Made by a program: the position numbers and the translations under genes. The notes below the pieces were generated by a model. That model made no database searches, was not told the origin of the DNA, and saw only the letters and a program-made list of their open reading frames with translations. A stretch of 64,000 nucleotides of DNA from positions 123,384 through 187,383 of the forward strand of contig JBAYKL010000001.1 of the NCBI GenBank assembly GCA_041664585.1, in the 5' to 3' direction. Source of the DNA: Minisyncoccota bacterium (GTDB taxonomy: Bacteria; Patescibacteriota; Minisyncoccia; Phycocordibacterales; GWA1-40-21). Of the stretch, positions 1 to 64,000 are shown in pieces. The number at the start of each line of letters is the position of its first letter. Positions within the stretch are counted from its first letter, which is position 1.

Positions 1-1089
1 TCCAATTATCGTTAAGTGTGGATTCTTACCATATATCTTAAAAGGTGTCTCAGAATTCTGGTTTTTTATCTTTTCTACAAACAGATTAGATAAATCCGTA
101 TTTGCTATCATCATTATTTCTAAAGGAGCATCTTTTTCTTCACATATCCTCTTTAAAGCTCCATTAAAATTTTCTGACCACTTACTCAAACCAGTTTTTA
201 TAAAATTATTTACTTTTATATCTGTATCTTCATCACACTTTCCATGGCACTTGATGTTTAGTGTTGATAGAACTAAATCTTTTGTCATTTTTAAGTCTTT
301 TGCAATATTTTCTATAATAGCATTCTCACCAAAGGGAAATGATGCTATCCCGTGTATTGTGTCATCAATAACGACATAAATATCTGTAATGAGTTTACCG
401 ATATCTACATATATGAAGTTATTTTTGTTTTGAAACAAATCCCTAGTAAAAGTAAACGTAGAGAGAGTCTGAGAATGTGAACAACTTTTATCTCCCTTCA
501 ATTTTTTATTTGAATAAGTTTTAATCTTGTCATTTATCTCCTTTGCTATAAAAGATGTAAACAAGTGAACTTCAAATTCCTTTGCTTTTCTATTATAAAA
601 ACTATCTACTTTATAACCATTAAGTTTAGCCTCAACTATTTTTTCCTCAAAGACTTCCCACCCGCCACGTTCACTCTCCTTTTCAATTTCTTTCTTCAAA
701 TTTTCTTCTTTGCCCACTAAAACCCTCTTAAGAAAATCACCATCCACAGAAAAGGCCTTGTCTTTTGTTAGTTTTATAGACTTTCCTTTAGATACAACCC
801 ACGGAGAACCAACAAAGAAAAAATGGTTGGAAATTTTATTTTTAATTCCAAGCGATATAAGAGATTTATGTGTTTCTATTATAGCCCTATCTATTGTCTT
901 TATAAGAGATTCGGAATATTTTTTATAACTTGCAATCTCTGATTCAATAACCTCGAAAGTCTGACAAGAAATAATTTCTGATTTCTTGCCTCTAAACATC
1001 TCAACCACAGCGGCAGTCAGAGAAAATTCTCGAATATCAAAAACAATGGATAAAGATGGGCTTTTTTTTGAAAAAGAAAAAAACTTCAT
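1..1089 (-). CDS. Partial CDS running off the left edge. Actin-like ATPase fold protein, FtsA/PilM-like.
   Basis: Manual translation of the minus strand from ATG (cat at 1087-1089) gives an ORF open through position 1: MKFFSFSKKSPSLSIVFDIREFSLTAAVVE... with a phosphate-2-like motif FIYVDIGKLITDIYVV. It is missing from the ORF track because the stop lies outside the window. Confidence 0.45.
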   Translation of the reverse strand, partial: MKFFSFSKKSPSLSIVFDIREFSLTAAVVEMFRGKKSEIISCQTFEVIESEIASYKKYSESLIKTIDRAIIETHKSLISLGIKNKISNHFFFVGSPWVVSKGKSIKLTKDKAFSVDGDFLKRVLVGKEENLKKEIEKESERGGWEVFEEKIVEAKLNGYKVDSFYNRKAKEFEVHLFTSFIAKEINDKIKTYSNKKLKGDKSCSHSQTLSTFTFTRDLFQNKNNFIYVDIGKLITDIYVVIDDTIHGIASFPFGENAIIENIAKDLKMTKDLVLSTLNIKCHGKCDEDTDIKVNNFIKTGLSKWSENFNGALKRICEEKDAPLEIMMIANTDLSNLFVEKIKNQNSETPFKIYGKNPHLTIIG

Positions 1090-1134
1090 GTAAGTTAATT
1101 ATAACTCTCAAAGAAAAGCGATGCAATAGAAAAT

Positions 1135-2964
1135 TTATTCCAAAACTGCTTTTATACGTCTAACCCCAGCACTTGAAGCTTCTTCTTTAGAAATTTTGAA
1201 GTGTCCGAGTTCAAATGTATTTGATACATGAGGTCCACCACAGAATTCTGTACTGAAATCCCCTATTTTATAAACCTTCACGACATCTCCATATTTAGAT
1301 AAATCAAAAGAAAGAGTTGTAACAATTTTCTTTGCTTCTTCTTTTGGCAATTCAAGCATTTCTACAGGAAGCTTTTCTTGTATTTTTTGATTTACTAAAT
1401 CTTCAACGTTTTTTAATTGGTCTGCAGTGAGTTTCTCTGTCCAATTGAAATCAAAGCGCATTCTTTCTGCTGTAATATTGCTTCCTTTCTGTACAATTTC
1501 TCCACCAAGGACTTTTCTAAGTGCCGCGAGTAATAGGTGGGTGGCTGTATGATATTTTGTCTCCACTTCTCCTGTACCAGCTAAACCTCCTTTGAATTTT
1601 TGTTCTGAGCCAGCCTTTGATTTTTGGTGGTGAATTACAACCTCATCAGAAAATTCTTTCATATCAATAAACAACCCTTTTTCTTTTCCTAATTCCATTT
1701 GTATCTCTATAGGCAACCCTTTTGATTGGTATAAATCGAAAGCAACTTTTCCAGAGACTTTTCCAGAGACTAATTTATCCTCTTTTGTAGCTTCTTCAAA
1801 TTCTTTTAAACCTTGTGCTAAGGTCTTCCTAAACTTATCATCCTCAGTCTTAATCACTTCTAAAATTTCATTTCCTTTTTCATTAAGTATTGGATACGCG
1901 TAAGAGAGTTCATTTATAACAACTTTTGCAAAAGATAATATTTCTTCTTTATTTATATCGAGCTGATCTATAAATCTGATAGCTCTTCTTAGGATTCTTC
2001 TGAGCACATATCCGGCTTCAGTATTTGATGGAACGACACCATCAGAAATAATCATAACAGCTGAACGAATATGGTCTGCGACGATCCTTTCGGCTCTCTC
2101 ATCTCTCTTTTGTGCTTTAGATTTTATTTCTCCAAGAATTTTTTCAAATAAATCTGTATCAAATACCGTACTCTTTCCTTGCATAACGACAGTGGTTCTC
2201 TCAAGACCCATTCCAGTATCCACATTTGGCTTTGAGAGTTTCTCGTATTTACCTTCCGAAGTTTTATTAAACTCCATAAAAACATTGTTCCAAATTTCTA
2301 TGATTCTTCCGCTTTTTACCAAATCAGAAAATTTACCGGCAACAGGACCATCTTCTGGACGAGTATCATAAAACATTTCAGTGTCTCCACCGCAAGGACC
2401 CACCTGACCAGCTATCCAAAAATTATCTTCCTTTCCTAAAGGAATAATTCTTACACCGTCTTTTATAATTTCATCTTCTTCCGCGACTTCTACATCTATA
2501 TTATGTTTCTTAAAATTCTCCTTCCAAATTTGTATGGCGTCTTCGTCTCTTGGAATATCATCCTCACCCTTAAACACAGTTACATAAAGTCTGTTTGATA
2601 GAAGACCAAGTCCTTCTTCTTTACTAGTGATAAATTCTAAGCTCCATTCAATAGCTTCCTTTTTAAAATAATCCCCGAGAGACCAATTACCCATCATTTC
2701 GAAAAATGTAAGGTGTCTGTTATCACCAACCTCATCTATGTCTATAGTTCTTACACATTTTTGTACATCGACAAGTCTAATACCTCCAGGGTGTTTTTCA
2801 CCGAGTAAATAGGGTATGAGAGGCTGCATACCAGCTGTAGTAAACAGAGACCCCTTATCAGGAATAACATAATCTGTGGGTATTAAAGAAGCAGAAGGAA
2901 TTATTTTGTGTCCCCTTTTCTCAAAAAACTTTAAATACCTCTCACGAATATCTTTTGATTGCAT
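1135..2964 (-). CDS. alaS: Alanine--tRNA ligase, short form lacking the C-terminal DHHA1/C-Ala domain.
   Basis: 609 aa. Has the class II catalytic core and the editing-domain motifs HTATH and CGGPH. It ends just after the editing domain. Confidence 0.9.
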   Translation of the reverse strand: MQSKDIRERYLKFFEKRGHKIIPSASLIPTDYVIPDKGSLFTTAGMQPLIPYLLGEKHPGGIRLVDVQKCVRTIDIDEVGDNRHLTFFEMMGNWSLGDYFKKEAIEWSLEFITSKEEGLGLLSNRLYVTVFKGEDDIPRDEDAIQIWKENFKKHNIDVEVAEEDEIIKDGVRIIPLGKEDNFWIAGQVGPCGGDTEMFYDTRPEDGPVAGKFSDLVKSGRIIEIWNNVFMEFNKTSEGKYEKLSKPNVDTGMGLERTTVVMQGKSTVFDTDLFEKILGEIKSKAQKRDERAERIVADHIRSAVMIISDGVVPSNTEAGYVLRRILRRAIRFIDQLDINKEEILSFAKVVINELSYAYPILNEKGNEILEVIKTEDDKFRKTLAQGLKEFEEATKEDKLVSGKVSGKVAFDLYQSKGLPIEIQMELGKEKGLFIDMKEFSDEVVIHHQKSKAGSEQKFKGGLAGTGEVETKYHTATHLLLAALRKVLGGEIVQKGSNITAERMRFDFNWTEKLTADQLKNVEDLVNQKIQEKLPVEMLELPKEEAKKIVTTLSFDLSKYGDVVKVYKIGDFSTEFCGGPHVSNTFELGHFKISKEEASSAGVRRIKAVLE

Positions 2965-3017
2965 AAGAGAAATATAACATAATATTTGATCTAAAAAAAG
3001 ATGTGCACAAACTTATA

Positions 3018-3046
3018 TTGACAGGTTAGATAATATATCCTATTAT
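3018..3046 (+). promoter_or_regulatory. Sigma70-like promoter: TTGACA, 17-nt spacer, TATTAT.
   Basis: Consensus -35 and -10 hexamers with 17-nt spacing lie about 45 nt upstream of a strong RBS (AAGGGAGG) and a small ORF. Confidence 0.45.
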
Positions 3047-3090
3047 ATTGTCTGAACTTAGTTCCAAATTTTCAACCAAGGGAGGCTTAG

Positions 3091-3234
3091 ATGTGCAAGT
3101 CGTGTTTAAAAAAGTTTCTTATAGCATGCTTAGTAATAAGCGTACTAAGTGTTCTGTGCATTTACCAAATCATAGAATTTGGGAAGATTATTAAGGAAAC
3201 CTGCAAGGAGGCACCGAGTGAGAAAAAAATATAG
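3091..3234 (+). CDS. Small Cys-containing membrane peptide (47 aa), hypothetical.
   Basis: AAGGGAGG RBS 7 nt upstream of the ATG. Sequence MCKSCLKKFLIACLVISVLSVLCIYQ... It sits between a promoter and a terminator. Confidence 0.3.
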   Translation: MCKSCLKKFLIACLVISVLSVLCIYQIIEFGKIIKETCKEAPSEKKI

Positions 3235-3386
3235 TCACTGGCAATACCTTCGACAAGAAATCATCGTGGGTATGGTAGCAACATTCATTTTGGCACTATT
3301 TATTGTGCCTATGATAGAACTTAACAAAATTGGCCTGCAACACCAAAAAATAATGGGTGCCTCGACAGCCTCCAAATAAAGCAAAC

Positions 3387-3416
3387 TCGCCCCAAAATCA
3401 ATGGGGCGATTTTTTA
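3387..3416. terminator. Intrinsic terminator, bidirectional.
   Basis: Stem TCGCCCC/GGGGCGA followed by a T-run. It abuts the stop of the minus-strand UDG gene. Confidence 0.5.
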
Positions 3417-4043
3417 TATATTTTTTAGAATTTCAAAATCTTTTTTTAGTTCACCAATCCTTGTTGGATTATATACAGCAACACAAGGGTGATATAAAAC
3501 AGCAATTTTTATTTTTCCATAGGAAGCCTCTGCTTCAAAAACTTTTCCATGCGCCATGCCTATTGGTAATATTTCATTTTCCAAACCAAATCTTCTCATA
3601 ATATAATCCATGGAATACCTACCTAGAGTAGCAATTACTTTGGGTTGGATAATCTCAATTTGTTTATCCAAAAATGGACCGTAAATTTTTATTTCTTCTG
3701 CAGTAGGGTCACGATTCTCTTGTGGCCTATCTTTTACAATGTTTGTTATATAAACATCTTCTCTCTTAATCCCAACATGATAAAGTAAACCGTCTAAAAC
3801 TTTTCCAGCCGTACCACAAAATGGCCTGCCAGTTTTAGCTTCGTTTCTACCAGGAGCTTCTCCAATAAACATTATTTCCGCGCCATGATTCCCTTCCCCT
3901 ATAACTGGAAAATATTTATTACTAACTCTATATTCATATAATGGAGAATCTTTTAAAAACAAGACTTCGTCTTTAATTTCCTTTAATTTTCCTGTTCTAT
4001 CAGAAGACATATCTTTAATTAAACTGTGCCTTGCAGTGTTCAC
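3414..4043 (-). CDS. Uracil-DNA glycosylase, family 4 (4Fe-4S type).
   Basis: GEGNHGAEIMFIGEAPG...GRPFCGTAGKVL motifs. An alternative start at 4010 (MSSDRTGK) would remove the 29-nt overlap with the upstream gene. Confidence 0.85.
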   Translation of the reverse strand: MNTARHSLIKDMSSDRTGKLKEIKDEVLFLKDSPLYEYRVSNKYFPVIGEGNHGAEIMFIGEAPGRNEAKTGRPFCGTAGKVLDGLLYHVGIKREDVYITNIVKDRPQENRDPTAEEIKIYGPFLDKQIEIIQPKVIATLGRYSMDYIMRRFGLENEILPIGMAHGKVFEAEASYGKIKIAVLYHPCVAVYNPTRIGELKKDFEILKNI

Positions 4044-4869
4044 ACAAAGAATTTACTTCAGTAATTATGCTTTTTATTTTCTTCTCATCAAAATTTACTT
4101 CCTTAAGCAAGTTCTCATCTAAAAGAGCCTTGGACAAAACAACACCTCTGGCAAGAAACATATTTTTTTCTATTGTATTTATAGATGTAAGAGCCGTAAT
4201 TGGAATGAGCTCGGCCCTCTCTATCATATTGTGTAAATTATTTCCGTAAGGATAGTTCCAACCAACGAGCTTGAGGTGCGGCTGACATTGATCATACTGA
4301 ATAGCGGTGGAACTAAATTTTGTATTAGTAACAATCCAACCCTCTGTAAGTTCTCTTTCCTTTCCTCCAAATACATATCTATTCCCGTACAAGTCGTCAT
4401 ATCTTGCCTTAACATATAAAACAACTTTGAGATCCGACTTTAAATTAAAATCTGTGTGAAATTTTGCTTCTGTCATTATAAGTTCACCCTCTTTCCAAGC
4501 GACAACATCTATCTCATGTTCTACGCACTTACCTTTTACTATCACTCCAGTCTCAGTCTCATATCCTTGAGACTTAAAAATTTCTGCAACATATTTTTCA
4601 AAAGGGAAACCGGTAGGACCAAGCTCGGCTACTGCTTTTTTCAAAGAATATCTAAGAGATACTGTCTTTTGTTTTTTTCTTAAAATAGAATAGGCTCTCT
4701 TATATATTTCTCTTGTGGTAATTCCTTCATGAAGCTCCTTTGCTATTTCTTCCAAAATTTCTTTTACAACAAGATCATCAGTACCAATTTTTTTAAGTGA
4801 TGCTTCTAATTTTGAGTAATCGAAAACCTCTCTCTCACCGTTAGATTTAATTATATATATTTCGGGCAT
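4015..4869 (-). CDS. ATP-cone domain fused to an Mrr-like PD-(D/E)xK restriction-endonuclease-fold domain.
   Basis: The N-terminus IYIIKSNGEREVFDYSKLEASLKKIG is an ATP-cone signature. The C-terminal half has HEIDVV...LIMTEAKF (D...ExK). Start chosen at MPEIY (4869). Confidence 0.6.
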   Translation of the reverse strand: MPEIYIIKSNGEREVFDYSKLEASLKKIGTDDLVVKEILEEIAKELHEGITTREIYKRAYSILRKKQKTVSLRYSLKKAVAELGPTGFPFEKYVAEIFKSQGYETETGVIVKGKCVEHEIDVVAWKEGELIMTEAKFHTDFNLKSDLKVVLYVKARYDDLYGNRYVFGGKERELTEGWIVTNTKFSSTAIQYDQCQPHLKLVGWNYPYGNNLHNMIERAELIPITALTSINTIEKNMFLARGVVLSKALLDENLLKEVNFDEKKIKSIITEVNSLCEHCKAQFN

Positions 4870-4902
4870 AAGTAAATAATACCACAAAACCAATAATTCA
4901 AG

Positions 4903-5967
4903 CTAGCAGATTATTCCACCACCAAGACAAACTTCCCCATCGTAAACCACTGCGGACTGACCCGAAGAAATAGCTTTCTGCGGACTAGTGAAATGTAATT
5001 CTATACAATTACCTACTTTTTTTATTTCACATTCTTCTAAAGGCTGTCTGTAGCGAATCCTTGCAGAGTATCTTTTATTTAAATCTGGCATCTCATCTAA
5101 CGTCCAACTCATATTCTTTAGCTTTACTATTTTTGATTCACTTTCAATTATCTTAGCTGAATCTTGAGATACGGTAATTGTATTTTTTTCTATATCTTTA
5201 GAGATAATATAATATCTGGAATCATTAGGAGTTTTTTCTGTAATCTTGAAACCATGTCTCTGACCGATAGTAAGAAAAAGTACTCCATCGTGAACCCCGA
5301 TCTCCTCTCCTCTTTCGTTTAAAACTCTTCCCGGAATTTCTTTTATATAGTGAGTTAGAAATTCTTTCATATCAAATTTACCAAGGAAACAAACTCCCTG
5401 ACTATCCTTTTTTACAGCAGTAGAAAGTCCTAATCTCTTCGCGATCTTTCTTACTTCTGGTTTTTCTATGTCACCAATTGGAAAAAGTGTTTTACTAAGT
5501 TGTTTTTGTGTAAGAGTCCAAAGAAAATATGTCTGATCTTTGTTTGTGTCTTTCCCTGCAAGCATTTTATTTCCTCCGACTCTTGCATAATGCCCCGTAG
5601 CAACAAAATCTGCACCTTGCTCCATTGCCCAATTAAAGAAACCGCCAAACTTCACGTACTTATTACACATTACATCTGGATTTGGAGTTCTGCCAAGCTT
5701 ATATTCATCTATCATGTAGTCAGCTACATCTTTTTTATATTCTTTTTCTAAATCAAGAGTAAAAAATGGAATATTTAATTTAGCACAAATGCGCATAGCA
5801 TCTAACCTATCTTCTCTCCAAGTACATTTTACAAAGTCTGGTTGCCAAACTTTTATAAAAACACCAGTTACATCATAACCTTCTTTTTGAAGTAGTGCAG
5901 CAGAAACAGAGCTATCAACTCCGCCAGACATACCAACAAAAACTTTTTTCTGCTGTTTTCTCAACAT
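4903..5967 (-). CDS. mnmA: tRNA-specific 2-thiouridylase MnmA.
   Basis: VGMSGGVDSSVSAALL PP-loop and the MnmA C-terminal domains. Confidence 0.9.
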   Translation of the reverse strand: MLRKQQKKVFVGMSGGVDSSVSAALLQKEGYDVTGVFIKVWQPDFVKCTWREDRLDAMRICAKLNIPFFTLDLEKEYKKDVADYMIDEYKLGRTPNPDVMCNKYVKFGGFFNWAMEQGADFVATGHYARVGGNKMLAGKDTNKDQTYFLWTLTQKQLSKTLFPIGDIEKPEVRKIAKRLGLSTAVKKDSQGVCFLGKFDMKEFLTHYIKEIPGRVLNERGEEIGVHDGVLFLTIGQRHGFKITEKTPNDSRYYIISKDIEKNTITVSQDSAKIIESESKIVKLKNMSWTLDEMPDLNKRYSARIRYRQPLEECEIKKVGNCIELHFTSPQKAISSGQSAVVYDGEVCLGGGIIC

Positions 5968-5968
5968 A

Positions 5969-5997
5969 TTGACTTTATACCATATAAAATGTATGAT
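5969..5997 (+). promoter_or_regulatory. Sigma70-like promoter (TTGACT, 17-nt spacer, TATGAT), copy 1 of a repeated promoter module.
   Basis: ACATATTGACTTTATACCATATAAAATGTATGAT. It is nearly identical to the module at 6499-6527. Confidence 0.5.
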
Positions 5998-6042
5998 TTC
6001 AATCGAATTTGTTGTTTCAAGTTACATAAATAGGAGGTTCGT

Positions 6043-6451
6043 AGTGTCAGTAAAGATTGGTCAGGAGTTTAAAAGACCGGGGCGTTGTGATTTGGTCGTT
6101 TGTGGTATTTCCCCAGATGGAAAAATACAAACATACCAAAAAATCAAAATTCCAGGTTGGAAAGTTAAACAAGCGTTTGAAAAGAAGATCAGGATTGTAC
6201 CAGGGACAATTTTGGATTTACCGAACAAACAAAAAAGAGAGGTGCTGGGTCACTGTGGTACCGATTGGTACATGAAGATTCCTGGAGAAATTTTGGAATT
6301 TACCGAGGAGCAACTTATCGATTTCGATGCAGGTGCAGAAATAGAAAAAGAGCTCAAAAGAATCGTCGGCAATTCACCAAACAACATACATGTGAGTAGG
6401 CCCAAAAGCATAAGATTTTCTCGTTGTAGGAAAGCTTTTGTGGAAAACTAA
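6043..6451 (+). CDS. Hypothetical protein (about 136 aa).
   Basis: GTG start 5 nt after a perfect AGGAGG RBS. The track ORF from 5969 begins inside the promoter, so the shorter start is preferred. Confidence 0.4.
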
Positions 6452-6461
6452 ATCACAGCAG

Positions 6462-6496
6462 CCGCCCGAGCATTTTTGCAAAGGCGGTTTTTTATT
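6462..6496 (+). terminator. Intrinsic terminator.
   Basis: CCGCC...GGCGG hairpin plus a T-run, immediately followed by the next TTGACT promoter. Confidence 0.45.
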
Positions 6497-6498
6497 TA

Positions 6499-6527
6499 TT
6501 GACTTTGTATCATATACAATGTATTGT
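6499..6527 (+). promoter_or_regulatory. Sigma70-like promoter, copy 2 of the repeated module.
   Basis: TTGACTTTGTATCATATACAATGTATTGT, about 85% identical to 5969-5997 over some 30 nt. Confidence 0.5.
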
Positions 6528-6573
6528 TGAAAATGAAATTGTTGGCTCAAAAACATAAACGAAAGGAAAGAAA

Positions 6574-6876
6574 ATGAGCTTTTTAAATATACTTCCATGG
6601 GTACTTCTGACTATAGTTTCCATAATCGGATTCTACAAAAACCAACCCCGTCGACTTTCAGAACTCAGTGGAAAAGAGAGGTTTGTTGTCGCCAGCTATG
6701 AGAGCAAAAAATATTTCTATGTGATTGTCCATAGGAGTTTAAAAATCGTCGTGTACAAACACAAAATAAATAAAATCGCCAGTAAAGAACAACCCTTTTT
6801 ACAAGAAATGAAAGAGGGGTTGTACAAATTTTATGATATTGGTGATGGAGAAATTATGGTAAACCTCATTGGTTAA
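6574..6876 (+). CDS. Hypothetical small membrane-anchored protein.
   Basis: N-terminal transmembrane segment (ILPWVLLTIVSIIGF). It has its own promoter and terminator. Confidence 0.4.
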   Translation: MSFLNILPWVLLTIVSIIGFYKNQPRRLSELSGKERFVVASYESKKYFYVIVHRSLKIVVYKHKINKIASKEQPFLQEMKEGLYKFYDIGDGEIMVNLIG

Positions 6877-6884
6877 TCACTTTA

Positions 6885-6910
6885 AACCGCTCTTAAAGGC
6901 GGTTTTTATT
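6885..6910. terminator. Intrinsic terminator, bidirectional.
   Basis: AACCGC-loop-GCGGTT followed by TTTTTATTTT. It abuts the ychF stop. Confidence 0.5.
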
Positions 6911-8008
6911 TTATATCTTAAATTCAATCACGTCCCCATCCTTCACCACATATTCCTTCCCTTCTGTACGAATCAAACCTTTTTCTCTGGCTTGTCCATG
7001 TGAACCAACATTTAATAGCTCCTGCCAAAAGACAACTTCGGCTCTAACAAATTTATCTTTAAAATCTCCATGTATCGCTGTACCAGCAAGAGGAGCTGTC
7101 CAACCTTCTTTTATCGTCCAAGCACGGCTTTCATCTTCTCCAGTAGTGAAATAGGTAATGAGACCAAGAAGCTTATAACCAGCCTTAATTAAATTATCTA
7201 TTCCATCATCTTTTACTCCTAGCCCTTCTCTCATTTCTTTTTTGTCTCCTCCTTCCAAATCTTTTAATTCTTGCTCTATTCCAGCATCCACAATAACATA
7301 CCCGGATTTTGTTTCTTCAAAAAACTTTATCAATTTTGTAAATCTTTCGTCATTCATTTCGTCAAGATTTTTCCCCCCAGCTTTTTTATTTAAAACATAT
7401 AGAATTGGCTTCATCGTAAGAAGACAAAGTTTAGCCACTTCCACAATTTCTTTTTCATCGAAAGAGATTGATCTGGAAAGTTTACCTTCTTCAAGTACAA
7501 CTTTTAACTTCTCTAACGCCCCTTTTTCAATCACGGCAGATTTCAATCCTCTTTTAATATCGCTTTCTACATTTCCTAATCTTTTAGAAACAGTTTGTAA
7601 GTCGGCAAGTATGAGCTCTAAGTTTATAGTTTCAATATCAGAAAGTGGATCTACTTTATTTGAAACATGAAGAATATTGTCGTCTTCAAAAATACGTACA
7701 ACTTCTGCTATAGCATCCGTCTCACGAATGTTTGTAAGGAATTTATTACCCAATCCTTCACCGGCAGAAGCTCCTTTTACAAGACCTGCAATATCTACGA
7801 ATTCTACAGCAGCAGGAACGGTCTTAGCTGATTTACTAAATTCAGAAAGCTTCCAAAGCCTATCGTCAGGCACAGCAACAACCCCCACAGAGGGGTCTAT
7901 TGTACAAAATGGGTAGTTCTCACAAGCAACAGCTTTCTTTGTAAGCGCGTTAAAAAGAGTACTTTTCCCAACATTTGGTAAACCAACGATTCCAATTGAT
8001 AATGACAT
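6911..8008 (-). CDS. ychF: Ribosome-binding ATPase YchF (Ola1).
   Basis: GIVGLPNVGKSTLFNALT P-loop and the TGS-like C-terminus. Confidence 0.9.
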   Translation of the reverse strand: MSLSIGIVGLPNVGKSTLFNALTKKAVACENYPFCTIDPSVGVVAVPDDRLWKLSEFSKSAKTVPAAVEFVDIAGLVKGASAGEGLGNKFLTNIRETDAIAEVVRIFEDDNILHVSNKVDPLSDIETINLELILADLQTVSKRLGNVESDIKRGLKSAVIEKGALEKLKVVLEEGKLSRSISFDEKEIVEVAKLCLLTMKPILYVLNKKAGGKNLDEMNDERFTKLIKFFEETKSGYVIVDAGIEQELKDLEGGDKKEMREGLGVKDDGIDNLIKAGYKLLGLITYFTTGEDESRAWTIKEGWTAPLAGTAIHGDFKDKFVRAEVVFWQELLNVGSHGQAREKGLIRTEGKEYVVKDGDVIEFKI

Positions 8009-8047
8009 ATAAAGTAAAGATACCTAAAAAAAGACTAAAAGTAAAAT

Positions 8048-8491
8048 TTATTTTTTAGAATCTTCTAAATAATTCAAAACAGCTTTTTTTAAAGCTTCAT
8101 GTCCCAGAACAGAACAATGAAACTTTCTGTCTGGTAAACCACCAAGGCGATCTACTATCTGTTGTGGTTTAAGTGTCTGCGCTAGATCTAAATCCATTCC
8201 ACCTTTTTCTGTGGCCATGACAGACATCATGGAAGCCGCGGCTATAGCAGAAGCACAACCAAAAGTTCTCCATTTACATTCCTTAATTTTACCTCTCTTC
8301 TTATTAACCTTAATCCAAACATTCATAATATCACCACACGCAGGACTACCAACACTTCCAAATCCATCTGCATCATAATCTGTTTCATCAATTAGAATAT
8401 TCCTAGGAAAAAAGAAATGTTCCTTAACCTCTGGGCTATAAAACCACCCTTCGCCATCACAATTATTTTTTTTGTCTTTTGTTGTAGTCAT
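8048..8491 (-). CDS. iscU: Fe-S cluster assembly scaffold, NifU/IscU N-terminal-domain type.
   Basis: GSPACGD, GCASAIA and HCS cysteine-ligand motifs. Confidence 0.8.
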   Translation of the reverse strand: MTTTKDKKNNCDGEGWFYSPEVKEHFFFPRNILIDETDYDADGFGSVGSPACGDIMNVWIKVNKKRGKIKECKWRTFGCASAIAAASMMSVMATEKGGMDLDLAQTLKPQQIVDRLGGLPDRKFHCSVLGHEALKKAVLNYLEDSKK

Positions 8492-9657
8492 TTTATTGTA
8501 GAAATACTTCTTATATAGTTCACACCTTCTGATAGAATCCTTACGACGTAATTTAAATCTTTTTTCCTTGTATGTCTTCCAAGCGTTAAACGAATACTAC
8601 AATGAGCAAACTCTGAAGATACTCCAATATTACGTAATACATAAGAAGGTTTTAAATCAGAAGAAGAACACGCTGAACCAGTTGAGCAATATATACCTTT
8701 ACTATCAAGAAACAACACTAAAGATTCACCCTCAACCCCTCTTATTGAGATATTAAGATTATTTGGTAAACGATTCTTTAAATCACCGTTCAAAGAAACG
8801 CCATTAATTTCTGACAAGATTTTAGACAAGAAGTAATCACGAAGCTTTTTCAATCTTTGATTTTCTTTTGCCCTCTTTTTTTCAGATATAACAAGCGCCT
8901 CAGCGAAACCTACGATGGCAGCAACATTTTCTGTACCAGATCTTAAACCCCTTTCTTGACTACCACCAATAATAACAGGATCAATAAAATATTTTTTATT
9001 TAAATAAAGGCAACCGATACCTTTTGGACCGTATATCTTTGAAGAACTGATCGTTAGAGCATCAACACCAAGATCTTTTATGTCCAAAGACAAAGCACCA
9101 GATGCTTGGCATGCATCGCAATGAAAGATTGGGGTAGAAATAGATTCTTTTAAAATTTTTGATATTTTTTTAATTGATTGTATTGTACCAATCTCATTGT
9201 TCGCATACATAATTGATACCAAAATAGTATCTTTTTTAATACTAGATTTAAGTTGTTCTAAGGAAATAATCCCCTCTTTATCTACATCTAAATAGGTTAT
9301 TTCAAAACCCTCTTTCTCTAATTTCTTACAGGGATCCAAAACCGCTTTATGTTCAATACAAGATACAATTATATGTCTACCTTTATTCTTATATGCTCTT
9401 GCGATTCCAAGAATCGCTAAATTATCAGACTCAGTACCACCACTAGTAAATATGATTTCATCTTTTTCTGAATTTAAAATACTAGCAATATTTTGTCTAG
9501 CTTTTTCTATAGCACTTTTAGCCATTCTACCCTGGTGGTGTAAAGATGATGGGTTTCCATATTTTCCTTTTAAATACGGCATCATAACACCCAAAACCTT
9601 TGAATCAATTGGGGTGGTCGAAGCATTATCTAAATAAATCTGAGCAGTCCTTTTCAT
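8488..9657 (-). CDS. iscS: Cysteine desulfurase (NifS/IscS class).
   Basis: YLDNASTTP N-terminus and the PLP-lysine region. Start at MKRTAQ (9657). Overlaps iscU by 4 nt. Confidence 0.9.
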   Translation of the reverse strand: MKRTAQIYLDNASTTPIDSKVLGVMMPYLKGKYGNPSSLHHQGRMAKSAIEKARQNIASILNSEKDEIIFTSGGTESDNLAILGIARAYKNKGRHIIVSCIEHKAVLDPCKKLEKEGFEITYLDVDKEGIISLEQLKSSIKKDTILVSIMYANNEIGTIQSIKKISKILKESISTPIFHCDACQASGALSLDIKDLGVDALTISSSKIYGPKGIGCLYLNKKYFIDPVIIGGSQERGLRSGTENVAAIVGFAEALVISEKKRAKENQRLKKLRDYFLSKILSEINGVSLNGDLKNRLPNNLNISIRGVEGESLVLFLDSKGIYCSTGSACSSSDLKPSYVLRNIGVSSEFAHCSIRLTLGRHTRKKDLNYVVRILSEGVNYIRSISTIK

Positions 9658-9684
9658 ATAAATATACTGTATCAAACAAACATC

Positions 9685-9720
9685 AAAAAAACAAAAACCG
9701 CGAGGGTCGAGTCCTCACGA
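9685..9720 (-). terminator. Intrinsic terminator for the 9748-10401 gene.
   Basis: CGTGAGGACTCGACCCTCGCG hairpin followed by a U-run on the minus strand. Confidence 0.5.
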
Positions 9721-9747
9721 TTTTCGTATCTTTATGTTTATTAATAA

Positions 9748-10401
9748 TTAATTAGAAGTCTGAAAAGCTCTAGGTAAGACCAAAGTTATGTTTCCAGAAT
9801 TATCTACCGCACGAATTAAATAATAATAAACAGTATTTGGTTGGAGATTCTGAATTGTTATTGATTGAGAATAACTAACACCAGAATTATTTGGGGCTAA
9901 AACACCACTAACATATGCCTGATCACCACGAAATGATGACTCGTTAGACTGAATCATCGTTGCATCATAATATAATTGTCCTCTAGCTGATTCGTTTGTT
10001 GACCAACTAATCGTTGCACTGTTACGACCAGATTGAATATTGATATTAGATATGCTTGGTGCATTAATATCCAGACCAAAGCCTGACAACATGATGTCAT
10101 TTATTTTTGAAGCTGTAATTGGACCGACAGTACCAACTTGTGAAATTCCGTAGTTTACTTGAAATTGTGTTACAGCATCTTTGGTTAATGCACCATAATA
10201 TCCACTGACAATTCCTTGGGGATATATAGAATTATTTGTTGCTAAAAACTGCTGAAGTTCTGTAACCTGAGATCCTTTTGATCCAAGTCCGAGCTGGCTA
10301 GTTATTGCTGCACTAACTGTTTGTGCTGTAAAGAATGATACCAAAAGAAGTATCGCTAAAACACCGACCGTAGAGAAACCGAGTATATTTATTTTTTTCA
10401 T
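9748..10401 (-). CDS. Secreted protein: signal peptide, peptidoglycan-binding domain (PG_binding_1-like) and fibronectin-III-like domain.
   Basis: Signal peptide, then GSKGSQVTELQQFL...GYYGALTKDAVTQFQ, then TISWSTNE...TVYYYLIRAVDNSGN. Confidence 0.65.
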   Translation of the reverse strand: MKKINILGFSTVGVLAILLLVSFFTAQTVSAAITSQLGLGSKGSQVTELQQFLATNNSIYPQGIVSGYYGALTKDAVTQFQVNYGISQVGTVGPITASKINDIMLSGFGLDINAPSISNINIQSGRNSATISWSTNESARGQLYYDATMIQSNESSFRGDQAYVSGVLAPNNSGVSYSQSITIQNLQPNTVYYYLIRAVDNSGNITLVLPRAFQTSN

Positions 10402-10500
10402 AGTATTTTTAAGATTAAATTCGAGTAATTATTGTTTGTGTAATCGACCTTTTTGTACATTTATGCCTCTATAATAGATGCCGTCTCAAAGAGAAAAATA

Positions 10501-11136
10501 TTACAATAGCTCCTTATCACTAAAAACCACAGTTCTATTTGAATAGTTTTTTAAAACCTTATTCCAAGTACCTCCACAAGTAATAAGATTTAAATGGGAA
10601 AGTCCATCAGTTGAATTAAATACATCTGAGGCATCATCCGTATATTTGTAATTTTTAATTTTACTTACAATAAAAATAGTTGTATTTTTATTTTCATCTT
10701 CAATATATATTTTATCTCCTATTTTTACCTTGCTCAAATTGTCAAAAACTCCAAGGGTATTATTCTTATAGCCAAAATGTCCCGCGATTACAGAACTACC
10801 TATTCCACCTGGAATTGTACCGAGCCTATACCATCCAACCTTGGTTGGATCCTTAGGCGACTCCATCTCACCAGTTAACGTAAGTCCAATGTACTCGAAA
10901 GAAGCATTAACACTAATTACTGGTATCGTAATATGTACGGGTAAATCTTTTTCTATTTGAACCATACTTACTTGTTCTATTTTTTTGATACCAAGCACAG
11001 ACGAAAGATCTCTGATAAGTTTAATCTTGTTATTATATTCCAGTGATTTAGAAAAAACAAAATTTAAAGACAACAAAATTATAATTCCCAAAACACTCAC
11101 TATTATTAATATTATTTTAAATATTTTCATTTTCAT
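10501..11136 (-). CDS. Sortase-family transpeptidase.
   Basis: N-terminal membrane anchor, catalytic His (VIAGH) and the LITCGG Cys motif. Confidence 0.8.
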   Translation of the reverse strand: MKMKIFKIILIIVSVLGIIILLSLNFVFSKSLEYNNKIKLIRDLSSVLGIKKIEQVSMVQIEKDLPVHITIPVISVNASFEYIGLTLTGEMESPKDPTKVGWYRLGTIPGGIGSSVIAGHFGYKNNTLGVFDNLSKVKIGDKIYIEDENKNTTIFIVSKIKNYKYTDDASDVFNSTDGLSHLNLITCGGTWNKVLKNYSNRTVVFSDKELL

Positions 11137-11206
11137 ATAAATTAAACATGAAATGACCCCGCCAAGGCGGAGCCATTTCCTGCCTCTAAATAAATTTAAT
11201 GAATAC

Positions 11207-12892
11207 TTATTCTAAGTGGGCTCTACTTATACCTGCAGCAATTCTTACTCTTTTAAGAATCCAAACAAGTGTGGTCGAAATTAAGGAGACAATTATGACC
11301 GCTATAATTATATTTAACGCCATATTGCCAGTTTCAGGAAATATCCCTGTATTTGGGAACCTTGGAGTAACTGCAAGGATAGGGCTGATTATCGCGGTAC
11401 TCGAAGAGATACTGACATTACCAATTGGTAGAGATACTGACCCCGTCGTAGACACAACTGGCGTAGAGGTAGTTGCGATGACAATCTGCCAGGGTTGGGC
11501 TATATCATTATTTATAATTGTACAAACCTTATTCTGATTAGTATCTAAAACCAAGACACCATTAACATCGCAATCCCCAGAAAAAGATTGGGTATAATTA
11601 GAATTAGAAATTTCTCTTATTGTATAACTAGAAGTACGGAAAGTTGTCGTCGCACCAGACGCGACTTGTGCATCATTAACAAATAATGGAAAGTCTGCAA
11701 CAATTTTTGTTCCTCCATCATCGTTTATAACCACTTTATTAACAGTAATAGTACCGTACCTTACAATTCTATGAGGAATGGCTGTGTTAGTGATTGTACA
11801 AGTTTTATTATCACCAGAAGAAAGAGTCACGCTACCATTAGCATTACAATCTCCACTAAAAGATTCATTATAATTTGTATTAGCATCTTCACTTACTGTA
11901 TATGTACCAGCGGAAAGAGTATATGGAGTACCTGGAGATCCAGCTCCAACTAAAGGACTTCCAGAGACATCTGCATTCAATGAATTTTTTACATGAAGCA
12001 TAAAATCTGATGGGGCAGCAACGCCACCACTAACGACTTTAATAACATTAAGAGTGGCTGGACCAGAACCAGAAATGCCAGAAACAGAATTAGCATCCAT
12101 CGTAACCTGTGTTTGTGACAAGGCTCTACCATTTAGAACAGCACCTGTTTGCATAACGATATCTGTTGCACTCAATATATTTCCGTTGAAGGTAGAATAT
12201 GTACCAAGGGTTGCTCCTGCGCCACCACCAACCTGCCAAAAAACGTTTGAGGCCAAAGCTCCTCCCGTTAGTATAACTTTTGCCCCAAGTGGAATACTTC
12301 CATATGATGGGACAATAAGGTTCCCTGCTATTTGAAATATCCAAACATCACTGGCGCCACCATTTAAAGTAACTTCATTTAATGTTGCTGTTCCATCTAT
12401 TAAAGAAACATTCGTAGTCCACTTATAAAGCCCTGGAGCAAAAGTTTGTCCTCCGATAAGTCCAGAATATAAATTTGTACCGTCTGGTAAAGCTCTCCCA
12501 GCTGCATCAGTATAAGCAGTTTCCATATTACTTATAGAAGTAGTCATATAAGAAGGGGTTGGCGCTGTATAATTAGCTGCGTATATTCTTCCTGTTACCA
12601 AAGCTGATGTAGAAAATGTGTTAGAAACATCCATAACCGGTCCAAAGCCAGTCATATAACTCGCTGCGGCCGGACTGATTCCAATGTTTCCGACAACGGT
12701 TGCGCTACCGGTATTCGTAATGGCTGTTTTCGCTAAAATAGAAAAACCTCCAGCTAAACCAAGATCTACAGAGGATGGTCCTAATGCCAATGTTGTTATT
12801 GGCCCCACGAGACCAAATACAGACGATATGGCTATTGTTGCTAATATTAATTTTTTATTAAACTTATTCATTTTTTTTATTATCTTATTCAT
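11207..12892 (-). CDS. Cell-surface protein with an N-terminal DUF3494/ice-binding-like domain, two tandem repeats of about 90 aa, and a C-terminal sortase sorting signal.
   Basis: Signal peptide. LGLAGGFSILAKTAITNTGSATVVGNIGISP is the DUF3494 hallmark. Repeats SFSGDCNANGSV...CTITN and SFSGDCDVNGVL...CTIIN. C-terminus FPNTGIFPETG, then a hydrophobic helix, then KRVR. Confidence 0.75.
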   Translation of the reverse strand: MNKIIKKMNKFNKKLILATIAISSVFGLVGPITTLALGPSSVDLGLAGGFSILAKTAITNTGSATVVGNIGISPAAASYMTGFGPVMDVSNTFSTSALVTGRIYAANYTAPTPSYMTTSISNMETAYTDAAGRALPDGTNLYSGLIGGQTFAPGLYKWTTNVSLIDGTATLNEVTLNGGASDVWIFQIAGNLIVPSYGSIPLGAKVILTGGALASNVFWQVGGGAGATLGTYSTFNGNILSATDIVMQTGAVLNGRALSQTQVTMDANSVSGISGSGPATLNVIKVVSGGVAAPSDFMLHVKNSLNADVSGSPLVGAGSPGTPYTLSAGTYTVSEDANTNYNESFSGDCNANGSVTLSSGDNKTCTITNTAIPHRIVRYGTITVNKVVINDDGGTKIVADFPLFVNDAQVASGATTTFRTSSYTIREISNSNYTQSFSGDCDVNGVLVLDTNQNKVCTIINNDIAQPWQIVIATTSTPVVSTTGSVSLPIGNVSISSSTAIISPILAVTPRFPNTGIFPETGNMALNIIIAVIIVSLISTTLVWILKRVRIAAGISRAHLE

Positions 12893-12930
12893 ACTTATAA
12901 AGCCGTCCGAATGCCTAAATTATTACAAGA

Positions 12931-13236
12931 TTAAGATACTAGTTTCTTAACCTGTTTCTTCGCTTTCTTCGCATGAGATACTAAAACTGGAATCTCCTTC
13001 TTCACATTTTTGCTTGTTTTTTTAATATTCTTTACAAATAAAGCATACTCAGCCTTTCCCTTTTTCTCTAAATTCTTCATTTTTGGCTTTAAATACGCCT
13101 TGAGTTCTACAGATTTCTTTTTTATATCACTACGAAACTTTTTCCCTGATTCTGGAGCAAGAACAATACCAGCGGCTACACCAATAGCTGCTCCAACAAG
13201 CCCACTTCCAACCATTTTCAATTTATTATTTTTCAT
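12931..13236 (-). CDS. YtxH-like membrane protein.
   Basis: GAAIGVAAGIVLAPESGKKFR motif followed by a Lys-rich helical tail. Confidence 0.55.
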   Translation of the reverse strand: MKNNKLKMVGSGLVGAAIGVAAGIVLAPESGKKFRSDIKKKSVELKAYLKPKMKNLEKKGKAEYALFVKNIKKTSKNVKKEIPVLVSHAKKAKKQVKKLVS

Positions 13237-13255
13237 ATATTTGTTTAATTAATTT

Positions 13256-13519
13256 TTAAATTTTCTTATCTTCGTTTGAGTCACGCTTTCGTCTTCGCTT
13301 GGACGAAAATAAACGTTCTAATAATTTTGATACGTACTTAACAACCTCTATAGTTTTATCTAATACCCCGTCTGTTAATTCTTGAACTTTACGAGTTGTA
13401 TCTTTTATGTCTCTCATAACACAGATTGCTTGATATAAAAGAATAGAAAACAAAATTCCAACAACTATGATTGCGACTGAAATAGTGAAATAAAAAATGG
13501 TTTGTGAAAGAATAAACAT
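13256..13519 (-). CDS. Small membrane protein (DUF948-like), hypothetical.
   Basis: One N-terminal transmembrane helix plus a coiled, charged tail. Confidence 0.4.
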   Translation of the reverse strand: MFILSQTIFYFTISVAIIVVGILFSILLYQAICVMRDIKDTTRKVQELTDGVLDKTIEVVKYVSKLLERLFSSKRRRKRDSNEDKKI

Positions 13520-13530
13520 TGTTTTATAAA

Positions 13531-14106
13531 TTACTTCTTAAATTTCCTAATTTCTTTCTCTAAAGACAAAATATTAACCTCCATTTGTCTCATCCTGTCT
13601 GTAATATTTACTTCAAAATGTAGTGTGTGATCGGCAAGCTTCTCAGCCACAGTCATAATCTCTGTAATATCTTCCATGGCAAGAAGAATAATTGGTGGAA
13701 ATAATCCAGAGGCGGTATGTTCTTTGCAATGAATCTGACGAGCATTTAAGATCATCACTTTTCTGCCAATAAAAGGAAACTCATGTGCAACCTCGAACCC
13801 TTTGAAGAAGGTATTCCTAGGAAGTATATCCTCAAGCAGCTTTCTTAGTGCTGGAATATTCCATTGACCATTTCCAAGTTCATAAACAACCTTACCTTCT
13901 GTATCTTTCTGTTCGACCTGAAAAGTATTATAAAAAGAACCATTGGCTGTCATAATACGAAAGTCTTTATCAAGAATTAAAACAGGCTCTCTTACGACAT
14001 CCACTACAGTTTTAATAAAAGTCCAGCTTTCTTCCCAAAAACCATTAGCAAAATCTGCTTTCACGGTTTTAACATATTCTCCTTTACCTTTTTTTAATGT
14101 ATCCAT
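13531..14106 (-). CDS. PAS-domain protein with no output domain.
   Basis: PVLILDKDFRIMTANGSFYNTF...GKVVYEL is a PAS core. Confidence 0.65.
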   Translation of the reverse strand: MDTLKKGKGEYVKTVKADFANGFWEESWTFIKTVVDVVREPVLILDKDFRIMTANGSFYNTFQVEQKDTEGKVVYELGNGQWNIPALRKLLEDILPRNTFFKGFEVAHEFPFIGRKVMILNARQIHCKEHTASGLFPPIILLAMEDITEIMTVAEKLADHTLHFEVNITDRMRQMEVNILSLEKEIRKFKK

Positions 14107-14266
14107 ACAAGTGTAGTCGTTTCAATAGCCAAACTATTACAACTTTACATAATATAAAATACGTTATATACTTAAAGTCTAAATAAATCTTACTTTTAAA
14201 TCCCCGCGACTGTAATATCAGCGTAATCTTGCACCTTCAAAACAAATCGGACTCGAACCTAATAAT

Positions 14267-14288
14267 TTGAATAATTTAAATTATTCAA
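14267..14288. promoter_or_regulatory. Perfect 22-bp palindrome TTGAATAATTTAAATTATTCAA, a candidate operator.
   Basis: Exact self-complement. It lies in the divergent PAS/ECF-sigma intergenic region, 54 nt upstream of the sigma-factor ATG. Confidence 0.4.
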
Positions 14289-14341
14289 AAACTACTTGTA
14301 ATATTTTTGTAATATAAATAGCCATCAAACGGCATAAATAT

Positions 14342-14863
14342 ATGATGACCCCAGAAGAAACAAAAAAACAGAAGGGGGTGATGACAGTAGCCCACCACGA
14401 CTATGAGAAAGGAATGAATTCTCGTGCCTTTTTCAAAGTACATAATCACGAAACTGGTGAAGACTTGGTGCAAGATACTTTTATGAAAACTTGGAAATAT
14501 TTAGTTAAGGGCGGGAAAATTGATGTAATGAAAGCTTTTCTATATCATATTCTTAACAATCTCATTGTCGACGAATACAGAAAAAATAAAACCAGTTCAC
14601 TAGATATGCTCTTAGAAAAAGGTTTTGAGCCTAGTGATGATAGTTCTAATAAATTTTTAAATTTCTTAGACGGTAAAAAAGCAATACTTCTTATTAAAGA
14701 GTTGCCAGAAAAATATCAAAAAATAATGCATATGAAGTATATACAAATGCTATCAATAGAAGAGATATCTGTTCTGATTATGCAATCAAAAAACGCCACC
14801 ACAGTACAACTGCACAGAGGATTAGAAAAACTTAAGCTGTTATATAATCGAGCGCACAATTAA
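14342..14863 (+). CDS. ECF-type RNA polymerase sigma factor (sigma-70 regions 2 and 4).
   Basis: EDLVQDTFMKTWKYL (region 2) and ...LSIEEISVLIMQSKNATTVQLHRGLEKLK (region 4). Confidence 0.8.
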   Translation: MMTPEETKKQKGVMTVAHHDYEKGMNSRAFFKVHNHETGEDLVQDTFMKTWKYLVKGGKIDVMKAFLYHILNNLIVDEYRKNKTSSLDMLLEKGFEPSDDSSNKFLNFLDGKKAILLIKELPEKYQKIMHMKYIQMLSIEEISVLIMQSKNATTVQLHRGLEKLKLLYNRAHN

Positions 14864-14895
14864 TAGTCGTTTTTTGTGTTTAATATTTAAAAATT

Positions 14896-15027
14896 ATGTT
14901 TGGAAAAATTATTGCTATATTATTAATACTTTGGCTACTTGGATTTAGTTTCAAAATAGGAGGAGGTTTAATTCATTTATTACTTATATTTATTCTCGTC
15001 GCACTTATAATTCGTTTAATATCTTAA
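14896..15027 (+). CDS. lmo0937-family small membrane protein (43 aa).
   Basis: MFGKIIAILLILWLLGFSFKIGGGLIHLLLIFILVALIIRLIS matches the family pattern (W..G.....GGLIHLLL...R). Below the ORF-track size cutoff. Confidence 0.55.
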   Translation: MFGKIIAILLILWLLGFSFKIGGGLIHLLLIFILVALIIRLIS

Positions 15028-15033
15028 TAAAAT

Positions 15034-15066
15034 AAGCTGGTCGTTTACACGACCAGCTTATTTTTA
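15034..15066. terminator. Bidirectional intrinsic terminator.
   Basis: 11-bp stem AAGCTGGTCGT/ACGACCAGCTT, loop TTAC, with A/T runs on both sides. Confidence 0.6.
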
Positions 15067-15294
15067 ACTCATCAATTTTCTTAATTCATCTTGATTCTCC
15101 CTCATCACATCCATTGTTGCAGACACTTGATCTTTTCCTTCGCTAACTTTTTGTTGAACTTTTTTTGCAATATCTTCAAAAAATTGTGGGTTTTTTTCTA
15201 TTGCTGCCAATATTTTCTCTTGTTGTTCTGCTGGCACGTCTTTCATTTGTGACTTAAGCATCTGCTTCATTGCTAAATTTTTGAAAAATCCCAT
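15064..15294 (-). CDS. Hypothetical small Met/Gln/Lys-rich protein.
   Basis: Clean ORF at the tail of the export operon. No recognisable domain. Confidence 0.4.
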   Translation of the reverse strand: MGFFKNLAMKQMLKSQMKDVPAEQQEKILAAIEKNPQFFEDIAKKVQQKVSEGKDQVSATMDVMRENQDELRKLMS

Positions 15295-15301
15295 TTTTAT
15301 A

Positions 15302-15547
15302 TTATTTAATATCTAATAATTCTCTAATTCTTTCCTCTTGGAAACCTAACGTTGGTTCACCATCTATTATTATATACGGTACCTTAGTACTCCCGGACGA
15401 TTCCTTCAATTTCTCTCTGTTCTCAAGATTAAACTCAACATCAAGGTTTTTAAAAGTAATTTTATGTTCTTTTAAAAAAGTCTTTAATGCATTACACGGC
15501 GGACATTCCGGCATCGAATACAGTATTATTTCTTTTTTCTTTGACAT
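15302..15547 (-). CDS. Glutaredoxin-like / thioredoxin-fold protein (NrdH/YruB-like).
   Basis: CPPC active site near the N-terminus and the VPYIIIDGE glutaredoxin motif. Confidence 0.7.
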   Translation of the reverse strand: MSKKKEIILYSMPECPPCNALKTFLKEHKITFKNLDVEFNLENREKLKESSGSTKVPYIIIDGEPTLGFQEERIRELLDIK

Positions 15548-17070
15548 TATTTTTTAAATGTTATTATTTCTCCTTCTGATAATCCAGAAACAATCTCAGT
15601 AAAACTATTATCTCCCTGTATACCAATTTTAATTTCGTTTATTTCGCTTTTTGAGCCAATTAATCTATTAACATAGAATTTACCATCATTTTCTTCTATA
15701 GCATACCTAGGTACTGATATTACACCTATTTTCTTATCAACCTCTATCTCGATATCAACAGACAAACCACTCTTTATTCTCTCATCTTGTTTATCAAATA
15801 CGATTCTAAGTTTAAAATTTGGTACATTATCAATTAAAGTTTCTGCTGGATCTATATAAATCAATTTGCCCAAAAAAGATTCTCCAGGAAAGGCATCCAT
15901 TTTCATATATACCAAATCACCTATCATAACCTTACCTATATTTATTTCTGGAACATAAGCTTCTACTTCAAAATTATTCGATGAGATTACAGAAACGATA
16001 GTTTGATTTGGATTTATTATCTCACCTATTTTTGCCTCTTGTTTTACGACAAGACCATTTATAGGAGAATAAATTATATTTTTATTAATCACAGCTTCGC
16101 TACTAGAGACCTGGGCTTTTACTTGAGCAACCCTAGCTTCCTGAGCCTTAATTGTCTCCTCCGTTGAACCAGAAAGCTTGAGCTCCATCTGTCTACTAGC
16201 AATCGCTAAAGCAGACTGAGCAGAATTTTGTGCGCTCACCGCATTAAGCACATTTGTTATCGATGTATTTATGTTTGTTCTGGCAAGAGAAACTGCATTT
16301 TTATATTTATCTATTGTAACTTGTGTTATTGAAGAATTTGGCGAGAGAGAGTTTACCGCTAAAGCAATGTTGTCCAAAAAAGCTTTGATCATTTCTAAAC
16401 TCCCCAGAACATTTGTTGCTTTCCATTTCGTCAAAATATTTTCAATTAAAACTCTAGAATTATTTAAATCGTTTTCTAATTGAAAATTATTTATTTCAAT
16501 ATTTATATTAGGATTTGTTGCTCTTGGATTATCAAACATCTGGTCTATAGAATTTCTAATGGCATCGTCAGATTTGGTATAAGCATCATTTATTTTTTCA
16601 TTTAGAGAAATTGTGGTGTTTCTTAGATTATCCTCTGCTGATTTTACTTCTGCCTGAACTACTAAAACCTCTTCTGGCCTAGTACCATTTTTCATTTCGT
16701 TAAGTTTAGCAATTTCAGCATTTAAATTAGCTTCTGATTGTTCAAGATTGGCTAATAGTTCAGATGAGTCTAATCTAACCAAAGCCTGTCCTTTTGATAC
16801 TAAACCGCCAACATCTGCACTTATATAAGAAACCTTACCGCTTTTTTCAAAACCAAGGTCAACAGATGAAGCAGGTTTTGTCTTACCGCTTACACTTACA
16901 GTTTGTTTAATATCACTTTTAATAACAGTGATTTTTTCTACCCCACTATTGTTATTTTTAACAAGAAAAGGGACCAGCGCTAAAATCAAAACAATAATAG
17001 ATATAAAAAATTTAGGTTTTTTAAACATTCTGACCATGCTAACAAAATTTTTAATTATTTTTTTATTCAT
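15547..17070 (-). CDS. HlyD-family periplasmic adaptor / membrane fusion protein.
   Basis: N-terminal transmembrane segment, long coiled-coil, and biotinyl-lipoyl-like and beta-barrel domains. Confidence 0.85.
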   Translation of the reverse strand: MNKKIIKNFVSMVRMFKKPKFFISIIVLILALVPFLVKNNNSGVEKITVIKSDIKQTVSVSGKTKPASSVDLGFEKSGKVSYISADVGGLVSKGQALVRLDSSELLANLEQSEANLNAEIAKLNEMKNGTRPEEVLVVQAEVKSAEDNLRNTTISLNEKINDAYTKSDDAIRNSIDQMFDNPRATNPNINIEINNFQLENDLNNSRVLIENILTKWKATNVLGSLEMIKAFLDNIALAVNSLSPNSSITQVTIDKYKNAVSLARTNINTSITNVLNAVSAQNSAQSALAIASRQMELKLSGSTEETIKAQEARVAQVKAQVSSSEAVINKNIIYSPINGLVVKQEAKIGEIINPNQTIVSVISSNNFEVEAYVPEINIGKVMIGDLVYMKMDAFPGESFLGKLIYIDPAETLIDNVPNFKLRIVFDKQDERIKSGLSVDIEIEVDKKIGVISVPRYAIEENDGKFYVNRLIGSKSEINEIKIGIQGDNSFTEIVSGLSEGEIITFKK

Positions 17071-17076
17071 ATATTT

Positions 17077-17769
17077 TTAATTTATAAATTTATTTGCTCC
17101 AGTTGTTGTTTCGACTATTATACCATCTGCAATTGTAATTACACGATGAGCTACCATTGCATAATCTTTTTCGTGAGTAACCATCACTATCGTTTGCCCC
17201 TCCTTGTTTAATTCTTGAAAAACCTTTAATACGGTTTTGGCTGTCTCACTATCTAAGTTTGCAGTTGGCTCATCTGCAAATATGATCTTGGGTGCATGAC
17301 CTATCGCTCTTGCAATACTTACTCTCTGTTGTTGTCCCCCAGAAAGCTGGTTGGGTAGATTGCTTAATTTGTCTGATAATCCAACTTTTTCAAGAGCTGT
17401 CTTAGCGCTTCTTTCTGCTACGACATTGTCAGCTCCTTGCATAAGTAATGGTAACATAACATTTTCTAAGGCTGTAAGCTCCGGTATCAAAGCATAATCT
17501 TGAAAAACAAAACCTAGTTCTCTTAATCTAAATTTTGTTTTTTCTTTATTATTTAACTTTAAAATGTTAACTCCATCAACAAATATCTCTCCTCCATTCG
17601 GTTCATCTAATAAGCTAAGTTGATATATAAGTGTACTTTTACCAGAACCAGATTTGCCAGTAATAGCAACAAACTCCCCTGGTTTTACATGTAAATCCAA
17701 TCCTTTTAAAACCACGAGTTCTGTATCTCCTGTTTTAAATTTCTTTAATATGTTTGTTGCCTTAATCAT
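17077..17769 (-). CDS. ABC transporter ATP-binding protein (MacB/LolD-like).
   Basis: Walker A GKSGSGKST, signature LSGGQQQRVSIARA, Walker B and H-loop. Confidence 0.9.
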   Translation of the reverse strand: MIKATNILKKFKTGDTELVVLKGLDLHVKPGEFVAITGKSGSGKSTLIYQLSLLDEPNGGEIFVDGVNILKLNNKEKTKFRLRELGFVFQDYALIPELTALENVMLPLLMQGADNVVAERSAKTALEKVGLSDKLSNLPNQLSGGQQQRVSIARAIGHAPKIIFADEPTANLDSETAKTVLKVFQELNKEGQTIVMVTHEKDYAMVAHRVITIADGIIVETTTGANKFIN

Positions 17770-17779
17770 TTTATTTAAA

Positions 17780-19084
17780 TTAATTTCTTCCTAAAATTGC
17801 ATCCAGAGTATTCTGTCTCACAACAATCCTAGCTGGTATATATCCGGCGATTATTGTAGCAATAATAAGTAATATGGCCCTAACAGCAACACCAGTAGGT
17901 GTAGCAACGAGAATTCCATCGCTAAATGGAAAATCTATAGGATTAGCAACAAAATATGGCTGTATTACAAAAAATACGAGTAAGCAACCAATAGCAGTTC
18001 CTATTACAGCATAAAATATAGCTTGTAAGACATAGGCCGTTTTTATAACACTTGATTCTATACCTATACCCTTCAAAATACCGATAAATTTTCTTCTGGT
18101 AATCGCATTGATATATATAACAATAAAAATTGTTATGGAGGCAACAACAAGTCCTATGCCCCCAACAACATTTCCAAGAATCGCAAAAGTGTTTACGAGG
18201 TCAGTTAAGAATTTTGGTTTACCCTCATCAAAAGTTTGAATTTTTGCGTCTTTGTCTGCACCAGTTCTCTTGATCGCATCTCTCACAAATTCTGGTTTAA
18301 TACCTGGTTTTAATTTAACAGCAATTTCATTTACATTATAATCAGTCTTTCCAGCTATAACCCTAAACTGAGATTCTGGAAAGTAAACTCTTCTTGATAT
18401 TTCATCAACCTTACTCTTTATAATACCTTTTATTATAACTTCTCTAGTGTTCCCATTTATAGTAACTCTGACTTTGTCACCAACTTTTGCATCGCTAAGA
18501 GTAGCGAACTCTGTAGACTCAACTGGAAAATATTTTTTTAATAACATAGAACCAATGAGGACCTTGTCATTATCATCAGGTTTTAAATACTCTCCTTCAA
18601 CAAGATACTTCGATAAACCAGTAACTTTATCTTCTGCAATGACATCTATTCCTGTAATTGAAGTAGCAACTTCATCTGTCACATCGGTTTGTTTTATCTT
18701 TTCTTTGTAATTTGCCTCTATTTTACCTCTTGTAATATATCTGGCAGTAAGGCCTTCTACCCAAGGCATTGCTTCTACTGTTTTTATAATTTGAGGACTA
18801 TGTTCTACAACATCTTTATTTTTAAGAGGAGAAATAGCAATATCACTAATATAAAGAGTCTTAACAGCATCCGTGGCACCTTGTATAAGCCCGACTAAAA
18901 TACCACTAACAACAACAAGATTCAAAAAAGTAAGAACCATTACAAAGATTATAAGAATAGTAGTCGCTGGACTGCTTCTTTTTATTTGCCTGTAAGCCAA
19001 AAAAGAACCGATTTTAAAATCTTCTAAAATTCGATTTTTATTTTTTTTACTATTACGTTCTTTTTCTTCGGACGTAAGGATCAT
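17780..19084 (-). CDS. ABC transporter permease, FtsX/MacB-like.
   Basis: One transmembrane helix, a large extracytoplasmic domain, and three C-terminal transmembrane helices typical of the FtsX fold. Confidence 0.85.
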   Translation of the reverse strand: MILTSEEKERNSKKNKNRILEDFKIGSFLAYRQIKRSSPATTILIIFVMVLTFLNLVVVSGILVGLIQGATDAVKTLYISDIAISPLKNKDVVEHSPQIIKTVEAMPWVEGLTARYITRGKIEANYKEKIKQTDVTDEVATSITGIDVIAEDKVTGLSKYLVEGEYLKPDDNDKVLIGSMLLKKYFPVESTEFATLSDAKVGDKVRVTINGNTREVIIKGIIKSKVDEISRRVYFPESQFRVIAGKTDYNVNEIAVKLKPGIKPEFVRDAIKRTGADKDAKIQTFDEGKPKFLTDLVNTFAILGNVVGGIGLVVASITIFIVIYINAITRRKFIGILKGIGIESSVIKTAYVLQAIFYAVIGTAIGCLLVFFVIQPYFVANPIDFPFSDGILVATPTGVAVRAILLIIATIIAGYIPARIVVRQNTLDAILGRN

Positions 19085-19098
19085 ACTTCAATTATACA

Positions 19099-19815
19099 CT
19101 AATTTTTATATATAAAAAAATATTCTTCATTTCCATCTCCGCCCTTTATCGGAGAAGTAATCTCACCCTTTAATCTTAATCCTAAATCTTCAGAAAATCT
19201 CTTTATTTTTTCTAAAACTAATTTTTTTGCTTTTTCATCTTTCACAATACCACCCTTACCGATATTTTCTTTCCCTACTTCAAACTGCGGCTTAACAAGA
19301 ACAATTACTTCGCCGCCTTCTTTTAATAATTTAATAATGCTAGGTAAAACCAGTTCTAATGAAATAAAAGAAACATCTACTACAGCCAAATCTACTTTTT
19401 CTGAAAGTTCTGCTTTTCTAATATCTGTTTTTTCTAATGATATTACCTTATTGTTATTTCTTAGTTTTTCTACAAGCTGACCAGTTCCTACATCTATTGC
19501 ATAAACCCTTTTTGCACCATTTTGTAAAAGAAAATCTGTAAAACCACCAGTAGATGATCCGACGTCTACGGCGACTTTGTCTTTAATGTCAAAATTAAAC
19601 TCTTTATGTGCACCCTCTAATTTCAATCCGGCACGGCTGACATATTTCAATACTTCTGTAATTTCTATCTTTTCATTACCAACAAATTCTTTACTTGGTT
19701 TGTTTATGACAACACTATCAACAATAACTTTCCCTTCTTTTATAAGGTCAGAAGCTTTCTTCCTACTATCCACCAAACCAAGTTCAAAAAGTAATATATC
19801 TAAACGTTTTTTCAT
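19099..19815 (-). CDS. tlyA: TlyA-family rRNA 2'-O-methyltransferase (S4 plus FtsJ domains).
   Basis: RLDILLFELGL S4 N-terminus and the VDVGSSTGGFTD SAM motif. Start at MKKRLD (19815). Confidence 0.85.
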   Translation of the reverse strand: MKKRLDILLFELGLVDSRKKASDLIKEGKVIVDSVVINKPSKEFVGNEKIEITEVLKYVSRAGLKLEGAHKEFNFDIKDKVAVDVGSSTGGFTDFLLQNGAKRVYAIDVGTGQLVEKLRNNNKVISLEKTDIRKAELSEKVDLAVVDVSFISLELVLPSIIKLLKEGGEVIVLVKPQFEVGKENIGKGGIVKDEKAKKLVLEKIKRFSEDLGLRLKGEITSPIKGGDGNEEYFFIYKN

Positions 19816-19816
19816 T

Positions 19817-20539
19817 TTATAAACCAGAAATTTTTGTAACAATATAAATAAGAGTAATACCTAAGACTGTGGAAACTGTTGTCCAAATCTTTGGATGTTT
19901 ATGATGGCTTTCTGGAAGCAAATCACTAGCACCAATATACAAGAAGAATCCACAAAATAATGCTACTAGTAAAGAAAGCGATGTTTCCTCTAAAGAAAAT
20001 AATGTTGATAAAATAATACCGGTGATTGGTGCTACAGCACCAATCAAAAGCCATTTTCTAGCCAATGATATGCTTCCGCCCACACGAGTAATCATATTTG
20101 TAACATTAATACCATCAGAAAAAGCATGCACAATAATAGCGGCAGCTATTGCAATACCAAGTTCCGTAGATACTTGAAACGATAAACCAACGATAAGACC
20201 ATCCATCAAACTGTGGAGAGACAAACTAGCTGCACCAAGAATACCTTTATGTGAATGGTTCTCACAATGTCCATCGTGATGACTGTGGGGTGCGACCCAT
20301 CTATCTAAAATCATATATGATAAAAATCCAATGGCTACAATAAAAGAAATAAATCCAGCATCATATTTTTCTAACCCGAGCTCAAAAGACTCTGGCAGCA
20401 AATCAAAAAAAGCAATACCAATAACAGACCCGGCAGAAAAGCCAAGTATCAAGTGAAGTTTGTCTTTAAACTTTAAAGCAAAAAGCCCACCTAATGCAAC
20501 TGATAAAAAAATAGCAAAAGCTGTAATTGTGAGAATCAT
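19817..20539 (-). CDS. ZIP-family divalent metal transporter (ZupT-like).
   Basis: His-rich loop HSHHDGHCENHSHKG and the HAFSDG signature helix. Confidence 0.85.
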   Translation of the reverse strand: MILTITAFAIFLSVALGGLFALKFKDKLHLILGFSAGSVIGIAFFDLLPESFELGLEKYDAGFISFIVAIGFLSYMILDRWVAPHSHHDGHCENHSHKGILGAASLSLHSLMDGLIVGLSFQVSTELGIAIAAAIIVHAFSDGINVTNMITRVGGSISLARKWLLIGAVAPITGIILSTLFSLEETSLSLLVALFCGFFLYIGASDLLPESHHKHPKIWTTVSTVLGITLIYIVTKISGL

Positions 20540-20541
20540 AA

Positions 20542-20757
20542 TTATTTTCCACCACCCATAAGACTAGTCCAATTATCATCACGATCTCCAACGGGGACCA
20601 TTTCTATTGGCTTCTCTTGGGCTACTGTTTTCGTTTCTAATCCTTCACCATTCTTTTGTCTTTCTAAATATTCTGAAATAGCAATTTTCCCTCTTTCACA
20701 AAATTCGCATAATCCAGCATCTCCACAATATTGGCATTCCGTTCTTTCGAAATTCAT
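20542..20757 (-). CDS. Small zinc-ribbon protein (CxxC...CxxC), hypothetical.
   Basis: CQYCGDAGLCEFCERG. The stop is 2 nt from the ZIP start. Confidence 0.45.
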   Translation of the reverse strand: MNFERTECQYCGDAGLCEFCERGKIAISEYLERQKNGEGLETKTVAQEKPIEMVPVGDRDDNWTSLMGGGK

Positions 20758-20769
20758 AATTAAATAAAA

Positions 20770-21174
20770 TTAACCGTTAATAAAAATGTCATATTTTTTG
20801 TCCTCCACAGCTATATGGTTTAGCCACCACTGACCTATATATGTTTCCACTTCTAGAATCAACTCCCCCGCAGGTACTCCAGATTTTAGTTTATCTTTAA
20901 ATAAATTATATTTATTTATAAAATCCTCATGCATCTTTCTATGATTATAAAATTCGGGATAATTATTTTTAATCATATAACCTTCTTCATAAGTTAGGTG
21001 CCCATGAATATATTCGTCAAAGAAGAATATAGCATCCTCTACATCTTTTGTCTTTACTCCCTTCAATATAGCAGCGATAACTGTATTAACTTGAGAAAGA
21101 AGCTTTTTATGTTGAATATCAATTACACCCTCATGAACAGACAACTCTGGTTTCCACTCAAAATTAAATGACAT
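20770..21174 (-). CDS. Hemerythrin-like metal-binding protein.
   Basis: His/Glu spacing typical of the HHE cation-binding domain: IDIQHKK...HGHLTYEE...HRKMHEDF...LNHIAVED. Confidence 0.75.
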   Translation of the reverse strand: MSFNFEWKPELSVHEGVIDIQHKKLLSQVNTVIAAILKGVKTKDVEDAIFFFDEYIHGHLTYEEGYMIKNNYPEFYNHRKMHEDFINKYNLFKDKLKSGVPAGELILEVETYIGQWWLNHIAVEDKKYDIFING

Positions 21175-21276
21175 GGTTTTTAATAAATATTAAATTAATA
21201 ATACTCATATTATACTACTTCTAGCTAAAAAAGCATTTGATTAATATAATAAATATGCTAACATATTGACTGTATT

Positions 21277-21352
21277 GGGCCCTTAGCTCATCTGGTAGAG
21301 CACCTCATTTGCAATGAGGGGGTGGCAGGTTCGAGTCCTGTAGGGTCCACCA
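21277..21352 (+). tRNA. tRNA-Ala (anticodon TGC).
   Basis: Cloverleaf folds by hand: acceptor GGGCCCU/AGGGUCC with the G3:U70 alanine identity pair, anticodon loop TTTGCAA, T-loop GGTTCGAGTCC, encoded CCA. Confidence 0.9.
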
Positions 21353-21366
21353 TTGTATAAAAACTT

Positions 21367-21390
21367 AAACCGCTTTATGCGGTTTTTTGT
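21367..21390 (+). terminator. Intrinsic terminator after tRNA-Ala.
   Basis: AACCGC-TTTAT-GCGGTT followed by TTTTTTGTTTTT. Confidence 0.6.
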
Positions 21391-21550
21391 TTTTACAGTG
21401 GTGGGCCCTAAGTAAGCAATGAGTATTGCTTACGTCAGGACTCGAACAGCGGAACCAAATTTTTTCAGTAGAAAAAATAGGTGAGCTGGTGCCCAGACAA
21501 AATTGAGCGACGGCGAAATTTTAGTCGGGGGAGAGATTTCTGTAGTCCAC

Positions 21551-21578
21551 TTGACAAATATATCTGAGGTTCTATAAT
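21551..21578 (+). promoter_or_regulatory. Sigma70 promoter TTGACA...TATAAT with a shared upstream box TGTAGNNCAC.
   Basis: TGTAGTCCACTTGACA, spacer, TATAAT. Paralogous to 21972-22000. Confidence 0.5.
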
Positions 21579-21647
21579 TAATACAGATTTTTATAATAAT
21601 ATATGCATTCAAAACCTTAGAAAGATGTACATTAAAAGGAGTTAATC

Positions 21648-21851
21648 ATGAAATCATACCTTGTACTATATGGCATATTTTGTCGTACTAGCTTTGATAC
21701 TGGTCATAATACTTATCAGAGAACTATTACATGTGAGCCCAGTGATTTACCAACAGAAGTTGCAGAAACAAAGACATCGCTTGAAAATAGACGTCCGCCA
21801 GAAGCTGAGGCTTGGGAAATTACCGTAACTCAGATTGTTCCTTTAAGTTGA
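21648..21851 (+). CDS. Small hypothetical protein (67 aa).
   Basis: AAAGGAG RBS 6 nt upstream of the ATG, its own consensus promoter, and an 8-bp perfect-stem terminator (21869-21900). Confidence 0.35.
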   Translation: MKSYLVLYGIFCRTSFDTGHNTYQRTITCEPSDLPTEVAETKTSLENRRPPEAEAWEITVTQIVPLS

Positions 21852-21868
21852 GGACGCCAGGAACCACT

Positions 21869-21900
21869 ATGCACATTCTTTTTGGGATGTGCATTTTATT
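21869..21900 (+). terminator. Intrinsic terminator.
   Basis: ATGCACAT...ATGTGCAT stem followed by a T-run. Confidence 0.5.
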
Positions 21901-21971
21901 TCCCTAAAATATCCCTCAAAATATTTTAACTCCCTTACTATTTGGTTCGTAAATAAAATGTTGTAGCTCAC

Positions 21972-22000
21972 TTGACAGATAACACTCTATATGCTATACT
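21972..22000 (+). promoter_or_regulatory. Sigma70 promoter TTGACA, 17-nt spacer, TATACT, with the TGTAGNNCAC upstream box.
   Basis: TGTAGCTCACTTGACA, spacer, TATACT. Confidence 0.5.
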
Positions 22001-22081
22001 CTGTAGAGATTTATAAAGTGGGTAAATTACCCAAAACCGTGGTGAGAGCCACAATGTTCATCAAAAGAAAGGGAAACGAAA

Positions 22082-22258
22082 ATGGCAATAAAGATATTTG
22101 CTGAATGTATAGATAGCGAAGAAGAAATTGAAGTCCTTAATAATAAAGTAAATGCTTTTATTCAGGACAAACCGCAAGCCGAAATTCAATGGCTTCAAAG
22201 CTCCGCTGGATCAAGCCATGAAAAAACAACCGTCCTTACATCAATCATCAGATACTAA
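22082..22258 (+). CDS. Cse60-like small protein (58 aa).
   Basis: MAIKIFAECIDSEEEIEVLNNKVNAFIQDKPQAEIQWLQS...TSIIRY follows the Cse60 pattern (I..F.E..E..LE..VN.F....I.I.Y......Y). Below the ORF-track cutoff. Confidence 0.4.
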   Translation: MAIKIFAECIDSEEEIEVLNNKVNAFIQDKPQAEIQWLQSSAGSSHEKTTVLTSIIRY

Positions 22259-22290
22259 TAAGCGATAAAAACGCTTTGAAAGTATCCAGA

Positions 22291-22317
22291 CCGCCCTGCA
22301 ACTTGTAGGGCGGTTTT
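22291..22317. terminator. Bidirectional intrinsic terminator.
   Basis: CCGCCCT-loop-AGGGCGG followed by a T-run. It abuts the ddl stop on the other strand. Confidence 0.55.
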
Positions 22318-22320
22318 ATA

Positions 22321-23289
22321 TTATCTCCCCTTCCTCGCCTCAGTAATCACATGATCTAAAAATTGTGAGAATGAATACCCTATCACCTTAAACGATTTTG
22401 GCAAAAGAGATTCTTTTGTAAGCCCTGGTAATGTATTTACTTCTAAAACATAAACACCTCTTTTAGGATGAACAATAAAATCAGAACGTGAGTAATGTTT
22501 AAGCCCAAGTGCTTTATGCACATTAATTGCCATTTTCTGTATTTCTTCTTTTTCTTTTTGACTAAAAGCTCCTGGGCAAATTTCTTCGGAAATTCCACTG
22601 TATTTTGAATTGAAATCAAAAAATTCAGCCTCTTTTGGTTTACGAATTTCTATGGGCAATAAAGGGTATACATCTAATCCACGAAGATTATCTACAACAC
22701 CACAAGTAGCCTCCTTGCCCTTTATAAATTCTTCTATAATTACAGTATCCGAATGTCTAAGAGCTTCTATAATTCCTTTCTCCATATTAGAAATATTATC
22801 CGCAATACTTACACCTAAAGAAGAACCACTGTTGTTTGGTTTTATAACAACTGGTATTGGGAAAGTCTTAAAAAGTTTTTTAGAAAATTCTAATATATCT
22901 TCTCCAGATTTTATAACTGTATGAATTGGAGACTTAATTCCATTCATTTTAAATACTTCTTTAGAAAGAATTTTATTCATACCAATAGCAGAAGAGAGTG
23001 CCCCAGAACCAGTAAATGGAATCTTGAAATGTTCTAAAAGTTGTTGAACCTTACCATCTTCACCATATGCTCCGTGCATAGCGTTGAAGACAACGTGAGC
23101 GTCGGCGATAACTTTTTCTGGTTTTACAGCTACACCATCAATATGCCAAACACCTTTTTTATCTATATAAACGTCTATAGGAATATATTTTTCTGGAAGA
23201 TTTTCTATTACAGATTTACCAGTCTTTAATGAGACATCGTGTTCACCACTTGGCCCTCCACGCAAAATAGCAACTTTAATTCTTCGCAT
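22321..23289 (-). CDS. ddl: D-alanine--D-alanine ligase.
   Basis: ATP-grasp fold with HGxxGEDG and the C-terminal EVNTLPG motifs. Confidence 0.9.
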   Translation of the reverse strand: MRRIKVAILRGGPSGEHDVSLKTGKSVIENLPEKYIPIDVYIDKKGVWHIDGVAVKPEKVIADAHVVFNAMHGAYGEDGKVQQLLEHFKIPFTGSGALSSAIGMNKILSKEVFKMNGIKSPIHTVIKSGEDILEFSKKLFKTFPIPVVIKPNNSGSSLGVSIADNISNMEKGIIEALRHSDTVIIEEFIKGKEATCGVVDNLRGLDVYPLLPIEIRKPKEAEFFDFNSKYSGISEEICPGAFSQKEKEEIQKMAINVHKALGLKHYSRSDFIVHPKRGVYVLEVNTLPGLTKESLLPKSFKVIGYSFSQFLDHVITEARKGR

Positions 23290-23296
23290 ACCAAAA

Positions 23297-24499
23297 TTAT
23301 ATCATTTTGTTTCTCAAACTTCTATGATATTTGATAGCAAATCTGTGAGCTTCATTGTTTGCCAATAATATTTCATTTGAATATCTAGATGATATTGTTT
23401 TATCACCCATCACAGCCTTAGGTTTATGATATTCATCCTTAAGAACCGAAACCACTGGAATATTTAAGCCAAATTTTTCTAAAACCTTTCTGGCGATGTT
23501 TATTTGTGCTTTCCCTCCATCAACAACAACCACTTGAGGAAAAGACCATTCTTCATGAGTAAACCTTCTTTCTAATACCTCTTTCAAAGCCGCAACATCG
23601 TTTTGTTTACTATTATTAATCTTAAACTTTCTATATTCTTTTTTATTTGGTTCGCCATCCTCCAACACCACCATTACACCGACATTTGCAGACCCACTAA
23701 TGTGAGCGATATCATATGCCTCAATTCTTATTGGATCCTCAATCTTTTTGTATTCTTCCTTAACCAAAGCAACATCTTGAATGTGATTAAGAGCAAAAAT
23801 TGTTTTCTTAATCTTATTAGCTTCTTCAAATCTTTGTTCCATAGCAAAAAAATTCATTTCCTTTTCTAGATTCTTTATTATCTGTGTTTTTTCGCCTTCA
23901 AAAAACAATTTGATGTTTTTAATTATCTTTGAATATTCATTTTTTGAAATTAAACCAGCACAAACACCAGGACAAAGACCTATTTGATAGTTAAAGCATG
24001 GTCTATCTTGTCCTATCTTACACCTATCTCTAAAAGGAAATATTTTACGTATTATTTTTAAAGCTTCTTTTAATTGTGTAGCATTAGGAAAAGGACCAAA
24101 TTTTTCTTTAATTAATAAAGAAAAATTGCTTTCTAAATTTCTTCCTCTCTCTACCAAAACTCTTGGAAACTCTTCTTTTGTGATAACAACATAATTAAAA
24201 CTTTTATTATCTTTTTCTTTCGTGTTGTATTTTGGTTGATACTTTTTTATCAAATTCGCTTCTAGAATAAGCGCCTCCAAAACGGAATCTGTTTTTTCAA
24301 AAGTTACCTTATTTGTCTTAAAAACCATATCAACCAACAGTGGACCCCTTGTGGCAATTAAATCATTAGAAAAATAACTTCTTACCCTATCCTTGAGAGA
24401 GGTCGCCTTACCAATATAAAGGACTTGCTTACCTTTCATAAAAAAGTAAACTCCTGGGGAATCTGGTAATTTTGCTCTATTAAAAACTTGACTATTCAT
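23297..24499 (-). CDS. uvrC: Excinuclease ABC subunit C, short form without the C-terminal HhH domain.
   Basis: GIY-YIG motif (GVYFFMKG...LYIGKA), UvrBC-interaction region, and the RNase H-like endonuclease region with DGGKAQ. Ends with no (HhH)2. Start at MNSQVF (24499). Confidence 0.8.
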   Translation of the reverse strand: MNSQVFNRAKLPDSPGVYFFMKGKQVLYIGKATSLKDRVRSYFSNDLIATRGPLLVDMVFKTNKVTFEKTDSVLEALILEANLIKKYQPKYNTKEKDNKSFNYVVITKEEFPRVLVERGRNLESNFSLLIKEKFGPFPNATQLKEALKIIRKIFPFRDRCKIGQDRPCFNYQIGLCPGVCAGLISKNEYSKIIKNIKLFFEGEKTQIIKNLEKEMNFFAMEQRFEEANKIKKTIFALNHIQDVALVKEEYKKIEDPIRIEAYDIAHISGSANVGVMVVLEDGEPNKKEYRKFKINNSKQNDVAALKEVLERRFTHEEWSFPQVVVVDGGKAQINIARKVLEKFGLNIPVVSVLKDEYHKPKAVMGDKTISSRYSNEILLANNEAHRFAIKYHRSLRNKMI

Positions 24500-24562
24500 A
24501 TAATGTAATATAATATAATTTTCAGATTTATACAAATTGTACACTAACAACGGGAGGAAAAG

Positions 24563-24970
24563 ATGTTTGGAGAAATCGTGTTTGTAAATAATCGGGCAGC
24601 AATTTTCGTACTTTGCTTCATCGTACCGGTCTTCTTAATTTTTCTGTTCAAATGTAACCGAACAGAAAAAAGAAACGAGAAATTAAAAAAGGATGCCGAA
24701 GATGCAAGAGGTAAAGCGGCCGTAGCAGAAGAAGTTATCCAACACGGCGGTGAATATGAATTCAAAGAAGTTTTTACAGAATACGGTTCAATGTTTTTTG
24801 TAGTAGTCATCAAAGACTTGCGAAAAATAAAATTTTGCTACATAGCGAATACAAAAAAGTGGAGAACGGGTGATACCTACGGATTAAAACCCGAAAAGGG
24901 AGTCATCTACAGAGCCGATATTCAAGACAATGTAATCCATCTAAATAGGAAAGAAGGGAGCAGACATTGA
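24563..24970 (+). CDS. Hypothetical membrane-anchored protein.
   Basis: GGGAGG RBS. One transmembrane helix, then a charged helix, then a globular part. Confidence 0.4.
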   Translation: MFGEIVFVNNRAAIFVLCFIVPVFLIFLFKCNRTEKRNEKLKKDAEDARGKAAVAEEVIQHGGEYEFKEVFTEYGSMFFVVVIKDLRKIKFCYIANTKKWRTGDTYGLKPEKGVIYRADIQDNVIHLNRKEGSRH

Positions 24971-25278
24971 ACAAACGTCTAAAAAAGAAACGTTCCAAAC
25001 CACCACCTACAGAAACACAAGGAATAGTTGTGGTACCAGCAGAAGATTTTCTAGAAAGCGGAGTAGACTCTTATTTCGTAAGAATGAAATCTGAAAATGA
25101 AAACGACTGCATCTACACTATTCGTAAGGATGGTGAAAAAGAAGGGACTCTTTGTCGAATTGACAGGATTGTAAATTGGTCTATCGACAAGCTCACAGGA
25201 GTACCTCCAAAAACAGGCGTATATAAAGTCCGGAAAAATGGGAGAAGGATAACACTCTCAAAATTCAGACTGCGATAA
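24967..25278 (+). CDS. Hypothetical protein, apparent TTG start overlapping the upstream stop (ATTGA).
   Basis: The ORF is in frame from the TTG at 24967 and is translationally coupled. No recognisable domain. Confidence 0.35.
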   Translation: MNKRLKKKRSKPPPTETQGIVVVPAEDFLESGVDSYFVRMKSENENDCIYTIRKDGEKEGTLCRIDRIVNWSIDKLTGVPPKTGVYKVRKNGRRITLSKFRLR

Positions 25279-25283
25279 ACGCA

Positions 25284-25316
25284 AAAACCGCTCATCGAAC
25301 GAGCGGTTTTTTATTT
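25284..25316. terminator. Bidirectional intrinsic terminator.
   Basis: AAACCGCTC-ATCGAAC-GAGCGGTTT followed by TTTTATTTT. It overlaps the uvrA stop. Confidence 0.6.
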
Positions 25317-27911
25317 TCTCAAAACCTTCTTCAAATATTTCCCTGTGTGAGACTTTTCATTTCTTGCAACATCTTCTGGTGTCCCCTTTGCGGTTATTTC
25401 CCCTCCACCATCTCCACCTTCTGGACCGATGTCTATTACATAATCAGAAGATTTAATTAAGTCCATATTGTGTTCTATAACAACCACAGTATTTCCATTA
25501 TTTACAAGCTTCTGTAAAATTTCAATAAGTTTCTTTACATCTTCATAATGTAAACCAATAGTCGGTTCATCTAAGAAATAAATAGTTTTATGAAGTCCAG
25601 GTCTATAAAGTTCAGAAGCTATTTTTACTCTCTGTGCTTCCCCACCAGAAAGAGTTGTTGCTGATTGACCAATTTTTAGATATCCCAAACCTACATCCAT
25701 CAAACATTTCAATCTGTCATATACAGCAGGGAGATCCATGAAAAATTCTAAGGCCTCCTCGACAGTCATCTCAAGAACCTGATGTACATTTTTATTCTTA
25801 TATTTAACTTCCAGTGTTTCTTTTGTAAATCTCTTACCATGACAAATATCACAAGGCACATGAACTGTTGGTAAGAAATGCATTTCTACCTCTATAGTTC
25901 CATTACCCTGACAAGCTTCACACCTTCCACCCTTTACATTAAAAGAAAATCTATTAGCTTTCCAACCTCTCTCTTTGGCTGTAGTTGTAGCAGCAAACAT
26001 ATCACGAATAAATGTCCACGCTCCAGTATACGTACCAGGGTTTGATCTAGGGGTTCTTCCTATTGGTGACTGGTCTATCATAATAGTTCTACCAACATAT
26101 TCTGAGCCCGTAAAAGAAGAGCAGTTGTGTGTTTGCACTGAACGCATTTTTCTTTCTAATCTTGCCTGTAAATTTTTGTAAAGAATTTCATAAACAAAAG
26201 AAGATTTACCAGAACCAGAAACTCCTGTGATACAAACAAACTTACCTAGTGGGACATCAATATTCATGTTTTTGATATTGAATATTTTTCCACCACGGAC
26301 TTTCAAAGACCCTTTATCCTGATCCCTTCTCTTCTCCGGAATTTCTATTTTCTTTTCACCTCTAAGATACGCGAGAGTTAGAGAATCTGAATCATTATTT
26401 TTTGCAGTAAGTAATTTATCTAATTCTCCAGATACAACAACTTCTCCTCCGTGTATTCCAGCACCAGGACCAATATCAACAATATAGTCAGATGAATACA
26501 TAGTGTCCTCATCGTGTTCAACAACAAGAATAGTATTTCCTAAATCTCTTAGTCTAAGAAGTGTTCCTATGAGCTTATCATTATCTCTTTGATGTAATCC
26601 TATGGTTGGTTCATCAAGTACATAAAGAGCACCCACGAGCCCAGAACCAAGCTGCGAAGCTAACCTTATTCTTTGTGCTTCTCCGCCAGAAAGGGTGTGC
26701 GCACGCCTATTAAGAGACAAATATTGGATACCGACATTGATCATAAACTGAAGTCTAGAATCTATTTCTTTCAAAATCACTTTTGCTATTTCCTTTTCTG
26801 TTTCTGTAAGATGTACACTTTCCAAAAATTCCCTTGCATCAGTAATTGATTTCGCAGTAAAGTCGACAATATTTATTCCACCAAAAAGCACATGGAGCGC
26901 TTCTTCACGTAATCTCGCGCCTTTACACAATTCACAAGGATCATCACTAAAGAATTCTTTGGTACCCAAACCATTACATTCTGGACATGCTCCATATGGA
27001 GAGTTAAAAGAAAAAAGTCTTGGTTCTATCTCTGGATATGAATATCCATCATATGGGCACATGAATTTTACAGAAATAAGTTTTTCTTCTTCTGGAGTTT
27101 CAATTTTTAGTAATCCCTTTGATTCTTCAATAGCTTTTTCCACTGCATCACTAAGTCTTTCACGTATTCCATCTTTCTTCTCTTTAAATTCACTTATATA
27201 AAACTCATCAACAAGCACATCAATATTGTGCTTCTTGGTCTTTGAAAGAATTATTTGGTTTCTTAATTTCTTGAGTTCTCCATCTATCTTTACCTGCTCA
27301 TATCCTTTTTCTAATAGATCATAAAGGAGTTGATAGTATTCACCCTTTCTTCCAACAACTACTGGAGAAAATATCTTCACCTTTGCAGAACTTACTTCTA
27401 CACCCAAAATTTCTTTTGTTTTTTGTGGAGCTTTAATATGAGAAACTGTATTTATAATTGTCTCCAAAATTTCTTCCTTGGAAAGCTTTTTAATTTCTCT
27501 GTTACAGACAAGACAGTGTGGTTTGCCAATCCTAGCAAAAATGATTCTGAGATAATCATATATTTCTGTAATAGTAGCAACCGTAGATCTAGGATTATTT
27601 GATCTAGATTTTTGATCTATAGAAATTGCAGGAGACAAACCAATAATTTCATCGACATCTGGTTTTTGCATCTGATGTAAAAACTGTCTTGCATATGAGG
27701 AAAGAGATTCAACATACCTTCTTTGCCCTTCTGCAAATATAGTATCAAAAGCAAAAGACGACTTTCCTGATCCAGAAAGACCTGTGACAGCAATCATTTT
27801 ATTACGAGGCATCTCCACAGTAATATTCTTTAAATTGTGAGTTCTTGCTCCTTTTACAATGATTTTACCTGCATTTTCATCAAATGTTGTTTTTGTTGTC
27901 TTTTTATCCAT
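25311..27911 (-). CDS. uvrA: Excinuclease ABC subunit A.
   Basis: Two ABC ATPase modules ([18 protein letters not shown]) and Zn-finger CxxC pairs. 866 aa. Confidence 0.9.
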
Positions 27912-27997
27912 ATGAATTGAAATAAACCTCCCGTTTGCTCCTTAGGGGGGGGTATTAGACTTTTATACTACTATTAATATGATAAGTTGGCAAATTA

Positions 27998-28036
27998 AAA
28001 AACACCTTTCTATTTCTAAGAAAAGTGTTTTTTAAT
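27998..28036. terminator. Intrinsic terminator downstream of the response-regulator gene.
   Basis: AAAACAC...GTGTTTT extended hairpin with a T-run. Confidence 0.4.
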
Positions 28037-28041
28037 TTAAG

Positions 28042-28428
28042 TTATTTATTATTCAAAACCTCAACAGAAGCATCTACTATTTCTTCCACAGAAAATAGAG
28101 CCTTTATCAAAAACTTCTTTGCACCCAATCTTAAACCTTTTTCTACATCAGCCTTCTGTCCTGTATTTGAAAGAATTATTATTGGAATATTCTTTGTCTT
28201 TTCATTTGACTGGGCTGACTCTAAAACATCAAATCCATTAATCTTTGGTAAAAGTAAGTCAAGTAAAACCAAGTCGTAACTATTTGTAGATATCATTGAA
28301 ACCGCCTTTTCTCCATCTGTAGCGTGTTCAATAATTGCTTTTTCTTCAATAAATTTTCTAGCAAGCATGCCGCTAAGCAAGCTATCATCCTCAACTATCA
28401 ATATTTTTTTGTTATCAAGTTTTGCCAT
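28042..28428 (-). CDS. Stand-alone response-regulator receiver domain (CheY-like).
   Basis: KKILIVEDD...LVLLDLLLP...K core residues. No DNA-binding output. Start at MAKLD (28428), as the upstream kinase ORF requires. Confidence 0.8.
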   Translation of the reverse strand: MAKLDNKKILIVEDDSLLSGMLARKFIEEKAIIEHATDGEKAVSMISTNSYDLVLLDLLLPKINGFDVLESAQSNEKTKNIPIIILSNTGQKADVEKGLRLGAKKFLIKALFSVEEIVDASVEVLNNK

Positions 28429-28459
28429 ATGTTTATATATTATATCAAATATAAAGATC

Positions 28460-29740
28460 TTAATCCACAAGAGGTACAAATATCTCAAAAGTTGTACCTT
28501 TACCAAGCTCAGATTTAAGCTTTATGTTACCACCATGCATCTCCACGATCTTCTTAGTGGCATATAGACCGACGCCACTTTCGTTTGGATCAACAGCTAC
28601 TGCATTTTTACCCCTAAAGAACTTTTGGAACATATGTTCCATATCAACAGGGTCTATACCTATTCCGTGATCTCGTATTGTGAGCCTAGCGTCTTTACCA
28701 ACTGCATCCAAAGAAACAATAACCTGACTCTTTGGGGAATACCTAAAAGCATTATCAAAAATATTTGTTAAACCCAAGTCTAAGGTCTTTCTATCGGCAA
28801 AGACATTTAAATCTTTTTGTTTATTATAAACCAAATCTATACCATTTGCTTTTATTAAGAAATTTAAGTTTTTTAATATGTTATCTATAACGGAATATAG
28901 ATCAATCCTTTCTTTATTGAGCTTAAAAACATCTTTGTTTTTATCCAAATCAGTAGATTTCAACATCTCACCAACTATGTTTATGGCTTCAACAATTTTA
29001 TCATACCCCTCTTTCAAAAGTCCCTTCTCTGGACATTCTTTATTTTCAAGAACTTCTTGTACGGCCCACTTTGCGCCGTTCAAAGGTGTGCGAAGTTGAT
29101 GTGAGATAGCTGTAATAAAGGTTTCTTTTGTTTTTTCAACTTCCATGAGATCAACAAACTGCCTCTTATAATGTTCCTTCTCAAATCTTTGGTAAAGAAT
29201 TTCTTTACTAAGTTTGTAGATAAGATATACGACAATTGAGTATCCTAAAATATTCAACACTTGCTTAATCATAAAAGCAGAATCTTCATTTCCGCCAAAT
29301 AAAATCAGGGAAGCTAAAAGTATAATAGAAACTACCCCGACATTCCTTGTAAGTTTGGCGTTAAGAAAGGCCACAGATATGATCGGGATGAAAGATAGCA
29401 TAAAAACATAAGAGCTATTTACCCCACCGGTAATCAAATAGATCAAAATTATATAAGTAATAGTTCCAATATAGCCAGTGTAAGAAAAATATAGCCCTTT
29501 ATTTACTGAGTGTAAGACCAACATAATGGCCGCATTCACAGTGAGATAAGATATGAGCAATATCAGATAGTATCTTAAGTTAGGAATACTGGACAAAAAC
29601 CCAGGGTAAAAATAAGAAAAGATAATAACATCAATTAAACCTGCATAAACAATAAGCTGTTTAATGAAAAAAGATTTGTCATATTTAATATCGTCTAGTC
29701 TGTATGAAAACCAACTTTTTATTTTTTGAAATGAGGGCAT
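28460..29740 (-). CDS. Sensor histidine kinase with a polytopic membrane domain.
   Basis: 5-6 transmembrane helices, H-box SHQLRTPLNG, and N/G1/G2 boxes in the HATPase_c domain. Confidence 0.8.
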   Translation of the reverse strand: MPSFQKIKSWFSYRLDDIKYDKSFFIKQLIVYAGLIDVIIFSYFYPGFLSSIPNLRYYLILLISYLTVNAAIMLVLHSVNKGLYFSYTGYIGTITYIILIYLITGGVNSSYVFMLSFIPIISVAFLNAKLTRNVGVVSIILLASLILFGGNEDSAFMIKQVLNILGYSIVVYLIYKLSKEILYQRFEKEHYKRQFVDLMEVEKTKETFITAISHQLRTPLNGAKWAVQEVLENKECPEKGLLKEGYDKIVEAINIVGEMLKSTDLDKNKDVFKLNKERIDLYSVIDNILKNLNFLIKANGIDLVYNKQKDLNVFADRKTLDLGLTNIFDNAFRYSPKSQVIVSLDAVGKDARLTIRDHGIGIDPVDMEHMFQKFFRGKNAVAVDPNESGVGLYATKKIVEMHGGNIKLKSELGKGTTFEIFVPLVD

Positions 29741-29789
29741 GTTTAAAATTATTTTAATATTTAAATAACTTTAAACATTATATCAGTTT

Positions 29790-31856
29790 CTATTTCTTTT
29801 TAACAACCTTCTTTTTGTTATTTTCTATCTTTTCCTTCAAAAGCAAAATCTCATCTCTTAATATAGAAGCTGTCTCGAAATCCAATATCTTCACGGCAGC
29901 ATTCATTTGAATTTCTTTTTGTTTTATTATTTTCGCTGGGCTCTTTATCATCATAGCTTCATCTATTCTAAGTAGTTCAGCTACAGCTTTATCATGATCG
30001 CTTCTCATACTATCTGTAATATCGTGTATTTTCTTTATGATGGTTTTCGGAGTAATGCCATGTTTTGTATTATATGCGATTTGTTTGTCTCTCCTCTTGT
30101 TTGTCTCTGCTATCGCTCTTTCTATTGAGCCAGTGGTCTTGTCAGCATACAAAACAACCCTACCAAGCACATTTCTGGCAGCACGGCCGATGGTTTGGAT
30201 AAGAGAAGTATCTGAACGCAAGAAACCTTCTTTGTCAGCATCTAAGATACCAATAAATTCTACTTCGGGTAAGTCTAGTCCCTCTCTAAGTAAGTTTACC
30301 CCAACCAAACAATCAAACTTCCCTCTTCTAAAGTTTGTAAGAATATCTATTCTATCTATTGTCTTAATATCGCTGTGTAGATATTCTGCCTTCACTCCTT
30401 TTTCTTTTAAATATTCACTCAAATCTTCCGCCATCTTTTTTGTAAGTGTCGTGGCAATTACTCTTCCACCGTTTTTTACAACTTTTAATGTTTCTTCTAT
30501 AAAATCAAAAATCTGAGATTTGTTATTTTTTGTTTCTGTAATTGGTTTAATATCTACAATAGGGTCTATAAGACCAGTAGGACGAATTACTTGTTCTACT
30601 ATTTGTTCTGACTTTTCTTTTTCATATGCTCCCGGAGTGGCCGTGGTATAAATAGTCTGCCCAACTCTTTCTTCAAATTCTTTGAAATTAAGTGGGCGAT
30701 TATCTCTTGCAGATGGAAGTCTAAAACCAAAATCAATTAAAGTCTTTTTTCTTGAAGCATCTCCAGCATACATACCACCTATTTGAGGTACAGTAATATG
30801 AGATTCATCTATAATGGTAAGGAAATCTGGGGAACCATCTGCTTTCTTTGGAAAATATGAAATTAGAGTATCAGGAGCATCTCCAGATTTTCTACCAGAA
30901 AAATGTCTTGAGTAGTTCTCAATACCATTACAATAACCGACTTCTTTTATAAGAGCCAAATCGTAACTTGTCCTTCTCTTCAATCTTTCCGCCTCGAGAT
31001 TGTGTCCTTCTTTTTTGAGCTGTTCTAACCTTTCTTCAAGCTCTCTTTTTATACTCTTAAAAGCACTCTCTTGCTGTGCTTTATTCGTAATAAAATGTTT
31101 CGCAGGAAAAATAAAAATCTGATCCAAATCACTTTCTATAATATTTCTTGATACGGAATCAATTTTTAATATTTCAGATATCTTATCATCTTCAATATTA
31201 ATCCTTATTATTATTTTCTCACTCACTGGCATTACTTCTATGGAGTTTCCGATAACCCTAAACTGACCAGATGCTAAATCTGCATTTGTTCTTTCAAAAT
31301 GAATATTTACAAGTTTCTTAATTATATTTTGTCTCTCTGCAGAATCTCCTTTCTTGATTTGTAAGTTTACACTCATGTATTCTTCTGGACTTCCAAGACC
31401 GTATATACAAGAAACTGATGCAACAATAATTACATCTTTCCTTGTAAGAAGTGCTTGGGTAGAAGCATGGCGAAGTCTATCTATTTCTTCGTTAATCATC
31501 GCCTCCTTCTCTATATATGTATCTGTAACGGGCATATATGCCTCTGGTTGATAGTAATCATAGTAAGATACAAAATAGTGTACGGCATTGTCTGGAAAGA
31601 ATTCCCTATACTCTTGGGCAAGCTGAGCTGCAAGGGTCTTATTGTGGGCTATCACAAGAGTTGGTTTTTGTACTTTTTCAATAATATTTGCAACAGTAAA
31701 AGTTTTACCAGAACCAGTAACACCAAAAAGGGTTTGTTTATTAAAACCCTTGTTTATACCTTCCATAAGCTCTTTTATAGCCTTTGGTTGATCTCCTGCT
31801 GGAACATATTCTGCTTTTATCTTGAATTTATCCTTCATTGACTTAATTTGTTTCAT
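29790..31856 (-). CDS. uvrB: Excinuclease ABC subunit B.
   Basis: GVTGSGKTFT Walker A, helicase motifs, beta-hairpin region and C-terminal UVR domain. Start at MKQIKS (31856). Confidence 0.9.
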   Translation of the reverse strand: MKQIKSMKDKFKIKAEYVPAGDQPKAIKELMEGINKGFNKQTLFGVTGSGKTFTVANIIEKVQKPTLVIAHNKTLAAQLAQEYREFFPDNAVHYFVSYYDYYQPEAYMPVTDTYIEKEAMINEEIDRLRHASTQALLTRKDVIIVASVSCIYGLGSPEEYMSVNLQIKKGDSAERQNIIKKLVNIHFERTNADLASGQFRVIGNSIEVMPVSEKIIIRINIEDDKISEILKIDSVSRNIIESDLDQIFIFPAKHFITNKAQQESAFKSIKRELEERLEQLKKEGHNLEAERLKRRTSYDLALIKEVGYCNGIENYSRHFSGRKSGDAPDTLISYFPKKADGSPDFLTIIDESHITVPQIGGMYAGDASRKKTLIDFGFRLPSARDNRPLNFKEFEERVGQTIYTTATPGAYEKEKSEQIVEQVIRPTGLIDPIVDIKPITETKNNKSQIFDFIEETLKVVKNGGRVIATTLTKKMAEDLSEYLKEKGVKAEYLHSDIKTIDRIDILTNFRRGKFDCLVGVNLLREGLDLPEVEFIGILDADKEGFLRSDTSLIQTIGRAARNVLGRVVLYADKTTGSIERAIAETNKRRDKQIAYNTKHGITPKTIIKKIHDITDSMRSDHDKAVAELLRIDEAMMIKSPAKIIKQKEIQMNAAVKILDFETASILRDEILLLKEKIENNKKKVVKKK

Positions 31857-31866
31857 TATGTAGTCT
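31838..31866 (+). promoter_or_regulatory. TTGACTTAATTTG promoter module (copy within the uvrB 5' end).
   Basis: ATTGACTTAATTTG is identical to 33087-33100. It sits upstream of the 31909 gene. Confidence 0.4.
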
Positions 31867-31908
31867 TTTAAACTGGAAATCAAGTACAAACAGAAAGGGT
31901 CACAAATC

Positions 31909-32325
31909 ATGACAAAAAATACAAACTCTAATTTCCAACCAGGCGTTTACTATGCTGTATTGGATAAAAGATGGAGTAATGTTGTTCAAACTCCCGGTAG
32001 AAGAAAAGGGCGAGCTGTATATTTGGTAATTTCTTATGAGATTAAGGCTACCGGAGACGCAAACCTAAGCTCACACAGAAGGACTTCCACGTTAAAAAGA
32101 TTGAGAGGATACAAATACCTTTCGTCTGAATCGGCTGGGGCAAATGAAAAAGACTTTGTCCAAAGCATGATCGCTGGAAACACAAACTCTATACACATAC
32201 GCCTAGAGAAAAATAGGGTTTTTAAAGACCAAGAAGAGTTGTTCAAAGTATTAAACGACAGCTTAGCTTGGTTAAAAAAACACCGTGTAGATATTCCACA
32301 GGAAGTACTACAGAAGCTCGAGTAG
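31909..32325 (+). CDS. Hypothetical protein (138 aa).
   Basis: AAAGGG RBS, then its own terminator. No recognisable domain. Confidence 0.45.
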   Translation: MTKNTNSNFQPGVYYAVLDKRWSNVVQTPGRRKGRAVYLVISYEIKATGDANLSSHRRTSTLKRLRGYKYLSSESAGANEKDFVQSMIAGNTNSIHIRLEKNRVFKDQEELFKVLNDSLAWLKKHRVDIPQEVLQKLE

Positions 32326-32343
32326 TACAAGTGGGAAAATCAC

Positions 32344-32369
32344 AAGCCGCATCTAACGCGGCTTTTTTA
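32344..32369 (+). terminator. Intrinsic terminator (repeat copy A).
   Basis: AAGCCGC-ATCTAAC-GCGGCTT followed by TTTTTT. Near-identical to 33373-33398. Confidence 0.6.
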
Positions 32370-32375
32370 TTAATA

Positions 32376-32404
32376 TTGACTTCACCTATTTGGTAATGTA
32401 ATAT
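32376..32404 (+). promoter_or_regulatory. Sigma70 promoter TTGACT, 17-nt spacer, TAATAT.
   Basis: Immediately 3' of the terminator: TTTTTTATTAATATTGACTT. Confidence 0.5.
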
Positions 32405-32449
32405 CTGTTTTGAGAAAAAGTTCATTCAATTTTGGAAAGGAAATGTTTA

Positions 32450-32644
32450 ATGAATAGTTTTGTAAAAAAGACGATTATCATACTGGTTGTCCATGGTGGC
32501 AATCATAAATGTGATTTTTTTAAAGATATCACGAGCCAACAAATCAATGAGGAAAAAATAAGAAAGGCTCGTGCATCACAAAGATTCAGCGGACTCAAAG
32601 GTATCAAACCCAAACCCATTCATTGGAGAAAAATTGGGAGATAA
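32450..32644 (+). CDS. Small hypothetical protein (about 64 aa).
   Basis: GGAAAGGAAA RBS. MNSFVKKTIIILVVHGGNHKCD... The start within the track ORF (32432) is chosen for RBS spacing. Confidence 0.3.
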   Translation: MNSFVKKTIIILVVHGGNHKCDFFKDITSQQINEEKIRKARASQRFSGLKGIKPKPIHWRKIGR

Positions 32645-32655
32645 AAGGAGACAAA

Positions 32656-33045
32656 ATGGACCAGTCAGAAGAAATGTTACAAAAGACAAAGGAAAGACAA
32701 GAAAAAATTGAAGCACAGCTTCGAAAACTTTCTTGGGGAGAAACTGAAGAAGAAAAAGATATGTTTGTAAAAACTATTCATCAATTCTTCTCTCCCAAAA
32801 TGGTTCCGGAAGGCTTAAGCGACGGAGAAGCTAGATTGATTTATATCATTGCTTCCACTTTCGCAAATGCCAGAGTAAACATGGGACCACTCCCAATGGA
32901 ATGGGAAGTGGAAAAAATGACCAGAGATTCATTCCAGAAAGGTTTAATAAGTTTTTTAAATGTGGATCTTTCGAGATCAAACGGAGAAATTGATTCGGAA
33001 GGAAACGTTTCAATTTTTAGTTTTTCACCACCAAAAACATTTTAA
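32656..33045 (+). CDS. Hypothetical protein (129 aa).
   Basis: AAAAGGAG RBS 6 nt before ATG 32656, within track ORF 32623-33045. Confidence 0.4.
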   Translation: MDQSEEMLQKTKERQEKIEAQLRKLSWGETEEEKDMFVKTIHQFFSPKMVPEGLSDGEARLIYIIASTFANARVNMGPLPMEWEVEKMTRDSFQKGLISFLNVDLSRSNGEIDSEGNVSIFSFSPPKTF

Positions 33046-33051
33046 TGTCTT

Positions 33052-33081
33052 GCCGCAACATCAATTGTTGCGGTTTTTTTA
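33052..33081 (+). terminator. Intrinsic terminator.
   Basis: GCCGCAACA-TCAAT-TGTTGCGGT followed by TTTTTTT. Confidence 0.6.
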
Positions 33082-33087
33082 TTTATA

Positions 33088-33116
33088 TTGACTTAATTTG
33101 CGACAGATGTACTATT
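33088..33116 (+). promoter_or_regulatory. TTGACTTAATTTG promoter module.
   Basis: TTTTTTTATTTATATTGACTTAATTTG directly after the terminator. Confidence 0.5.
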
Positions 33117-33155
33117 TATTGTAATAAAACAGTTCTTTGGAAAGGAGAACCACTT

Positions 33156-33356
33156 ATGAGAAGATTCGGAATTATGAGCGGTGGACGATCACACATTAAA
33201 GGTGGACCTGAGGGTGAAGACGGTCCGTACAAAAAAGACGGAAGACATGATGATTTCTCAGACGGACCAATTCCACGAGAAGGTAGACGTCCTACAAACT
33301 CAAACGTAGAGAAAATCAACGGGGTTCCTTTTGCAAAAAGAGGTAAAGGTTTATGA
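33156..33356 (+). CDS. Small Gly/Pro/charged-rich protein, possibly a KGG-repeat (YciG-like) stress protein.
   Basis: AAAGGAG RBS. MRRFGIMSGGRSHIKGGPEGEDGPYKKDGRHDDFSDGPIPREGRR... The track ORF from 33045 spans the terminator and promoter, so the short start is preferred. Confidence 0.4.
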   Translation: MRRFGIMSGGRSHIKGGPEGEDGPYKKDGRHDDFSDGPIPREGRRPTNSNVEKINGVPFAKRGKGL

Positions 33357-33372
33357 CAATCCAATACCTTTT

Positions 33373-33396
33373 AAGCCGCATCCTAATGCGGCTTTT

Positions 33397-33398
<2 letters not shown>
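33373..33398. terminator. Intrinsic terminator (repeat copy B), bidirectional with the tgt stop.
   Basis: AAGCCGC-ATCCTAAT-GCGGCTT followed by TTTTTT. Confidence 0.6.
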
Positions 33399-35135
<1,737 letters not shown>

Positions 35136-35228
35136 TTGTTTATAAATTAAAACTTCTAAAAACGATTTTATGTAATTATATCAGATTCCCTAGGCATATC
35201 AAATACATATGATATAATCCTCAGTATT

Positions 35229-35948
35229 ATGATATTTAAAAAAATATTTTCAAACAAAAAAGATACCAAAAATGGAAACCGTATAGATGCTGGAACTGAA
35301 CAAATGAAAGAAGTTGATAAAATTGTTAAGAAAAGATCACAAGTCGCCAATAGTGAATTCGAGAAAGGATACAATTTAATTAAGAAATACCCAAGATCCG
35401 TAAGCATCTTAGGTTCTGCTAGATTCAAAGAAGACAATATTTACTATCAAAAAGCACGATCTCTATCATCAAAAATAGTAAAAGAGCTCGGCTATGCAGT
35501 TGTTACTGGTGGTGGTCCTGGAATAATGGAAGGAGCAAACAGAGGTGCATTCGAAGCTGGCGGAACATCTCTTGGTTTCAATATCATTTTACCCCACGAA
35601 CAATCAATAAATAAATATGTCACCGATTCTGTAGACTTCGAGTATTTTTTTAGTAGAAAGACTCTTCTTTTCTTTGGAAGTGAAAGCTACGTTTATTTCC
35701 CAGGAGGATTCGGAACACTTGATGAATTTTTTGAAATGATTACCTTAATACAAACAGGTAAAATTAATCCGGCACCAATAATATTAGTAGGAAGAGAATT
35801 TTGGGAACCAGTATTAGAACTCATGAAAAACCTGCTTCTTGAAAAATTTAATACAATAAATATAGATGACTTAAACATCTATAAAATAGTAGATGATGAA
35901 AATGAGATTGTACAAATAATAAAGAATGCTCCGTTTAGACAAGAATAA
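35229..35948 (+). CDS. LOG-family protein (cytokinin riboside 5'-monophosphate phosphoribohydrolase-like, TIGR00730).
   Basis: VVTGGGPGIMEG and PGGFGTLDE motifs. Confidence 0.8.
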   Translation: MIFKKIFSNKKDTKNGNRIDAGTEQMKEVDKIVKKRSQVANSEFEKGYNLIKKYPRSVSILGSARFKEDNIYYQKARSLSSKIVKELGYAVVTGGGPGIMEGANRGAFEAGGTSLGFNIILPHEQSINKYVTDSVDFEYFFSRKTLLFFGSESYVYFPGGFGTLDEFFEMITLIQTGKINPAPIILVGREFWEPVLELMKNLLLEKFNTINIDDLNIYKIVDDENEIVQIIKNAPFRQE

Positions 35949-35957
35949 CAAAACAAA

Positions 35958-35985
35958 AAACACCCTGAAAGGGTGTTTTTTGTTT
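35958..35985. terminator. Bidirectional intrinsic terminator.
   Basis: ACACCCT-GAA-AGGGTGT followed by TTTTTTG. Confidence 0.6.
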
Positions 35986-35991
35986 TGTTAT

Positions 35992-36717
35992 TTATTTTAT
36001 TCCAAACGATGCTCTTACTGTTACCATCACATTCTTATTTATCTTAGAAGTATCATATGCGCCATAATCAGAAACCTCAAGATTGTTTGCAGACAAGACC
36101 TGCACTACGCCACTTGCTGCAGATTTTAAATTACCAATCTTTTTACCTGTGCTTTCTACCATCTTACTTGCTCTAGCTTGTGCATCTTTTATGGCATCAG
36201 AGAGTAAACTAACCCTAAGTTCTGGAAGTTTAGTATAGTAGTATTCGACTTGATTTGCACTAAATATAACTCCTTTGTTTATAAGATTCTGTGTTGCTTG
36301 AGCTAATTTTGTTATTTGAGCAATATCAGAAGAAGATACCTCAACATTTTGAGATAGATTATATTCTTTTTCTGACTGAGAGTCATTTTTATAATTATAA
36401 TTCTCCATCATTGATACAGTAGAAATAATCACATTTTTATCATCTATTCCCTGTTCCTTCAAAAAAGATTTCACTAATTTCAAATCACTAGCCATTTGAT
36501 CGTAACCGCTTTTCAAATTACTAACTTTTACAATCCTTGAAAAATTTCCACTAAATTTCGCGCTATCGGAAACGACTTCTTTACTAGCAGAACCAGTAAC
36601 AGAAATTGCTTCTGTAGAAATTCTTGAATTATAAAAAGCCAAAGAGAAAATGCTAAAGCTTAGAATCAAACTCGCACCAACAACAATAGCTGGTTTAAAA
36701 ATATTTTTGTTTTCCAT
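35992..36717 (-). CDS. SIMPL-domain (DUF541) secreted or anchored protein.
   Basis: N-terminal transmembrane segment or signal. Length and composition typical of the 26 kDa periplasmic immunogenic protein family. Confidence 0.55.
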   Translation of the reverse strand: MENKNIFKPAIVVGASLILSFSIFSLAFYNSRISTEAISVTGSASKEVVSDSAKFSGNFSRIVKVSNLKSGYDQMASDLKLVKSFLKEQGIDDKNVIISTVSMMENYNYKNDSQSEKEYNLSQNVEVSSSDIAQITKLAQATQNLINKGVIFSANQVEYYYTKLPELRVSLLSDAIKDAQARASKMVESTGKKIGNLKSAASGVVQVLSANNLEVSDYGAYDTSKINKNVMVTVRASFGIK

Positions 36718-36791
36718 AATATATTAATTATATCACACAAAAGCTAAATATCTTTAGCTTTTTTACATCATATATGCTAGGATATGTAAAT

Positions 36792-37499
36792 ATGGAACAA
36801 AAAACAGCAGAAAAAATAAGAATAAACAAATATCTGGCCTCTAAGGGTATAGCTACCAGAAGAGATGCAGATAAGATCATTTCTGCTGGAAAGGTGCTTA
36901 TAAACGGTAAAAAGGCTGTTCTAGGAGACAAAGTATCAGAAACTGATGATGTAGAAGTCTTAGGAAAATCATCAAAAAAGATGATTTATTACGCATACAA
37001 CAAACCAAGAGGTGTTGTTACCCACAGTCCACAAAATGGAGAGAAAGATATCGCAAGGTCAATTGAATTAAAAAATGTCTTCCCTATTGGTAGACTCGAC
37101 AAAGATTCAGAAGGCCTTCTTATACTTACAAACGACGGAAGAATCACTGATAGACTTTTAAATCCAGATTACGATCACGAAAAAGAATATATAGTAAAGA
37201 CAAGAACACCAATAAAACAATCTCATTTAAATATAATGGAAAGAGGTATGGACCTTGAAGGTATTACTACAAAACCCTGCACAGCAAAAATGATAGATGA
37301 GTTTTCATTTAAAATTATTTTAAAGGAAGGTAAAAAACATCAAATAAGAAGAATGTGTGACGCTTTGACAATACCGATAGAATCCCTTAAAAGAGTAAGA
37401 GTAATGAATGTTAAACTTGGAAGTCTAAAATCAAATGAGTATAGAGAACTCGCTGGCCCAGAACTAGAAAGTTTTCTGGATTCCCTATTTAATAGATAA
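36792..37499 (+). CDS. rluB: Pseudouridine synthase, RsuA/RluB family (S4 plus PseudoU_synth_2).
   Basis: S4 domain INKYLASKGIATRRDA and the catalytic PIGRLDKDSEGLLILTNDG. Confidence 0.85.
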   Translation: MEQKTAEKIRINKYLASKGIATRRDADKIISAGKVLINGKKAVLGDKVSETDDVEVLGKSSKKMIYYAYNKPRGVVTHSPQNGEKDIARSIELKNVFPIGRLDKDSEGLLILTNDGRITDRLLNPDYDHEKEYIVKTRTPIKQSHLNIMERGMDLEGITTKPCTAKMIDEFSFKIILKEGKKHQIRRMCDALTIPIESLKRVRVMNVKLGSLKSNEYRELAGPELESFLDSLFNR

Positions 37500-38630
37500 C
37501 TACGGAAGTTTAATACACTCGTTAAAGGTTTTAACTTCATTATTATATTTAGTGGCCAATACACCAATTTCTTTTATTGATGAGTTAATTACGCTAATTA
37601 ATAAGTTGTACTCAGCAACTTTTGAATTATATAAATTGGGATTTTCAGTAGTATTTAAAGTTTTTAACTCTAAAGTATTTTTTGCTGCTCTCGCTTTCAT
37701 ATCAGTAATAGAAGCCTGGATTGAATCGATTTTTGCCCTTTCCTTTGAATCTGGTTCTATACAAGAAGATAGGGGTCTTCCAAAAATCTGCGCGGATATC
37801 CAAACCTTTTGACCTTTGTATTGAGACTCTTTTGCATATACGCCTATTTCAGTATAAGCGGTATGTAAAATATTTTTTCTGTGCCCTTCACTATTCATCC
37901 AAGCATTTATAAGAGCTTGAGTATTATCGAAATTACCAAGGGCAATATTTTCTCCAACAACAATATATCTATATCCCTCTCTATCAGCAACAAGAGACGC
38001 ACTATCACCACTAGGAGAAACGTGTTCAAAATAACCTTTTGCAAACATATCTAATACTCTTTTCTCTGCAACAGCATCTAATTTACTACTACCAGCCAGT
38101 GATTGAAGCCCTTTCTTTACACGCTCAACGTTTGTTAAAGAAACGATTTGGGTTTTATTTATTTTCGCACCATCAGACACAGTTTTACCAACAAGCAGGC
38201 CTGATGTTTCAACTTTTTTGATGATGTTTTGAATTTTCGAAACTACGGGAGTTTTTATATCTGGAGTTTTTTTAGAAATATCTACAGAAACAGCATTATT
38301 AGATTGAACATTATTTTTTTTGTCAGCCACATCTATTTTAACAGCAACCTTTTCAGTACAAATCTTTGAACCAAGACTAACTCTAAATTCCGTAGTTTTC
38401 CATTCTCCACTAGCTAACGACGAAAAATAATTTCCACAAAAATCGTTTCTCACTTTACCTATAACTGTATCACTAAAAAAACTCACAAAATCATGAACCC
38501 CACCAATAACACTAAAAATGGAGGCTGTTAAATCACCCCTTGAAAATTCAAAAGCCAAAGTACGACTAGAAATAGTACCCGAAAACAGTAGACAAAAGAT
38601 TATTAGAAACAATTTTGCTCTCTTAACCAT
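37500..38630 (-). CDS. Secreted CAP/SCP (PR-1-like, YkwD-like) domain protein.
   Basis: Signal/transmembrane N-terminus, and the C-terminal GENIA...AWMNSEGHRKNIL...YTEIGV CAP signatures. Start at MVKRAK (38630). Confidence 0.7.
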   Translation of the reverse strand: MVKRAKLFLIIFCLLFSGTISSRTLAFEFSRGDLTASIFSVIGGVHDFVSFFSDTVIGKVRNDFCGNYFSSLASGEWKTTEFRVSLGSKICTEKVAVKIDVADKKNNVQSNNAVSVDISKKTPDIKTPVVSKIQNIIKKVETSGLLVGKTVSDGAKINKTQIVSLTNVERVKKGLQSLAGSSKLDAVAEKRVLDMFAKGYFEHVSPSGDSASLVADREGYRYIVVGENIALGNFDNTQALINAWMNSEGHRKNILHTAYTEIGVYAKESQYKGQKVWISAQIFGRPLSSCIEPDSKERAKIDSIQASITDMKARAAKNTLELKTLNTTENPNLYNSKVAEYNLLISVINSSIKEIGVLATKYNNEVKTFNECIKLP

Positions 38631-38690
38631 TGATACTATTTTAACATAAAACAAATTGAATGATAATCTAAGCAGTGATATAATATTTGT

Positions 38691-39083
38691 ATGAAGTCTT
38701 TGCAAGTTTTTTTCAAATATTTTAAGTGGCATTATGGAAAAGCCCTTATCGCTTCCATTTCTCTTTGGAAGAATCTCGCTTTATTTCTCTTTAGTTTTTT
38801 CTCAATAAAAACTCTCTTCTTAAACTTTTTTACTCCTTGGAGAAGAATATCTGACTCATACCCTAAATGGTATAACTTCAAAGAATACTTTTCTACATTA
38901 CTAATGAACACTCTTATGAGAATCGTTGGTATGTTCATTAGATTTTTTGTTATAATTTTAGGCCTAATCTGCACTTTTGTTTTTATAATATTTTATCCAG
39001 CTGCGCTTTTAATTTGGATAGTTCTTCCTGTTGTTGTTTTAACAGTCGTTCTGGTCGGAATAACATTAATTATTATTGGATAA
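38691..39083 (+). CDS. Hypothetical polytopic membrane protein.
   Basis: 3-4 hydrophobic helices. Its stop overlaps the start of the downstream ClpB-like gene. Confidence 0.45.
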   Translation: MKSLQVFFKYFKWHYGKALIASISLWKNLALFLFSFFSIKTLFLNFFTPWRRISDSYPKWYNFKEYFSTLLMNTLMRIVGMFIRFFVIILGLICTFVFIIFYPAALLIWIVLPVVVLTVVLVGITLIIIG

Positions 39084-41556
39084 TATGGATATAAGAAATT
39101 ATTTAAAACAAAGCCACCTATACGATGTTCTCGTAGTCAATTCTTTTGTTTCAATCAAAAGAAGACTTCTTCTTAAGAAAATATCAGGAAACATAATTTT
39201 CTACACATTGATAATAATGGTCTTATATTACTTGATAAAAGATACGAGTAAATTTAAAATATACCATGATTTTGCAGATTTCCTTGTGCCAAGACTCATT
39301 GGATTATTTATATTAAATGTTGGTATATTTGGAATAGCAAAACTTATAGATCTATATCTATCTTCTCAATATTATTTTGAGCATATAGTTCTAAACCAAT
39401 ACTCTCCAGAAGAACTCTACACATTGTCAGCTGGAAAAGTTTTATATTCTGGAAGAAAAACAGACATACTTCATGGTTTCTTTGAGTCTAGGATAGGTAA
39501 AAGGGTCCTTACACGTCTCGGCGTAACAAAGAAAGAAGTGTCTGATTTTATATCTTCACAAAAGCCAGTCTATGAGGAAAATATTCCGAAACAAAAGGAT
39601 AATATATTAAAACTAAAGGATATTGTTATACACCTTTATGAAAATAACAAAAACTTTACCGAATTTTTAAATAAAAAAGGCATATCCAAAGAAGTTCTTC
39701 TGGGTGCGTTAAGTTGGGTTATATTTGAAATAGAATCAAGAGAGTACAAATCGGAGTGGTGGAGACCAGAGGCACTGGCGCGTATACCCGGCATAGCAAA
39801 AGACTGGTCTTTCGGTAGAACATTTCTTTTAGATAAATACAGCAGAGAAATCATGTTAGATGAGCAAGTTTCTTCAAATTATTTCGTTATATCAGATAGA
39901 GAAAACGAAATAAGTCAGATAGAAAATATTCTTTCAAAATCAAATGAAACTAATGTATTGTTAATTGGTGAGCCTGGACAAGAAAAAATCCAGGTGATAT
40001 GGAGCCTGTGTAGACAAATTAAAAGTAAAAATATAGCCGCGACATTAAAAAATAAAAGGCCTATATTACTAATTGTAAACATTCTAGTTTCGTCTTGTAG
40101 AGAAAAGTCTTTTTTTGAGAACCAATTTATAAAGATATTAGATGAAGTTATAAAAGCAGGTAATGTGCTTTTGGTTATAGACAATTTCCCCCTTTTAATC
40201 TCTACTGCGACGCAACTTGGTTCTGATATATCAAGCTTGATTGAACCTTTTCTAACTGGATCAGGAGTACAAATAATTGCTATCTCGAATACAGCAGAAT
40301 ACCATCAAGTAATAGAACCAAATAAGGTTTTGATGAGTGGTTTAGAAATAGTAAAAATAAATCCTTTAACAACAGAAGAAAATGCAAAAATTATTTCCGG
40401 CTCAGCACTAGAAATAGAAGATTTATATGATATTACCTTTACATTTCAAGCCATAAAAGAATTAGCAGAAAGCGCCGAATACTATTTCCCAGAAGGGGTT
40501 TCTTCAGACAAGGCAGTGGACCTTTTAAATGAAATTGCTCCGTGGGCTAAAAGAAAAGGAATAATAAATATAGATAAAAATGAAGTATTGGAATATATAG
40601 AACAAAAAACAAATATACCAACAAGCGGAAGAATTTCAGAAAAAGAAAAAGATAAACTTTTAAACATGGAGAACCTGATCGGACAAAGAGTGATAGGACA
40701 AAAAGAAGCAGTTACTGGAGTAAGCAACGCAATACGAAGAGCTAGATCTGGTGTAAGAAATCCAAACAAACCTATCGGGTCTTTCCTATTCCTGGGGCCT
40801 ACTGGTGTTGGTAAAACAGAAACTGCAAAAGCTTTGGCCGAAGTATTCTTTGGTAGCGAAGAAAATATGATGCGTCTTGATATGTCAGAATATCAAACAG
40901 ATGATGCCATGGAACGCCTTATAGGTTCATTCAAAGAAAATAAACCTGGTATATTTTCAAGTATGCTTAGAGATAAACAATACGGCGTTGTCCTTCTTGA
41001 TGAGTTTGAAAAAACCAATAAAGAAGTTCAAAACTTGTTTCTACAAATATTAGATGAGGGAATGTTTTCTGATACTAATGGTAAAAAAGTTAGTACAAAA
41101 AATATAATATTTGTTGCTACTTCAAATGCTGGTTCAGAGACAATATTTAAAATGATAGAGGAAGGTAAAAATCCAGAAGATGCAAAGGAAGAAATATTAG
41201 GAAACATTATAAGCAAAGGATTATTCAAACCAGAGCTTATAAACCGTTTTGATGGGACAATAATATTCCATCCACTAAATGAAGGACAACTCAAGCAAAT
41301 TGCGAAATTAATGATAAAAAAAGTCGCTAAAAGATTAATAGAAAAAGGAATCGAACTAAAAACAAACGATTCTCTTGTGGATTATATTGTAAAAAATGGT
41401 TCAAATGCAGTATTCGGCGCAAGACCGATGAACAGATTTATCCAAGATTCTGTGGAAGAAAAGATCTCCGTACTTATAATAAAAAATGAATTAAAAACTG
41501 GGGACTCCCTAGAATTTAAGATTGAGGAGAATGAACTCTTACCTGTCATAAATTAA
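39076..41556 (+). CDS. Clp/Hsp100-family AAA+ ATPase with an N-terminal membrane anchor and a degenerate first nucleotide-binding module.
   Basis: Two N-terminal transmembrane helices. D1 Walker A reads LLIGEPGQEK (no GKT). D2 is intact (FLGPTGVGKTE, Walker B VVLLDEFEK, sensor region) plus the ClpB D2-small domain (GARPMNRFIQ). Confidence 0.7.
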   Translation: MDNMDIRNYLKQSHLYDVLVVNSFVSIKRRLLLKKISGNIIFYTLIIMVLYYLIKDTSKFKIYHDFADFLVPRLIGLFILNVGIFGIAKLIDLYLSSQYYFEHIVLNQYSPEELYTLSAGKVLYSGRKTDILHGFFESRIGKRVLTRLGVTKKEVSDFISSQKPVYEENIPKQKDNILKLKDIVIHLYENNKNFTEFLNKKGISKEVLLGALSWVIFEIESREYKSEWWRPEALARIPGIAKDWSFGRTFLLDKYSREIMLDEQVSSNYFVISDRENEISQIENILSKSNETNVLLIGEPGQEKIQVIWSLCRQIKSKNIAATLKNKRPILLIVNILVSSCREKSFFENQFIKILDEVIKAGNVLLVIDNFPLLISTATQLGSDISSLIEPFLTGSGVQIIAISNTAEYHQVIEPNKVLMSGLEIVKINPLTTEENAKIISGSALEIEDLYDITFTFQAIKELAESAEYYFPEGVSSDKAVDLLNEIAPWAKRKGIINIDKNEVLEYIEQKTNIPTSGRISEKEKDKLLNMENLIGQRVIGQKEAVTGVSNAIRRARSGVRNPNKPIGSFLFLGPTGVGKTETAKALAEVFFGSEENMMRLDMSEYQTDDAMERLIGSFKENKPGIFSSMLRDKQYGVVLLDEFEKTNKEVQNLFLQILDEGMFSDTNGKKVSTKNIIFVATSNAGSETIFKMIEEGKNPEDAKEEILGNIISKGLFKPELINRFDGTIIFHPLNEGQLKQIAKLMIKKVAKRLIEKGIELKTNDSLVDYIVKNGSNAVFGARPMNRFIQDSVEEKISVLIIKNELKTGDSLEFKIEENELLPVIN

Positions 41557-41564
41557 ACAAAAAG

Positions 41565-41610
41565 AAAGCCGCTCAAAAATGTTCTAAAAACTTTTTTGAG
41601 CGGCTAACTT
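41565..41610. terminator. Bidirectional intrinsic terminator.
   Basis: 13-bp stem AAGCCGCTCAAAAA/TTTTTGAGCGGCT. Confidence 0.6.
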
Positions 41611-41637
41611 TCGTCACCTTCGTCTTGTATATTCATT

Positions 41638-41925
41638 TTATTTTGAATAAGATTCTGTCATGAGATTGGATTTGAGAATTTGCTTCTTCTCTCTCTGACT
41701 AAGATAATATGTTCCGATCATAGTACCGATTGCGCAACCGATGGCATATACGACCACGATAAAGGTGTTGTCTATGTTATCCATTATTCTGTTAAGAATA
41801 TAATACCAAATTAACACATTTACAGTAGTAATAGCTCCACTAGCTAAAACCTTCGCTTTTGTGACAGACTCTGTCCAAGCGGTAACTATAAGCATTTCAA
41901 CAATGCCAAGCAAAAATATAAACAT
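41638..41925 (-). CDS. Small three-transmembrane-helix membrane protein, hypothetical.
   Basis: Hydrophobic helices. No recognisable domain. Confidence 0.4.
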   Translation of the reverse strand: MFIFLLGIVEMLIVTAWTESVTKAKVLASGAITTVNVLIWYYILNRIMDNIDNTFIVVVYAIGCAIGTMIGTYYLSQREKKQILKSNLMTESYSK

Positions 41926-42092
41926 ATATTTACTGAGTTTATTCCATTATTAATGTACTCGACCAAATATAAAAACGCCCTTATGGGGTGTTTTTATATT
42001 GTCTATACAATACTACATTATAGGTAAAATTGCAACACAAAAGACAACGGCCTTTGTCTTGCGCATCTTTAAATTTTAAATATACTTATTGT

Positions 42093-42821
42093 ATGAGTAT
42101 TGAAAAAATTGGACATTTTTTAGGAGAAAAAATAGGGCGTAAAGGATTAGAGTGGCTAAATAAAAAAGTAGAAAATTTTGATATTAAAGTCAGTGGTGAA
42201 GAAAACTTAGAAAGCTTAAAAGAAGAAGCTTATTTATTAGTTTCTAATCACCTTAAACCTGAAGAAAATATCGCCGTAAATACCGGTATCAGTCCGGACT
42301 CTTTTATACTATCAAGCTTAGTCAAAAAAATTACAGGACAGGAAATAAAAGCAATTCAAAAAAGCGATGATGGATGGTGGGCAAAAAATCCAATATGGCG
42401 TTCTTTCCAAAAAAACATTGGGCAACCCTTGGGTAAAGGGTTCGCTGAGGGATCTGGTAATGTTCCCGTAAAAAAGAATCCTGGTAGCTTCAATAGAGAC
42501 TTTTTATTATTAGTTGATGGAGTAATAAAAAATGGAGAACCACTCTTGATTTTTCCAGAAGGTAATTGGTATGAGGACTTTGAAATAGATCACGAGATCA
42601 AACCAGGAGCGGCTCATATTGCTAAAAAATACGATCTTAAAGTAGTTCCTGCTTACATAAAAGGTGCTACCAGTTGGGAAGATGGTCAAGATATCTCTGT
42701 TTCTTTTGGAGAACCTTTTACAGTTGAAAATTTTGAAAAAGATGAGATATCAGAAAAGATTAAAGAAGAAATACACAAACTTCAGCAAGAAACCGAACAA
42801 GAAGTCACACGACAAGCATAA
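42093..42821 (+). CDS. Lysophospholipid acyltransferase (PlsC-like) family protein.
   Basis: VSNHLKPEE (variant HX4D/E box) and FPEGNW (motif III). Start at MSIEKIG. Confidence 0.55.
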   Translation: MSIEKIGHFLGEKIGRKGLEWLNKKVENFDIKVSGEENLESLKEEAYLLVSNHLKPEENIAVNTGISPDSFILSSLVKKITGQEIKAIQKSDDGWWAKNPIWRSFQKNIGQPLGKGFAEGSGNVPVKKNPGSFNRDFLLLVDGVIKNGEPLLIFPEGNWYEDFEIDHEIKPGAAHIAKKYDLKVVPAYIKGATSWEDGQDISVSFGEPFTVENFEKDEISEKIKEEIHKLQQETEQEVTRQA

Positions 42822-42842
42822 CCTTTCTAAATAGGAAAAACA

Positions 42843-43544
42843 TTATTTCCTAAGCCAAAACTGTCTTTTAGACTCTGGAAATTTTTCTATGGCATATCTT
42901 AGAGTAGTTCTGGAAGTATTCTTGTGATTTTTAATCAAAAAACCTTCCAAGATTGGCTCCTCTCTTTTCCCCACCTCCCTGAGCATCCAACCAACAGCCT
43001 TTTGTATAAGATCATGTTCATCCTTCAGAAGCACTTTTGATATTCTCAAAGTATCTATAAAATTCCCCTCTTTTATAAAGGCGAAAGTAGAAATAATAGA
43101 AACTCTCCTTTCCCAAAGGTTTTTGGATTCTGAAAATTTATATAAAACCTTTTTGGGTTTATTTAACAAATATGTCCCAACAATTTTAGGAGCTGAAAGG
43201 TCTACTAAATCCCAATTATTAACCTGGCGAACGTTTCTTATATAAAAATCAAATATCTTTTTCTTTTTCTCTTCATTTCCCTCTTCAAATTGGTTTACCA
43301 GTATTAAAAGAGCGCAAAGTCTTTCTTCGTGAATTTTTGAATATAAGAGTTCCTTTATATCTTCAATGTATAAATCACCATATTTTTTAGAGATCTTTCT
43401 TATATTTGGAACAAAAATACCCAGAAAAATATCACCTTCTCCATATTCCCCTTTCTTAGTTTTAAAAAATCTTTGTAGGATATCAACCCTACTAAAGTCA
43501 GAAATATTTATTAAATCTTTTTTCACATTCTGAAAATCAATCAT
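42843..43544 (-). CDS. DNA alkylation repair protein (AlkD/AlkC-like HEAT-repeat glycosylase family).
   Basis: Family-typical length and helical-repeat pattern, with NNWDLVDLSAP and GWMLREVGK motifs. Confidence 0.65.
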   Translation of the reverse strand: MIDFQNVKKDLINISDFSRVDILQRFFKTKKGEYGEGDIFLGIFVPNIRKISKKYGDLYIEDIKELLYSKIHEERLCALLILVNQFEEGNEEKKKKIFDFYIRNVRQVNNWDLVDLSAPKIVGTYLLNKPKKVLYKFSESKNLWERRVSIISTFAFIKEGNFIDTLRISKVLLKDEHDLIQKAVGWMLREVGKREEPILEGFLIKNHKNTSRTTLRYAIEKFPESKRQFWLRK

Positions 43545-43617
43545 AAAATAATTATATAATATAAAAACAAAAACTGCTCATAATAAAATGAGCAATTTTT
43601 GCTTAAGAATCGTCTTA

Positions 43618-43833
43618 TTATACCCTTGTCTTTTTTGCAAGTCTTCCGATTAGAAACACTAGATACAAAGCCGATAGGCCAACCAAAGCATAAACAACTG
43701 AGGTCCAGACAGTTGCTCCAAAAAGCAAAGCTACCAAATTCCAACTTGAGTCAATTGAAATAAGACCCCAATTTAAACCGCCCACAACAACAAGAATCAA
43801 AGTCAACAAATCAAACCAGTTAAGTTTTGACAT
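43618..43833 (-). CDS. DUF378-family small membrane protein.
   Basis: LNWGLISIDSS...LVALLFG pattern. Confidence 0.55.
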   Translation of the reverse strand: MSKLNWFDLLTLILVVVGGLNWGLISIDSSWNLVALLFGATVWTSVVYALVGLSALYLVFLIGRLAKKTRV

Positions 43834-43931
43834 AAAAATTATATTTTCTTAATGAGTAAAAACGACCTTTATCACTTATAATTATACACCCTTTTAAATA
43901 CAAAATGTAAAGGGTCTCGGTGGATAATTTT

Positions 43932-44498
43932 TTAAATGGCTATTTTCTTTAATAAAGTGTCTATATTTTTCTTATCCTGAGCAGAACAAGTAATGATCTC
44001 TCCTTCTTTTGATTCCTTTTTAATTAAGTTAACTTGTTTAATGACATCCTGTTGTTTTAGCTTATCCATTTTATTAGCAACGACTAAATACTGTAGTTCC
44101 TCATTTCTAAGAACTTCTAAAACTTCCCTGTCAAAATCGGTTAGCCCAGCTTTTATATCAAGAACCAAGACCACAAGAGGTTCTGTTTCTGAATACATAA
44201 GATACCAAAGGATTAATTTCCTTATTTTCTCTCTCTTTTCTGGCGTAGCTTCTGCATATCCAAAACCAGGCAAATCTACAAAGTAGTTTTTTTTATTAAC
44301 AAGAAAAAAATTAATCTCCGTTGTTTTACCGGGTTTTTTACCGACTTTTACCAAATCCTTTCTCTTGAGTAACGCATTTATCAAACTAGATTTACCAACA
44401 TTAGAACGCCCGATAAAAGCAATCTGTCTAATCCCATTGTATAAAATCGGATCTGTACCGTTAATTCCTTTCACAAACTCAGCGCTCTTTATTTCCAT
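43932..44498 (-). CDS. engB: Ribosome biogenesis GTPase YsxC/EngB.
   Basis: GRSNVGKSSLINAL, DLPGFGYA. Confidence 0.85.
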   Translation of the reverse strand: MEIKSAEFVKGINGTDPILYNGIRQIAFIGRSNVGKSSLINALLKRKDLVKVGKKPGKTTEINFFLVNKKNYFVDLPGFGYAEATPEKREKIRKLILWYLMYSETEPLVVLVLDIKAGLTDFDREVLEVLRNEELQYLVVANKMDKLKQQDVIKQVNLIKKESKEGEIITCSAQDKKNIDTLLKKIAI

Positions 44499-44540
44499 AT
44501 GGCTTTAGTATATGCGGAAATTCAAAAAATAGCTAGAAAA

Positions 44541-45764
44541 TTATTCGTACCTTAAAGCATCTATTGGATTTAGATTTGAAGCCCTAGCGGCTGGATAATA
44601 ACCAAAAACTATCCCTATAAGAGCAGAAACTCCGAAAGAAAGTAAAACTGACATCAAAGAAATTTTTGCTGTAAGAAGTCCGGTTAATGTTATCCCCCAA
44701 GCTATTGCAATACCTACAACGATTCCGACAGCCCCACCGATAGCCGTAAGCATTATGGATTCAATTAAAAATTGTAAACGAATATCTCTCTTTTTTGCCC
44801 CCACCGCTTTTCTTAGACCTATTTCTCTAGTTCTTTCTGTAACCGTTGTGAGCATCATATTCATAATACCTATACCACCAACAAGTAAAGAAATGCCAGC
44901 GATTGCTGCAAGTAAGGCGGTCATTGTCGCTGTAATAGAAGAAGCTGTCTCTAGCATATCAGACTGGTTCATTGTACTAAAATCTGCTTTAGTAGCATCG
45001 GTAATATTGTGTCTAGAAAGTAATATGTCTGTCGCCTGATTTTGCACATCTGTCACCAAATCTGCAGATTGAGCAGAAATATTTATAGCAGAAACATATT
45101 TATTACCAGTGAAAAATTGTTGGGCAACATTTATAGGTATATAGACAACATCATCAGCACTACCTAAACCAGTTCCTCCCTTTGCTAAAGTTACGCCAAT
45201 AACAGTAAACTCATTTCCGCTTATTCTAATCGTCTGGCCCACCGCATCAACACCACTTCCAAAAAGATCATCCCTAGTAGTTGGACCAATAACAGCAACC
45301 CTAGATAATTGGGTTACTTGTTCATCTGAGAAAAAAGTACCCAAATCTAAAACTAAATTTTTAATTTCTACATAAGAAGGTGTGGTGCCAATAACAGAGG
45401 TATTTGTATTCATACCAGCAGCGACAATTTGTTTCTGTGTAGAAACCGTTGCGGCAATATATTTCGCACTTGTAACTCCACTTTTAATTGCGTCGACGTC
45501 AGACATTGTCAATGTATTTGCAGACCCCCTGCTTGTTTTCACGTTACTTCCAGCTGTCTTTACGGCCCCAGGGGAAATAACAACCAGATTCGAGCCTGTA
45601 GACTCAATTCTAGACTGGATGGAGTTAGTAGCCCCATTGCCAACAGCGAGCATCGAAATAACAGAAGCAATACCAATTACGATACCAAGCATTGTAAGAC
45701 CTGTACGAACTTTATTCGATAATAATCCAGACGACGTTTCTTTTAACAAATCTTTAATTGTCAT
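44541..45764 (-). CDS. ABC transporter permease, FtsX/MacB-like.
   Basis: 1+3 transmembrane topology with a large extracytoplasmic domain. Confidence 0.85.
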   Translation of the reverse strand: MTIKDLLKETSSGLLSNKVRTGLTMLGIVIGIASVISMLAVGNGATNSIQSRIESTGSNLVVISPGAVKTAGSNVKTSRGSANTLTMSDVDAIKSGVTSAKYIAATVSTQKQIVAAGMNTNTSVIGTTPSYVEIKNLVLDLGTFFSDEQVTQLSRVAVIGPTTRDDLFGSGVDAVGQTIRISGNEFTVIGVTLAKGGTGLGSADDVVYIPINVAQQFFTGNKYVSAINISAQSADLVTDVQNQATDILLSRHNITDATKADFSTMNQSDMLETASSITATMTALLAAIAGISLLVGGIGIMNMMLTTVTERTREIGLRKAVGAKKRDIRLQFLIESIMLTAIGGAVGIVVGIAIAWGITLTGLLTAKISLMSVLLSFGVSALIGIVFGYYPAARASNLNPIDALRYE

Positions 45765-45777
45765 TTAATTTAAAATC

Positions 45778-46509
45778 TTATTCACAAATTTTTATTACTC
45801 TCTTATTTTTATTTTCTTCATCCGTAACAATAGCCCCATCTCTTATGTGTATAATTCTATCTGCATGTTCTGCAACGTCTAATTCGTGAGTAATAAGTAT
45901 AATAGTATGCCCTTCTTTTTTATTTAAATCTTGAAAAGTTTTCAAAACAATTTCACCAGTTTTTGTATCGAGATTCCCAGTTGGCTCATCCGCCATGATA
46001 AGTGATGGATTATTTACCAAAGCTCTAGCAATAGCTACACGTTGTATTTGTCCTCCAGAAAGTTGGTTTGATAAATGATGCCATCTATTCTCTTCAAGAC
46101 CAGCAGAAGTGAGAGCCTCCCTTGCTCTTTTCTCCCTTTCTTCTGGAGAGACCTTTAAATAGACTAGTGGCAAAATAACGTTACGAATAACCTCTGCTCT
46201 AGGCAAAAGATTGAATGACTGAAAGACAAAACCTATTTTTCCACCACGAATATCAGCAAGCTCATCGTCCGAAAGTTTAGAAACATCTTCTCCGTCCAAA
46301 AAATATGTACCTGAAGTTGGTGTATCCAGTGCACCAAGAATATGCATAAGAGTTGATTTACCAGAACCTGAAGGCCCCATGATAGCGACAAACTCTCCAT
46401 CTTTTATGGTAAAAGAAACTCCCTTTAATGCCTGTGTTTCCGCTTCACCGTTTATGTAAGTTTTTTTAATATTTTTACATTCAATCATTTTAATATTTTT
46501 ACATTCCAC
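45778..46509 (-). CDS. ABC transporter ATP-binding protein (MacB-like).
   Basis: [23 protein letters not shown]. The N-terminus has a duplicated octapeptide [14 protein letters not shown], so the true start may be the second Met (46485). Confidence 0.9.
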
Positions 46510-48367
46510 CTAAAGCCCCCGGACCACCAAAACCTCCCCTAGTGTTTGTGGTTGCTGAAGACGCCGACGTTTTTATACTAGTTGAACTAACTGTTGTTTT
46601 TTTAGTAACTATAAGTTGTCCTTCATAAAGTCCAGACAAAACTTCTGTACTAGTATTATTTGAAATCCCCGTAGTAATTTCTACATTGATAACAGGATAT
46701 TGGATATTACTAAGATTCTGAAATACTTTTGTACCGCTGGCTTGATAATTTCCAAATTGCCTTGAAGAAGTACCCTTTGTTGAAGAAGAAAAGTTTTTTG
46801 TAGTTGATGATTGAAACTCTTTTGTGGAAGAAGACACATCTGCGATTAAAACAAATTTCTTTCCGCCTATAGTTGTAATAGCAGAAGTTGGAATTATGAG
46901 TGTGCCAGAATGCTGCGTAGTAATGATGCTTACTGAAGCTGTCATACCGGCCTTGACTTGTTCATCTTGCTTATCCATTTTTATCTGCACAGCATAACTA
47001 ACAACACCCTGACTCACCGTTCCTAGTGGATCTATATAACCAACAACCCCAGTTAAAGAAAGACCAGGTAAAGAATCAAAACTAATTTTTACAATATTTC
47101 CTCCAGAAACCTTTGCTGCATCTACTTCATTTAATGTTACATTTATAACCTTCTCTGATGTGATAAGTGTTGCCAAAGAATCTGAGGAAGAAACTTGTTG
47201 ACCAACTTCGGCAGAAAGACCTCCAATCTGACCATCAAATGGAGCCGTAATAATTCTGCTTGAATACGCCTCCTCTGCGTTTGCTAAATTTGCTTTAGCA
47301 TTATCCAAACTAGCCTTTTGCACAGCCAAATCGTCTTCGGAAGCAGGCTCTAATTTTAGTGCCAGATTATCTTTTGCTTGTTGTAATGAAAAAACAGTAT
47401 TGTTATATGACTGTAGAGTAGAGACAAGATCGCTTATCAAGGAATCTATACTGCCTCTTGCACTTGAAGCCGTGCTTTTGTTTGTGTTTATAGATGACTG
47501 GCCACTTGAGTTAGAAGCCGTGCTATAAGATGCAAAAAGTATGGTCATATCATCAAAATAATTTCTCATCATATTCAAGTTTGATATAGCATTATTTATG
47601 GAAGCAACCAAATCATCTCCTATTGTCTGATTTCTTATATTCCCTCTCCACGTATTAAGCATTATACCGATATCATATCGACCAATATTTATATTATTTT
47701 CAAGTTGATAGTTTAAAAAACTTACACCATCTATCTTAAAAGATGGACTGGAAGAAACTGGATTATTTTCAAAAAAAGAATCAGTGCTCAAATAAATAGA
47801 GTTTGAGGCTGTGGTATATGCGCTCTTTAGTTTTATTAAAATATTTTGTTTTGCATTATCCAAAGATGTCTGAGCTTGTGTTAGTGTATTGTTTACAGAC
47901 AAAGCCTCAGAATCTGTCATGCCTTTGACTAATTTATCATAACTAGCTTGCGCACTAGTTACGCTAGCCTTAGCCTGATTTAGGGTCTGTAGAGCATTTT
48001 TACCATCTAAAATAGCCACAATCTGGCCGGCCTTCACATAATCTCCGTTCTTTACTTTTACAGATGTTATCTGACCAAGAGTTTGTGTTTGTCCTGTTGT
48101 ATTTGGTTTAATAGAAACCTTACTTAGTGTTGATACTTGTCCAGAACCAGAAATACTAACAACCAAATCTCCTTTCTGCACTTTACCAAATGTATATTCT
48201 ACCGTCTTGGTTTTAGTAAAAACTTTTGAAAAAAGTAAATAACCAGAATATATTAAAACAATTATTATTACCGCAGAAATAATTTTGTGTTTTAAAACAA
48301 AACCCTTTGTTTTTCTAAAATCTATTTTCTTGAAAAACTTTTTAATATTTTCTAGTATCTTTTTCAT
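46499..48367 (-). CDS. HlyD-like periplasmic adaptor with a long Ser/Thr/Gly-rich C-terminal tail.
   Basis: N-terminal transmembrane segment, biotinyl-lipoyl domain (KVKNGDYVKAGQIVAIL), coiled-coil, and beta-barrel domain. The last roughly 110 residues are low-complexity S/T-rich. Confidence 0.8.
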   Translation of the reverse strand: MKKILENIKKFFKKIDFRKTKGFVLKHKIISAVIIIVLIYSGYLLFSKVFTKTKTVEYTFGKVQKGDLVVSISGSGQVSTLSKVSIKPNTTGQTQTLGQITSVKVKNGDYVKAGQIVAILDGKNALQTLNQAKASVTSAQASYDKLVKGMTDSEALSVNNTLTQAQTSLDNAKQNILIKLKSAYTTASNSIYLSTDSFFENNPVSSSPSFKIDGVSFLNYQLENNINIGRYDIGIMLNTWRGNIRNQTIGDDLVASINNAISNLNMMRNYFDDMTILFASYSTASNSSGQSSINTNKSTASSARGSIDSLISDLVSTLQSYNNTVFSLQQAKDNLALKLEPASEDDLAVQKASLDNAKANLANAEEAYSSRIITAPFDGQIGGLSAEVGQQVSSSDSLATLITSEKVINVTLNEVDAAKVSGGNIVKISFDSLPGLSLTGVVGYIDPLGTVSQGVVSYAVQIKMDKQDEQVKAGMTASVSIITTQHSGTLIIPTSAITTIGGKKFVLIADVSSSTKEFQSSTTKNFSSSTKGTSSRQFGNYQASGTKVFQNLSNIQYPVINVEITTGISNNTSTEVLSGLYEGQLIVTKKTTVSSTSIKTSASSATTNTRGGFGGPGALGGM

Positions 48368-48378
48368 TTTTTAATAAG

Positions 48379-48870
48379 TTATTTTATTGCTGGTAAATCT
48401 TTAGCAGAGATTCCCTCTGGATTTGGCATAATTCTTATAAGTTTCGCCTCGACTTGTGCTTTGTCATCTGGAGAACCAATGACTGTAACAAAATCATTTA
48501 TTTTTAAATCTTCAGATTTAATTACTTCTTTAAATCTTTTTATATCCGTACTAGTGCTTATTACGACTGTCTTTTCAATGCCATCCCTATCAGTAACTAC
48601 AATGGAAGGTAGTTTTATACTAACAATCTTACCTATCGCACCATGAGAACTACCAAAATCATCCCTGCCAATTCCCATCATAGGGAAACCTTCTGGACCA
48701 CCCTTCATCTGTCTAAAATATTGTTCACCCATTCTAAAGGCAAAACCAGCTTTTTTAAAACCAACGAACATACCAGCTTGGAATATAATCAAGGCTATAA
48801 TTAAACCACCAATTATATATGCGATCGTTCTCAATTTTAAATTCTTAAAAGTTTCTTCTATATTTTTCAT
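48379..48870 (-). CDS. Hypothetical membrane-anchored protein in the export operon.
   Basis: One transmembrane helix plus a soluble domain. No recognisable family. Confidence 0.4.
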   Translation of the reverse strand: MKNIEETFKNLKLRTIAYIIGGLIIALIIFQAGMFVGFKKAGFAFRMGEQYFRQMKGGPEGFPMMGIGRDDFGSSHGAIGKIVSIKLPSIVVTDRDGIEKTVVISTSTDIKRFKEVIKSEDLKINDFVTVIGSPDDKAQVEAKLIRIMPNPEGISAKDLPAIK

Positions 48871-48879
48871 ATTTTTGTA

Positions 48880-49320
48880 TTAATTAAATTGATAAAAAAC
48901 CTTGCTCATGTTTTTAGAAAATGACAACACCAAGTTTAACGAAACGGTTAATACCCATATCGAAATCAAAACCAATGTAATAGCAAAGATTGGTAGGGTT
49001 TCTATAAGAGACATGACGTATGATTGCCAATAAGAAACAAGAGCGGATCCATCAGAAAACATTAGAGATACATACTCCGAAAGTCCTGATCGATAATAAT
49101 CTCTTATTATATTTACAAGCAAAAACACAACAGAAACTGCGGAACCCAAAGAAACAAATGAACTCAAGCCTATTTTTAATATAGACCTTTTAAATTCTTC
49201 TCTTTTGATCTTTTTTATAATAGAAACCTTAAGACTATTCTTTGGTTCCAAGATATTAAATAATTGTTTTTTGCCTTCCATATAATATCTAATACGTTGG
49301 CTTTTTTGATTTGGGTGCAT
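48880..49320 (-). CDS. Putative anti-sigma factor (membrane protein overlapping the 3' end of the ECF sigma gene).
   Basis: Two transmembrane segments. Overlaps the sigma gene, a typical sigma/anti-sigma arrangement. The start may be the internal MEGKKQ. Confidence 0.35.
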   Translation of the reverse strand: MHPNQKSQRIRYYMEGKKQLFNILEPKNSLKVSIIKKIKREEFKRSILKIGLSSFVSLGSAVSVVFLLVNIIRDYYRSGLSEYVSLMFSDGSALVSYWQSYVMSLIETLPIFAITLVLISIWVLTVSLNLVLSFSKNMSKVFYQFN

Positions 49321-49870
49321 TCAGAATATCCCTCATCTTTAATAATGCCCTTCTGTGATGGCTTTTGACAGTATCCTTTGGCATATTCATAATTTCAGCC
49401 ACTTCTGATAGCGATAATTCATTAACATATTTCATAACAATAATCTCTCTTTGAGTTATCGATAACTCCTTTAATATTTCATCAAAAATCTTCTTATTCT
49501 CTTTCAGAATAATTTTTTCCTCTGGGCTAGATTCCTCCGACTCTAAATTGTCTTGAATAAAATTTCCTCCATCTTCGTCGTCAAACACAGACATCGGTAT
49601 GTCTCTTTTCTTTCGTAAATAGTCTATGCAAGTATTTTTTGCAATAGAAAAAATCCAAGTCTTAAAACTTTTTTCAATATCAAATTTCTTTAGATTCTTC
49701 CAGACTTTCAAAAAAATCTCCTGGGTAATATCTTCCGCATCTTTCTCTGAACCAATAATCCTATAAGAAAAATTAAAAATAGATTTTAGATAAATATCCA
49801 CCAATTTAGGAAAAGAAGCTTCATCTCCATTTAAATAATCCTTTATTAAATCCAGATCTTTATCATTCAT
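49289..49870 (-). CDS. ECF-type sigma factor.
   Basis: Region 2 (EDITQEIFLKVWKNL) and region 4 (LSLSEVAEIMNMPKDTVKSHHRRALLKMR). Confidence 0.8.
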   Translation of the reverse strand: MNDKDLDLIKDYLNGDEASFPKLVDIYLKSIFNFSYRIIGSEKDAEDITQEIFLKVWKNLKKFDIEKSFKTWIFSIAKNTCIDYLRKKRDIPMSVFDDEDGGNFIQDNLESEESSPEEKIILKENKKIFDEILKELSITQREIIVMKYVNELSLSEVAEIMNMPKDTVKSHHRRALLKMRDILNAPKSKKPTY

Positions 49871-49915
49871 AAAGAGTTAGTTTATCACAAACAATAAGAT
49901 CCTGTAAAAAATAAA

Positions 49916-50488
49916 TTAATTCTTATGTCTTTCTTCTACCACAACCCAATTTATAGATTGAATAAATTTTTCTATATAATCTGCCCTTTTTATACCATAA
50001 TCTGTTATATATGAATGTTCCCAAACATCCATAACAAGTAATATTTCTTGCCCAACAAGCTGTCCAATGTCATGTTCTCCAATCCAGATATTCATCAAGG
50101 TATGATTTATTTTATCTTTCACCAAAACAACCCAACCAATACCCCTAGTAAGACCAACGGATTTAAAATTTTCAAGCCACTTTTCATAAGAAGAGAAAGA
50201 AATTGTTAGATCATTAAACAACAGACCGCTTGTGTTTAGTTCTTTAAAATCTTTTATGAGATTACTAAAATATAGTTCGTGCATTCTCATACCGTTCCAT
50301 TCCCAACCAAAACGTCTACGAATTTCATTACATTCTGAAGATCCATTTTCTAAACTCTTAAGTAAACCGTCAAAAATATTTACGTTCTTCACATAACCTT
50401 CATACAAAGCTACATGGTTTTTTAGCATCGTATCGCTAAAACCATTTAAACCCAAAAGATGATCGAATTTTTTAGCTTCGTAAATCAT
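49916..50488 (-). CDS. sod: Fe/Mn superoxide dismutase.
   Basis: DVWEHSY motif and conserved N-terminal metal-ligand His residues. Confidence 0.8.
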   Translation of the reverse strand: MIYEAKKFDHLLGLNGFSDTMLKNHVALYEGYVKNVNIFDGLLKSLENGSSECNEIRRRFGWEWNGMRMHELYFSNLIKDFKELNTSGLLFNDLTISFSSYEKWLENFKSVGLTRGIGWVVLVKDKINHTLMNIWIGEHDIGQLVGQEILLVMDVWEHSYITDYGIKRADYIEKFIQSINWVVVEERHKN

Positions 50489-51845
50489 TTATTTTATCTT
50501 CATTAACTGGATTTGGATTCTTTCTTATACCTACTCCGACAACAAATAATACGGCCAAAACTGACAATACAAGAAACCCAATAATCATTATTGTATATTT
50601 ACTATTCCAAACTTCTGGCTTCATATCGATAACTTGTTGTTGCACCACTGGTATTAATGTAGCTGCCTCTGCCGTCTTTGCAAAAGCAAAAGGGGTGCTC
50701 TTTGCTAAAATTTTCCCAGTATTATTAACGGTCGCCGTATAAATTATATGTTGCCCATCCTCCAGCTCTTTATCAAGAGTATACATCCATTCACCACTAG
50801 CATCAGTTTTTACAGTGACAATAACTGGGGTACTATAAATATATAAAGTAACGTAACTGTTTGGTAAAGCCTTACCTTTGAAGGTTACTTGTTTGTCCGA
50901 ATTTAAAGCTACCTCATTAATTTTATAAGTTGATATTTCTTTTACAGAGGAAACACCTGGCTCTTCGTGACTAATTTTTACAGTTGAAGTTGTTGCAGGA
51001 TCAAAACCTAAAAGTATTTTTTCTCCGGCATTTATCTTCTTTCCTTCGTAAACAGCCGTTGGGGATGTCTTTATGGGATCAATATTATAGACATAAATAG
51101 AATCGTAGTCAGAAACACCATCCTTATTTGTATCTTTATAAAGTAAATCTACACCTTCAGTTTTTACTTCAATTGCTTGCTCGACAATCTTAGAAGTCGT
51201 TGTCCCGAAAGAATTCACAACGTTCATTGTATTTTCTATTTTATATTTTAAATCAGTAGTTGGGGTAGAAAATGGAGCCGGTGTTACAGCCTTCTTCTCT
51301 TCTATTTTTGTTGTCGAGATTACACCAGTTTTTAAATCTTTACCAATCTGATCGTTCTCCTCTTTATCGTTTTTAACTGTCGATATTTGAATAGTTGGTA
51401 CTTCTTTTGGAACAACGTTTGTTGTGGTAGAAATAAAAGCTTTACTGGTTGTTGGTACAACGTAACCAGAAGTTGATGGACTAGACACTTCTTTGTTGGT
51501 AGAACCCCAGCCATTATAATTTGTAGAAGTATTATTAATAATAGTAGCGGGAATAGTAGGAGGAACAGCCACTGGATTATTTTCAGAATTCCAACCACCA
51601 GAAGTGCCACTGGTAGTAGCAATTGCGCTTCCCGTATTTATTGGTGTAACATTAAAGTTAACATCTCCTTTAGACTCAACTGTTTTATTTGTTGAATTCC
51701 AGCCACTTTTCACAAACCAATCACTTAAAGCAGCCTGTGTTGTCTGCCCAAACATAAAAACAATAACAATCAATAATCCAGTAATTAAATTAAAATGCCC
51801 AATGACTCTTAAGCTAGGAGAAGAATTAAAAAATATTTTTTTCAT
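50472..51845 (-). CDS. Thr/Ser-rich cell-surface protein with signal peptide and C-terminal transmembrane anchor.
   Basis: Signal peptide, T/S-rich linker, TSP3-like acidic motif DTNKDGVSDYD, C-terminal hydrophobic helix then KNPNP. Confidence 0.5.
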   Translation of the reverse strand: MKKIFFNSSPSLRVIGHFNLITGLLIVIVFMFGQTTQAALSDWFVKSGWNSTNKTVESKGDVNFNVTPINTGSAIATTSGTSGGWNSENNPVAVPPTIPATIINNTSTNYNGWGSTNKEVSSPSTSGYVVPTTSKAFISTTTNVVPKEVPTIQISTVKNDKEENDQIGKDLKTGVISTTKIEEKKAVTPAPFSTPTTDLKYKIENTMNVVNSFGTTTSKIVEQAIEVKTEGVDLLYKDTNKDGVSDYDSIYVYNIDPIKTSPTAVYEGKKINAGEKILLGFDPATTSTVKISHEEPGVSSVKEISTYKINEVALNSDKQVTFKGKALPNSYVTLYIYSTPVIVTVKTDASGEWMYTLDKELEDGQHIIYTATVNNTGKILAKSTPFAFAKTAEAATLIPVVQQQVIDMKPEVWNSKYTIMIIGFLVLSVLAVLFVVGVGIRKNPNPVNEDKINDLRS

Positions 51846-51859
51846 GATTATATTATAGA

Positions 51860-53236
51860 TTATTTACTTATAATTGGAAACGACAAAATAAAATGTGACC
51901 CAACCCCTTTTATAGACTCAACAGAAATGTCGCCTTTCATTTCGGTGACAATCTGATGTGTAATCCACAAACCCAAACCTGTACCTCTAATATTCTCTGT
52001 TTCTTTTGTCCTAATACGATAAAACTTTTCAAAAAGTCTCTCCCTCTCTTCGGCACTAATACCTATTCCTGTATCACTCACCCTTATGCACAAACGTCTG
52101 TTTTCCGTATATTGTCTAACTTTTACTTCTCCTTGCATCGTATACTTAACAGCATTACCTATTAAATTTGTAAGCACTTGTTTTAAACGATCTTTATCTG
52201 CAAAAATAATTTGCTCATCACTTACACCACTTTTGTCAAAAAAAATGGCTAATCCTTTCTCCTTTGCTGGTAATGCAAAAGATGCCATTAAAACGTCTAA
52301 TATTTCCACTGGACTAATTTTACTCATAGAAAAAGACATCCTACCCTGCTGTATTTTTGAAACATCCAAAATATCCCCAACTAAATTATCTAAATTTTTT
52401 GCTGAAACGTCTATCTTTTCTGCAAAGTCTTTTGTCTCTGGTAGAAGTTCCTTTGCATCACGAATAAATTCAGCGTAACCACGAATAATAGTAAGCGGGG
52501 TACGAAGTTCATGAGAAGCCATAGAAACGAAATCGTCTTTAAGCTGATCCACTTCTTTAAGTCTTTTATATAATTCCATATAATCAACAATTTTTGAATG
52601 TCTCAAAAACAAAAGCATAATAAAAACAATAATAACAGCCAGTAAGATCATACTATTTTTTATATTGGAATTTATAAGTTCATCTGCCTGAGACAAAGTT
52701 TGTGTCGTCATGACTACACCAAGAATATTTCCATCAGAACCTTTTATTGCTCTCGCTGTCTGAAATAAGCGTTCATCATCGCCGTTTAATTGGATAGTTA
52801 ATGAATGGTTTGAATCACCAGAAGCTAATGTGTAAAGTAAATCGGCCTGTGTATCGATAGCCCCAATTTGACTCTCATCATTTGAAGCCAAGACCATATA
52901 CTCACCCTGAGGTGTCGTCGTGGAATTGTTTTTCACCACGATACGAAAATTTTTGATTGTTTCATTAGCGTTTATGACTTCATAAATCTTGCGATTTAAG
53001 TAAACTGTATCTTTTATCCTGTCTCCAGCAAAAACCACAAAAGAATCTTGAATTGAACCGACACGAATATTTACAAGTCTTTCTTGGGCATCGTTTGCAA
53101 TACCCACAAATCTATCAGCCATAAAAACAAAGGAGCCTACAATGATAATTGCCACAAATACAGTATAAAATAGCTGGGGGTTACCTCTAACCTTTTGAGA
53201 CCCCTTCTTTAAATTTCCGAAAATAAAATCAAACAT
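51860..53236 (-). CDS. Sensor histidine kinase (two transmembrane helices plus extracytoplasmic sensor).
   Basis: H-box ASHELRTPLT, and HATPase_c N/G boxes (NLIGNAVKYT, DTGIGI, GTGLGL). Confidence 0.8.
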   Translation of the reverse strand: MFDFIFGNLKKGSQKVRGNPQLFYTVFVAIIIVGSFVFMADRFVGIANDAQERLVNIRVGSIQDSFVVFAGDRIKDTVYLNRKIYEVINANETIKNFRIVVKNNSTTTPQGEYMVLASNDESQIGAIDTQADLLYTLASGDSNHSLTIQLNGDDERLFQTARAIKGSDGNILGVVMTTQTLSQADELINSNIKNSMILLAVIIVFIMLLFLRHSKIVDYMELYKRLKEVDQLKDDFVSMASHELRTPLTIIRGYAEFIRDAKELLPETKDFAEKIDVSAKNLDNLVGDILDVSKIQQGRMSFSMSKISPVEILDVLMASFALPAKEKGLAIFFDKSGVSDEQIIFADKDRLKQVLTNLIGNAVKYTMQGEVKVRQYTENRRLCIRVSDTGIGISAEERERLFEKFYRIRTKETENIRGTGLGLWITHQIVTEMKGDISVESIKGVGSHFILSFPIISK

Positions 53237-53282
53237 AAAAAATAATTATCTTAGAAATATTATATCATAACTTTTACATATA

Positions 53283-53312
53283 TTAAAAAACAAAACCGAC
53301 TAGTATCGGTTT
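53283..53312 (-). terminator. Intrinsic terminator for the small basic ORF.
   Basis: AACCGA-CTAGTA-TCGGTT hairpin with a U-run on the minus strand. Confidence 0.45.
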
Positions 53313-53322
53313 TGTTTAAAAA

Positions 53323-53445
53323 TTATTTTTTACTCTTCTTTGTCTTTTTTACCGCCAACTTTGCATGCTTTACAGCCAATCTTTTCTTAGTCTTTTTTGA
53401 ACGACTTGTCTTATTCTTAATATCCTGACTTGCTCTTTTTGCCAT
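53323..53445 (-). CDS. Small highly basic protein (40 aa), hypothetical.
   Basis: MAKRASQDIKNKTSRSKKTKKRLAVKHAKLAVKKTKKSKK, with its own terminator. Below the ORF-track cutoff. Confidence 0.3.
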   Translation of the reverse strand: MAKRASQDIKNKTSRSKKTKKRLAVKHAKLAVKKTKKSKK

Positions 53446-53613
53446 ATATTTATTAATTAGTTATTATTATACCAACAAACATATTCTACTATCTTTCAGG
53501 ATAAAAAGCAAAGAAAAAAAACTAAATCCTATTCTAAAGGAGATTTCAAATTATATTTCCTATTAAGAAAGCCCGCTGTATCTTTAAAGTATTTATCAAA
53601 ATCACCCTCCTGT

Positions 53614-53970
53614 TTATTTATTATGCTTTTTAGATTTTTTAACTAAGCACTTTTTAGATGATTTATCAGTAAATACAAAACTACCGTGTTTTATGGCAAG
53701 TTTATTTTTTACTTCATTCCAAGAAACAAGCTCGTTCTGTTTAAATTCTACATTCGCCCTTTTCATTCTTACAACAAATCTTTTATCGTTTGCCATCATC
53801 AAATCCTCTATTAAAGAATCATATTCCTCGGCAGACATCACAGCCATTTTTGCTTTGCCATTTTCTGTAAAAATATAGTGGTTCCCCTCTTTCTGTATTT
53901 TTTCAGCAATATCAAAAATATTACTTCTCGCCTCTGTAATAGATATTATATTTTTTGTTTTTACAAACAT
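53614..53970 (-). CDS. Phd/YefM-like antitoxin-fold protein with a C-terminal extension of about 50 aa.
   Basis: N-terminal ISITEARSNIFDIAEKIQKEGNHYIFTENGKAKMAVMSAEEYDSLIEDL matches the Phd/YefM N-terminal domain pattern. Confidence 0.5.
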   Translation of the reverse strand: MFVKTKNIISITEARSNIFDIAEKIQKEGNHYIFTENGKAKMAVMSAEEYDSLIEDLMMANDKRFVVRMKRANVEFKQNELVSWNEVKNKLAIKHGSFVFTDKSSKKCLVKKSKKHNK

Positions 53971-54067
53971 AATTTTATTTATTTAAATAATAGTATGTAC
54001 ATAATAACGCACATAATAAATTAAAGCAAATTATATTTCCTACAAAAATAATTTAATCAAAACTTTA

Positions 54068-54808
54068 TTATTTATTTTCAATTTTAATTCTTCTTATATT
54101 TAAAGCCAGTGCAGAAACACCCACTTTCATACCGATCTCATTAGCCAAACTTCTCATATATGTTCCACTCGTACAAGAAACTCTTATAGAAATAACTTTG
54201 AATTCTTTCTGCTGTGTATTTTTAAGGGCCTTGTCCCAAGACTCTAAGGTTTCTTTCTGACGGAAATCTCCAAAAACCAAAGCAACAGAGTCTTTTACAA
54301 AATTTTCTAAATCTGATTTTGAAATATTTTTTTCACCAAGAAAATCAATACTTTTAATTTCCACATCTTTGGTGGGTATTTCGTCTTCAGAAATCCCGCC
54401 ACTTTTTGCTAAAGCAAAAAGCGGCTCCCCCCCCACAGTCTTGGAAGAAAAGGCTGGATATTTTTGAGAAAACTTGCCAACAAAAGTTGATAAAGTATCT
54501 TCTATACTAATAATTGATTGTGATGAAGTATCTTTAACCAACCCCAAAATATCATAAGTATCTGTAGAAAAACCAAACAACACATCTACTACATATTCTT
54601 TATCCAAACCAAGATATTTTTCTTTATTTTTACACTCTTCACCTACAAGCACCAAAAGTAACCCGGAAGCGAGAGGATCGAGCCTGCCAGCGTATGTCAT
54701 TTTTTCGTCTCTATATTCTGGATTGTCTTTTTTAAACCTATTCAAACACTCTAGGGGTGTTTCTCCCCTTTTCTTATCCAATATTAATACTGCTTGTTTT
54801 GACTCCAT
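54068..54808 (-). CDS. truB: tRNA pseudouridine(55) synthase TruB.
   Basis: Catalytic AGRLDPLASGLL motif. Confidence 0.85.
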   Translation of the reverse strand: MESKQAVLILDKKRGETPLECLNRFKKDNPEYRDEKMTYAGRLDPLASGLLLVLVGEECKNKEKYLGLDKEYVVDVLFGFSTDTYDILGLVKDTSSQSIISIEDTLSTFVGKFSQKYPAFSSKTVGGEPLFALAKSGGISEDEIPTKDVEIKSIDFLGEKNISKSDLENFVKDSVALVFGDFRQKETLESWDKALKNTQQKEFKVISIRVSCTSGTYMRSLANEIGMKVGVSALALNIRRIKIENK

Positions 54809-54849
54809 ATTTCAGCTACAATAATAGAACTATTATAAAAATAAACAAT

Positions 54850-56178
54850 ATGTCTAAAGAAACAAACAAAAAAGAAGCTGTCAGCACTGAATCATACAAA
54901 GGGGTAAGAGATTTCTATCCTGCCGACATGGCAATACAAAATTACATTTTCAGCAAGATGAAAAAAACCGCTGAAAGTTTTGGCTACTCAGAATATGGCG
55001 CGTCTGTACTTGAATATGCAGATTTATACAAAGCAAAATCTGGAGAAGAAATAGTAAATGAACAAACCTACACCTTTAAAGACAAGGGTGATCGTGAAGT
55101 GTCACTTAGACCAGAAATGACTCCTACTGTAGCCAGAATGATTGCCGCAAAACAAAAAGAGCTCTCGTTTCCTCTCAGATGGTATTCTATTCCCAACCTT
55201 TTCCGTTACGAAAAGCCGCAGAGAGGAAGAACTCGTGAACATTGGCAATTCAATGTTGATATATTTGGTGTAAAAAACATAAATGCAGATGTTGAAGTTA
55301 TTTCTCTAGCTTCATCTCTTATGAAATCTTTTGGATTTAAAGATGGCAATTTTGAAATTAGAGTTAATAATAGAAAAATCGTTAATTACATCCTCAATAA
55401 TCTCTTTACACTTGATGCAGATACAACAAAAATAATTTCAAGGCTTATTGATAGGAAAGATAAGATGAAAGATGGAGAATTTAATCAAGCAGTTCAAGAA
55501 ACTATCCCAGAAAGAAGTTCAGAGCTATTACAGCTTTTAAATTCAAAAAACTTTGAAGAGTTTGTCTCTCGTCTGCCAAAGAGCGCCGAACTACAAGAAG
55601 GTATCATAGAGACAAAGGAACTCATAAAAAAACTTGAGGACCTAGGAATTACAAATGTGGTCTTTAGCCAAAGCTTAATGCGTGGATTTGATTACTACAC
55701 AGGAATGATATTCGAGATAATGGACACTCATCCAGACAACATAAGGGCAATATTCGGCGGAGGTAGATATGATGATCTCCTAGATATTTTTGGTAAAGAT
55801 AAAGTTCCTGCTGTCGGATTTGGTATGGGAGATGTAGGAATACGTAATATGCTTGAAACATACAGTATACTTCCAGAGATTGTAGCCCCAGCAGAATTAT
55901 ATATCTGTATACAAAACGAAAGTTCAATCGGATTTGCTCAAGATTTAGCACAAAAGCTTAGGAATAATGGTCTCAAGGTATCGGTAGATTATTCTGGAAA
56001 GAAATTTGGAGACCAAATCAAATACGCCGATAAAAACAAAATCCCTTTCATTACCTGTATTGGAGATGAGGAAGTAAAAAACGGTAAATTCAAAATTAAA
56101 GAACTTACATCTGGAGAAGAGATAATTCTTTCTGACAATGAGATTGTAGATAGTATCAGAAACATATCATCAAAATAA
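54850..56178 (+). CDS. hisS: Histidine--tRNA ligase.
   Basis: Class II motifs 1-3 (FRYEKPQRGRTREHWQFNVD, GGGRYDDL) and the anticodon-binding domain. Start at MSKETN (54850). Confidence 0.9.
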   Translation: MSKETNKKEAVSTESYKGVRDFYPADMAIQNYIFSKMKKTAESFGYSEYGASVLEYADLYKAKSGEEIVNEQTYTFKDKGDREVSLRPEMTPTVARMIAAKQKELSFPLRWYSIPNLFRYEKPQRGRTREHWQFNVDIFGVKNINADVEVISLASSLMKSFGFKDGNFEIRVNNRKIVNYILNNLFTLDADTTKIISRLIDRKDKMKDGEFNQAVQETIPERSSELLQLLNSKNFEEFVSRLPKSAELQEGIIETKELIKKLEDLGITNVVFSQSLMRGFDYYTGMIFEIMDTHPDNIRAIFGGGRYDDLLDIFGKDKVPAVGFGMGDVGIRNMLETYSILPEIVAPAELYICIQNESSIGFAQDLAQKLRNNGLKVSVDYSGKKFGDQIKYADKNKIPFITCIGDEEVKNGKFKIKELTSGEEIILSDNEIVDSIRNISSK

Positions 56179-56182
56179 CATA

Positions 56183-56755
56183 ATGCGTAAAATAATTTTT
56201 GACATCGAAACTGATGGAATAATTACTAATGTCGGAAATAAACAAATATTCCCAAATATTTATGTTGTCTGTATTTACGATTCTGAAACCGACAAATATT
56301 CTAGTTATACTGTTGAACAACTAAAAGATCTCTGGCCAATATTAGAGAAAGCTGACTTATTAATCGGCTATAATAGCGATAGCTTTGATATACCAATACT
56401 AAACAAATATTATTCCGGTGATTTAACCAAAATAACAAGCCTTGATTTACTCTCAGAAATTAAAGAATCCCTCGGAAGAAGAATAAAATTAGATAGCGTA
56501 GCAGAAGCTACACTTGGTAGAAAAAAGACTGGTCATGGACTTGAAGCTATGGAATGGTGGAAACAGGGTAGGATTCAAGATGTTATAAATTATTGTACTG
56601 AAGATGTAAGAATCACAAAAGATATTTATGACTACGCCGTAAAAAATGGTTTTCTCAAATACAAAGATATAAACGAAATAAAAGAAATAAAACTAGATAC
56701 CTCCAAATGGCATGAAATAGAAAACTCAGCCATGACTTTTACAATGCCTTTTTAA
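56183..56755 (+). CDS. DEDDy-type 3'-5' exonuclease domain protein.
   Basis: Exo I FDIETDG, Exo II YNSDSFDIPIL, Exo III YCTEDVRITKDIYDY. Confidence 0.65.
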   Translation: MRKIIFDIETDGIITNVGNKQIFPNIYVVCIYDSETDKYSSYTVEQLKDLWPILEKADLLIGYNSDSFDIPILNKYYSGDLTKITSLDLLSEIKESLGRRIKLDSVAEATLGRKKTGHGLEAMEWWKQGRIQDVINYCTEDVRITKDIYDYAVKNGFLKYKDINEIKEIKLDTSKWHEIENSAMTFTMPF

Positions 56756-56756
56756 A

Positions 56757-57755
56757 TTATTTTAAATATTTCTCTTTATTTAAAACGTGTTCATCATGTG
56801 TAATAGCATAATGCATATTACCCTCATCATCAGTCAAAAAATATAAATAAGCAGTCTTTATAGGCGTTATAGCCGCTTCTATAGCCACAAGACCGGGATT
56901 TGATATCGGGGTTGGTGGAAGACCTTTATTAGTATAAGAATTATAAGGAGAATCTATTTTTAAATCATCTGTAGTAAGAGTCTTACTCGTTTTTCCATTT
57001 ATGTACTTAAAAGAAGTGTCCACCTGAAGAGGCATACCTATAGAAATCCTTCTCCACAAGATTCCACAAACAATCCTTCTCGTTTCAAGAGTCCTGGCTT
57101 CTCCTTCTAGAATTGATGCCATTTTTATGATATCTGGAAGTGTTTTACCAAAAACTTTAGTTTTATTTTCTAAAGTCTTAATTTTTTCATCAAAATTATC
57201 TGTCATTAATTTGGCCACTTCCGATTCGTCTGTTCCTGGAATTATAAAATACGTATCTGGAAAAAGATACCCCTCCGATTTTTCAACAATTTTTATAAAC
57301 TTTTTTTTATCAAAAGTTTGTAATTTTTCTGCTAAAACATCAGCGATTTCATTGAAAGTGAGGCCCTCCCTCAACGTTACCTTTATTGGCACCAATTGCG
57401 TATCGCTGTGAGCTATTCTCCAAGCTAAAGATATTACATTATGTCTTTTTGATAAAATATAATCCCCCTCATAAACCTTGCAACTCAAACCAAAAACACA
57501 AACCAGAGATTTAAAAAAGAATGGAGATTTTATAACATGTTTTTGTTTAAAATCATTCGATACGACAGAAAGAGTTTTTCCTTTTGACAAATCATAAATC
57601 AAACCAGCCGGAAAGTTCATCGGTGAAGAAATAAAATTTACCCAAAAAACAATTGATGCTAGAAATACAACTGCAATAATCAACAATATAAAATCCCTCT
57701 TCCCAAGGAGATCTCTTTGCAAAAAAGTTTTTGATGTCTCTTCTTGGTCCATCAT
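56757..57755 (-). CDS. mltG: Endolytic murein transglycosylase MltG (YceG-like).
   Basis: N-terminal transmembrane helix and the YceG domain. Confidence 0.75.
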   Translation of the reverse strand: MMDQEETSKTFLQRDLLGKRDFILLIIAVVFLASIVFWVNFISSPMNFPAGLIYDLSKGKTLSVVSNDFKQKHVIKSPFFFKSLVCVFGLSCKVYEGDYILSKRHNVISLAWRIAHSDTQLVPIKVTLREGLTFNEIADVLAEKLQTFDKKKFIKIVEKSEGYLFPDTYFIIPGTDESEVAKLMTDNFDEKIKTLENKTKVFGKTLPDIIKMASILEGEARTLETRRIVCGILWRRISIGMPLQVDTSFKYINGKTSKTLTTDDLKIDSPYNSYTNKGLPPTPISNPGLVAIEAAITPIKTAYLYFLTDDEGNMHYAITHDEHVLNKEKYLK

Positions 57756-57757
57756 TT

Positions 57758-59101
57758 TTATATAGGCAAATTTGCTGGTGCTTCTGATTTCTTAGAGGGT
57801 ACCCTATTTAATGTTGGAGTCTGAGATACGATACCGCTTGGGAAGTGAAAGATCGTTGCCAATTCCTCTGTTGTAAGAACAAACGGAGGTTTATCACCCA
57901 AATTTTTGTATGGCCACTGGAAAAAAGATCTTAGTTTATAAGCATGAAATATTTTTTTCTTTCTTTTGGCTATCTTTTTATTCATATGGTTTGTCCAGAA
58001 AGGAAAGAAAAATCTAACGACATCTTTATATTCATCACTCATATCTGTTCTGTAACCTGGCTTAAAACCATTTAGTGTTTGAGAACTATACTGCCTAAAA
58101 CTATTGATTAGACCTCCAATATTGACGGGGTTCATACCTGTAGACTCTGCTATATAAAGACCCCTTACCATACAGTCAAAAGGAATCTTGCTAGCACTTC
58201 TTTCTAGAGCCGCAATAACTTCCTGCTGACCTTTTGATGGGTTTGGTAATTTAAAAGACATCTCTTTCCCAGGAACTTCAATAATAGATGCTTTTTTAAT
58301 ATCTTCGATTTCTTTTTTTACTTCTTCTTTTAAGGATTTGGATCTACCAAATAAATAAATTAGGAATTTAAAAAACCAATTTGCTTTTTTGGGATCTTTG
58401 TCTATCTTCATAACTCCGTGTTTCCAGCCTTCAGGTTCATGTTTTTGTAAAAGAATCTGTATCCATATATTTTCACTTTTTTTCATAGATCCCAAAAACT
58501 CTATGACTGCAGACATAGGGTCTATCTTGTACTCATCTTTTTGGTCAGCATCTAGACCATAATCTATGTAAGTTTTGATCGGAAAAGGATCTGATTTGGT
58601 AAGGGCATATTGTACACCATATGTAAAATATTTATCTGGATCATATGGAATATTTTTTGTGTAATCTTCTTTAGCTTCAAAAATTTCAATGTTTGGAAAC
58701 TGAGCATAGAGCTGAGCTTCAACGATATTCTTAAACTTTGCTTGACTACACCATACATAAAATTTAATTTCTCCGCCTATTGAAACAAGCTCGCAAGAAA
58801 ACCATGGCCTAGTCTTACCGTCTAAATATGCCTCGGCATAACCACCAGCTCCGCTCTGTTGTAAATGAGAAAAAAATATTTCCATAGCTGCTGGAGATTT
58901 TGTTATTTCCTTTGGTAATTTTATCTCAAGAAGACATGTTTTCTGAGACTCTACGAATTTCATCTGTATCCATCTAAACCTCATAACAAAAAAAACATAG
59001 AAGAGCATAAACGGCATTGCTATCGGCAACATCACCAAAAGGAGTGTGTAAATATTAGGGAAAAGCCCTGTATTTATAGAATATAAAAATTGTTCAAACA
59101 T
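57758..59101 (-). CDS. Hypothetical membrane protein (two N-terminal transmembrane helices plus a soluble domain of about 380 aa).
   Basis: No recognisable family. Tightly packed between mltG and the helicase. Confidence 0.4.
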   Translation of the reverse strand: MFEQFLYSINTGLFPNIYTLLLVMLPIAMPFMLFYVFFVMRFRWIQMKFVESQKTCLLEIKLPKEITKSPAAMEIFFSHLQQSGAGGYAEAYLDGKTRPWFSCELVSIGGEIKFYVWCSQAKFKNIVEAQLYAQFPNIEIFEAKEDYTKNIPYDPDKYFTYGVQYALTKSDPFPIKTYIDYGLDADQKDEYKIDPMSAVIEFLGSMKKSENIWIQILLQKHEPEGWKHGVMKIDKDPKKANWFFKFLIYLFGRSKSLKEEVKKEIEDIKKASIIEVPGKEMSFKLPNPSKGQQEVIAALERSASKIPFDCMVRGLYIAESTGMNPVNIGGLINSFRQYSSQTLNGFKPGYRTDMSDEYKDVVRFFFPFWTNHMNKKIAKRKKKIFHAYKLRSFFQWPYKNLGDKPPFVLTTEELATIFHFPSGIVSQTPTLNRVPSKKSEAPANLPI

Positions 59102-59147
59102 ATAAACATTATATCAAAACAAAAAAATAAAACACTATGTCAAAAAG

Positions 59148-60815
59148 CTACAGTCCTCTTTTCACAAAAAGCCTTACGATACGTATTTCTTCATAAGAAA
59201 AATTAGTACCGAGTTTGTTTTTTATAGGAGCCAAAAGTAAGTCTCTATTTTCTCCATAAGAATCCTTGAAAGCATTCCAAATTTTTCTAAATTTATCAGC
59301 AGAAATTTCTTTTTTCAAATGTGATATATCAAAATCTGGTTCTTTGTCCAAAATCTTTTCCAAATGTGCAATCACAGTTTCTGCTTTTACCCCCTTACTC
59401 TTTGCAATTTCTTTTACAGTCAATCCTTCCTCAAGCATTGTTTTGGTTTGAAAAAATACAGAAACTTTTTTCTTTTTTGTTTTGCCTTTTACACCATCTG
59501 CTGGAGCAACCTTACTTAAGAACTCTTCTTGCTTTTCTTTTATCTCGCTTTCATTGAGTGTGCTTAGCCATCGATTATCTTTTTCAGACATTTCTTGTAA
59601 CGTCTCATCGAATTCTAAAATATCATCTCTTACCTCAAGCGCATTTTTATTTATTCCAAGAATATTCAACCCTTCTAATGAGCGTACACGAGAAAGAGCT
59701 ACATAGCCCATCCCCTTTTCAAAAGACTTCGAAAGATCTACTTCTACAGCATCTAAGCTCATACCCTGACTTTTATGCACAGTAATAGCCCAAGCCAGAC
59801 GAAGCGGATACTGACTAATCTCAGCTTTTCTCTTTCCCTCTTCCTCTATCATCCATGTCTCTTTTTCTACATTTATTATTTTCCCAGAAGTTGTCATAAC
59901 TTTCGGACCAGAATAATCACAAGAAATGACTTTTCCTAGTGTTCCATTCGCGTATCCACATTCAAAATTATTTTTTACAAAAATTACTCTCGCGCCCACC
60001 TTCAGTCTAAGAGTTCCTGGAGCTAAACAGCTTTTTTGTAATGATTCAACAAGAGGTTTCTTACCCTTACTATCCATATTATATACAAAAACATCTGTTG
60101 AAAGTTTCTTCAGTTCTATATCATTTATATTATCTACATCGTAGTTGTGAGTATGAAGCTTAGTGGGTTCAATGGAAGAATTTGGAGCTTTATTGTGTCT
60201 AGATTTCAGGTGGTGCAAACTTTCTTCGCTCATTCTATTCTTACGAATATCATTTAATATTCTTATGAATATTTTGTCCTTCTGTCTGTGCTGTTCTTCC
60301 AAATAACAAATCTTTAGACCAAGCTCTCTCCAAGCATTTGAACGGTATGAGAAAAATGATTCCATATCTCCCGGTCTTGAAACTGGTGGTAACTGGAAAA
60401 AATCTCCACAGAGAATAACTTGCATTCCGCCAAATGGTAAATTGTTTCTTTTTAAATGTCTCGCAATTCTATCTACCAAATCTAACCTATAATGATGGAG
60501 CATTGAAATTTCATCGAGTACCAAGACTTTTGTGTTCGCAAATCTTTCATAAAGATATTTCTTTGTTTCCATATCTTCAAGATCGTATTCTGTAAGTGTG
60601 TCTCTTATACCAAGACCAGACCAAGAATGAATAGTCGTACCTCCCATATGTGTTGCGGCAATACCGGTAGAGGCCGTAATACCAACTTCCACTCCTTTGT
60701 TTTTGAGGAATTTAATATATTCGTTTAAAAGATGTGTTTTACCACTTCCGGCAGGACCAGTAATATAGCAGTTATATCCCATCTTCAAAATCTCCATTGC
60801 CTCTTTTTGAGTCAT
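59148..60815 (-). CDS. Pif1/RecD-family ATP-dependent DNA helicase with a C-terminal HTH-like extension.
   Basis: Walker A GPAGSGKTHLL, helicase motifs (VLVLDEISM, QLPPV), and a C-terminal helical tail of about 100 aa. Confidence 0.8.
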   Translation of the reverse strand: MTQKEAMEILKMGYNCYITGPAGSGKTHLLNEYIKFLKNKGVEVGITASTGIAATHMGGTTIHSWSGLGIRDTLTEYDLEDMETKKYLYERFANTKVLVLDEISMLHHYRLDLVDRIARHLKRNNLPFGGMQVILCGDFFQLPPVSRPGDMESFFSYRSNAWRELGLKICYLEEQHRQKDKIFIRILNDIRKNRMSEESLHHLKSRHNKAPNSSIEPTKLHTHNYDVDNINDIELKKLSTDVFVYNMDSKGKKPLVESLQKSCLAPGTLRLKVGARVIFVKNNFECGYANGTLGKVISCDYSGPKVMTTSGKIINVEKETWMIEEEGKRKAEISQYPLRLAWAITVHKSQGMSLDAVEVDLSKSFEKGMGYVALSRVRSLEGLNILGINKNALEVRDDILEFDETLQEMSEKDNRWLSTLNESEIKEKQEEFLSKVAPADGVKGKTKKKKVSVFFQTKTMLEEGLTVKEIAKSKGVKAETVIAHLEKILDKEPDFDISHLKKEISADKFRKIWNAFKDSYGENRDLLLAPIKNKLGTNFSYEEIRIVRLFVKRGL

Positions 60816-60857
60816 AGGAGTTATTTTAGCATAGAAAGATAAAAAGTTAGAAAAAGA

Positions 60858-61376
60858 CTACTTTTGCTCTTTCTTAAAAAGTTCAAGATCAAATTTAACC
60901 ATTTTATCTAGCGCCAATATAAAATTTATATAATTATTAAAAGTAATATTATTTAAGGTGCTACTAAAACTTGGTAGAAAAATTTTCCCATCTTTGTAAT
61001 CAACATATAGTGTCTGGCTTTTGAATTTTTTTAAAATTTCTATAGATTGTTTTATTGTGAAAGGATTATTAATACCTTTTCTTTTGCTGTCTATAATAGA
61101 TATTATTGATTCCATCTTTTTATCATGACTGCGAAAGCCAATTGATGAATTTTGTAATATAGATAATTTTTTAGGGTATAATGATTTAACAAGATAAAAT
61201 TTTCCAACTTCATCTGTGAAGGCAAAAAGGAAGTTCTGAGCATACGCTGCCCAGGTTAATTTTTCAATTTTAGTTTGTTTTTTAAGACTCTCCCTTAATA
61301 TCTCGACGGAAATATCTTTTAAAAAAGAAGAATTCTTAACGATTGCACCCAACAAATTTTCATATTCTTTATACAT
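60858..61376 (-). CDS. Hypothetical protein downstream of trmD.
   Basis: Clean ORF 6 nt after trmD. No recognisable rimM or rplS features. Confidence 0.4.
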   Translation of the reverse strand: MYKEYENLLGAIVKNSSFLKDISVEILRESLKKQTKIEKLTWAAYAQNFLFAFTDEVGKFYLVKSLYPKKLSILQNSSIGFRSHDKKMESIISIIDSKRKGINNPFTIKQSIEILKKFKSQTLYVDYKDGKIFLPSFSSTLNNITFNNYINFILALDKMVKFDLELFKKEQK

Positions 61377-61381
61377 AAATA

Positions 61382-62059
61382 TTATTTATTCATTCTCCAC
61401 TCATCAATCTTCTTATGATTCCCAGAGAGCAATACTGGTGGAACTTTATATTTCTTACCTTTAAATTCTAAAATTTCTGGTCTTGTATAAACCTCCGAAC
61501 TAGAAATTCTTTCTTCTTCTAGAGATGCTTTGTTACCAAGTACTCCATCTAGCTGTCTTGAAATACAGTCCATGATAATCATAGCTGGTAATTCCCCACC
61601 CGTAAGGACAAATGGTCCAACTGTAACTTTTTCCGTCTTAAATATTTTATTTACTCTCTCGTCTATTCCTTCATATCTACCAGAAATTATAATTACATCA
61701 GTAAACTTTTTTGCAGCAGTTTTTGCATAATCAGTATCAAATTGTTTACCGTTTGGACATAAGAAAATTATTTTAATCTTTGATTTAGGATTTTTATTTA
61801 TTTTTACAACGGCTTTCTCAATAGCTTTAGCAACTGGTTCAGCCTGCATCACCATTCCTGGACCACCACCATATGGAATATCGTCTACTCTTTTGTATGG
61901 CTTGTCTTTCATTTTCTGTACCTTTGTTATTTTTACAAAGTCACGTGGGTTATAGAAACTTACTTTTAGAACTTTATTATTTATGGCACGCGCCAAAATA
62001 GACTCATTTAAATATGAGCTGAAAGATTCTGGAAATAATGTAATTATGTGAAAATTCAT
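61382..62059 (-). CDS. trmD: tRNA (guanine37-N1)-methyltransferase.
   Basis: SPOUT knot motifs (ITLFPE, GRYEGIDERV, GGELPAM). Start at MNFHII (62059). Confidence 0.9.
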   Translation of the reverse strand: MNFHIITLFPESFSSYLNESILARAINNKVLKVSFYNPRDFVKITKVQKMKDKPYKRVDDIPYGGGPGMVMQAEPVAKAIEKAVVKINKNPKSKIKIIFLCPNGKQFDTDYAKTAAKKFTDVIIISGRYEGIDERVNKIFKTEKVTVGPFVLTGGELPAMIIMDCISRQLDGVLGNKASLEEERISSSEVYTRPEILEFKGKKYKVPPVLLSGNHKKIDEWRMNK

Positions 62060-62149
62060 CGAAAGAAACAATAACACAAAAGACAGTATATTGTAAACAA
62101 AAATAAAACCACCCTCTCAGGCGGTTTTATTTTTAAAATCTATAATTTA

Positions 62150-62491
62150 TTAGAGATTAAGGTCAGCCATAGCTTCATCTACTGTCTTTGAAGCTTTCAT
62201 TTCTGGCTTTGGAGCCATTTCTCCTCCCATAACTCTTTCACTACCTTCTGGTTCATTTATCTTTAAGTTTACTCTTGAATTGTTTTTCATACCTACAACT
62301 CTAAGAAGTGTTCTTATAGCTTTTGCTGTATTACCTGATCTTCCGATAACCTTTCCCATATCAGCGTTGTCTACAACTAAAGTCAAAAGTACTCCCATTT
62401 CGTCTACTGTTCTTTCGATTTTTACTTTCTCTGGAACATCGACTAATGCTTTGACAACGAAATCCAAAAATTTTGTGTCGTTTTCTGTCAT
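62150..62491 (-). CDS. KH-domain RNA-binding protein (YlqC-like), extended C-terminus.
   Basis: GKVIGRSGNTAKAIRTLL KH motif. Confidence 0.75.
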   Translation of the reverse strand: MTENDTKFLDFVVKALVDVPEKVKIERTVDEMGVLLTLVVDNADMGKVIGRSGNTAKAIRTLLRVVGMKNNSRVNLKINEPEGSERVMGGEMAPKPEMKASKTVDEAMADLNL

Positions 62492-62633
62492 TGTTTTGTT
62501 TTTAATTCTGATTGTGCAGTAATTCGACCGGTAACTAATAATACTGCTTATGCAAATATAATATCACATGATAAAAAGGCAAGCAATAAAAAAACAAAAA
62601 CCGCAGTAAGCGGTTTTTGTTTTAAAAATTATT

Positions 62634-63053
62634 TTATACAGTAGCTGGAGTTTCTGGAGCAACTTCTGCAGGAGCAGGAGTTTCTACTACTGGCTCAGGA
62701 ACTGGTTCTGGCTTAGGGGCTTTCTTAGCTTCTTCGTCAGCTTTTGCTTTTGCAGCAGCTTCATTTGCTTTGATTATTTTGTTTTTTGGAAGAACGTTTA
62801 TTTTCTTTCCTGTAAGAACTTTTTGATCGATACAGAAGTTGTGAACTGTTTCCGAAAGCTTTGCACCTTTTGAAATCCAGTATTTAACCCTCTCACCATC
62901 AACACTGCTATTACCCTTTCCTTTTCTAGCATCGTAAGAACCAAGTACCTCAACGGCCTTTCCGCTCTTTGGACCAAACTTAGAATCCGTAAGAACTATA
63001 CGAAATGTTGGCTCATGGACTCTTCCTACTCTTTGTAATCTGATTATTAACAT
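62634..63053 (-). CDS. rpsP: 30S ribosomal protein S16 with a Pro/Ala/Glu-rich C-terminal extension.
   Basis: MLIIRLQRVGRVHEPTFRIV core, with about 50 aa of low-complexity tail. Confidence 0.85.
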   Translation of the reverse strand: MLIIRLQRVGRVHEPTFRIVLTDSKFGPKSGKAVEVLGSYDARKGKGNSSVDGERVKYWISKGAKLSETVHNFCIDQKVLTGKKINVLPKNKIIKANEAAAKAKADEEAKKAPKPEPVPEPVVETPAPAEVAPETPATV

Positions 63054-63146
63054 AGCAGACATATTAACAAAAAGACTGATAAAGTCAATACCAGAAACAA
63101 AGATGTCCCTCTGGAATTTACTCGTACCGCGGCAAAAGTTGATAAA

Positions 63147-63743
63147 TTACTGACTATTCACGAATCCTGTAGCAATACTTCTCCCATCTTTTAAAAGAAC
63201 TTCCAACCCCTCGCTAGCCTTTTTCATTATCTTTTTTATCTCAATAACCTCGTTTGGTTTAAATTTACCAAGAATAGCTTTTTCTACGGCTTCCTCCCCT
63301 TGTGGCTTTTTTATCTTCCCGCTCGCAGTACTATTTGAGATACCGATCCTGAGCCTTATAAATCCCTCTGTTTTTATTGCCTTAATAATTGACTCTACTC
63401 CTCTATGACCACCAGCGCTTTTGTTGTATGACATTTTCATCTTTCCAAAAGGGATATCTAAATCATCATGTACAACCACCAGAGTCTCAGCGATTTTTTT
63501 GCTTTTCACTAAAGATCTTACTGCATCACCACTCTTGTTCATAAAAGTATTTGGTTTGATAAGCAAAACCGTATTCTTGCCAACTTTTGACTTAGTTATC
63601 TCTGATTTTATTTTCTTATCTTCTTTCCATTCCTTAACTCCTAAAAGTTTAGCAAAGGTATCCACCGCAATTCTTCCAGTGTTGTGTCTTGTGCCTTCAT
63701 ATTCTTGTCCTGGATTTCCAAGACCTACAATTATGTAATTCAT
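63147..63743 (-). CDS. pth: Peptidyl-tRNA hydrolase.
   Basis: MNYIIVGLGNPG...HNTG N-terminal motif. Confidence 0.9.
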   Translation of the reverse strand: MNYIIVGLGNPGQEYEGTRHNTGRIAVDTFAKLLGVKEWKEDKKIKSEITKSKVGKNTVLLIKPNTFMNKSGDAVRSLVKSKKIAETLVVVHDDLDIPFGKMKMSYNKSAGGHRGVESIIKAIKTEGFIRLRIGISNSTASGKIKKPQGEEAVEKAILGKFKPNEVIEIKKIMKKASEGLEVLLKDGRSIATGFVNSQ

Positions 63744-63849
63744 GGTATCTATTGTATTACAAAATAATTATAAGCAAAAACTCTTTTTTAAAATACGAAA
63801 TAATTTACTGCTTGTGTCAAACGAATTATTGTAATAGAATAAAGCACAA

Positions 63850-64000
63850 ATGGAACAAACAAAAAGTCTAATTAGAGAAGTTTTAAGTGTCGTAATCATC
63901 TCGCTTATGGTCGTTATACCGATACGTATGTATATTGCTCAGCCTTTTGTGGTTTCTGGACAATCAATGGATAAAACCTTGGCAAACGGTAACTATCTCA
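63850..64000 (+). CDS. lepB: Signal peptidase I (N-terminal fragment, continues past the window end).
   Basis: Transmembrane helix, then QPFVVSGQSMDKTL (Ser-box). Confidence 0.6.
   Translation, partial: MEQTKSLIREVLSVVIISLMVVIPIRMYIAQPFVVSGQSMDKTLANGNYL

Follow-up and report, generated by a model that had tools for sequence, protein, structure and literature searches.

A gene on the reverse strand of the DNA analysed here (the window, a 64,000 bp stretch from a Minisyncoccota bacterium) encodes an ATP-cone fused to an intact nuclease domain. ATP-cones are known in ribonucleotide reductases (RNRs) and in NrdR, where they act as a switch that balances dNTP synthesis. The question raised by this locus is what such a module might do in front of a nuclease, and whether the resulting protein serves defence, repair or some other process.

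Gene and domain architecture

The gene (bp 4015-4869; all features described below are on the reverse strand) lies in an intact ORF (bp 4015-4893) identified from the ORF listing. With the ATG at bp 4869 taken as the start, which agrees with the N-termini of homologues, it encodes a 284 aa protein (MPEIYIIK...) followed by a TAA stop codon (bp 4015-4017). A protein with 100% identity is found on five public contigs. Three domains can be distinguished. First, an ATP-cone covers residues 1-82 (bp 4624-4869; PF03477, residues 4-68, E-value: 3.6e-8, 34.3 bits, gathering threshold 25.8). Second, after a junction motif LGPTGFPFE defined by alignment conservation (residues 83-91, bp 4597-4623), there is an Mrr-like PD-(D/E)xK nuclease core (residues 92-210, bp 4240-4596; PF04471 Mrr_cat, residues 87-202, E-value: 8.7e-7, 29.5 bits, gathering threshold 21). 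Third, residues 211-284 (bp 4018-4239) form an AF1548-like C-terminal helical domain, for which the Pfam match is weak (PF22357 AF1548-like_C, residues 223-274, 13.6 bits, under the gathering threshold of 23.9); this domain is SAM/HhH-like and is a putative module for nucleic acid binding or oligomerization.

An AlphaFold model of the protein is of high confidence (pLDDT 95.4, pTM 0.90) and resembles ATP-cones of the NrdR type as well as nuclease domains of the Mrr type. A sequence-only reading of this DNA had proposed an ATP-cone in the N-terminal 90 aa or so and a nuclease in the C-terminal 180 aa. Both domains are borne out by Pfam scores above the gathering thresholds and by structure prediction, but the boundaries need adjustment: the cone reaches only to approximately residue 82, and the nuclease core (approximately residues 92-210) is followed by a separate helical domain. 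No NCBIfam model specific to the ATP-cone-nuclease family was found when this collection was searched with the target.

The ATP-cone and its nucleotide pocket

In the model, the N-terminal domain has the ATP-cone fold, with a beta-hairpin lid (residues 5-7 and 13-15) over a four-helix bundle; helices are modelled at residues 18-27, 32-45, 52-66, 68-74 and 76-81. Structure comparison places it closest to NrdR, and a family profile of the cone matched NrdR, NrdD and NrdA in the PDB. With the single sequence of residues 1-88, a phmmer search of the PDB gave only noise from annexins and designed repeats, and RNR had an E-value of 0.64. Most homologues carry a precomputed PF03477 match.

Conservation was assessed in an alignment of 91 representatives that are only 34-47% identical to the query. 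The adenine-pocket residues V51, K53, E59, F61, K65, L66 and I108 of E. coli NrdR align to I6, K8, E14, F16, K20, L21 and I55 of the target, and each of these seven positions keeps the target residue in 66-90 of the 91 sequences. K8, F16, K20 and T52 are conserved in at least 90%, while E14, L21 and I55 are found in most of the sequences (66/91, 68/91 and 74/91, respectively); position 6 is I or V in 88 sequences. As judged from this alignment, the target has conserved counterparts for all seven E. coli NrdR adenine-pocket side chains. Because ATP-cones may be degenerate and non-binding, we infer nucleotide binding by this cone from these residues only. The target has KSNG in place of the canonical KRDG motif, which counts against nucleotide gating, though the corresponding stretch in E. 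coli NrdR is KSND.

The junction and the nuclease core

The stretch that joins the cone to the nuclease (residues 83-91) is the most conserved in the family. Four of its residues (G84, G87, F90 and E91) do not vary among the 91 sequences, two more (P85 and P89) are present in at least 90% of them, and scanning tools chose GP[STA]G[FY]PFE as the most conserved family pattern. The last residue of the stretch, E91, is the invariant Glu in helix 1 of the nuclease. Alignment assigns the catalytic residues to D121 (bp 4507-4509), E134 (bp 4468-4470) and K136 (bp 4462-4464), which together with E91 are invariant in all 91 representatives and make up the D...(D/E)xK signature plus helix-1 Glu. Their spacing matches the triad predicted for AF1548. 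The motifs that had been singled out as an active site, EIDVV (with D121) and TEAKF (with E134 and K136), hold an intact and invariant triad. The closest structural relatives of this domain are DNA enzymes (AspBHI, MspJI, FokI, NucS and LlaBIII), and the target is predicted to carry out metal-dependent phosphodiester cleavage.

Distribution

The fusion had been regarded as an unusual combination, but it represents a large family: 439 cluster representatives (50% identity) were collected at E ≤ 1e-30, a search centred on Bacteroidota returned more than 7,500 proteins, and nearly all archaeal relatives of AF1548 carry the cone. Thousands of homologues of approximately 280 aa occur in Patescibacteria, Bacteroidota, Chlamydiota, Dependentiae and many Archaea, labelled in public databases as "ATP cone domain-containing protein" or "restriction endonuclease". 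The three-domain architecture is fixed across Bacteria and Archaea, and the gene is kept in the reduced genomes of Patescibacteria, Dependentiae and Chlamydiota. No relatives were identified in 50,697 phage GenBank records or, using the most conserved motif of the family, in 2.9 M IMG/VR contigs. Only two of 72,556 plasmids carry the gene (in Pontibacter and Criblamydia), both within a metabolic cassette. The family is chromosomal and of a housekeeping type, spread over bacteria and archaea. A literature search for an ATP-cone joined to a nuclease, restriction endonuclease or Mrr found no paper on the fusion, in agreement with the earlier statement that its function is uncharacterized.

Gene neighbourhood

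In the window, the gene order is SufS/NifU, YchF, MnmA, the target, a uracil-DNA glycosylase (UDG) and AlaRS, followed by ribosomal proteins and RpoA. The upstream gene mnmA (tRNA 2-thiouridylase; bp 4903-5967; Pfam tRNA_Me_trans, E-value: 1.6e-75) is separated from the target by 33 nt. Downstream, the UDG gene is of the family-4 type (bp 3414-4010; Pfam UDG, E-value: 1.7e-32) and starts with an ATG at bp 4010, 4 nt past the target stop codon; with an alternative start at a GTG (bp 4043), the two genes would overlap. The UDG stop codon is immediately followed by a GC-rich, terminator-like hairpin (bp 3387-3409; 8 bp stem with six GC pairs, a consensus match only), which is likely the end of an mnmA-target-UDG transcription unit. 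A promoter scan found 16 candidates compared to 12.2 ± 3.8 in shuffled sequence, no excess over expectation, and Rfam identified no structured RNA in bp 1-12000 of the window.

The co-linearity with mnmA and UDG that had been read from this sequence extends to other Patescibacteria, in which the order is mnmA-[gene]-(Cas4/RecB-like nuclease)-(family-4 UDG)-alaS. Neighbourhoods were counted over 147 loci having downstream genes. mnmA is upstream in 62 of these, and within three downstream genes on the same strand a family-4 UDG is found in 29, either a family-4 UDG or a Cas4-like PD-(D/E)xK nuclease in 60, and a beta-CASP nuclease or thymidine-phosphorylase-family gene in 15. Approximately half of the loci have no nucleic acid partner within three downstream genes. 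The spacing between the target and its partner is often -4 to +13 nt, and the housekeeping synteny is kept across 40-94% identity. In Patescibacteria, the retention of mnmA and alaS beside the gene may reflect shared ancestry instead of a functional link. In Bacteroidota and Chlamydiota the order is [gene]-beta-CASP nuclease-thymidine/AMP-phosphorylase-like-PRPP-synthase-like. Based on gene neighbourhood, the neighbours point to DNA repair or nucleic acid recycling rather than to anti-phage defence.

A proposed nucleotide-gated housekeeping endonuclease

The analysis shows how the protein is built, which catalytic and nucleotide-pocket residues are conserved, where the family occurs and which genes surround it, and from these results we infer the gating, the substrate (DNA or RNA) and the physiological role. 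The explanation that we favour, and to which we give an even chance, is an adenine-nucleotide-gated housekeeping endonuclease whose partner, in DNA repair or nucleic acid turnover, would be another nuclease or a glycosylase. The target would be a cytoplasmic, Mg2+-dependent endonuclease with an Mrr-like PD-(D/E)xK fold, its activity probably tied to the adenine nucleotide pool. The N-terminal ATP-cone would bind ATP and/or dATP, and the signal would pass to the catalytic centre via the invariant GPxGFPFE junction, which bears the catalytic-site Glu; a second probable route is nucleotide-dependent oligomerization, as in RNRs and NrdR. The AF1548-like helical domain may help to hold nucleic acid or the oligomer. 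The enzyme would be vertically inherited and have a housekeeping function, not one in restriction or defence, and would make the initial cut alongside a lineage-specific partner: a family-4 UDG and/or Cas4/RecB-like exonuclease in Patescibacteria, and a beta-CASP nuclease in Bacteroidota and Chlamydiota. In the window, its likeliest role would be DNA incision during repair or processing, allowed only when nucleotide and energy supply suffices. For Patescibacteria, the suggestion that this is a dNTP/ATP-regulated DNA-damage nuclease is plausible and is the best-supported reading. In Archaeoglobi the gene adjoins membrane transporter genes, and the housekeeping-repair explanation leaves these neighbours unaccounted for.

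A different role is suggested by the Bacteroidota and Chlamydiota cassette. Under energy or oxygen limitation, the target could be the entry enzyme of nucleic acid catabolism and nucleotide salvage: at low ATP, it and the beta-CASP exonuclease would cut RNA or DNA to mononucleotides, from which thymidine/AMP-phosphorylase-family and PRPP-synthase-like enzymes would make bases and ribose phosphates to be salvaged or used for energy. The Pontibacter (Bacteroidota) and Criblamydia (Chlamydiota) plasmids carry a tight, same-strand series of the gene, an MBL/beta-CASP gene, a thymidine-phosphorylase-family gene and a ribose-phosphate pyrophosphokinase gene, flanked in Criblamydia by phosphoketolase, glycogen phosphorylase and acetate kinase. 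This order is repeated in two Bacteroidota metagenome contigs, accompanied by Usp, PFK, 2-hydroxyacid dehydrogenase, PPK2 and a P-type ATPase. A beta-CASP gene occurs within three same-strand downstream genes in 12 loci, usually directly after the target and in several with overlaps (-4 to -11 nt). In Bradyrhizobium diazoefficiens, the adjacent genes bll3115-3117 (MBL-fold hydrolase, PRS and thymidine-phosphorylase family) belong to the core microoxic proteome (PMC6515984); this low-oxygen-induced trio shares its three annotations with the cassette partners. The Burkholderia low-oxygen (lxa) locus, checked for a phosphorylase/MBL cassette, yielded no mention of one and is a loose analogy at most. 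The partner genes are, however, absent from the 64-kb window and nearly absent at Patescibacteria loci. The cassette is found at only a minority of Bacteroidota loci; among 50 genome loci outside Patescibacteria, beta-CASP is found at 10 and the phosphorylase and PRS pair at four. In addition, DNA repair suits an enzyme with an HhH/SAM-like domain, a UDG partner and a Cas4-like partner better than bulk degradation does. We consider this catabolic role rather unlikely.

An ATP-gated, RNA-directed nuclease of tRNA/rRNA processing or decay would fit the conserved tRNA-related neighbours in Patescibacteria (mnmA upstream and alaS downstream), as well as the Bacteroidota partner, with its RMMBL domain (for "RNA specificity") and its likeness to beta-CASP RNases of the aCPSF1 and Cas14 types, although under curated cut-offs. 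Against this, the nearest structural relatives of the nuclease domain act on DNA, the enzymes encoded directly downstream in Patescibacteria (family-4 UDG and Cas4/RecB-like nuclease) are DNA enzymes and no structured RNA is found nearby (bp 1-12000), making such an RNA-directed nuclease improbable.

Type IV (Mrr-like) restriction, or an anti-phage nuclease set off by the shift in dNTP/ATP pools during infection, is slightly more improbable still. The catalytic domain is indeed Pfam Mrr_cat, the public annotation is "restriction endonuclease" and a survey of the PD-(D/E)xK superfamily groups PDB 1Y88 and COG1787 with Mrr (PMC3424549). PADLOC matches to the target (PDC-S02, 19.8 bits; CARF_PDDEXK, 19.3 bits) are weak, partial and below anything usable. 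The defence nuclease that had been proposed, with co-occurring methyltransferases or defence genes named as a check, is not supported for four reasons. First, nothing but the ATP-cone was found at the N-terminus, with neither Mrr_N nor another modified-DNA reader domain. Second, the top 25 recurrent families from 90 immediate neighbours include no methyltransferase or defence family. Third, the gene lies in a block of housekeeping genes, both in the window and in the synteny conserved at 40-94% identity, and is absent from the phage records and IMG/VR contigs, with both plasmid copies in the metabolic cassette. Fourth, a near-universal fixed architecture and retention in reduced genomes are atypical of defence genes.

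Finally, a non-catalytic, NrdR-like nucleotide-dependent regulator that uses its nuclease fold for DNA binding only, as some non-catalytic PD-(D/E)xK domains serve as binding modules, would suit a cone that is structurally nearest to NrdR, but is highly improbable given the family-wide invariance of E91, D121, E134 and K136 and a TIGR00244 (NrdR) score of 14.1 bits (cut-off 124.65) with no Zn-ribbon.

Significance

If the favoured endonuclease is indeed under the control of an ATP-cone switch, the control logic of RNRs and NrdR would extend to DNA repair or nucleic acid turnover, in a very large family kept in the minimal genomes of Patescibacteria, Dependentiae and Chlamydiota. More tentatively, and with a probability well short of even, ATP-cone allostery could here be seen for the first time beyond the control of ribonucleotide reduction: endonucleases universal to Bacteria and Archaea would be switched by ATP/dATP or adenylate charge, coupling DNA incision or nucleic acid breakdown to the supply of nucleotides and energy, licensing uracil and other repair only with dNTPs in nucleotide-scavenging Patescibacteria and opening, in Bacteroidota and Chlamydiota, a "nucleic acid to ribose-phosphate" catabolism induced by hypoxia or starvation. 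Because the gene is present in culturable Bacteroidota and Archaeoglobi, direct testing is feasible. The analysis also speaks against the name "restriction endonuclease", which thousands of database entries carry as a matter of routine, and brings to notice a conserved four-gene cassette (nuclease, beta-CASP nuclease, thymidine/AMP-phosphorylase-like and PRPP-synthase-like).

Comparison with known systems

Several known systems combine elements of this protein. The target differs from NrdR, the ATP-cone and Zn-ribbon repressor of RNR genes, in that its effector is a nuclease rather than a Zn-ribbon DNA binder and its cone is N-terminal rather than C-terminal; with the TIGR00244 score given above, it is not assigned to NrdR. 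In contrast to the "activity site" cones of class I and III RNRs, the cone would control a phosphodiesterase rather than a radical reductase, and there is no RNR domain. Can2, Card1, Cap4 and NucC, ligand-gated PD-(D/E)xK enzymes of CRISPR type III and CBASS, respond to cyclic oligonucleotides, whereas the target has an ATP-cone in place of CARF or SAVED, a presumed ATP/dATP ligand and neither a cyclase or CRISPR neighbour nor a defence context; the PADLOC CARF_PDDEXK match spans only the nuclease segment (residues 85-146), and membership among CARF/SAVED effectors is rejected.

Compared to Mrr and Type IV enzymes (PF04471; AspBHI and MspJI catalytic domains), the target has an ATP-cone where the modified-DNA reader would stand, an extra AF1548-like C-terminal domain and a housekeeping/metabolic context instead of a defence island. 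With no modified-DNA-binding N-terminal domain, defence or mobile context, or methyltransferase partner, it is not classified as Mrr proper or as part of a restriction-modification system. Some homologues are named as the archaeal Holliday junction resolvase Hjc (PF01870), an assignment rejected on both profile and structural similarity. The structure-specific endonucleases XPF, Mus81 and Hef, with a nuclease and a helix-hairpin-helix domain, are among the closest known systems.

The target does belong to the AF1548 family, with sequence and structural homology over the nuclease and C-terminal domains. AF1548 of Archaeoglobus fulgidus has been assigned no function past "predicted restriction endonuclease" (PMC1821046). 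Its structure (PDB 1Y88, a structural-genomics "protein of unknown function") is the only one solved in the family, and the crystallized chain differs from the target in being without the ATP-cone and the GPxGFPFE junction. An Archaeoglobus ORF 99% identical to AF1548 encodes 265 aa and opens with a canonical ATP-cone (MLRVRKRDGRLEEF...), and the deposited chain starts at approximately residue 91 of this ORF. Therefore, 1Y88 is most likely a start-site-truncated product, and the PDB record can be corrected to that of an enzyme whose regulatory domain is most likely missing from the structure.

Domain architecture and conserved residues

The open reading frame at bp 4015-4893 of the window (minus strand) encodes a 284 aa protein (MPEIYIIKSNGEREVF...) when translated from the ATG at bp 4869, a start that agrees with the N-termini of all close homologues. 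Pfam identifies an ATP-cone at residues 4-68 (34.3 bits, gathering threshold 25.8), an Mrr_cat restriction endonuclease domain at residues 87-202 (29.5 bits, gathering threshold 21) and a sub-threshold AF1548-like_C match at residues 223-274. The sequence-only reading had proposed an ATP-cone/nuclease fusion and had quoted, for the nuclease, the motifs EIDVV (which contains D121) and TEAKF (which contains E134 and K136). As both motifs are present and both domains exceed their gathering thresholds, this fusion is real and far beyond chance.

When the protein was aligned with 90 representatives, each just 34-47% identical to it, 15 positions were invariant: G11, G84, G87, F90, E91, G113, E119, D121, E134, K136, R156, D159, N182, W204 and P223. 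The proposed catalytic triad (D121, E134 and K136) is thus borne out in all 91 sequences and, because first-helix E91 is likewise invariant, the PD-(D/E)xK set (E91, D121, E134-x-K136) is intact family-wide; a role as a non-catalytic regulator is among the less likely alternatives. The tightest conserved block, L-G-P-x-G-F-P-F-E (residues 83-91), forms the junction between cone and nuclease, and its last residue belongs to the catalytic site. C115, H118, H138 and C195, each at least 90% conserved family-wide, flank the catalytic motifs (C-V-x-H-E-x-D, E-x-K-F-H, plus C195) and could bind a metal or act as a redox-sensitive pair.

Among solved structures, a profile built on the N-terminal domain matched NrdR (E-value: 6.7e-4), NrdD (1.5e-3) and NrdA (0.018). 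In E. coli NrdR, the adenine pocket consists of Lys53, Glu59 and Lys65 over Val51, Phe61, Leu66 and Ile108 (bioRxiv 10.1101/2025.03.28.645925); the profile aligns these residues with K8, E14, K20, I6, F16, L21 and I55, respectively. Among the 91 sequences, K8 is conserved in 90, E14 in 66, K20 in 87, position 6 (I or V) in 88, F16 in 86, L21 in 68 and I55 in 74. The cone motif reads K-S-N-G, as against K-R-D-G, while that of E. coli NrdR is K-S-N-D. As the pocket counterparts are conserved, the predicted binding of nucleotide by the cone is well supported from sequence.

Distribution of the family

The fusion had been regarded as an unusual combination; however, there are thousands of homologues with the same architecture in Bacteria and Archaea. 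A word-indexed search returned 3,249 relatives, the best 120 of which are all 280-301 aa in length, at least 65% identical to the protein and labelled either "ATP cone domain-containing protein" or "restriction endonuclease". When 50%-identity representatives were searched exhaustively with HMMER, 1,171 clusters matched at E ≤ 1e-3, 806 at E ≤ 1e-10 and 439 at E ≤ 1e-30; nearly all of the top 150 matches span the full length. A Pontibacter homologue used as seed recovered >7,500 proteins at E ≤ 1e-10. Species-level genomes carrying the gene include Patescibacteria, Babeliales, Parachlamydiales, Balneolaceae and many Bacteroidota (among cultured members, Flavihumibacter, Gramella, Bizionia and Christiangramia). 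Archaeal carriers are found in Archaeoglobi, Geoglobus, Ferroglobus, Korarchaeota, Bathyarchaeia, Aenigmarchaeota, Nanoarchaeota and Altiarchaeales. Since nearly all of 120 archaeal relatives have ATP-cone, Mrr_cat and AF1548-like_C, this arrangement of three domains is standard for the family in Bacteria and Archaea alike. The window protein is therefore an unremarkable representative of a large family already labelled in databases. Its function had been considered uncharacterised, and in agreement with this a literature search found no paper on the ATP-cone/nuclease fusion.

When crystallised AF1548 of Archaeoglobus fulgidus (PDB 1Y88) was used as a query, the best match was 99% identical, 265 aa in length and began with a textbook ATP-cone, MLRVRKRDGRLEEF..., after which it reads GPSGFGFEKF-VARLLEEHG. 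The first 90 residues of this ORF (Archaeoglobus contig L092:6001-6798) are a canonical ATP-cone, and the native sequence of 1Y88 corresponds to about residues 91-265, beginning just past the invariant junction. Because annotation places the AF1548 start (MVARLL...) at codons AAG TTT GTG, within the first helix of the nuclease, with a cone encoded upstream in the 99% identical ORF, 1Y88 is most likely a mis-annotated, truncated protein. That the sole solved structure is without the sensor may explain why AF1548 has been filed as a predicted restriction endonuclease (PMC1821046) and its family as Mrr-like (PMC3424549).

Genomic context and predicted role

Members of the family occur in chromosomal housekeeping or metabolic contexts, where their most frequent partner is a second nuclease or a glycosylase. 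The co-linearity noted earlier with mnmA and uracil-DNA glycosylase (UDG) holds: mnmA lies 33 nt upstream in the window, while a family-4-type UDG (UDG4) starts within 4 nt downstream, overlapping the fusion gene if a GTG start is used, and is directly followed by a GC-rich hairpin. In this Paceibacterota genome, the wider block (SufS/NifU, YchF, MnmA, the fusion, UDG, AlaRS, IF-1, ribosomal proteins and RpoA) constitutes a core housekeeping region. The mnmA gap (bp 4870-4905, minus strand) has no obvious Shine-Dalgarno sequence and contains TTGAAT ... TGgTATTAT, with the -10-like element ending 6 nt before the ATG; this could be an internal promoter for a near-leaderless mRNA, though its spacing is non-canonical and a promoter scan gave no call. 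The alanyl-tRNA synthetase (bp 1135-2964, minus strand) is just 609 aa in length and stops at the tRNA_SAD domain. Bacterial AlaRS is normally ~870 aa, and the forms in the related Patescibacteria loci are much shorter (~580-630 aa). Elsewhere in the window, a 561 aa protein combining an Ice_binding-like domain with a membrane anchor at its C-terminus (bp 11207-12892, minus strand) adjoins a sortase (bp 10501-11136, minus strand) and is probably a sortase-attached surface protein.

ORFs were called in 160 related loci (80 from species genomes and 80 from metagenomes) and neighbours classed by BLAST against Pfam-annotated exemplars, with counts made on the 147 loci having downstream genes. The gene mnmA was upstream in 62 of these. 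Within three same-strand genes downstream, a Cas4/RecB-like PD-(D/E)xK nuclease (PDDEXK_1) was present in 41 loci, UDG4 in 29 and one or both in 60, often spaced by -4 to +13 nt. The common Patescibacteria order is mnmA-fusion-(Cas4-like)-(UDG4)-alaS, the Cas4/RecB-like gene being the commonest immediate successor and UDG4 often next. This nuclease (e.g. L046:4024-4860; also in loci L103, L108 and L120) is ~245-290 aa in length, has Cys pairs at both termini and is absent from the 64 kb window.

The sensor pocket and the nuclease centre, both intact, are joined in a fixed architecture by an invariant junction. We infer that ATP and/or dATP on the cone would switch the nuclease via the junction helix, and probably also via oligomerisation of the kind known from RNR and NrdR. 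The first cut may be made by this enzyme and extended by the partner exonuclease (Cas4-like or beta-CASP). For the lineage of the window, the UDG partner points to incision in the course of DNA repair, of uracil or otherwise, presumably restricted to times when nucleotides and energy are in supply; such licensed repair would suit nucleotide-scavenging Patescibacteria.

The main competing explanation is catabolism or salvage, in which nucleic acid would be converted to NMP and then to base and ribose phosphate when energy or oxygen is limiting. This is well supported by a cassette in Bacteroidota and Chlamydiota. In 12 loci outside Patescibacteria, one of the three nearest same-strand genes downstream encodes a beta-CASP/RMMBL metallo-hydrolase, mostly as the next gene and in several with a 4-11 nt overlap; it is the only recurrent nucleic-acid family among 90 immediate neighbours. 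In annotated records, the complete order is fusion, MBL/beta-CASP, thymidine-phosphorylase-family protein (AMP-phosphorylase-like by NCBIfam) and ribose-phosphate pyrophosphokinase (PRS), as in Pontibacter actiniarum and Criblamydia sequanensis, the latter flanked by phosphoketolase, glycogen phosphorylase and acetate kinase. Same-strand cassettes lie at L087:7001-14855, L091:1541-18407, L081:1972-6597 and L082:5995-10602; further loci have incomplete versions, and one Sporocytophaga locus has no cassette genes. PPK2, P-type ATPase, Usp, PFK and 2-hydroxyacid dehydrogenase often extend the cassette. Specifically, two Bacteroidota metagenome contigs carry Usp, K+ channel, GAPDH-like, SDF, PFK and 2-hydroxyacid dehydrogenase genes upstream of the fusion and, after PRS, an unknown 227 aa protein, PPK2, P-type ATPase and MFS. 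A ~226 aa protein (L088:7924-8601 and L091:13664-14347), 70% identical between two Bacteroidota islands, travels with the cassette; it has a signal-peptide-like N-terminus, is unannotated and has no Pfam match. The adjacent trio bll3115-3117 of Bradyrhizobium diazoefficiens, whose annotations match those of the cassette partners, is induced by microoxia and belongs to the core microoxic proteome (PMC6515984). The cassette looks like an unstudied low-energy nucleotide-catabolism module, but it is absent from the window and from the window's lineage, where we favour nucleotide-licensed repair. RNA as the substrate is a less likely alternative.

None of the current explanations covers the Archaeoglobi context. 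There, the homologue is either in translational coupling with an upstream membrane transporter gene or located immediately after one (L092:5193-6798, L093:4958-7721 and L094:3722-6807): an MscS-type channel (35 nt overlap), CorA (1 nt overlap; DUF389 lies downstream) or a fusion of amino-acid permease and Usp (2 nt gap).

The suggestion of a defence nuclease fares poorly, as no methyltransferase or recognised defence family is in the top 25 families of the 90 non-Patescibacteria neighbours, the protein has no modified-DNA reader domain, only 2 of 72,556 plasmids carry the family (both cassette plasmids, of P. actiniarum and C. sequanensis), and no relative was found by tblastn in 50,697 phage records or by scanning 2.9 M IMG/VR contigs with the motif most conserved in the family. 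Phages of Patescibacteria are, however, poorly sampled.

The surprise is limited, but the question lends itself to sharp tests and the family is very large. In their original description of the ATP-cone, Aravind, Wolf and Koonin (2000) reportedly called the domain "evolutionarily mobile". A nuclease under ATP-cone control would bring together in a new form two known themes, the allostery of ATP-cones and the gating of PD-(D/E)xK nucleases by sensors.

What the first reader, a model, noticed from the sequence alone, without database searches (positions are those of the whole stretch)
9748..12892. Sortase with a cognate DUF3494 (ice-binding-like) surface protein bearing a non-canonical FPNTG/FPETG sorting signal
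The 561-aa protein has the LG.AG.F..LA...ITNTG signature of DUF3494, followed by two internal repeats of about 90 aa (SFSGDC...CTI.N). It ends in FPNTGIFPETG, then a hydrophobic helix, then KRVR, which is the tripartite layout of a sortase substrate but with F/P in place of L/P. The adjacent gene is a sortase (H...LITCGG). Next to that is a peptidoglycan-binding plus Fn3 protein. Together they form a compact cell-surface display locus. The doubled pentapeptide may indicate alternative cleavage sites.
Basis: partly seen in the sequence, partly recalled or inferred. Interest (0 to 1): 0.5.

Follow-up and report, generated by a model that had tools for sequence, protein, structure and literature searches.

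The report
Sortase-anchored DUF3494 surface protein, Patescibacteria

Summary
All three genes lie as described, on the minus strand of a Candidatus Paceibacterota contig. They are a 561-aa DUF3494 (ice-binding-like) protein with two prealbumin-like repeats, a 211-aa sortase, and a PG_binding_1+Fn3 protein.

The sortase/substrate reading is well supported. In 55 of 74 evaluable related loci from other Patescibacteria, the gene just upstream of the sortase ends in [LF]Px[TA]G, a spacer, a membrane helix and basic residues. Of those 55 proteins, 48 carry DUF3494.

- **F at position 1 is not special.** It occurs in about 20% of family tails and is scattered among L-type pairs.
- **The second pentapeptide, FPETG, is probably not a second site.** It falls in register inside the family's conserved spacer (G-[FIL]-[AP]-P-[DE]-E-[KN]-N). 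A second motif-like pentapeptide occurs in only 5 of 131 tails.
- **The PG-binding/Fn3 gene is not a conserved partner.** It is kept in the closest relative but found downstream in only 3 of 61 scanned genes, the window's own included.

The sortase scores best as class F, though below NCBIfam's cut-off, and NCBI already names both proteins. The locus is a new member of a known kind. The CPR-wide pairing of DUF3494 with this sortase is modestly new and was not found in the searched literature.

The parts
11207..12892 (-). Gene for the 561-aa sortase substrate: signal peptide, DUF3494 beta-solenoid, two prealbumin-like repeats, Thr/Ser/Val-rich linker and C-terminal sorting signal
   Evidence: ORF. 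Pfam PF11999 (E 4.9e-66) and PF19403. PDB ice-binding proteins down to E 1.1e-66. The identical protein is named 'ice-binding family protein' by NCBI.
12779..12892 (-). Predicted Sec signal peptide (residues 1-38, MNKIIKKMNKFNKKLILATIAISSVFGLVGPITTLALG/P)
   Evidence: Read directly from the sequence: a basic n-region, a hydrophobic core and a small-residue c-region. It is 87% identical to the closest relative, while the passenger domain is only 50% identical. The cleavage site is inferred, not computed.
12083..12739 (-). DUF3494 / ice-binding-like domain (residues 52-270)
   Evidence: Pfam PF11999, 222.8 bits. NCBIfam IBP_CFB scores 174.9 bits, below its equivalog cut-off of 400. Solved DUF3494 structures 9lhs and 4nu3 match at E 1e-66 to 1e-59.
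11777..12061 (-). Repeat 1, prealbumin-like (SpaA_2) domain, residues 278-372, with Cys349/Cys365
   Evidence: PF19403, E 1.6e-08. Repeat alignment. Cysteine positions.
11501..11758 (-). Repeat 2, a diverged copy of the same domain, residues 379-464, with Cys441/Cys457
   Evidence: 38% identity to repeat 1, E 4e-17. Cysteine positions.
11360..11500 (-). Thr/Ser/Val/Ile-rich linker (residues 465-511), the presumed wall-spanning stalk, ending in the conserved Pro at position -2 (TPR)
   Evidence: Sequence. Pro at -2 is present in 47 of 55 operon-linked substrates.
11345..11359 (-). FPNTG (residues 512-516), the pentapeptide that aligns with the family's [LF]PN[TA]G and is the probable sortase cleavage site (between T and G)
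   Evidence: Codons TTC CCA AAT ACA GGG read. Register shown in alignment A5. Consensus.
11327..11341 (-). FPETG (residues 518-522), a second pentapeptide look-alike lying in the conserved spacer (positions +6 to +10)
   Evidence: Searches place it in the spacer consensus G-[FIL]-[AP]-P-[DE]-E-[KN]-N. The canonical TIGR01167 anchor model aligns from here, so cleavage at this site cannot be excluded.
11255..11323 (-). Hydrophobic membrane-spanning segment of the sorting signal (residues 524-546)
   Evidence: Sequence. Matched by the tail profile and by TIGR01167.
11210..11254 (-). Basic stop-transfer residues KRVR (547-550) plus an unusually long 11-residue cytoplasmic extension, IAAGISRAHLE
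   Evidence: Sequence. Most relatives end 2-5 residues after the basic cluster. The extension is conserved in the closest relative, P0054.
11150..11179 (-). Stable intercistronic hairpin between the substrate stop codon and the sortase start codon
   Evidence: 13-bp stem. Energy -24.6 kcal/mol, z -5.1, with 0 of 200 shuffles folding as well. It is present in relative L083 with a G-U to G-C change, and strong hairpins follow the substrate gene in about 24 of 55 related loci. A role in setting the substrate-to-sortase ratio is inferred.
10501..11136 (-). Gene for the 211-aa membrane-anchored sortase, class F-like. N-terminal helix at residues 3-29 (nt 11050..11130), catalytic domain at residues 61-207 (nt 10516..10956), with H120 (10777..10779), C187 (10576..10578) and R201 (10534..10536)
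   Evidence: PF04203, E 5.3e-19. NF033748 class F scores 108.2 bits against 31.6 for the next class. Invariant H/C/R. AlphaFold2 model with pLDDT 84 and Foldseek matches to solved sortases at E about 1e-9. NCBI name 'class F sortase'.
9748..10401 (-). Gene for a secreted PG_binding_1 + Fn3 protein, probably co-transcribed in this lineage but not a conserved part of the cassette
   Evidence: Pfam. It is 92% identical and in the same position in the closest relative. PG_binding_1 occurs downstream in only 3 of 61 scanned genes, the window's own included.
9691..9727 (-). Terminator-like hairpin (15 bp stem followed by a T-run) closing the transcription unit after the PG_binding/Fn3 gene

Best explanation
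This is a sortase-dependent surface-display cassette of a Patescibacteria (Paceibacterota) cell.

Proposed mechanism, step by step:
1. The 561-aa precursor is exported by Sec through its N-terminal signal peptide (inferred).
2. It is held in the membrane by its C-terminal helix and the KRVR stop-transfer residues (inferred from the tripartite layout).
3. The adjacent membrane-anchored, class F-like sortase (catalytic residues His120, Cys187, Arg201) cleaves it, most probably between T515 and G516 of FPNTG, forming a thioacyl intermediate.
4. The intermediate is resolved by an amine of a peptidoglycan precursor, so the protein becomes covalently linked to the wall. This follows the established sortase mechanism and was not tested here.

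The result would be an N-terminal DUF3494 beta-solenoid held away from the wall on two disulfide-containing prealbumin-like domains and a Thr/Ser-rich stalk. The DUF3494 head most likely acts as a binding or adhesion module, for a partner cell, a surface or ice. This is the least certain step.

F at position 1 is a tolerated variant of L in this sortase clade. The second FPETG is part of the conserved spacer, not a designed second site.
For: Shown here:
- Domain identities are established.
- The catalytic triad is invariant, and the sortase fold is confirmed, with a predicted N-terminal helix at residues 3-29.
- Class F is the best-scoring class by 77 bits for this protein and is matched by all 29 homologues, with by far the best E-value of any class (1.3e-40 against 2.2e-14 for class C).
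- At least 591 relatives of the sortase occur in GTDB species genomes. The best 80 loci are nearly all titled as Patescibacteria or unclassified 'bacterium' MAGs; two carry a Gammaproteobacteria label.
- In 55 of 74 evaluable loci, a same-strand gene ending less than 800 bp upstream of the sortase ends in [LF]Px[TA]G + spacer + TM + basic residues. About 10 more carry the motif but fail the strict filter.
- 48 of those 55 substrates carry PF11999, as do all 10 additional LPxTG genes scanned from those loci, most of them a second gene upstream of the sortase.
- A profile built from tails alone finds 241 representatives among 1.84 billion proteins. Of the 82 that are at least 240 aa long, 59 carry PF11999.
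- The window's tail aligns in register with this family, FPNTG on LPNTG.
- F/L usage is 26/104 of 131 tails, and F-type pairs are interspersed among L-type ones.
- The window also encodes D-Ala-D-Ala ligase and YceG/MltG, so peptidoglycan precursors are expected.

From the literature: a sortase family is present in more than half of CPR genomes, and their envelope is considered Gram-positive-like (PMC6744442).
Against: - There is no biochemical evidence for cleavage, for the cleavage site or for the wall acceptor in any CPR organism.
- The sortase scores below NCBIfam's class F cut-off (108 against 166 bits).
- Pfam's Gram_pos_anchor model does not hit the tail.
- TIGR01167 hits marginally (16.4 against 15.9 bits) and aligns from the second pentapeptide, which sits at the canonical distance from the helix.
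- Only this one tail is visible in the 64 kb window, and the rest of the genome was not examined.
- The function of the DUF3494 head is not established. It scores far below the ice-binding equivalog cut-off.
Confidence: 0.8

Rival explanations
1. The two pentapeptides, FPNTG and FPETG, are both functional and give alternative cleavage and anchoring sites.
For: - Both fit [LF]PxTG.
- The second sits at the distance from the helix that the canonical LPXTG_anchor model expects, and TIGR01167 aligns from it.
- The doublet is kept in the closest relative, P0054.
Against: - FPETG lies in register with the conserved spacer. P at +7 and E at +8 are consensus residues; T at +9 and G at +10 are minority residues.
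- Only 5 of 131 tails have any second motif-like pentapeptide: P0001 and P0054, plus three with FPP[AT]G.
- The whole tail is 85% conserved between P0001 and P0054, so keeping the doublet is not independent evidence.
- The conserved Pro at -2 precedes only the first motif.
Confidence: 0.1
2. The sortase polymerises the DUF3494 / prealbumin-like protein into a covalent fibre, a pilus-like structure, rather than or before anchoring it to the wall.
For: - The substrate carries SpaA_2 prealbumin-like domains, as Gram-positive pilins do.
- Foldseek's top structural matches are class C pilus sortases, though by a small margin.
- Several related loci carry two tandem DUF3494-LPxTG genes before one sortase.
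Against: - The class C HMM scores only 31.6 bits against 108 for class F.
- No YPKN-type pilin motif is visible around the lysines of the substrate (by inspection).
- The region between the membrane helix and the barrel is unconserved and of low confidence, with no DP[FWY]-type lid (by inspection).
- This window has a single substrate gene.
- The repeats carry Cys pairs rather than recognisable isopeptide signatures.
Confidence: 0.06
3. The displayed DUF3494 head is a true ice-binding module, so the locus is a cold or ice adaptation: an ice adhesin covalently fixed to the wall.
For: - There is strong similarity to solved, active ice-binding proteins (E 1e-59 to 1e-39 for 4nu3, 3uyu, 3wp9 and others).
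- The architecture of a DUF3494 domain plus tandem beta-sandwich domains plus a surface anchor parallels the Shewanella frigidimarina ice adhesin (6bg8 hit at E 1.7e-21; cited in PMC11645318).
Against: - It scores below the IBP equivalog cut-off (174.9 against 400).
- The cassette occurs in Patescibacteria MAGs from aquifer, peat, fen and lake samples, judging from record titles. It is therefore lineage-wide rather than tied to icy habitats.
- DUF3494 membership alone does not establish ice binding (my knowledge of the family literature, Vance et al. 2019, not read here).
Confidence: 0.15
4. The tail is only a C-terminal membrane anchor, and the neighbouring sortase acts on other proteins elsewhere in the genome.
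For: - No cleavage data exist.
- Pfam's Gram_pos_anchor model is silent on this tail.
Against: - Gene order and adjacency are conserved across dozens of divergent species.
- P and G of the pentapeptide are invariant, and T is nearly so.
- Tail and sortase co-occur in the closest relative while the passenger domain diverges.
Confidence: 0.04

Closest known systems
Class F sortases (NCBIfam NF033748; biochemically characterised example: Cutibacterium/Propionibacterium acnes SrtF, from my own knowledge)
   Same: - Best-scoring class for this protein and, by best E-value, for the 29 homologues.
- N-terminal membrane helix and a His-Cys-Arg triad.
- An LPxTG-type signal.
- NCBI's pipeline already labels the identical protein 'class F sortase'.
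   Different: - It scores 108 bits against the curated cut-off of 166, so it is a divergent CPR clade.
- Its linked substrates use L or F at position 1, strongly prefer N at position 3, and have a longer, conserved spacer before the helix.
Staphylococcus aureus SrtA / protein A LPETG cell-wall sorting paradigm (TIGR01167, PF00746)
   Same: - Tripartite signal of pentapeptide, hydrophobic helix and basic residues.
- Presumed cleavage between T and G and transfer to a peptidoglycan precursor.
   Different: - F replaces L.
- About 10-11 residues separate G from the helix in the family, so the canonical models miss or mis-register the motif.
- The enzyme is only remotely similar to class A sortases (E 7e-5).
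- The enzyme and its substrate are operon-linked rather than the enzyme being a housekeeping one.
Shewanella frigidimarina SfIBP_1 ice adhesin (PDB 6BG8), a DUF3494 domain plus tandem Ig-like domains on the cell surface
   Same: - A DUF3494 head followed by tandem beta-sandwich domains and a surface anchor.
- The DUF3494 domains are homologous (E 1.7e-21).
   Different: - The anchor type and envelope differ: a sortase signal on a Gram-positive-like CPR wall, against a Gram-negative surface (from my own knowledge, a lipoprotein-type anchor).
- The beta-sandwich domains are SpaA_2/prealbumin-like, not Big.
- Ice binding is untested here.
Dedicated sortase/target pairs, for example class GN 'marine' sortase TIGR03784 with its single operon-linked target
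   Same: - One sortase gene lies next to one (sometimes two) cognate target genes, with a family-specific variant of the signal.
- 25 of 29 homologues give weak TIGR03784 hits.
   Different: - A different sortase clade, a different cargo family and a different motif.
- Here the cargo family is DUF3494 in 48 of 55 pairs.
Gram-positive pilus loci (class C sortase plus SpaA-type pilins)
   Same: - Prealbumin-like domains in the substrate.
- The substrate gene or genes lie immediately upstream of the sortase.
- Class C structures are the top Foldseek matches.
   Different: - No lid motif and no pilin motif were seen.
- The class C HMM score is weak (31.6 bits).
- This window has a single substrate gene.

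Membership tests
Sortase superfamily (Pfam PF04203, peptidase C60) | HMM score above Pfam's gathering threshold | tested here: met
   68.6 bits against a cut-off of 26.6, E 5.3e-19
Sortase superfamily (Pfam PF04203, peptidase C60) | Catalytic His, Cys (TLxTC-type) and Arg present and conserved | tested here: met
   H120, C187 (LNLITCGG) and R201 are invariant in 29 homologues
Sortase superfamily (Pfam PF04203, peptidase C60) | Eight-stranded beta-barrel sortase fold with a membrane anchor | tested here: met
   AlphaFold2 model with pLDDT 84 and a helix at residues 3-29. 114 PDB matches at E <= 0.001; all 50 listed matches are sortases.
Sortase superfamily (Pfam PF04203, peptidase C60) | Transpeptidase activity on its sorting signal | not testable with these tools
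   Needs enzyme assays
Class F sortase (NCBIfam NF033748) | Score at or above the curated cut-off (166 bits) | tested here: not met
   108.2 bits. It is still the best class by 77 bits, and class F has by far the best E-value among the classes for the 29 homologues. NCBI nevertheless names the identical protein class F sortase.
Class C (pilus-polymerising) sortase (NF033745) | HMM cut-off of 160 bits, and a lid with a DP[FWY]-type motif over the active site | tested here: not met
   31.6 bits. No conserved lid motif lies between the helix and the first barrel strand, and residues 31-55 are unconserved with pLDDT below 50 (by inspection).
LPXTG cell-wall sorting signal (TIGR01167 / PF00746) | Tripartite C-terminus: pentapeptide, hydrophobic helix, basic residues | tested here: met
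   FPNTG (512-516), helix (524-546) and KRVR (547-550)
LPXTG cell-wall sorting signal (TIGR01167 / PF00746) | Match to the curated anchor models | tested here: inconclusive
   TIGR01167 scores 16.4 bits against a cut-off of 15.9 on the isolated tail, but aligns from the second pentapeptide. PF00746 gives no hit. Neither model reported a hit at E <= 0.01 on the full protein.
LPXTG cell-wall sorting signal (TIGR01167 / PF00746) | Leu at position 1 of the pentapeptide | tested here: not met
   The residue is Phe. Within the CPR family, F occurs in 26 of 131 tails.
LPXTG cell-wall sorting signal (TIGR01167 / PF00746) | A cognate sortase encoded in the genome | tested here: met
   An adjacent gene 70 bp downstream. 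The adjacency is conserved in 55 of 74 related loci.
DUF3494 / Ice_binding (PF11999) | HMM score above the gathering threshold across the whole domain | tested here: met
   222.8 bits against 28.7, profile positions 1-207 of 208
Ice-binding protein, functional equivalog (NF045625 IBP_CFB) | Equivalog cut-off (400 bits) and ice-binding activity | tested here: not met
   174.9 bits. Activity cannot be tested here.
SpaA_2 prealbumin-like domain (PF19403) | HMM score above the gathering threshold | tested here: met
   35.5 bits against 25 for repeat 1. Repeat 2 is recognised only through its 38% identity to repeat 1.

The most novel reading that the evidence does not exclude
The DUF3494-[LF]PNTG protein plus its dedicated class F-like sortase could be a Patescibacteria-wide surface organelle, possibly the main wall-anchored adhesin for attachment to hosts or surfaces.

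In this reading the module has its own extended sorting signal (P-x-[LF]-P-N-[TA]-G-[FIL]-[AP]-P-[DE]-E-x-N-x-P-W-N). The exposed head would evolve fast and so help set partner specificity. Between the two closest relatives the head is 50% identical, against 85-92% for the signals and the flanking genes.

The genomic association itself is shown here. The adhesin and host-range role is speculation.
Probability: 0.2. Interest if true: 0.65.

Novelty: new member of a known kind. Interest (0 to 1): 0.3.

Why it matters
For this window, the result removes an apparent oddity. FPNTG is a normal variant, the doubled motif is a spacer coincidence, and both genes are already named correctly by standard annotation.

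The wider observation could be useful. In Patescibacteria the class F-like sortase is overwhelmingly paired with DUF3494 cargo carrying a conserved, extended signal that canonical LPXTG models mis-register. This gives three things:
- a simple rule for finding wall-anchored proteins in CPR genomes;
- a concrete candidate for surface or host attachment in organisms with few known adhesins;
- a caution that 'ice-binding family protein' annotations in these genomes probably do not indicate cold adaptation.

Tried and rejected
- **Tail-only profile (A5) in the word-indexed protein search.** It returned one 67-aa hit, which was uninformative.
- **A5 in the exhaustive representative search.** The search was repeated with tails taken only from earlier protein hits (A6), and that worked.
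- **Literature search for the closest PDB codes (9LHS and others).** It returned only unrelated materials-science papers.
- **The 2026 preprint on a novel CPR pilus (PamA/B).** It concerns donor-strand-exchange pili and mentions sortase only in passing, so it has no link to this locus.
- **Searches for DUF3494 together with sortase or LPXTG.** No paper in the library holds both terms.
- **Specificity-determining sortase residues.** None of the sortase alignment columns tracks F-type against L-type substrates.
- **The downstream PG_binding_1/Fn3 gene as a conserved third component.** This was rejected.
- **Structural subclassing by Foldseek.** Classes C, A, D and E all score within two orders of magnitude of each other, and no class F structure was evident among the hits.
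- **A strict regex for other TLxTC motifs in the window.** It was too narrow and missed even the known sortase. It was replaced by an HMM search of all ORFs.
- **Genome-wide substrate enumeration.** This could not be done. Only 64 kb of the 291,888-bp contig is held, and the other contigs are not available.


Full report
**What is in the sequence**

The window is low-GC DNA (about 33%). It comes from a 291,888-bp metagenomic contig assigned by NCBI to Candidatus Paceibacterota, part of the Patescibacteria/CPR.

| ORF (window, minus strand) | Length | Main matches |
|---|---|---|
| 11207..12892 | 561 aa | Pfam Ice_binding/DUF3494, residues 52-270 (E 4.9e-66); SpaA_2 prealbumin-like domain, residues 278-367; solved DUF3494 and ice-binding structures down to E 1e-66 |
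| 10501..11136 | 211 aa | Sortase PF04203 (E 5.3e-19) |
| 9748..10401 | 217 aa | PG_binding_1 plus fn3 |

The two repeats of about 90 aa are real. They share 38% identity (E 4e-17), and each carries a Cys pair.

The C-terminus of the 561-aa protein reads TPR-FPNTG-I-FPETG-N, then a 23-residue hydrophobic segment, then KRVR, then 11 further residues.

**The sortase**

- His120, Cys187 (LNLITCGG) and Arg201 are invariant in an alignment of 29 homologues.
- An AlphaFold2 model (mean pLDDT 84) shows an N-terminal helix at residues 3-29, a disordered linker and a beta-barrel.
- Foldseek matches solved sortases of classes C, A, D and E at E about 1e-9 to 1e-7, without clear discrimination between them.
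- Among NCBIfam class models, class F is best by a wide margin: 108.2 bits against 31.6 for class C. The score is still below the curated cut-off of 166.
- All 29 homologues match class F, with by far the best E-value of any class.
- NCBI names the identical protein 'class F sortase'.

I call it class F-like, a divergent CPR clade.

**Is the neighbour its substrate?**

A scan of one genome per GTDB species found at least 591 relatives of this sortase. The best 80 loci are nearly all titled as Patescibacteria or unclassified 'bacterium' MAGs; two carry a Gammaproteobacteria label.

- In 55 of 74 evaluable loci, a same-strand gene ending less than 800 bp upstream of the sortase (often less than 100 bp) ends in [LF]Px[TA]G, a polar spacer, a hydrophobic helix and a basic cluster.
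- About ten more loci carry the motif but failed my strict helix/basic filter.
- 48 of the 55 substrates carry PF11999, 36 carry DUF7507 and 18 carry SpaA_2.
- All 10 additional LPxTG genes scanned from these loci, most of them a second gene upstream of the sortase, also carry DUF3494.

As an independent check, a 44-position profile built from tails alone was run against 1.84 billion representative proteins. It found 241 hits at E <= 0.001. Of the 82 hits at least 240 aa long, 59 carry PF11999. The others carry assorted beta-helix, propeller or Ig-like passenger domains.

Within the window there is exactly one sortase (E 8e-86) and one such tail (E 9e-14, next best 0.54).

The pairing of DUF3494 cargo with this sortase clade is therefore a conserved cassette, not a coincidence of this locus.

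**The 'non-canonical' motif**

The operon-linked substrates give this extended consensus:

P-[KG]-[LF]-P-N-[TA]-G-[FIL]-[AP]-P-[DE]-E-[KN]-N-x-P-W-N-I-I-I

- Position 1 is L in 46 and F in 9 of the 55 substrates. Over all 131 family tails it is L 104, F 26 and M 1.
- Sortases paired with F-type substrates have L-type pairs as their nearest neighbours, and no sortase alignment column tracks the difference.
- F is thus a frequent, apparently neutral alternative to L. The two differ by a single nucleotide change.

**The doubled pentapeptide**

- In alignment A5 the window's FPNTG aligns with the family's LPNTG and is preceded by the conserved Pro at -2.
- I-F-P-E-T-G-N occupies spacer positions +5 to +11. 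There the consensus already has P at +7, D/E at +8 and N at +11.
- A second motif-like pentapeptide occurs in only 5 of 131 tails: this protein, its close relative P0054, and three proteins with FPP[AT]G.
- I therefore read FPETG as a by-product of the spacer.

One caveat applies. The canonical LPXTG_anchor model TIGR01167 scores the isolated tail at 16.4 bits (cut-off 15.9) and aligns from the second pentapeptide. The CPR spacer is longer than the canonical one, so the second pentapeptide sits at the 'usual' distance from the helix. Pfam's Gram_pos_anchor model does not hit the tail at all. Cleavage at the second site cannot be excluded without biochemistry.

**The third gene and the operon**

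The PG_binding_1/Fn3 gene is kept, 92% identical and in the same place, in the closest relative, which shows the order YtxH, DUF3494, sortase, PG_binding/Fn3. Across the wider family, PG_binding_1 lies downstream in only 3 of the 61 scanned downstream genes, the window's own included. It is a lineage-specific neighbour, not part of the conserved cassette.

PG_binding_1 does recur in the system in other ways. Some DUF3494 homologues end in PG_binding_1 instead of a sorting signal, and two sortase homologues are fused to it. This fits a wall-associated context.

- A stable hairpin (-24.6 kcal/mol, z -5.1) lies between the substrate stop codon and the sortase start codon.
- The hairpin is conserved in the closest relative, and similar hairpins follow the substrate gene in roughly 24 of 55 related loci.
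- A strong terminator-like hairpin follows the PG_binding gene.
- I infer one transcription unit with attenuated read-through into the sortase gene. This is untested.

**Mechanism**

Steps 1 to 4 rest on the established sortase pathway applied to the features shown above. None was tested here.

1. Sec exports the precursor through its signal peptide.
2. The C-terminal helix and KRVR retain it in the membrane.
3. Cys187 of the sortase cleaves between T and G.
4. The acyl-enzyme is resolved by an amine of a peptidoglycan precursor.

The window encodes D-Ala-D-Ala ligase and YceG/MltG. The literature regards CPR envelopes as Gram-positive-like and finds a sortase family in more than half of CPR genomes (PMC6744442).

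The function of the displayed DUF3494 head is the weakest link. It is homologous to active ice-binding proteins but scores far below the equivalog cut-off. The cassette also occurs in MAGs from aquifers, peat, fen and lakes, judging by record titles. I favour a general binding or adhesion role over ice binding.

Between this locus and its closest relative, identities are as follows:

| Element | Identity |
|---|---|
| PG_binding/Fn3 protein | 92% |
| YtxH (flanking gene) | 88% |
| Substrate signal peptide | 87% |
| Substrate sorting tail | 85% |
| DUF948-like 87-aa protein (flanking gene) | 82% |
| Sortase | 68% |
| Substrate repeat | 62% |
| Substrate DUF3494 head | 50% |

This is the pattern expected for an exposed, fast-evolving surface module. 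It rests on a single pair of sequences.

**Comparison with what is known**

In kind, this is an ordinary sortase/sorting-signal system. The nearest comparators are:
- class F sortases;
- the SrtA/LPETG paradigm;
- dedicated sortase/target pairs;
- for the cargo architecture, the Shewanella DUF3494 ice adhesin.

No paper in the searchable library mentions DUF3494 together with sortase or LPXTG. The CPR-wide pairing and the extended signal therefore appear undescribed there, although automated annotation already names both proteins.

**Verdict**

The locus is real, correctly recognised in outline and ordinary in kind. The features that made it look unusual dissolve on comparison. Interest is 0.3, and it is a new member of a known kind.

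Noticed in passing
L043, L058, L076, L078, L012, L073, L005 (genes just upstream of the sortase); proteins P0073, P0094, P0086, P0110, P0118: A subset of sortase-linked DUF3494 proteins keep [LF]PxTG and the spacer but lack a membrane helix and basic tail. They end either in short amphipathic tails (...W..IIK..SFFSF) or in Cys-containing tails (FW.LITQKSQ.C.Y.K..). These could be assembly errors or a different retention mode.
   Followed up: no
Proteins P0036, P0047, P0053, P0068, P0104, P0107, P0109; sortase homologues P0164, P0234: Some Patescibacteria DUF3494 homologues end in a PG_binding_1 domain instead of a sortase signal, and two sortase homologues are fused to PG_binding_1. This suggests that non-covalent and covalent wall attachment are interchangeable in this family.
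   Followed up: partly
window 11150..11179 (- strand); L083 2253..2369: A conserved, very stable hairpin (-24.6 kcal/mol, z -5.1) lies between the substrate and sortase genes. Similar hairpins follow the substrate gene in about 24 of 55 related loci. It may attenuate transcription to set the substrate-to-enzyme ratio.
   Followed up: partly
window 11207..12892 compared with L083 796..2253: Between the two closest relatives the signal peptide (87%) and sorting tail (85%) are far more conserved than the DUF3494 head (50%), while flanking genes are 82-92% identical. This points to fast evolution or replacement of the exposed domain.
   Followed up: partly
window 11210..11242 (residues 551-561): An 11-residue extension (IAAGISRAHLE) follows the basic stop-transfer cluster. 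It is conserved in P0054 but absent from most relatives, which end 2-5 residues after the basic residues.
   Followed up: no
window 12931..13236 and 13256..13519 (- strand): Small YtxH-like (PF12732) and DUF948-like membrane proteins lie directly upstream of the substrate gene, 38 bp away. They are kept in the same order in the closest relative (88% and 82% identity). They may belong to the same envelope-related transcription unit.
   Followed up: partly
L017, L026, L033, L036, L039, L041, L048, L070: Several related loci carry two tandem DUF3494-[LF]PxTG paralogues, one short (about 320-420 aa) and one long, upstream of a single sortase.
   Followed up: partly
window 21277..21352 (+): The only RNA gene detected in the 64 kb window is a tRNA-Ala(TGC). 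No Rfam family other than tRNA reached its gathering score.
   Followed up: yes

Follow-up and report, generated by a model that had tools for sequence, protein, structure and literature searches.

A probable structured RNA trailing tRNA genes, and two small-gene units, in the tRNA-Ala flank of a Candidatus Paceibacterota genome

Among described systems, the closest to the locus analysed here are the tyrT-linked 178-bp repeats of E. coli and their RtT RNA (Rfam RF00391), a tRNA-linked trailer that is co-transcribed with the tRNA. The repeats are arranged in tandem, each unit closing with a copy of the 3'-terminal ~19 nt of the tRNA, and the RNA is released by tRNA-processing enzymes; to our knowledge, its function is still unclear. 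A second comparison is offered by MALAT1 mascRNA and by mitochondrial tRNA punctuation, in which, as in the element described below, an acceptor- or T-stem mimic lying within a longer transcript could direct cleavage by RNase P and RNase Z. A third is with tRNA-targeted islands, considered further on.

The present locus is the flank of a tRNA gene in a metagenome-assembled genome of Candidatus Paceibacterota (CPR) and was analysed within a 64-kb stretch of DNA, termed the window. It would comprise three layers: tRNA-Ala(TGC); an intact representative of a structured RNA that is widespread, occurs in multiple copies and follows tRNA genes on the tRNA's own strand; and two monocistronic small-gene units with sigma-70-type promoters and intrinsic terminators. 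We consider this explanation as a whole, in which a sequence box shared by the two promoters goes back to the end of the trailing RNA, to be probable. The trailing element resembles RtT in being a tRNA-linked trailer with tandem repeats whose units end by copying the tRNA 3' end. In contrast to RtT, it is found in Patescibacteria, adjoins tRNAs of at least 18 amino-acid specificities rather than belonging to one operon, and adds an inverted copy of the tRNA end (a mimic of the acceptor and T stems) together with a conserved two-hairpin core, while no match in sequence or structure was identified (no Rfam match at E up to 5). It differs from mascRNA-type modules in that the mimic is an exact copy of the neighbouring tRNA, lacks a T-loop or anticodon arm and encloses a core of ~90 nt, its processing being putative. 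The literature searched contained nothing relevant on tRNA-trailing RNAs in CPR or on rtT.

Within the interval lie tRNA-Ala(TGC) and three hairpin terminators, together with two small ORFs, a pair of near-consensus sigma-70 promoters and the TGTAGNNCAC box that these promoters share (Table 1). The tRNA with its terminator and the two small genes with theirs lie at or close to where the preliminary description had placed them, and both units present the anatomy of self-contained transcription units that it had attributed to them, with consensus-level promoters (hexamers 16 and 17 nt apart) and terminators composed of a GC-rich hairpin and a T-run. Terminator-like sites reach 5 per 2 kb, against 1.1 expected from shuffles. 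tRNA-Ala(TGC) is the sole tRNA in the window, and its linkage to ddl is kept in ~45 Paceibacteria loci, where the relative orientation is mostly opposite. Genes called within ~3 kb encode FtsX, FtsJ/S4, ZIP, a 71-aa ORF and hemerythrin on one side, and Ddl, UvrC and a 135-aa ORF on the ddl side. Around the hairpin that follows the tRNA, the 3' half of the tRNA and the first part of the trailing element make up a long palindrome, with the hairpin at its centre (inverted repeat I5, 21329-21340 against 21436-21447, complementarity 100%). This palindromic layout recurs with other sequences in the related loci L018, L009, L011 and L056; the hairpin itself is missing in many members of the family.

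Table 1. Positions of the features of the tRNA-Ala flank in the window
Feature	Position	Strand	Basis
tRNA-Ala(TGC), CCA encoded	21277-21352	+	ARAGORN; Rfam RF00005 tRNA, 63.9 bits
Terminator-like hairpin AAACCGC-TTTAT-GCGGTTT, then T-run	21367-21385 (21367..21395 with T-run)	.	scan, scored on both strands
tRNA-trailing structured RNA, type A, intact	21400..21552	+	CM R1, fold, family covariation
Trailing RNA: complement of tRNA acceptor 3' strand	21403-21412	+	
Trailing RNA: conserved hairpin H1	21413-21432	+	
Trailing RNA: complement of T-stem 3' strand and T-loop	21436-21447	+	
Trailing RNA: two-branch core AGCGGA-hairpin-GAGCTGGTGCCCAGA-hairpin-AGTCGGGGGAGAGA	21448-21535	+	
Trailing RNA: decayed direct copy of tRNA 3' end	21540-21550	+	
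P1: box TGTAGTCCAC; -35 TTGACA; 16-nt spacer; -10 TATAAT	box 21541-21550; -35 21551-21556; -10 21573-21578	+	12/12 consensus
ORF1, 67 aa, orphan	21648..21851	+	ORF list; called by JGI/NCBI annotators
Terminator-like hairpin and T-run, end of unit 1	21869-21894 (21869..21902 with T-run)	+	hairpin scan
P2: box TGTAGCTCAC; -35 TTGACA; 17-nt spacer with TG extension; -10 TATACT	box 21962-21971; -35 21972-21977; -10 21995-22000	+	11/12 consensus; direct repeat D2
Unit-2 leader: hairpin GGGTAAATTACCC, hairpin GTGGTGAGAGCCAC, TGTTCAT..AAAAG	22020..22081 (hairpins 22020-22032, 22039-22052)	+	sequence reading
ORF2, 58 aa, conserved Patescibacteria small-protein family	22082..22258	+	ORF list; called by JGI/NCBI annotators
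Strong hairpin terminator, 13-bp stem, between convergent ORF2 and ddl	22288-22316 (22288..22320)	.	scored on + strand only
ddl	22321-23289	-	ORF list, profile search

The second small gene, ORF2, encodes a genuine ~60-aa β-α-β-β protein of a Patescibacteria-wide family. An exhaustive phmmer search yielded six relatives (E 5e-6 to 9e-4), and a profile search extended the family to 48 proteins of ~60 aa with the motif M.VKIFS..L..VN.FL..HP.A.I.WLQSS..TQLTAIITY. ORF2 matches the profile over its full length and keeps W37, Q39, S41, T50, L52, T53 and I55 of the WLQSS/TQLTAIITY segment, and an HMM built from alignment A5 finds the ORF2 frame (8e-24) as its sole match in the window. The coding score of 5.8 per 180 nt likewise separates ORF2 from simulated ORFs (p≈0.0006). 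The AlphaFold model computed from the alignment (pLDDT 93.6) comprises strand 3-10, helix 13-27 and strands 34-44 and 47-57; it was preferred to the single-sequence model, which was all-helical and of low confidence (pLDDT 68).

Cse60, whose expression during Bacillus sporulation is sigma-E-dependent, appears to share with ORF2 a length of ~60 aa and the β-α-β-β order. In a Foldseek search of BFVD with the ORF2 model, Cse60-annotated phage proteins occupied ranks 2, 9, 19 and 21 (probability 0.95-0.99, E 3e-3 to 3e-2, TM 0.48-0.64; no match of any kind reached E<=1e-3), and PF10957 is the only Pfam family matched by at least three members of the ORF2 family (3/48, best E 0.043, sub-threshold). 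ORF2 itself gave no match to PF10957 at E up to 10 and none of the 48 family members reached significance, so that the Cse60 resemblance proposed in the preliminary description fails at the Pfam profile threshold and may persist at the level of the predicted fold, which looks Cse60-like.

Elsewhere, members of the ORF2 family are equipped with TTGACA-N17 promoters of their own and with a comparable leader, which in L083 and L084 reads gttcat..aaagggaRaa; AACCGTGGTGAnAnCCAC is common to the unit-2 leader and locus L097. In L097, a P2-type promoter and leader lie directly behind the tRNA-Ala element and drive the gene of an LRR surface protein; since this gene is unrelated, it follows that the promoter-leader module predates its cargo. 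Unit 1 probably arose by insertion or duplication between the element and this module.

ORF1, in unit 1, is apparently a strain-specific orphan and is probably, though not certainly, translated. The strong RBS claimed for both genes holds for ORF1 (AAGGAG 21636-21641, 6 nt before the ATG), that of ORF2 being only moderate (AGGGA 22070-22074, 7 nt before the ATG). No ORF1 family was found in Pfam, NCBIfam, PHROGs or PADLOC, a word-indexed search of 5.8 billion clusters returned only ORF1 itself, and tblastn and phmmer found no match in ~200 loci. Neither BLASTP nor the family HMM gave any signal for ORF1 as a diverged paralogue of ORF2, and the two proteins are unrelated. Its coding score is 0.9 per 180 nt (p≈0.01), compared with 17.4±6.5 for real genes and -15.7±8.0 for simulated intergenic ORFs, which places it within the lowest ~1-2% of real-gene segments. 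Unit 1 may, as an unlikely but serious alternative, encode no protein at all, being a ~310-nt ncRNA or a decaying duplicate of promoter and leader in which ORF1 is a chance frame. Such a unit would fit a frame that is missing from the closest relative, has no homologue in the searches done and scores below ~98.7% of real-gene segments, and a leader that resembles the unit-2/L097 leader with its hairpins deleted. Against it, the ORF1 frame scores above 99% of simulated intergenic ORFs, the other frames reach only -21 and -62, and ORF1 has the best Shine-Dalgarno of the interval at ideal spacing; moreover, its orphan status is not proven, because the single-sequence word-indexed search also missed the real relatives of ORF2. 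In a variant of the non-coding alternative, unit 1 would specify an out-of-frame hydrophobic peptide, as in type I toxins; the candidate (ATG 21670-21828) displays one TM-like helix and a basic tail, but it lacks an RBS and its coding score is -21. A PADLOC scan for membership of a defence system gave nothing meaningful.

The stretch 21391-21540, previously taken as spacer, proved to be the most conserved and most unusual part of the interval. The window copy of the trailing element scores 163.9 bits with CM R1, of which it was itself a training sequence, and agrees with the 44 model pairs at 42 Watson-Crick and one G-U position. Its single-sequence fold has an energy of -52.8 kcal/mol (z = -4.4), and it adopts the nine-helix structure with the conserved AGCGGA...GAGCTGGTGCCCAGA...GGGAGA core that characterizes the family. 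Placed directly 3' of the tRNA and on the same strand, its two-part 5' arm is the reverse complement of tRNA positions 21329-21352. The 3' end reads CTGTAG--TCCAC against CTGTAGGGTCCAC in the tRNA; as the closing strand is thus short of 2 nt, the acceptor-like stem of this copy is imperfect. Taken by itself, the window gives only a marginal resemblance between the tRNA 3' end and the P1 box, one that 110 of 2000 shuffles reach. Searches of Rfam 15, rtT RF00391 included, with the window segment 21100-22400 and with L018 and L035 gave no non-tRNA match at the gathering score, sub-threshold matches being scattered and weak. ARAGORN detected no tmRNA, and the 16-23 bits obtained with tmRNA_permuted (gathering score 47) are due to the palindrome. 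No conserved tag ORF is present in the trailing RNA, whose internal hairpins vary freely.

The conservation of structure is marked across the family. RNAalifold applied to five distant copies returned 44 pairs, 26 of them with compensatory changes. The 14 copies from ddl loci show pairing in 92% of cells, compensatory change in 42 of the 44 pairs and a covariation of 0.74 (0.07-0.13 in slid controls); among 99 distinct metagenome copies, the corresponding values are 95.1%, 42/44 (1065 compensatory cells) and 0.62 (0.07-0.09), the paired percentages being inflated because CM-derived alignments are fitted to the model, an effect mitigated by the slid controls and the independent RNAalifold run. 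G-U pairs outnumber A-C mismatches by 28 to 7 and every CM match lies on the tRNA strand, which identifies the + strand as the structured one. With more than 100 copies as a minimum in the metagenome scan, the element apparently constitutes a widespread, undescribed family outside Rfam.

The tie to tRNA genes is close. In 52 of 82 motif instances a same-strand tRNA ends 49-93 nt (in two cases 170-179 nt) before the AGCGGA core motif, the tRNAs concerned carrying 29 different anticodons, and 58 of the 104 tRNAs in motif-bearing metagenome loci are directly followed by a copy. The 5' arm is, as a pattern, the reverse complement of the last ~20 nt of the preceding tRNA, and the 3' end a direct copy of the T-stem 3' strand, the acceptor 3' strand and the discriminator. 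Both arms follow the tRNA at hand: the inverted arm matches its own tRNA at 18.7 of 23 positions, compared with 11.5 for other tRNAs, and the direct arm at 12.0 of 16, compared with 5.4. In L014, where the element stands behind tRNA-Thr, the arms are matched to tRNA-Thr.

Because the 5' arm is inverted and the 3' end is a direct copy, the RNA would close on itself as an acceptor-stem and T-stem mimic of its own tRNA, built around the conserved two-hairpin core. It would be made within the tRNA precursor and excised by RNase P and RNase Z, the enzymes that process tRNA ends. The window copy may be poorly transcribed, as a strong U-run hairpin separates it from the tRNA and leaves no room for a promoter of its own; it would be reached by read-through of this hairpin. 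The complementary segment may pair either with the tRNA 3' half, spoiling the tRNA, or with the downstream copy, freeing it, and given these two alternative pairings the element could act in cis as a switch in tRNA maturation or as a device for its quality control. Alternatively, RNase P/Z may release a tRNA-shaped small RNA that has a function of its own. We advance, as a tentative proposal whose chances fall slightly short of even, that the element represents a new and very abundant class of Patescibacteria RNA, the trailers of many tRNAs, which rebuilds the acceptor and T stems of each, serves as a switch or quality-control device or as a released sRNA, and is kept by templated copying.

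The ~150-nt element might instead be a feature of the DNA, such as a MITE-like or non-autonomous integrative element or a recombination site, with TIRs taken from the end of the target tRNA and hairpins that act in single-stranded DNA. A DNA element of this kind would account for multiple copies, tandem arrays and presence/absence polymorphism at identical tRNA-Ala genes, as well as for a tRNA-end direct repeat that resembles a target duplication or att core, and the exact complementarity of the arm suggests templated copying over selection. We nevertheless regard it as improbable, since compensatory changes are dense in the core helices, where G-U is tolerated on just one of the strands, the direct copy stops at the discriminator base, which is an RNA-processing boundary, and many copies stand behind a tRNA with no terminator between them and so belong to the precursor. 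Furthermore, no transposase or integrase is associated with the element and no copies were found in viral contigs. An RNA and a DNA nature are not exclusive, as the features of both would be expected of a mobile RNA gene.

Several other identities of the element were considered and rejected. A minus-strand tRNA-like or tmRNA gene ending ...GGGCCCACCA and having its terminator in common with tRNA-Ala does not agree with the strand of the CM matches or the G-U excess, and would be devoid of both a T-stem and a tag ORF. In a retroviral-type primer-binding site the complementarity would involve the CCA, whereas here it runs on into the genomic trailer. The element is too small for a group I intron in or near a tRNA (cf. 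PMC13011429), has no Intron_gpI match and leaves the tRNA intact. A phage origin is disfavoured by the lack of the element in viral contigs, the absence of any significant tblastn match of the ORF2 family in phage genomes and the absence of a PHROG for ORF1.

The flank of tRNA-Ala had been likened to sites of acquired or fast-evolving functions, and comparison with relatives shows it to be a variable slot. In the closest relative (L005, Ddl 93% identical), collinearity is limited to the stretch between 21344 and ~21500 and to the sequence from the ddl stop codon onwards, the slot between holding a wholly different cargo, namely a LemA/TPM/TPM operon and a small promoter-to-terminator unit; in L007, a Fic/DOC gene is inserted at tRNA-Ala. 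Like tRNA-targeted islands, the locus presents a variable slot beside a tRNA, displaced tRNA 3' fragments (in L005 and L007) and tRNA-end direct repeats. Unlike in such islands, no integrase is found nearby, the repeat of the window belongs to a structured RNA, and the cargo lies beyond the element rather than between tRNA and repeat.

Units 1 and 2 could, on an island-like account, be pieces of DNA acquired through site-specific or homologous recombination at repeats derived from the tRNA 3' end, each unit having carried in, or formed anew, a 'core + TTGACA' junction, in the manner of tandem islands at tRNA att sites. A tRNA-3'-like repeat does open each unit, tRNA-end repeats join copies of the family into tandem arrays, L007 and L005 carry insertions of island type at tRNA-Ala along with displaced tRNA 3' fragments, and the segment from ~21501 to 22316 is replaced whole in L005. 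However, no tyrosine or serine recombinase or other integrase is present among the genes called within ~3 kb on either side, and neither ORF1 nor ORF2 has recombinase features. The L005 breakpoint falls inside the element (~21500) and not at the box, the P2 box is closer to the P1 box (17/20) than to the tRNA end, and ORF2 homologues elsewhere are ordinary chromosomal genes with no link to a tRNA. Such stepwise acquisition is therefore distinctly improbable.

Both promoters are close to consensus, as had been reported, although only P2 has the 17-nt spacer ascribed to both. Sites of at least 11/12 number six in 64 kb, no more than in shuffles (mean ~3.5), and two of them lie here, 421 nt apart. 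In the whole window, TGTAGNNCACTTGACA is found at 21541 and at 21962 and nowhere else, and the P1 and P2 20-mers spanning box and -35 hexamer are identical at 17 of 20 positions. Local alignment of the upstream regions is reached by 22 of 2000 dinucleotide shuffles, a signal that comes in part from the common -35 hexamer, while the similarity past the -10 (241 of 2000 shuffles) is not significant alone. A promoter adjoins the element in only three of 44 instances and is thus not a general feature of its 3' flank. P1 and the LemA promoter of L005 have CCAC(C)TTGAC and ATATATCTG in common, a suggestive likeness in a different register on whose orthology we do not rely.

The box occupies the end of the element both in the alignment of the window with L018, L009, L011 and L056 and by the CM boundaries (21400-21552), and is positionally homologous to perfect tRNA 3'-end copies in L018 (TTCCTGTAGGGTCCAC), L035 and L050, of which there are also many metagenome instances. 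Judged by this positional homology, the P1 box is the 3' closing strand of the trailing RNA, apparently the tRNA-Ala 3' end CTGTAGGGTCCAC with GG deleted, set against the -35 hexamer. The P2 box is presumably a local repeat of the P1 box/-35 junction, as the 17/20 repeat suggests.

The box TGTAG(T/C)(C/T)CAC, correctly described as present at both promoters, had been read as an independent motif that might define a regulon. As a transcription-factor or UP-like site, it would unite P1 and P2 in a small regulon, whose two micro-genes would be acquired and would include a homologue of Cse60. That exact matches in 64 kb number two, both set directly against a near-consensus -35, is compatible with such a site, as are the loose inverted repeat TGTAG-N6-TGACA, the perfect palindrome TTGTCAAC-TCTC-GTTGACAA over the -35 of the L083 ORF2 homologue and the presence of Cse60-annotated proteins among the top fold matches. 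Yet a third copy is missing from the window even when two mismatches are allowed, and none occurs in 202 related loci, so that no evidence of a regulon is found; the P1 copy is, by position, the 3' end of a conserved RNA, the L083 palindrome differs in both spacing and sequence, and PF10957 is significant for no ORF2-family member. A regulatory role of this kind is accordingly very doubtful. An integron attC or a CRP-like operator misfits the box in sequence and spacing, the geometry of the L083 palindrome being different again.

The significance of the two micro-genes is modest: ORF2 enlarges the set of conserved small proteins by a CPR-wide family of ~60 aa whose predicted fold looks Cse60-like, and ORF1 is a candidate young gene. 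In annotating these genomes, caution is advisable, as "upstream promoter boxes" and "tRNA att repeats" may be the ends of such elements. The main value lies in an overlooked RNA of ~150 nt, with robust covariation and no place in Rfam, that mimics whichever tRNA precedes it. The exact match between arm and tRNA would imply templated copying, either by quasi-palindrome correction or by a new mobility mechanism. If the RNA is expressed, it bears on the processing and control of tRNA precursors in the genome-reduced Patescibacteria and on how repeats stay identical to a neighbouring gene.

The interval between the hemerythrin and ddl genes carries all the features listed in the preliminary description, namely tRNA-Ala(TGC), terminator-like hairpins (three in the interval), two promoters, two small ORFs and a sequence box shared by the promoters. 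Each small gene ends in such a hairpin, as described. Both promoters, P1 and P2, display near-consensus hexamer pairs, although the spacer of P1 is 16 nt rather than the 17 nt reported, and the strong ribosome-binding site attributed to each gene was confirmed for ORF1 but is only moderate for ORF2. P1 and P2 would fire to produce monocistronic mRNAs of ~310 nt. Promoters matching the consensus at 11/12 positions or better are rare in the 64-kb window, numbering six, which is not above shuffled sequences, and two of the six lie within this interval. Outside it, between the hemerythrin gene and a ZIP transporter gene, a 71-aa zinc-ribbon-like ORF containing CxxC...CxxC (CQYCGDAGLCEFC) belongs to no Pfam family and has a coding score comparable to those of its neighbours (7.6 per 180 nt).

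Features of the hemerythrin-ddl interval and its border
Feature	Position	Strand	Remarks
71-aa ORF	20542-20757	-	zinc-ribbon-like
Hemerythrin gene	20770-21174	-	one border of interval
tRNA-Ala(TGC)	21277-21352		
Structured RNA element	21400-21552	+	window copy
Promoter P1			TTGACA-16-TATAAT, 12/12 consensus match
ORF1	21648-21851		67 aa
Alternative-frame ORF	21670-21828	+	out of frame within ORF1
Promoter P2			TTGACA-17-TATACT, 11/12 consensus match, TG extension
Leader hairpin of unit 2	22035-22052		
ORF2	22082-22258		58 aa
ddl	22321-23289	-	other border of interval

The DNA following the tRNA encodes a structured RNA element of ~150 nt that is conserved, covaries and has arms matching the adjoining tRNA. 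The closest relative among species-representative genomes (L005, Ddl 93% identical) matches the window at 21344 to ~21500 only, and then again from the ddl stop codon. Far more distant Paceibacteria (Ddl 46-58% identical) display nucleotide similarity to positions 21389-21545, which needs explaining because this is non-coding DNA at such divergence. RNAalifold, applied to five aligned copies, gave 44 pairs with compensatory changes in 26, and the covariance model derived from these copies recovered 14 copies in the ddl loci, every one on the tRNA strand. In alignments fitted to the element's covariance model, R1, whose calibrated E-values are rough, 92% of the cells of these 14 copies are paired, double changes occur in 42 of 44 pairs and covariation is 0.74, compared with ~0.1 in slid controls. 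G-U pairs outnumber A-C mismatches by 28 to 7 (five of the latter in the truncated copy of L005), which marks the tRNA strand as the structured one. The window copy has 43/44 pairs intact and a fold z of -4.4, with two bases lost from its 3′ closing strand. No family of Rfam 15 matches the element, even at E up to 5.

The element is not confined to tRNA-Ala. A motif scan of metagenome contigs, which picks type-A cores, matched at least 120 stretches, and 80 loci were analysed. Within these listed loci R1 finds at least 102 copies (99 distinct), in which 95.1% of cells are paired, compensatory cells number 1065 and covariation is 0.62 versus 0.07-0.09. Among the matches listed, a same-strand tRNA lies just upstream in 52/82 motif instances, with 29 different anticodons, and a copy stands immediately after 58/104 tRNAs; in ten cases a copy comes after another one, and as many as five share a single locus. 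None of these copies lies in a viral contig. The 5′ arm is in each case the reverse complement of the last ~20 nt of its own tRNA, interrupted by a conserved hairpin (GCAAACTGCTTTGC-like). At the 3′ end stands a direct copy that spans the T-stem 3′ strand, acceptor 3′ strand and discriminator of that tRNA. The inverted arm matches its own tRNA at 18.7/23 positions and other tRNAs at 11.5, the corresponding values for the direct copy being 12.0/16 and 5.4. Thus, on closing, the RNA mimics the acceptor stem and T-stem of its tRNA, with a two-hairpin core enclosed.

A shorter core, type B (CGGAGC-hairpin-GAGCyrGGGTCGCG-hairpin-CGTGACC), also follows tRNAs and was identified in L008, L016, L032, L035 (5438-5593), L050 and L115; R1 misses some type-B copies, including that of L016. 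Type B is sometimes in tandem with type A, and in L115 the terminator and the type-A arm flank it. Tandem arrays with a period of ~130-180 nt are present in L091 (9452-9844), L102 (five copies), L109 and L093. In L109 the trailer and 5′ arm are repeated exactly after the direct tRNA-end copy, a pattern that unequal recombination between tRNA-end repeats would produce. In the metagenome locus L151, a 33-nt duplicate of the 3′ part of tRNA-Ala (variable region onward) lies ~90 nt after the tRNA, followed by a terminator and the element.

The box TGTAGNNCAC does precede both -35 hexamers, as first described. The proposal that it marks a regulon was not borne out, since a search of the 64 kb and of 202 other loci revealed only these two copies, both in the window. 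The window element ends in ...GAGAGATTTCTGTAG--TCCAC with TTGACA immediately after, and at the homologous position L018 has ...GAGAGATTCCTGTAGGGTCCAC, which reproduces the tRNA-Ala 3′ end perfectly; the P1 box is thereby identified as the element's terminal repeat in decayed form. The P1 junction is repeated at 17/20 positions by the P2 box together with the -35 hexamer and four further bases. Promoters adjoin the element in only 3/44 instances; given also its absence from the 202 loci, the box is therefore a local feature, neither family-wide nor regulon-wide.

The leader of unit 2 (P2, leader, ORF2 and terminator) contains a hairpin, AACCGTGGTGAnAnCCAC, also found in L097 (3297-3314, - strand), with TGTTCwT and an A-run after it. 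There, the tRNA-Ala element is followed by ...TCACC/TTGACA-17-TATAAT and the leader, which drive an LRR surface protein. The same promoter-leader module thus serves an unrelated gene and is older than its cargo; the leader may constitute a conserved 5′-UTR module. Unit 1 (P1, ORF1 and terminator) has the leader flanks (AAAACC..ATGTACATTAAAAG) without the AACCGTGGTGAnAnCCAC hairpin. In the simplest history, the element would have been followed by the module and then by the gene, and unit 1 would have arisen between them at a later stage, by either insertion or tandem duplication.

ORF1 has no match in protein, defence or phage family libraries, in the word-indexed search or in the loci examined. 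Under a three-periodic model for which 48 window genes served as training set, its frame scores 0.9 per 180 nt, compared with 17.4±6.5 for real genes and -15.7±8.0 for simulated intergenic ORFs (p≈0.01). ORF1 is rather probably translated. ORF2 scores 5.8, close to its neighbours hemerythrin and the 71-aa ORF with 8.8 and 7.6. The alternative-frame ORF within ORF1 encodes MAYFVVLALILVIILIRELL... and then a Lys/Arg-rich tail, a shape reminiscent of type I toxins or small membrane peptides. No RBS precedes it, its frame scores -21 per 180 nt, and PHROG and PADLOC gave no match.

ORF2, an apparent orphan without relatives in the word-indexed search, has six in an exhaustive HMMER search. A profile search revealed 48 proteins, all unannotated and from Patescibacteria where named, sharing M.VKIFS...VN.FL..HP.A.I.WLQSS...TQLTAIITY. 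Their genes, found in unrelated chromosomal surroundings, have TTGACA-N17 promoters of their own and leaders that are similar. In L085 (2185-3204)/L086, four consecutive genes (65, 82, 83 and 67 aa) match the family HMM and adjoin PemK toxin and RNase H genes, indicating tandem paralogue expansion in a Falkowbacteria-like genome. The alignment-based AlphaFold model of ORF2 (pLDDT 93.6) displays a beta-alpha-beta-beta arrangement, for which PDB searches returned only a generic two-layer alpha/beta fold. Foldseek against viral models placed several Cse60-annotated proteins among the best matches (probabilities 0.95-0.99, E above 1e-3). ORF2 itself has no Pfam match, including in the HMMER search with PF10957 (Cse60), the only Pfam family matched by at least three family members (best E 0.043). 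The resemblance to Cse60 described earlier is therefore apparent in the modelled fold, and ORF2 is possibly a remote relative, but family membership is not demonstrable.

The tRNA flank was correctly described as a fast-changing site, since the cargo of L005 and L007 differs and the element is absent altogether from other genomes in which the tRNA-Ala 3′ end is identical. In L005, the 3′ third of the element and both units of the window are replaced by three genes at 1207-3177 and by a small promoter-to-terminator unit. As read from their sequences, the genes are LemA-like (213 aa) and, in two cases, TPM-domain-like (one of 276 aa that has a Gly-rich tail, the other of 152 aa). This small unit (975-1130, - strand), next to the ddl stop at the position of unit 2, comprises GGCGGGTCGTTATTGAATAGCTGAACAGGCGTTCAATGAACGTGGAGCAAATCCAAACCCGCC plus terminator and has a closing stem; it contains no ORF, and Rfam yielded no match at E up to 1. 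Of its tRNA-Ala, L005 retains only a 3′ fragment (AATCCTACGAGGTCCACCA), and on the other side hemerythrin gives way to a 440-aa secreted-looking protein. In L007 (5462-6560), a 323-aa Fic/DOC-RhuM gene (HPFVDGNKR motif) begins directly at the 3′ end of tRNA-Ala; beyond it come a displaced tRNA 3′ fragment (GAATCCGACTGGGTCCAC, with a T-arm unlike that of the resident tRNA) and then a type-B element. This layout is that of a tRNA-targeted island; no integrase is in view in L007, and no recombinase was found near the window interval. In most Paceibacteria ddl loci (L006-L070), ddl is followed on its own strand by tRNA-Ala(TGC) at a distance of 40-150 nt, whereas the window and about ten further genomes have the two genes convergent, 1-4 kb apart and with unrelated genes between, implying inversion or rearrangement at this tRNA.

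The element would be transcribed together with its tRNA, the window copy requiring read-through of a strong hairpin, and RNase P/Z would release it because its closing helices are tRNA-like. The direct copy stops exactly at the discriminator base, the processing boundary. The arms may be kept identical to the adjoining tRNA by quasi-palindrome correction, by another templated process or because alternative pairing is selected for. The E. coli tyrT 178-bp repeat, with its RtT RNA, is a tRNA-end repeat found in tandem arrays and may be regarded as the closest known analogue, sharing both properties with the element while differing in sequence, structure and generality across tRNAs.
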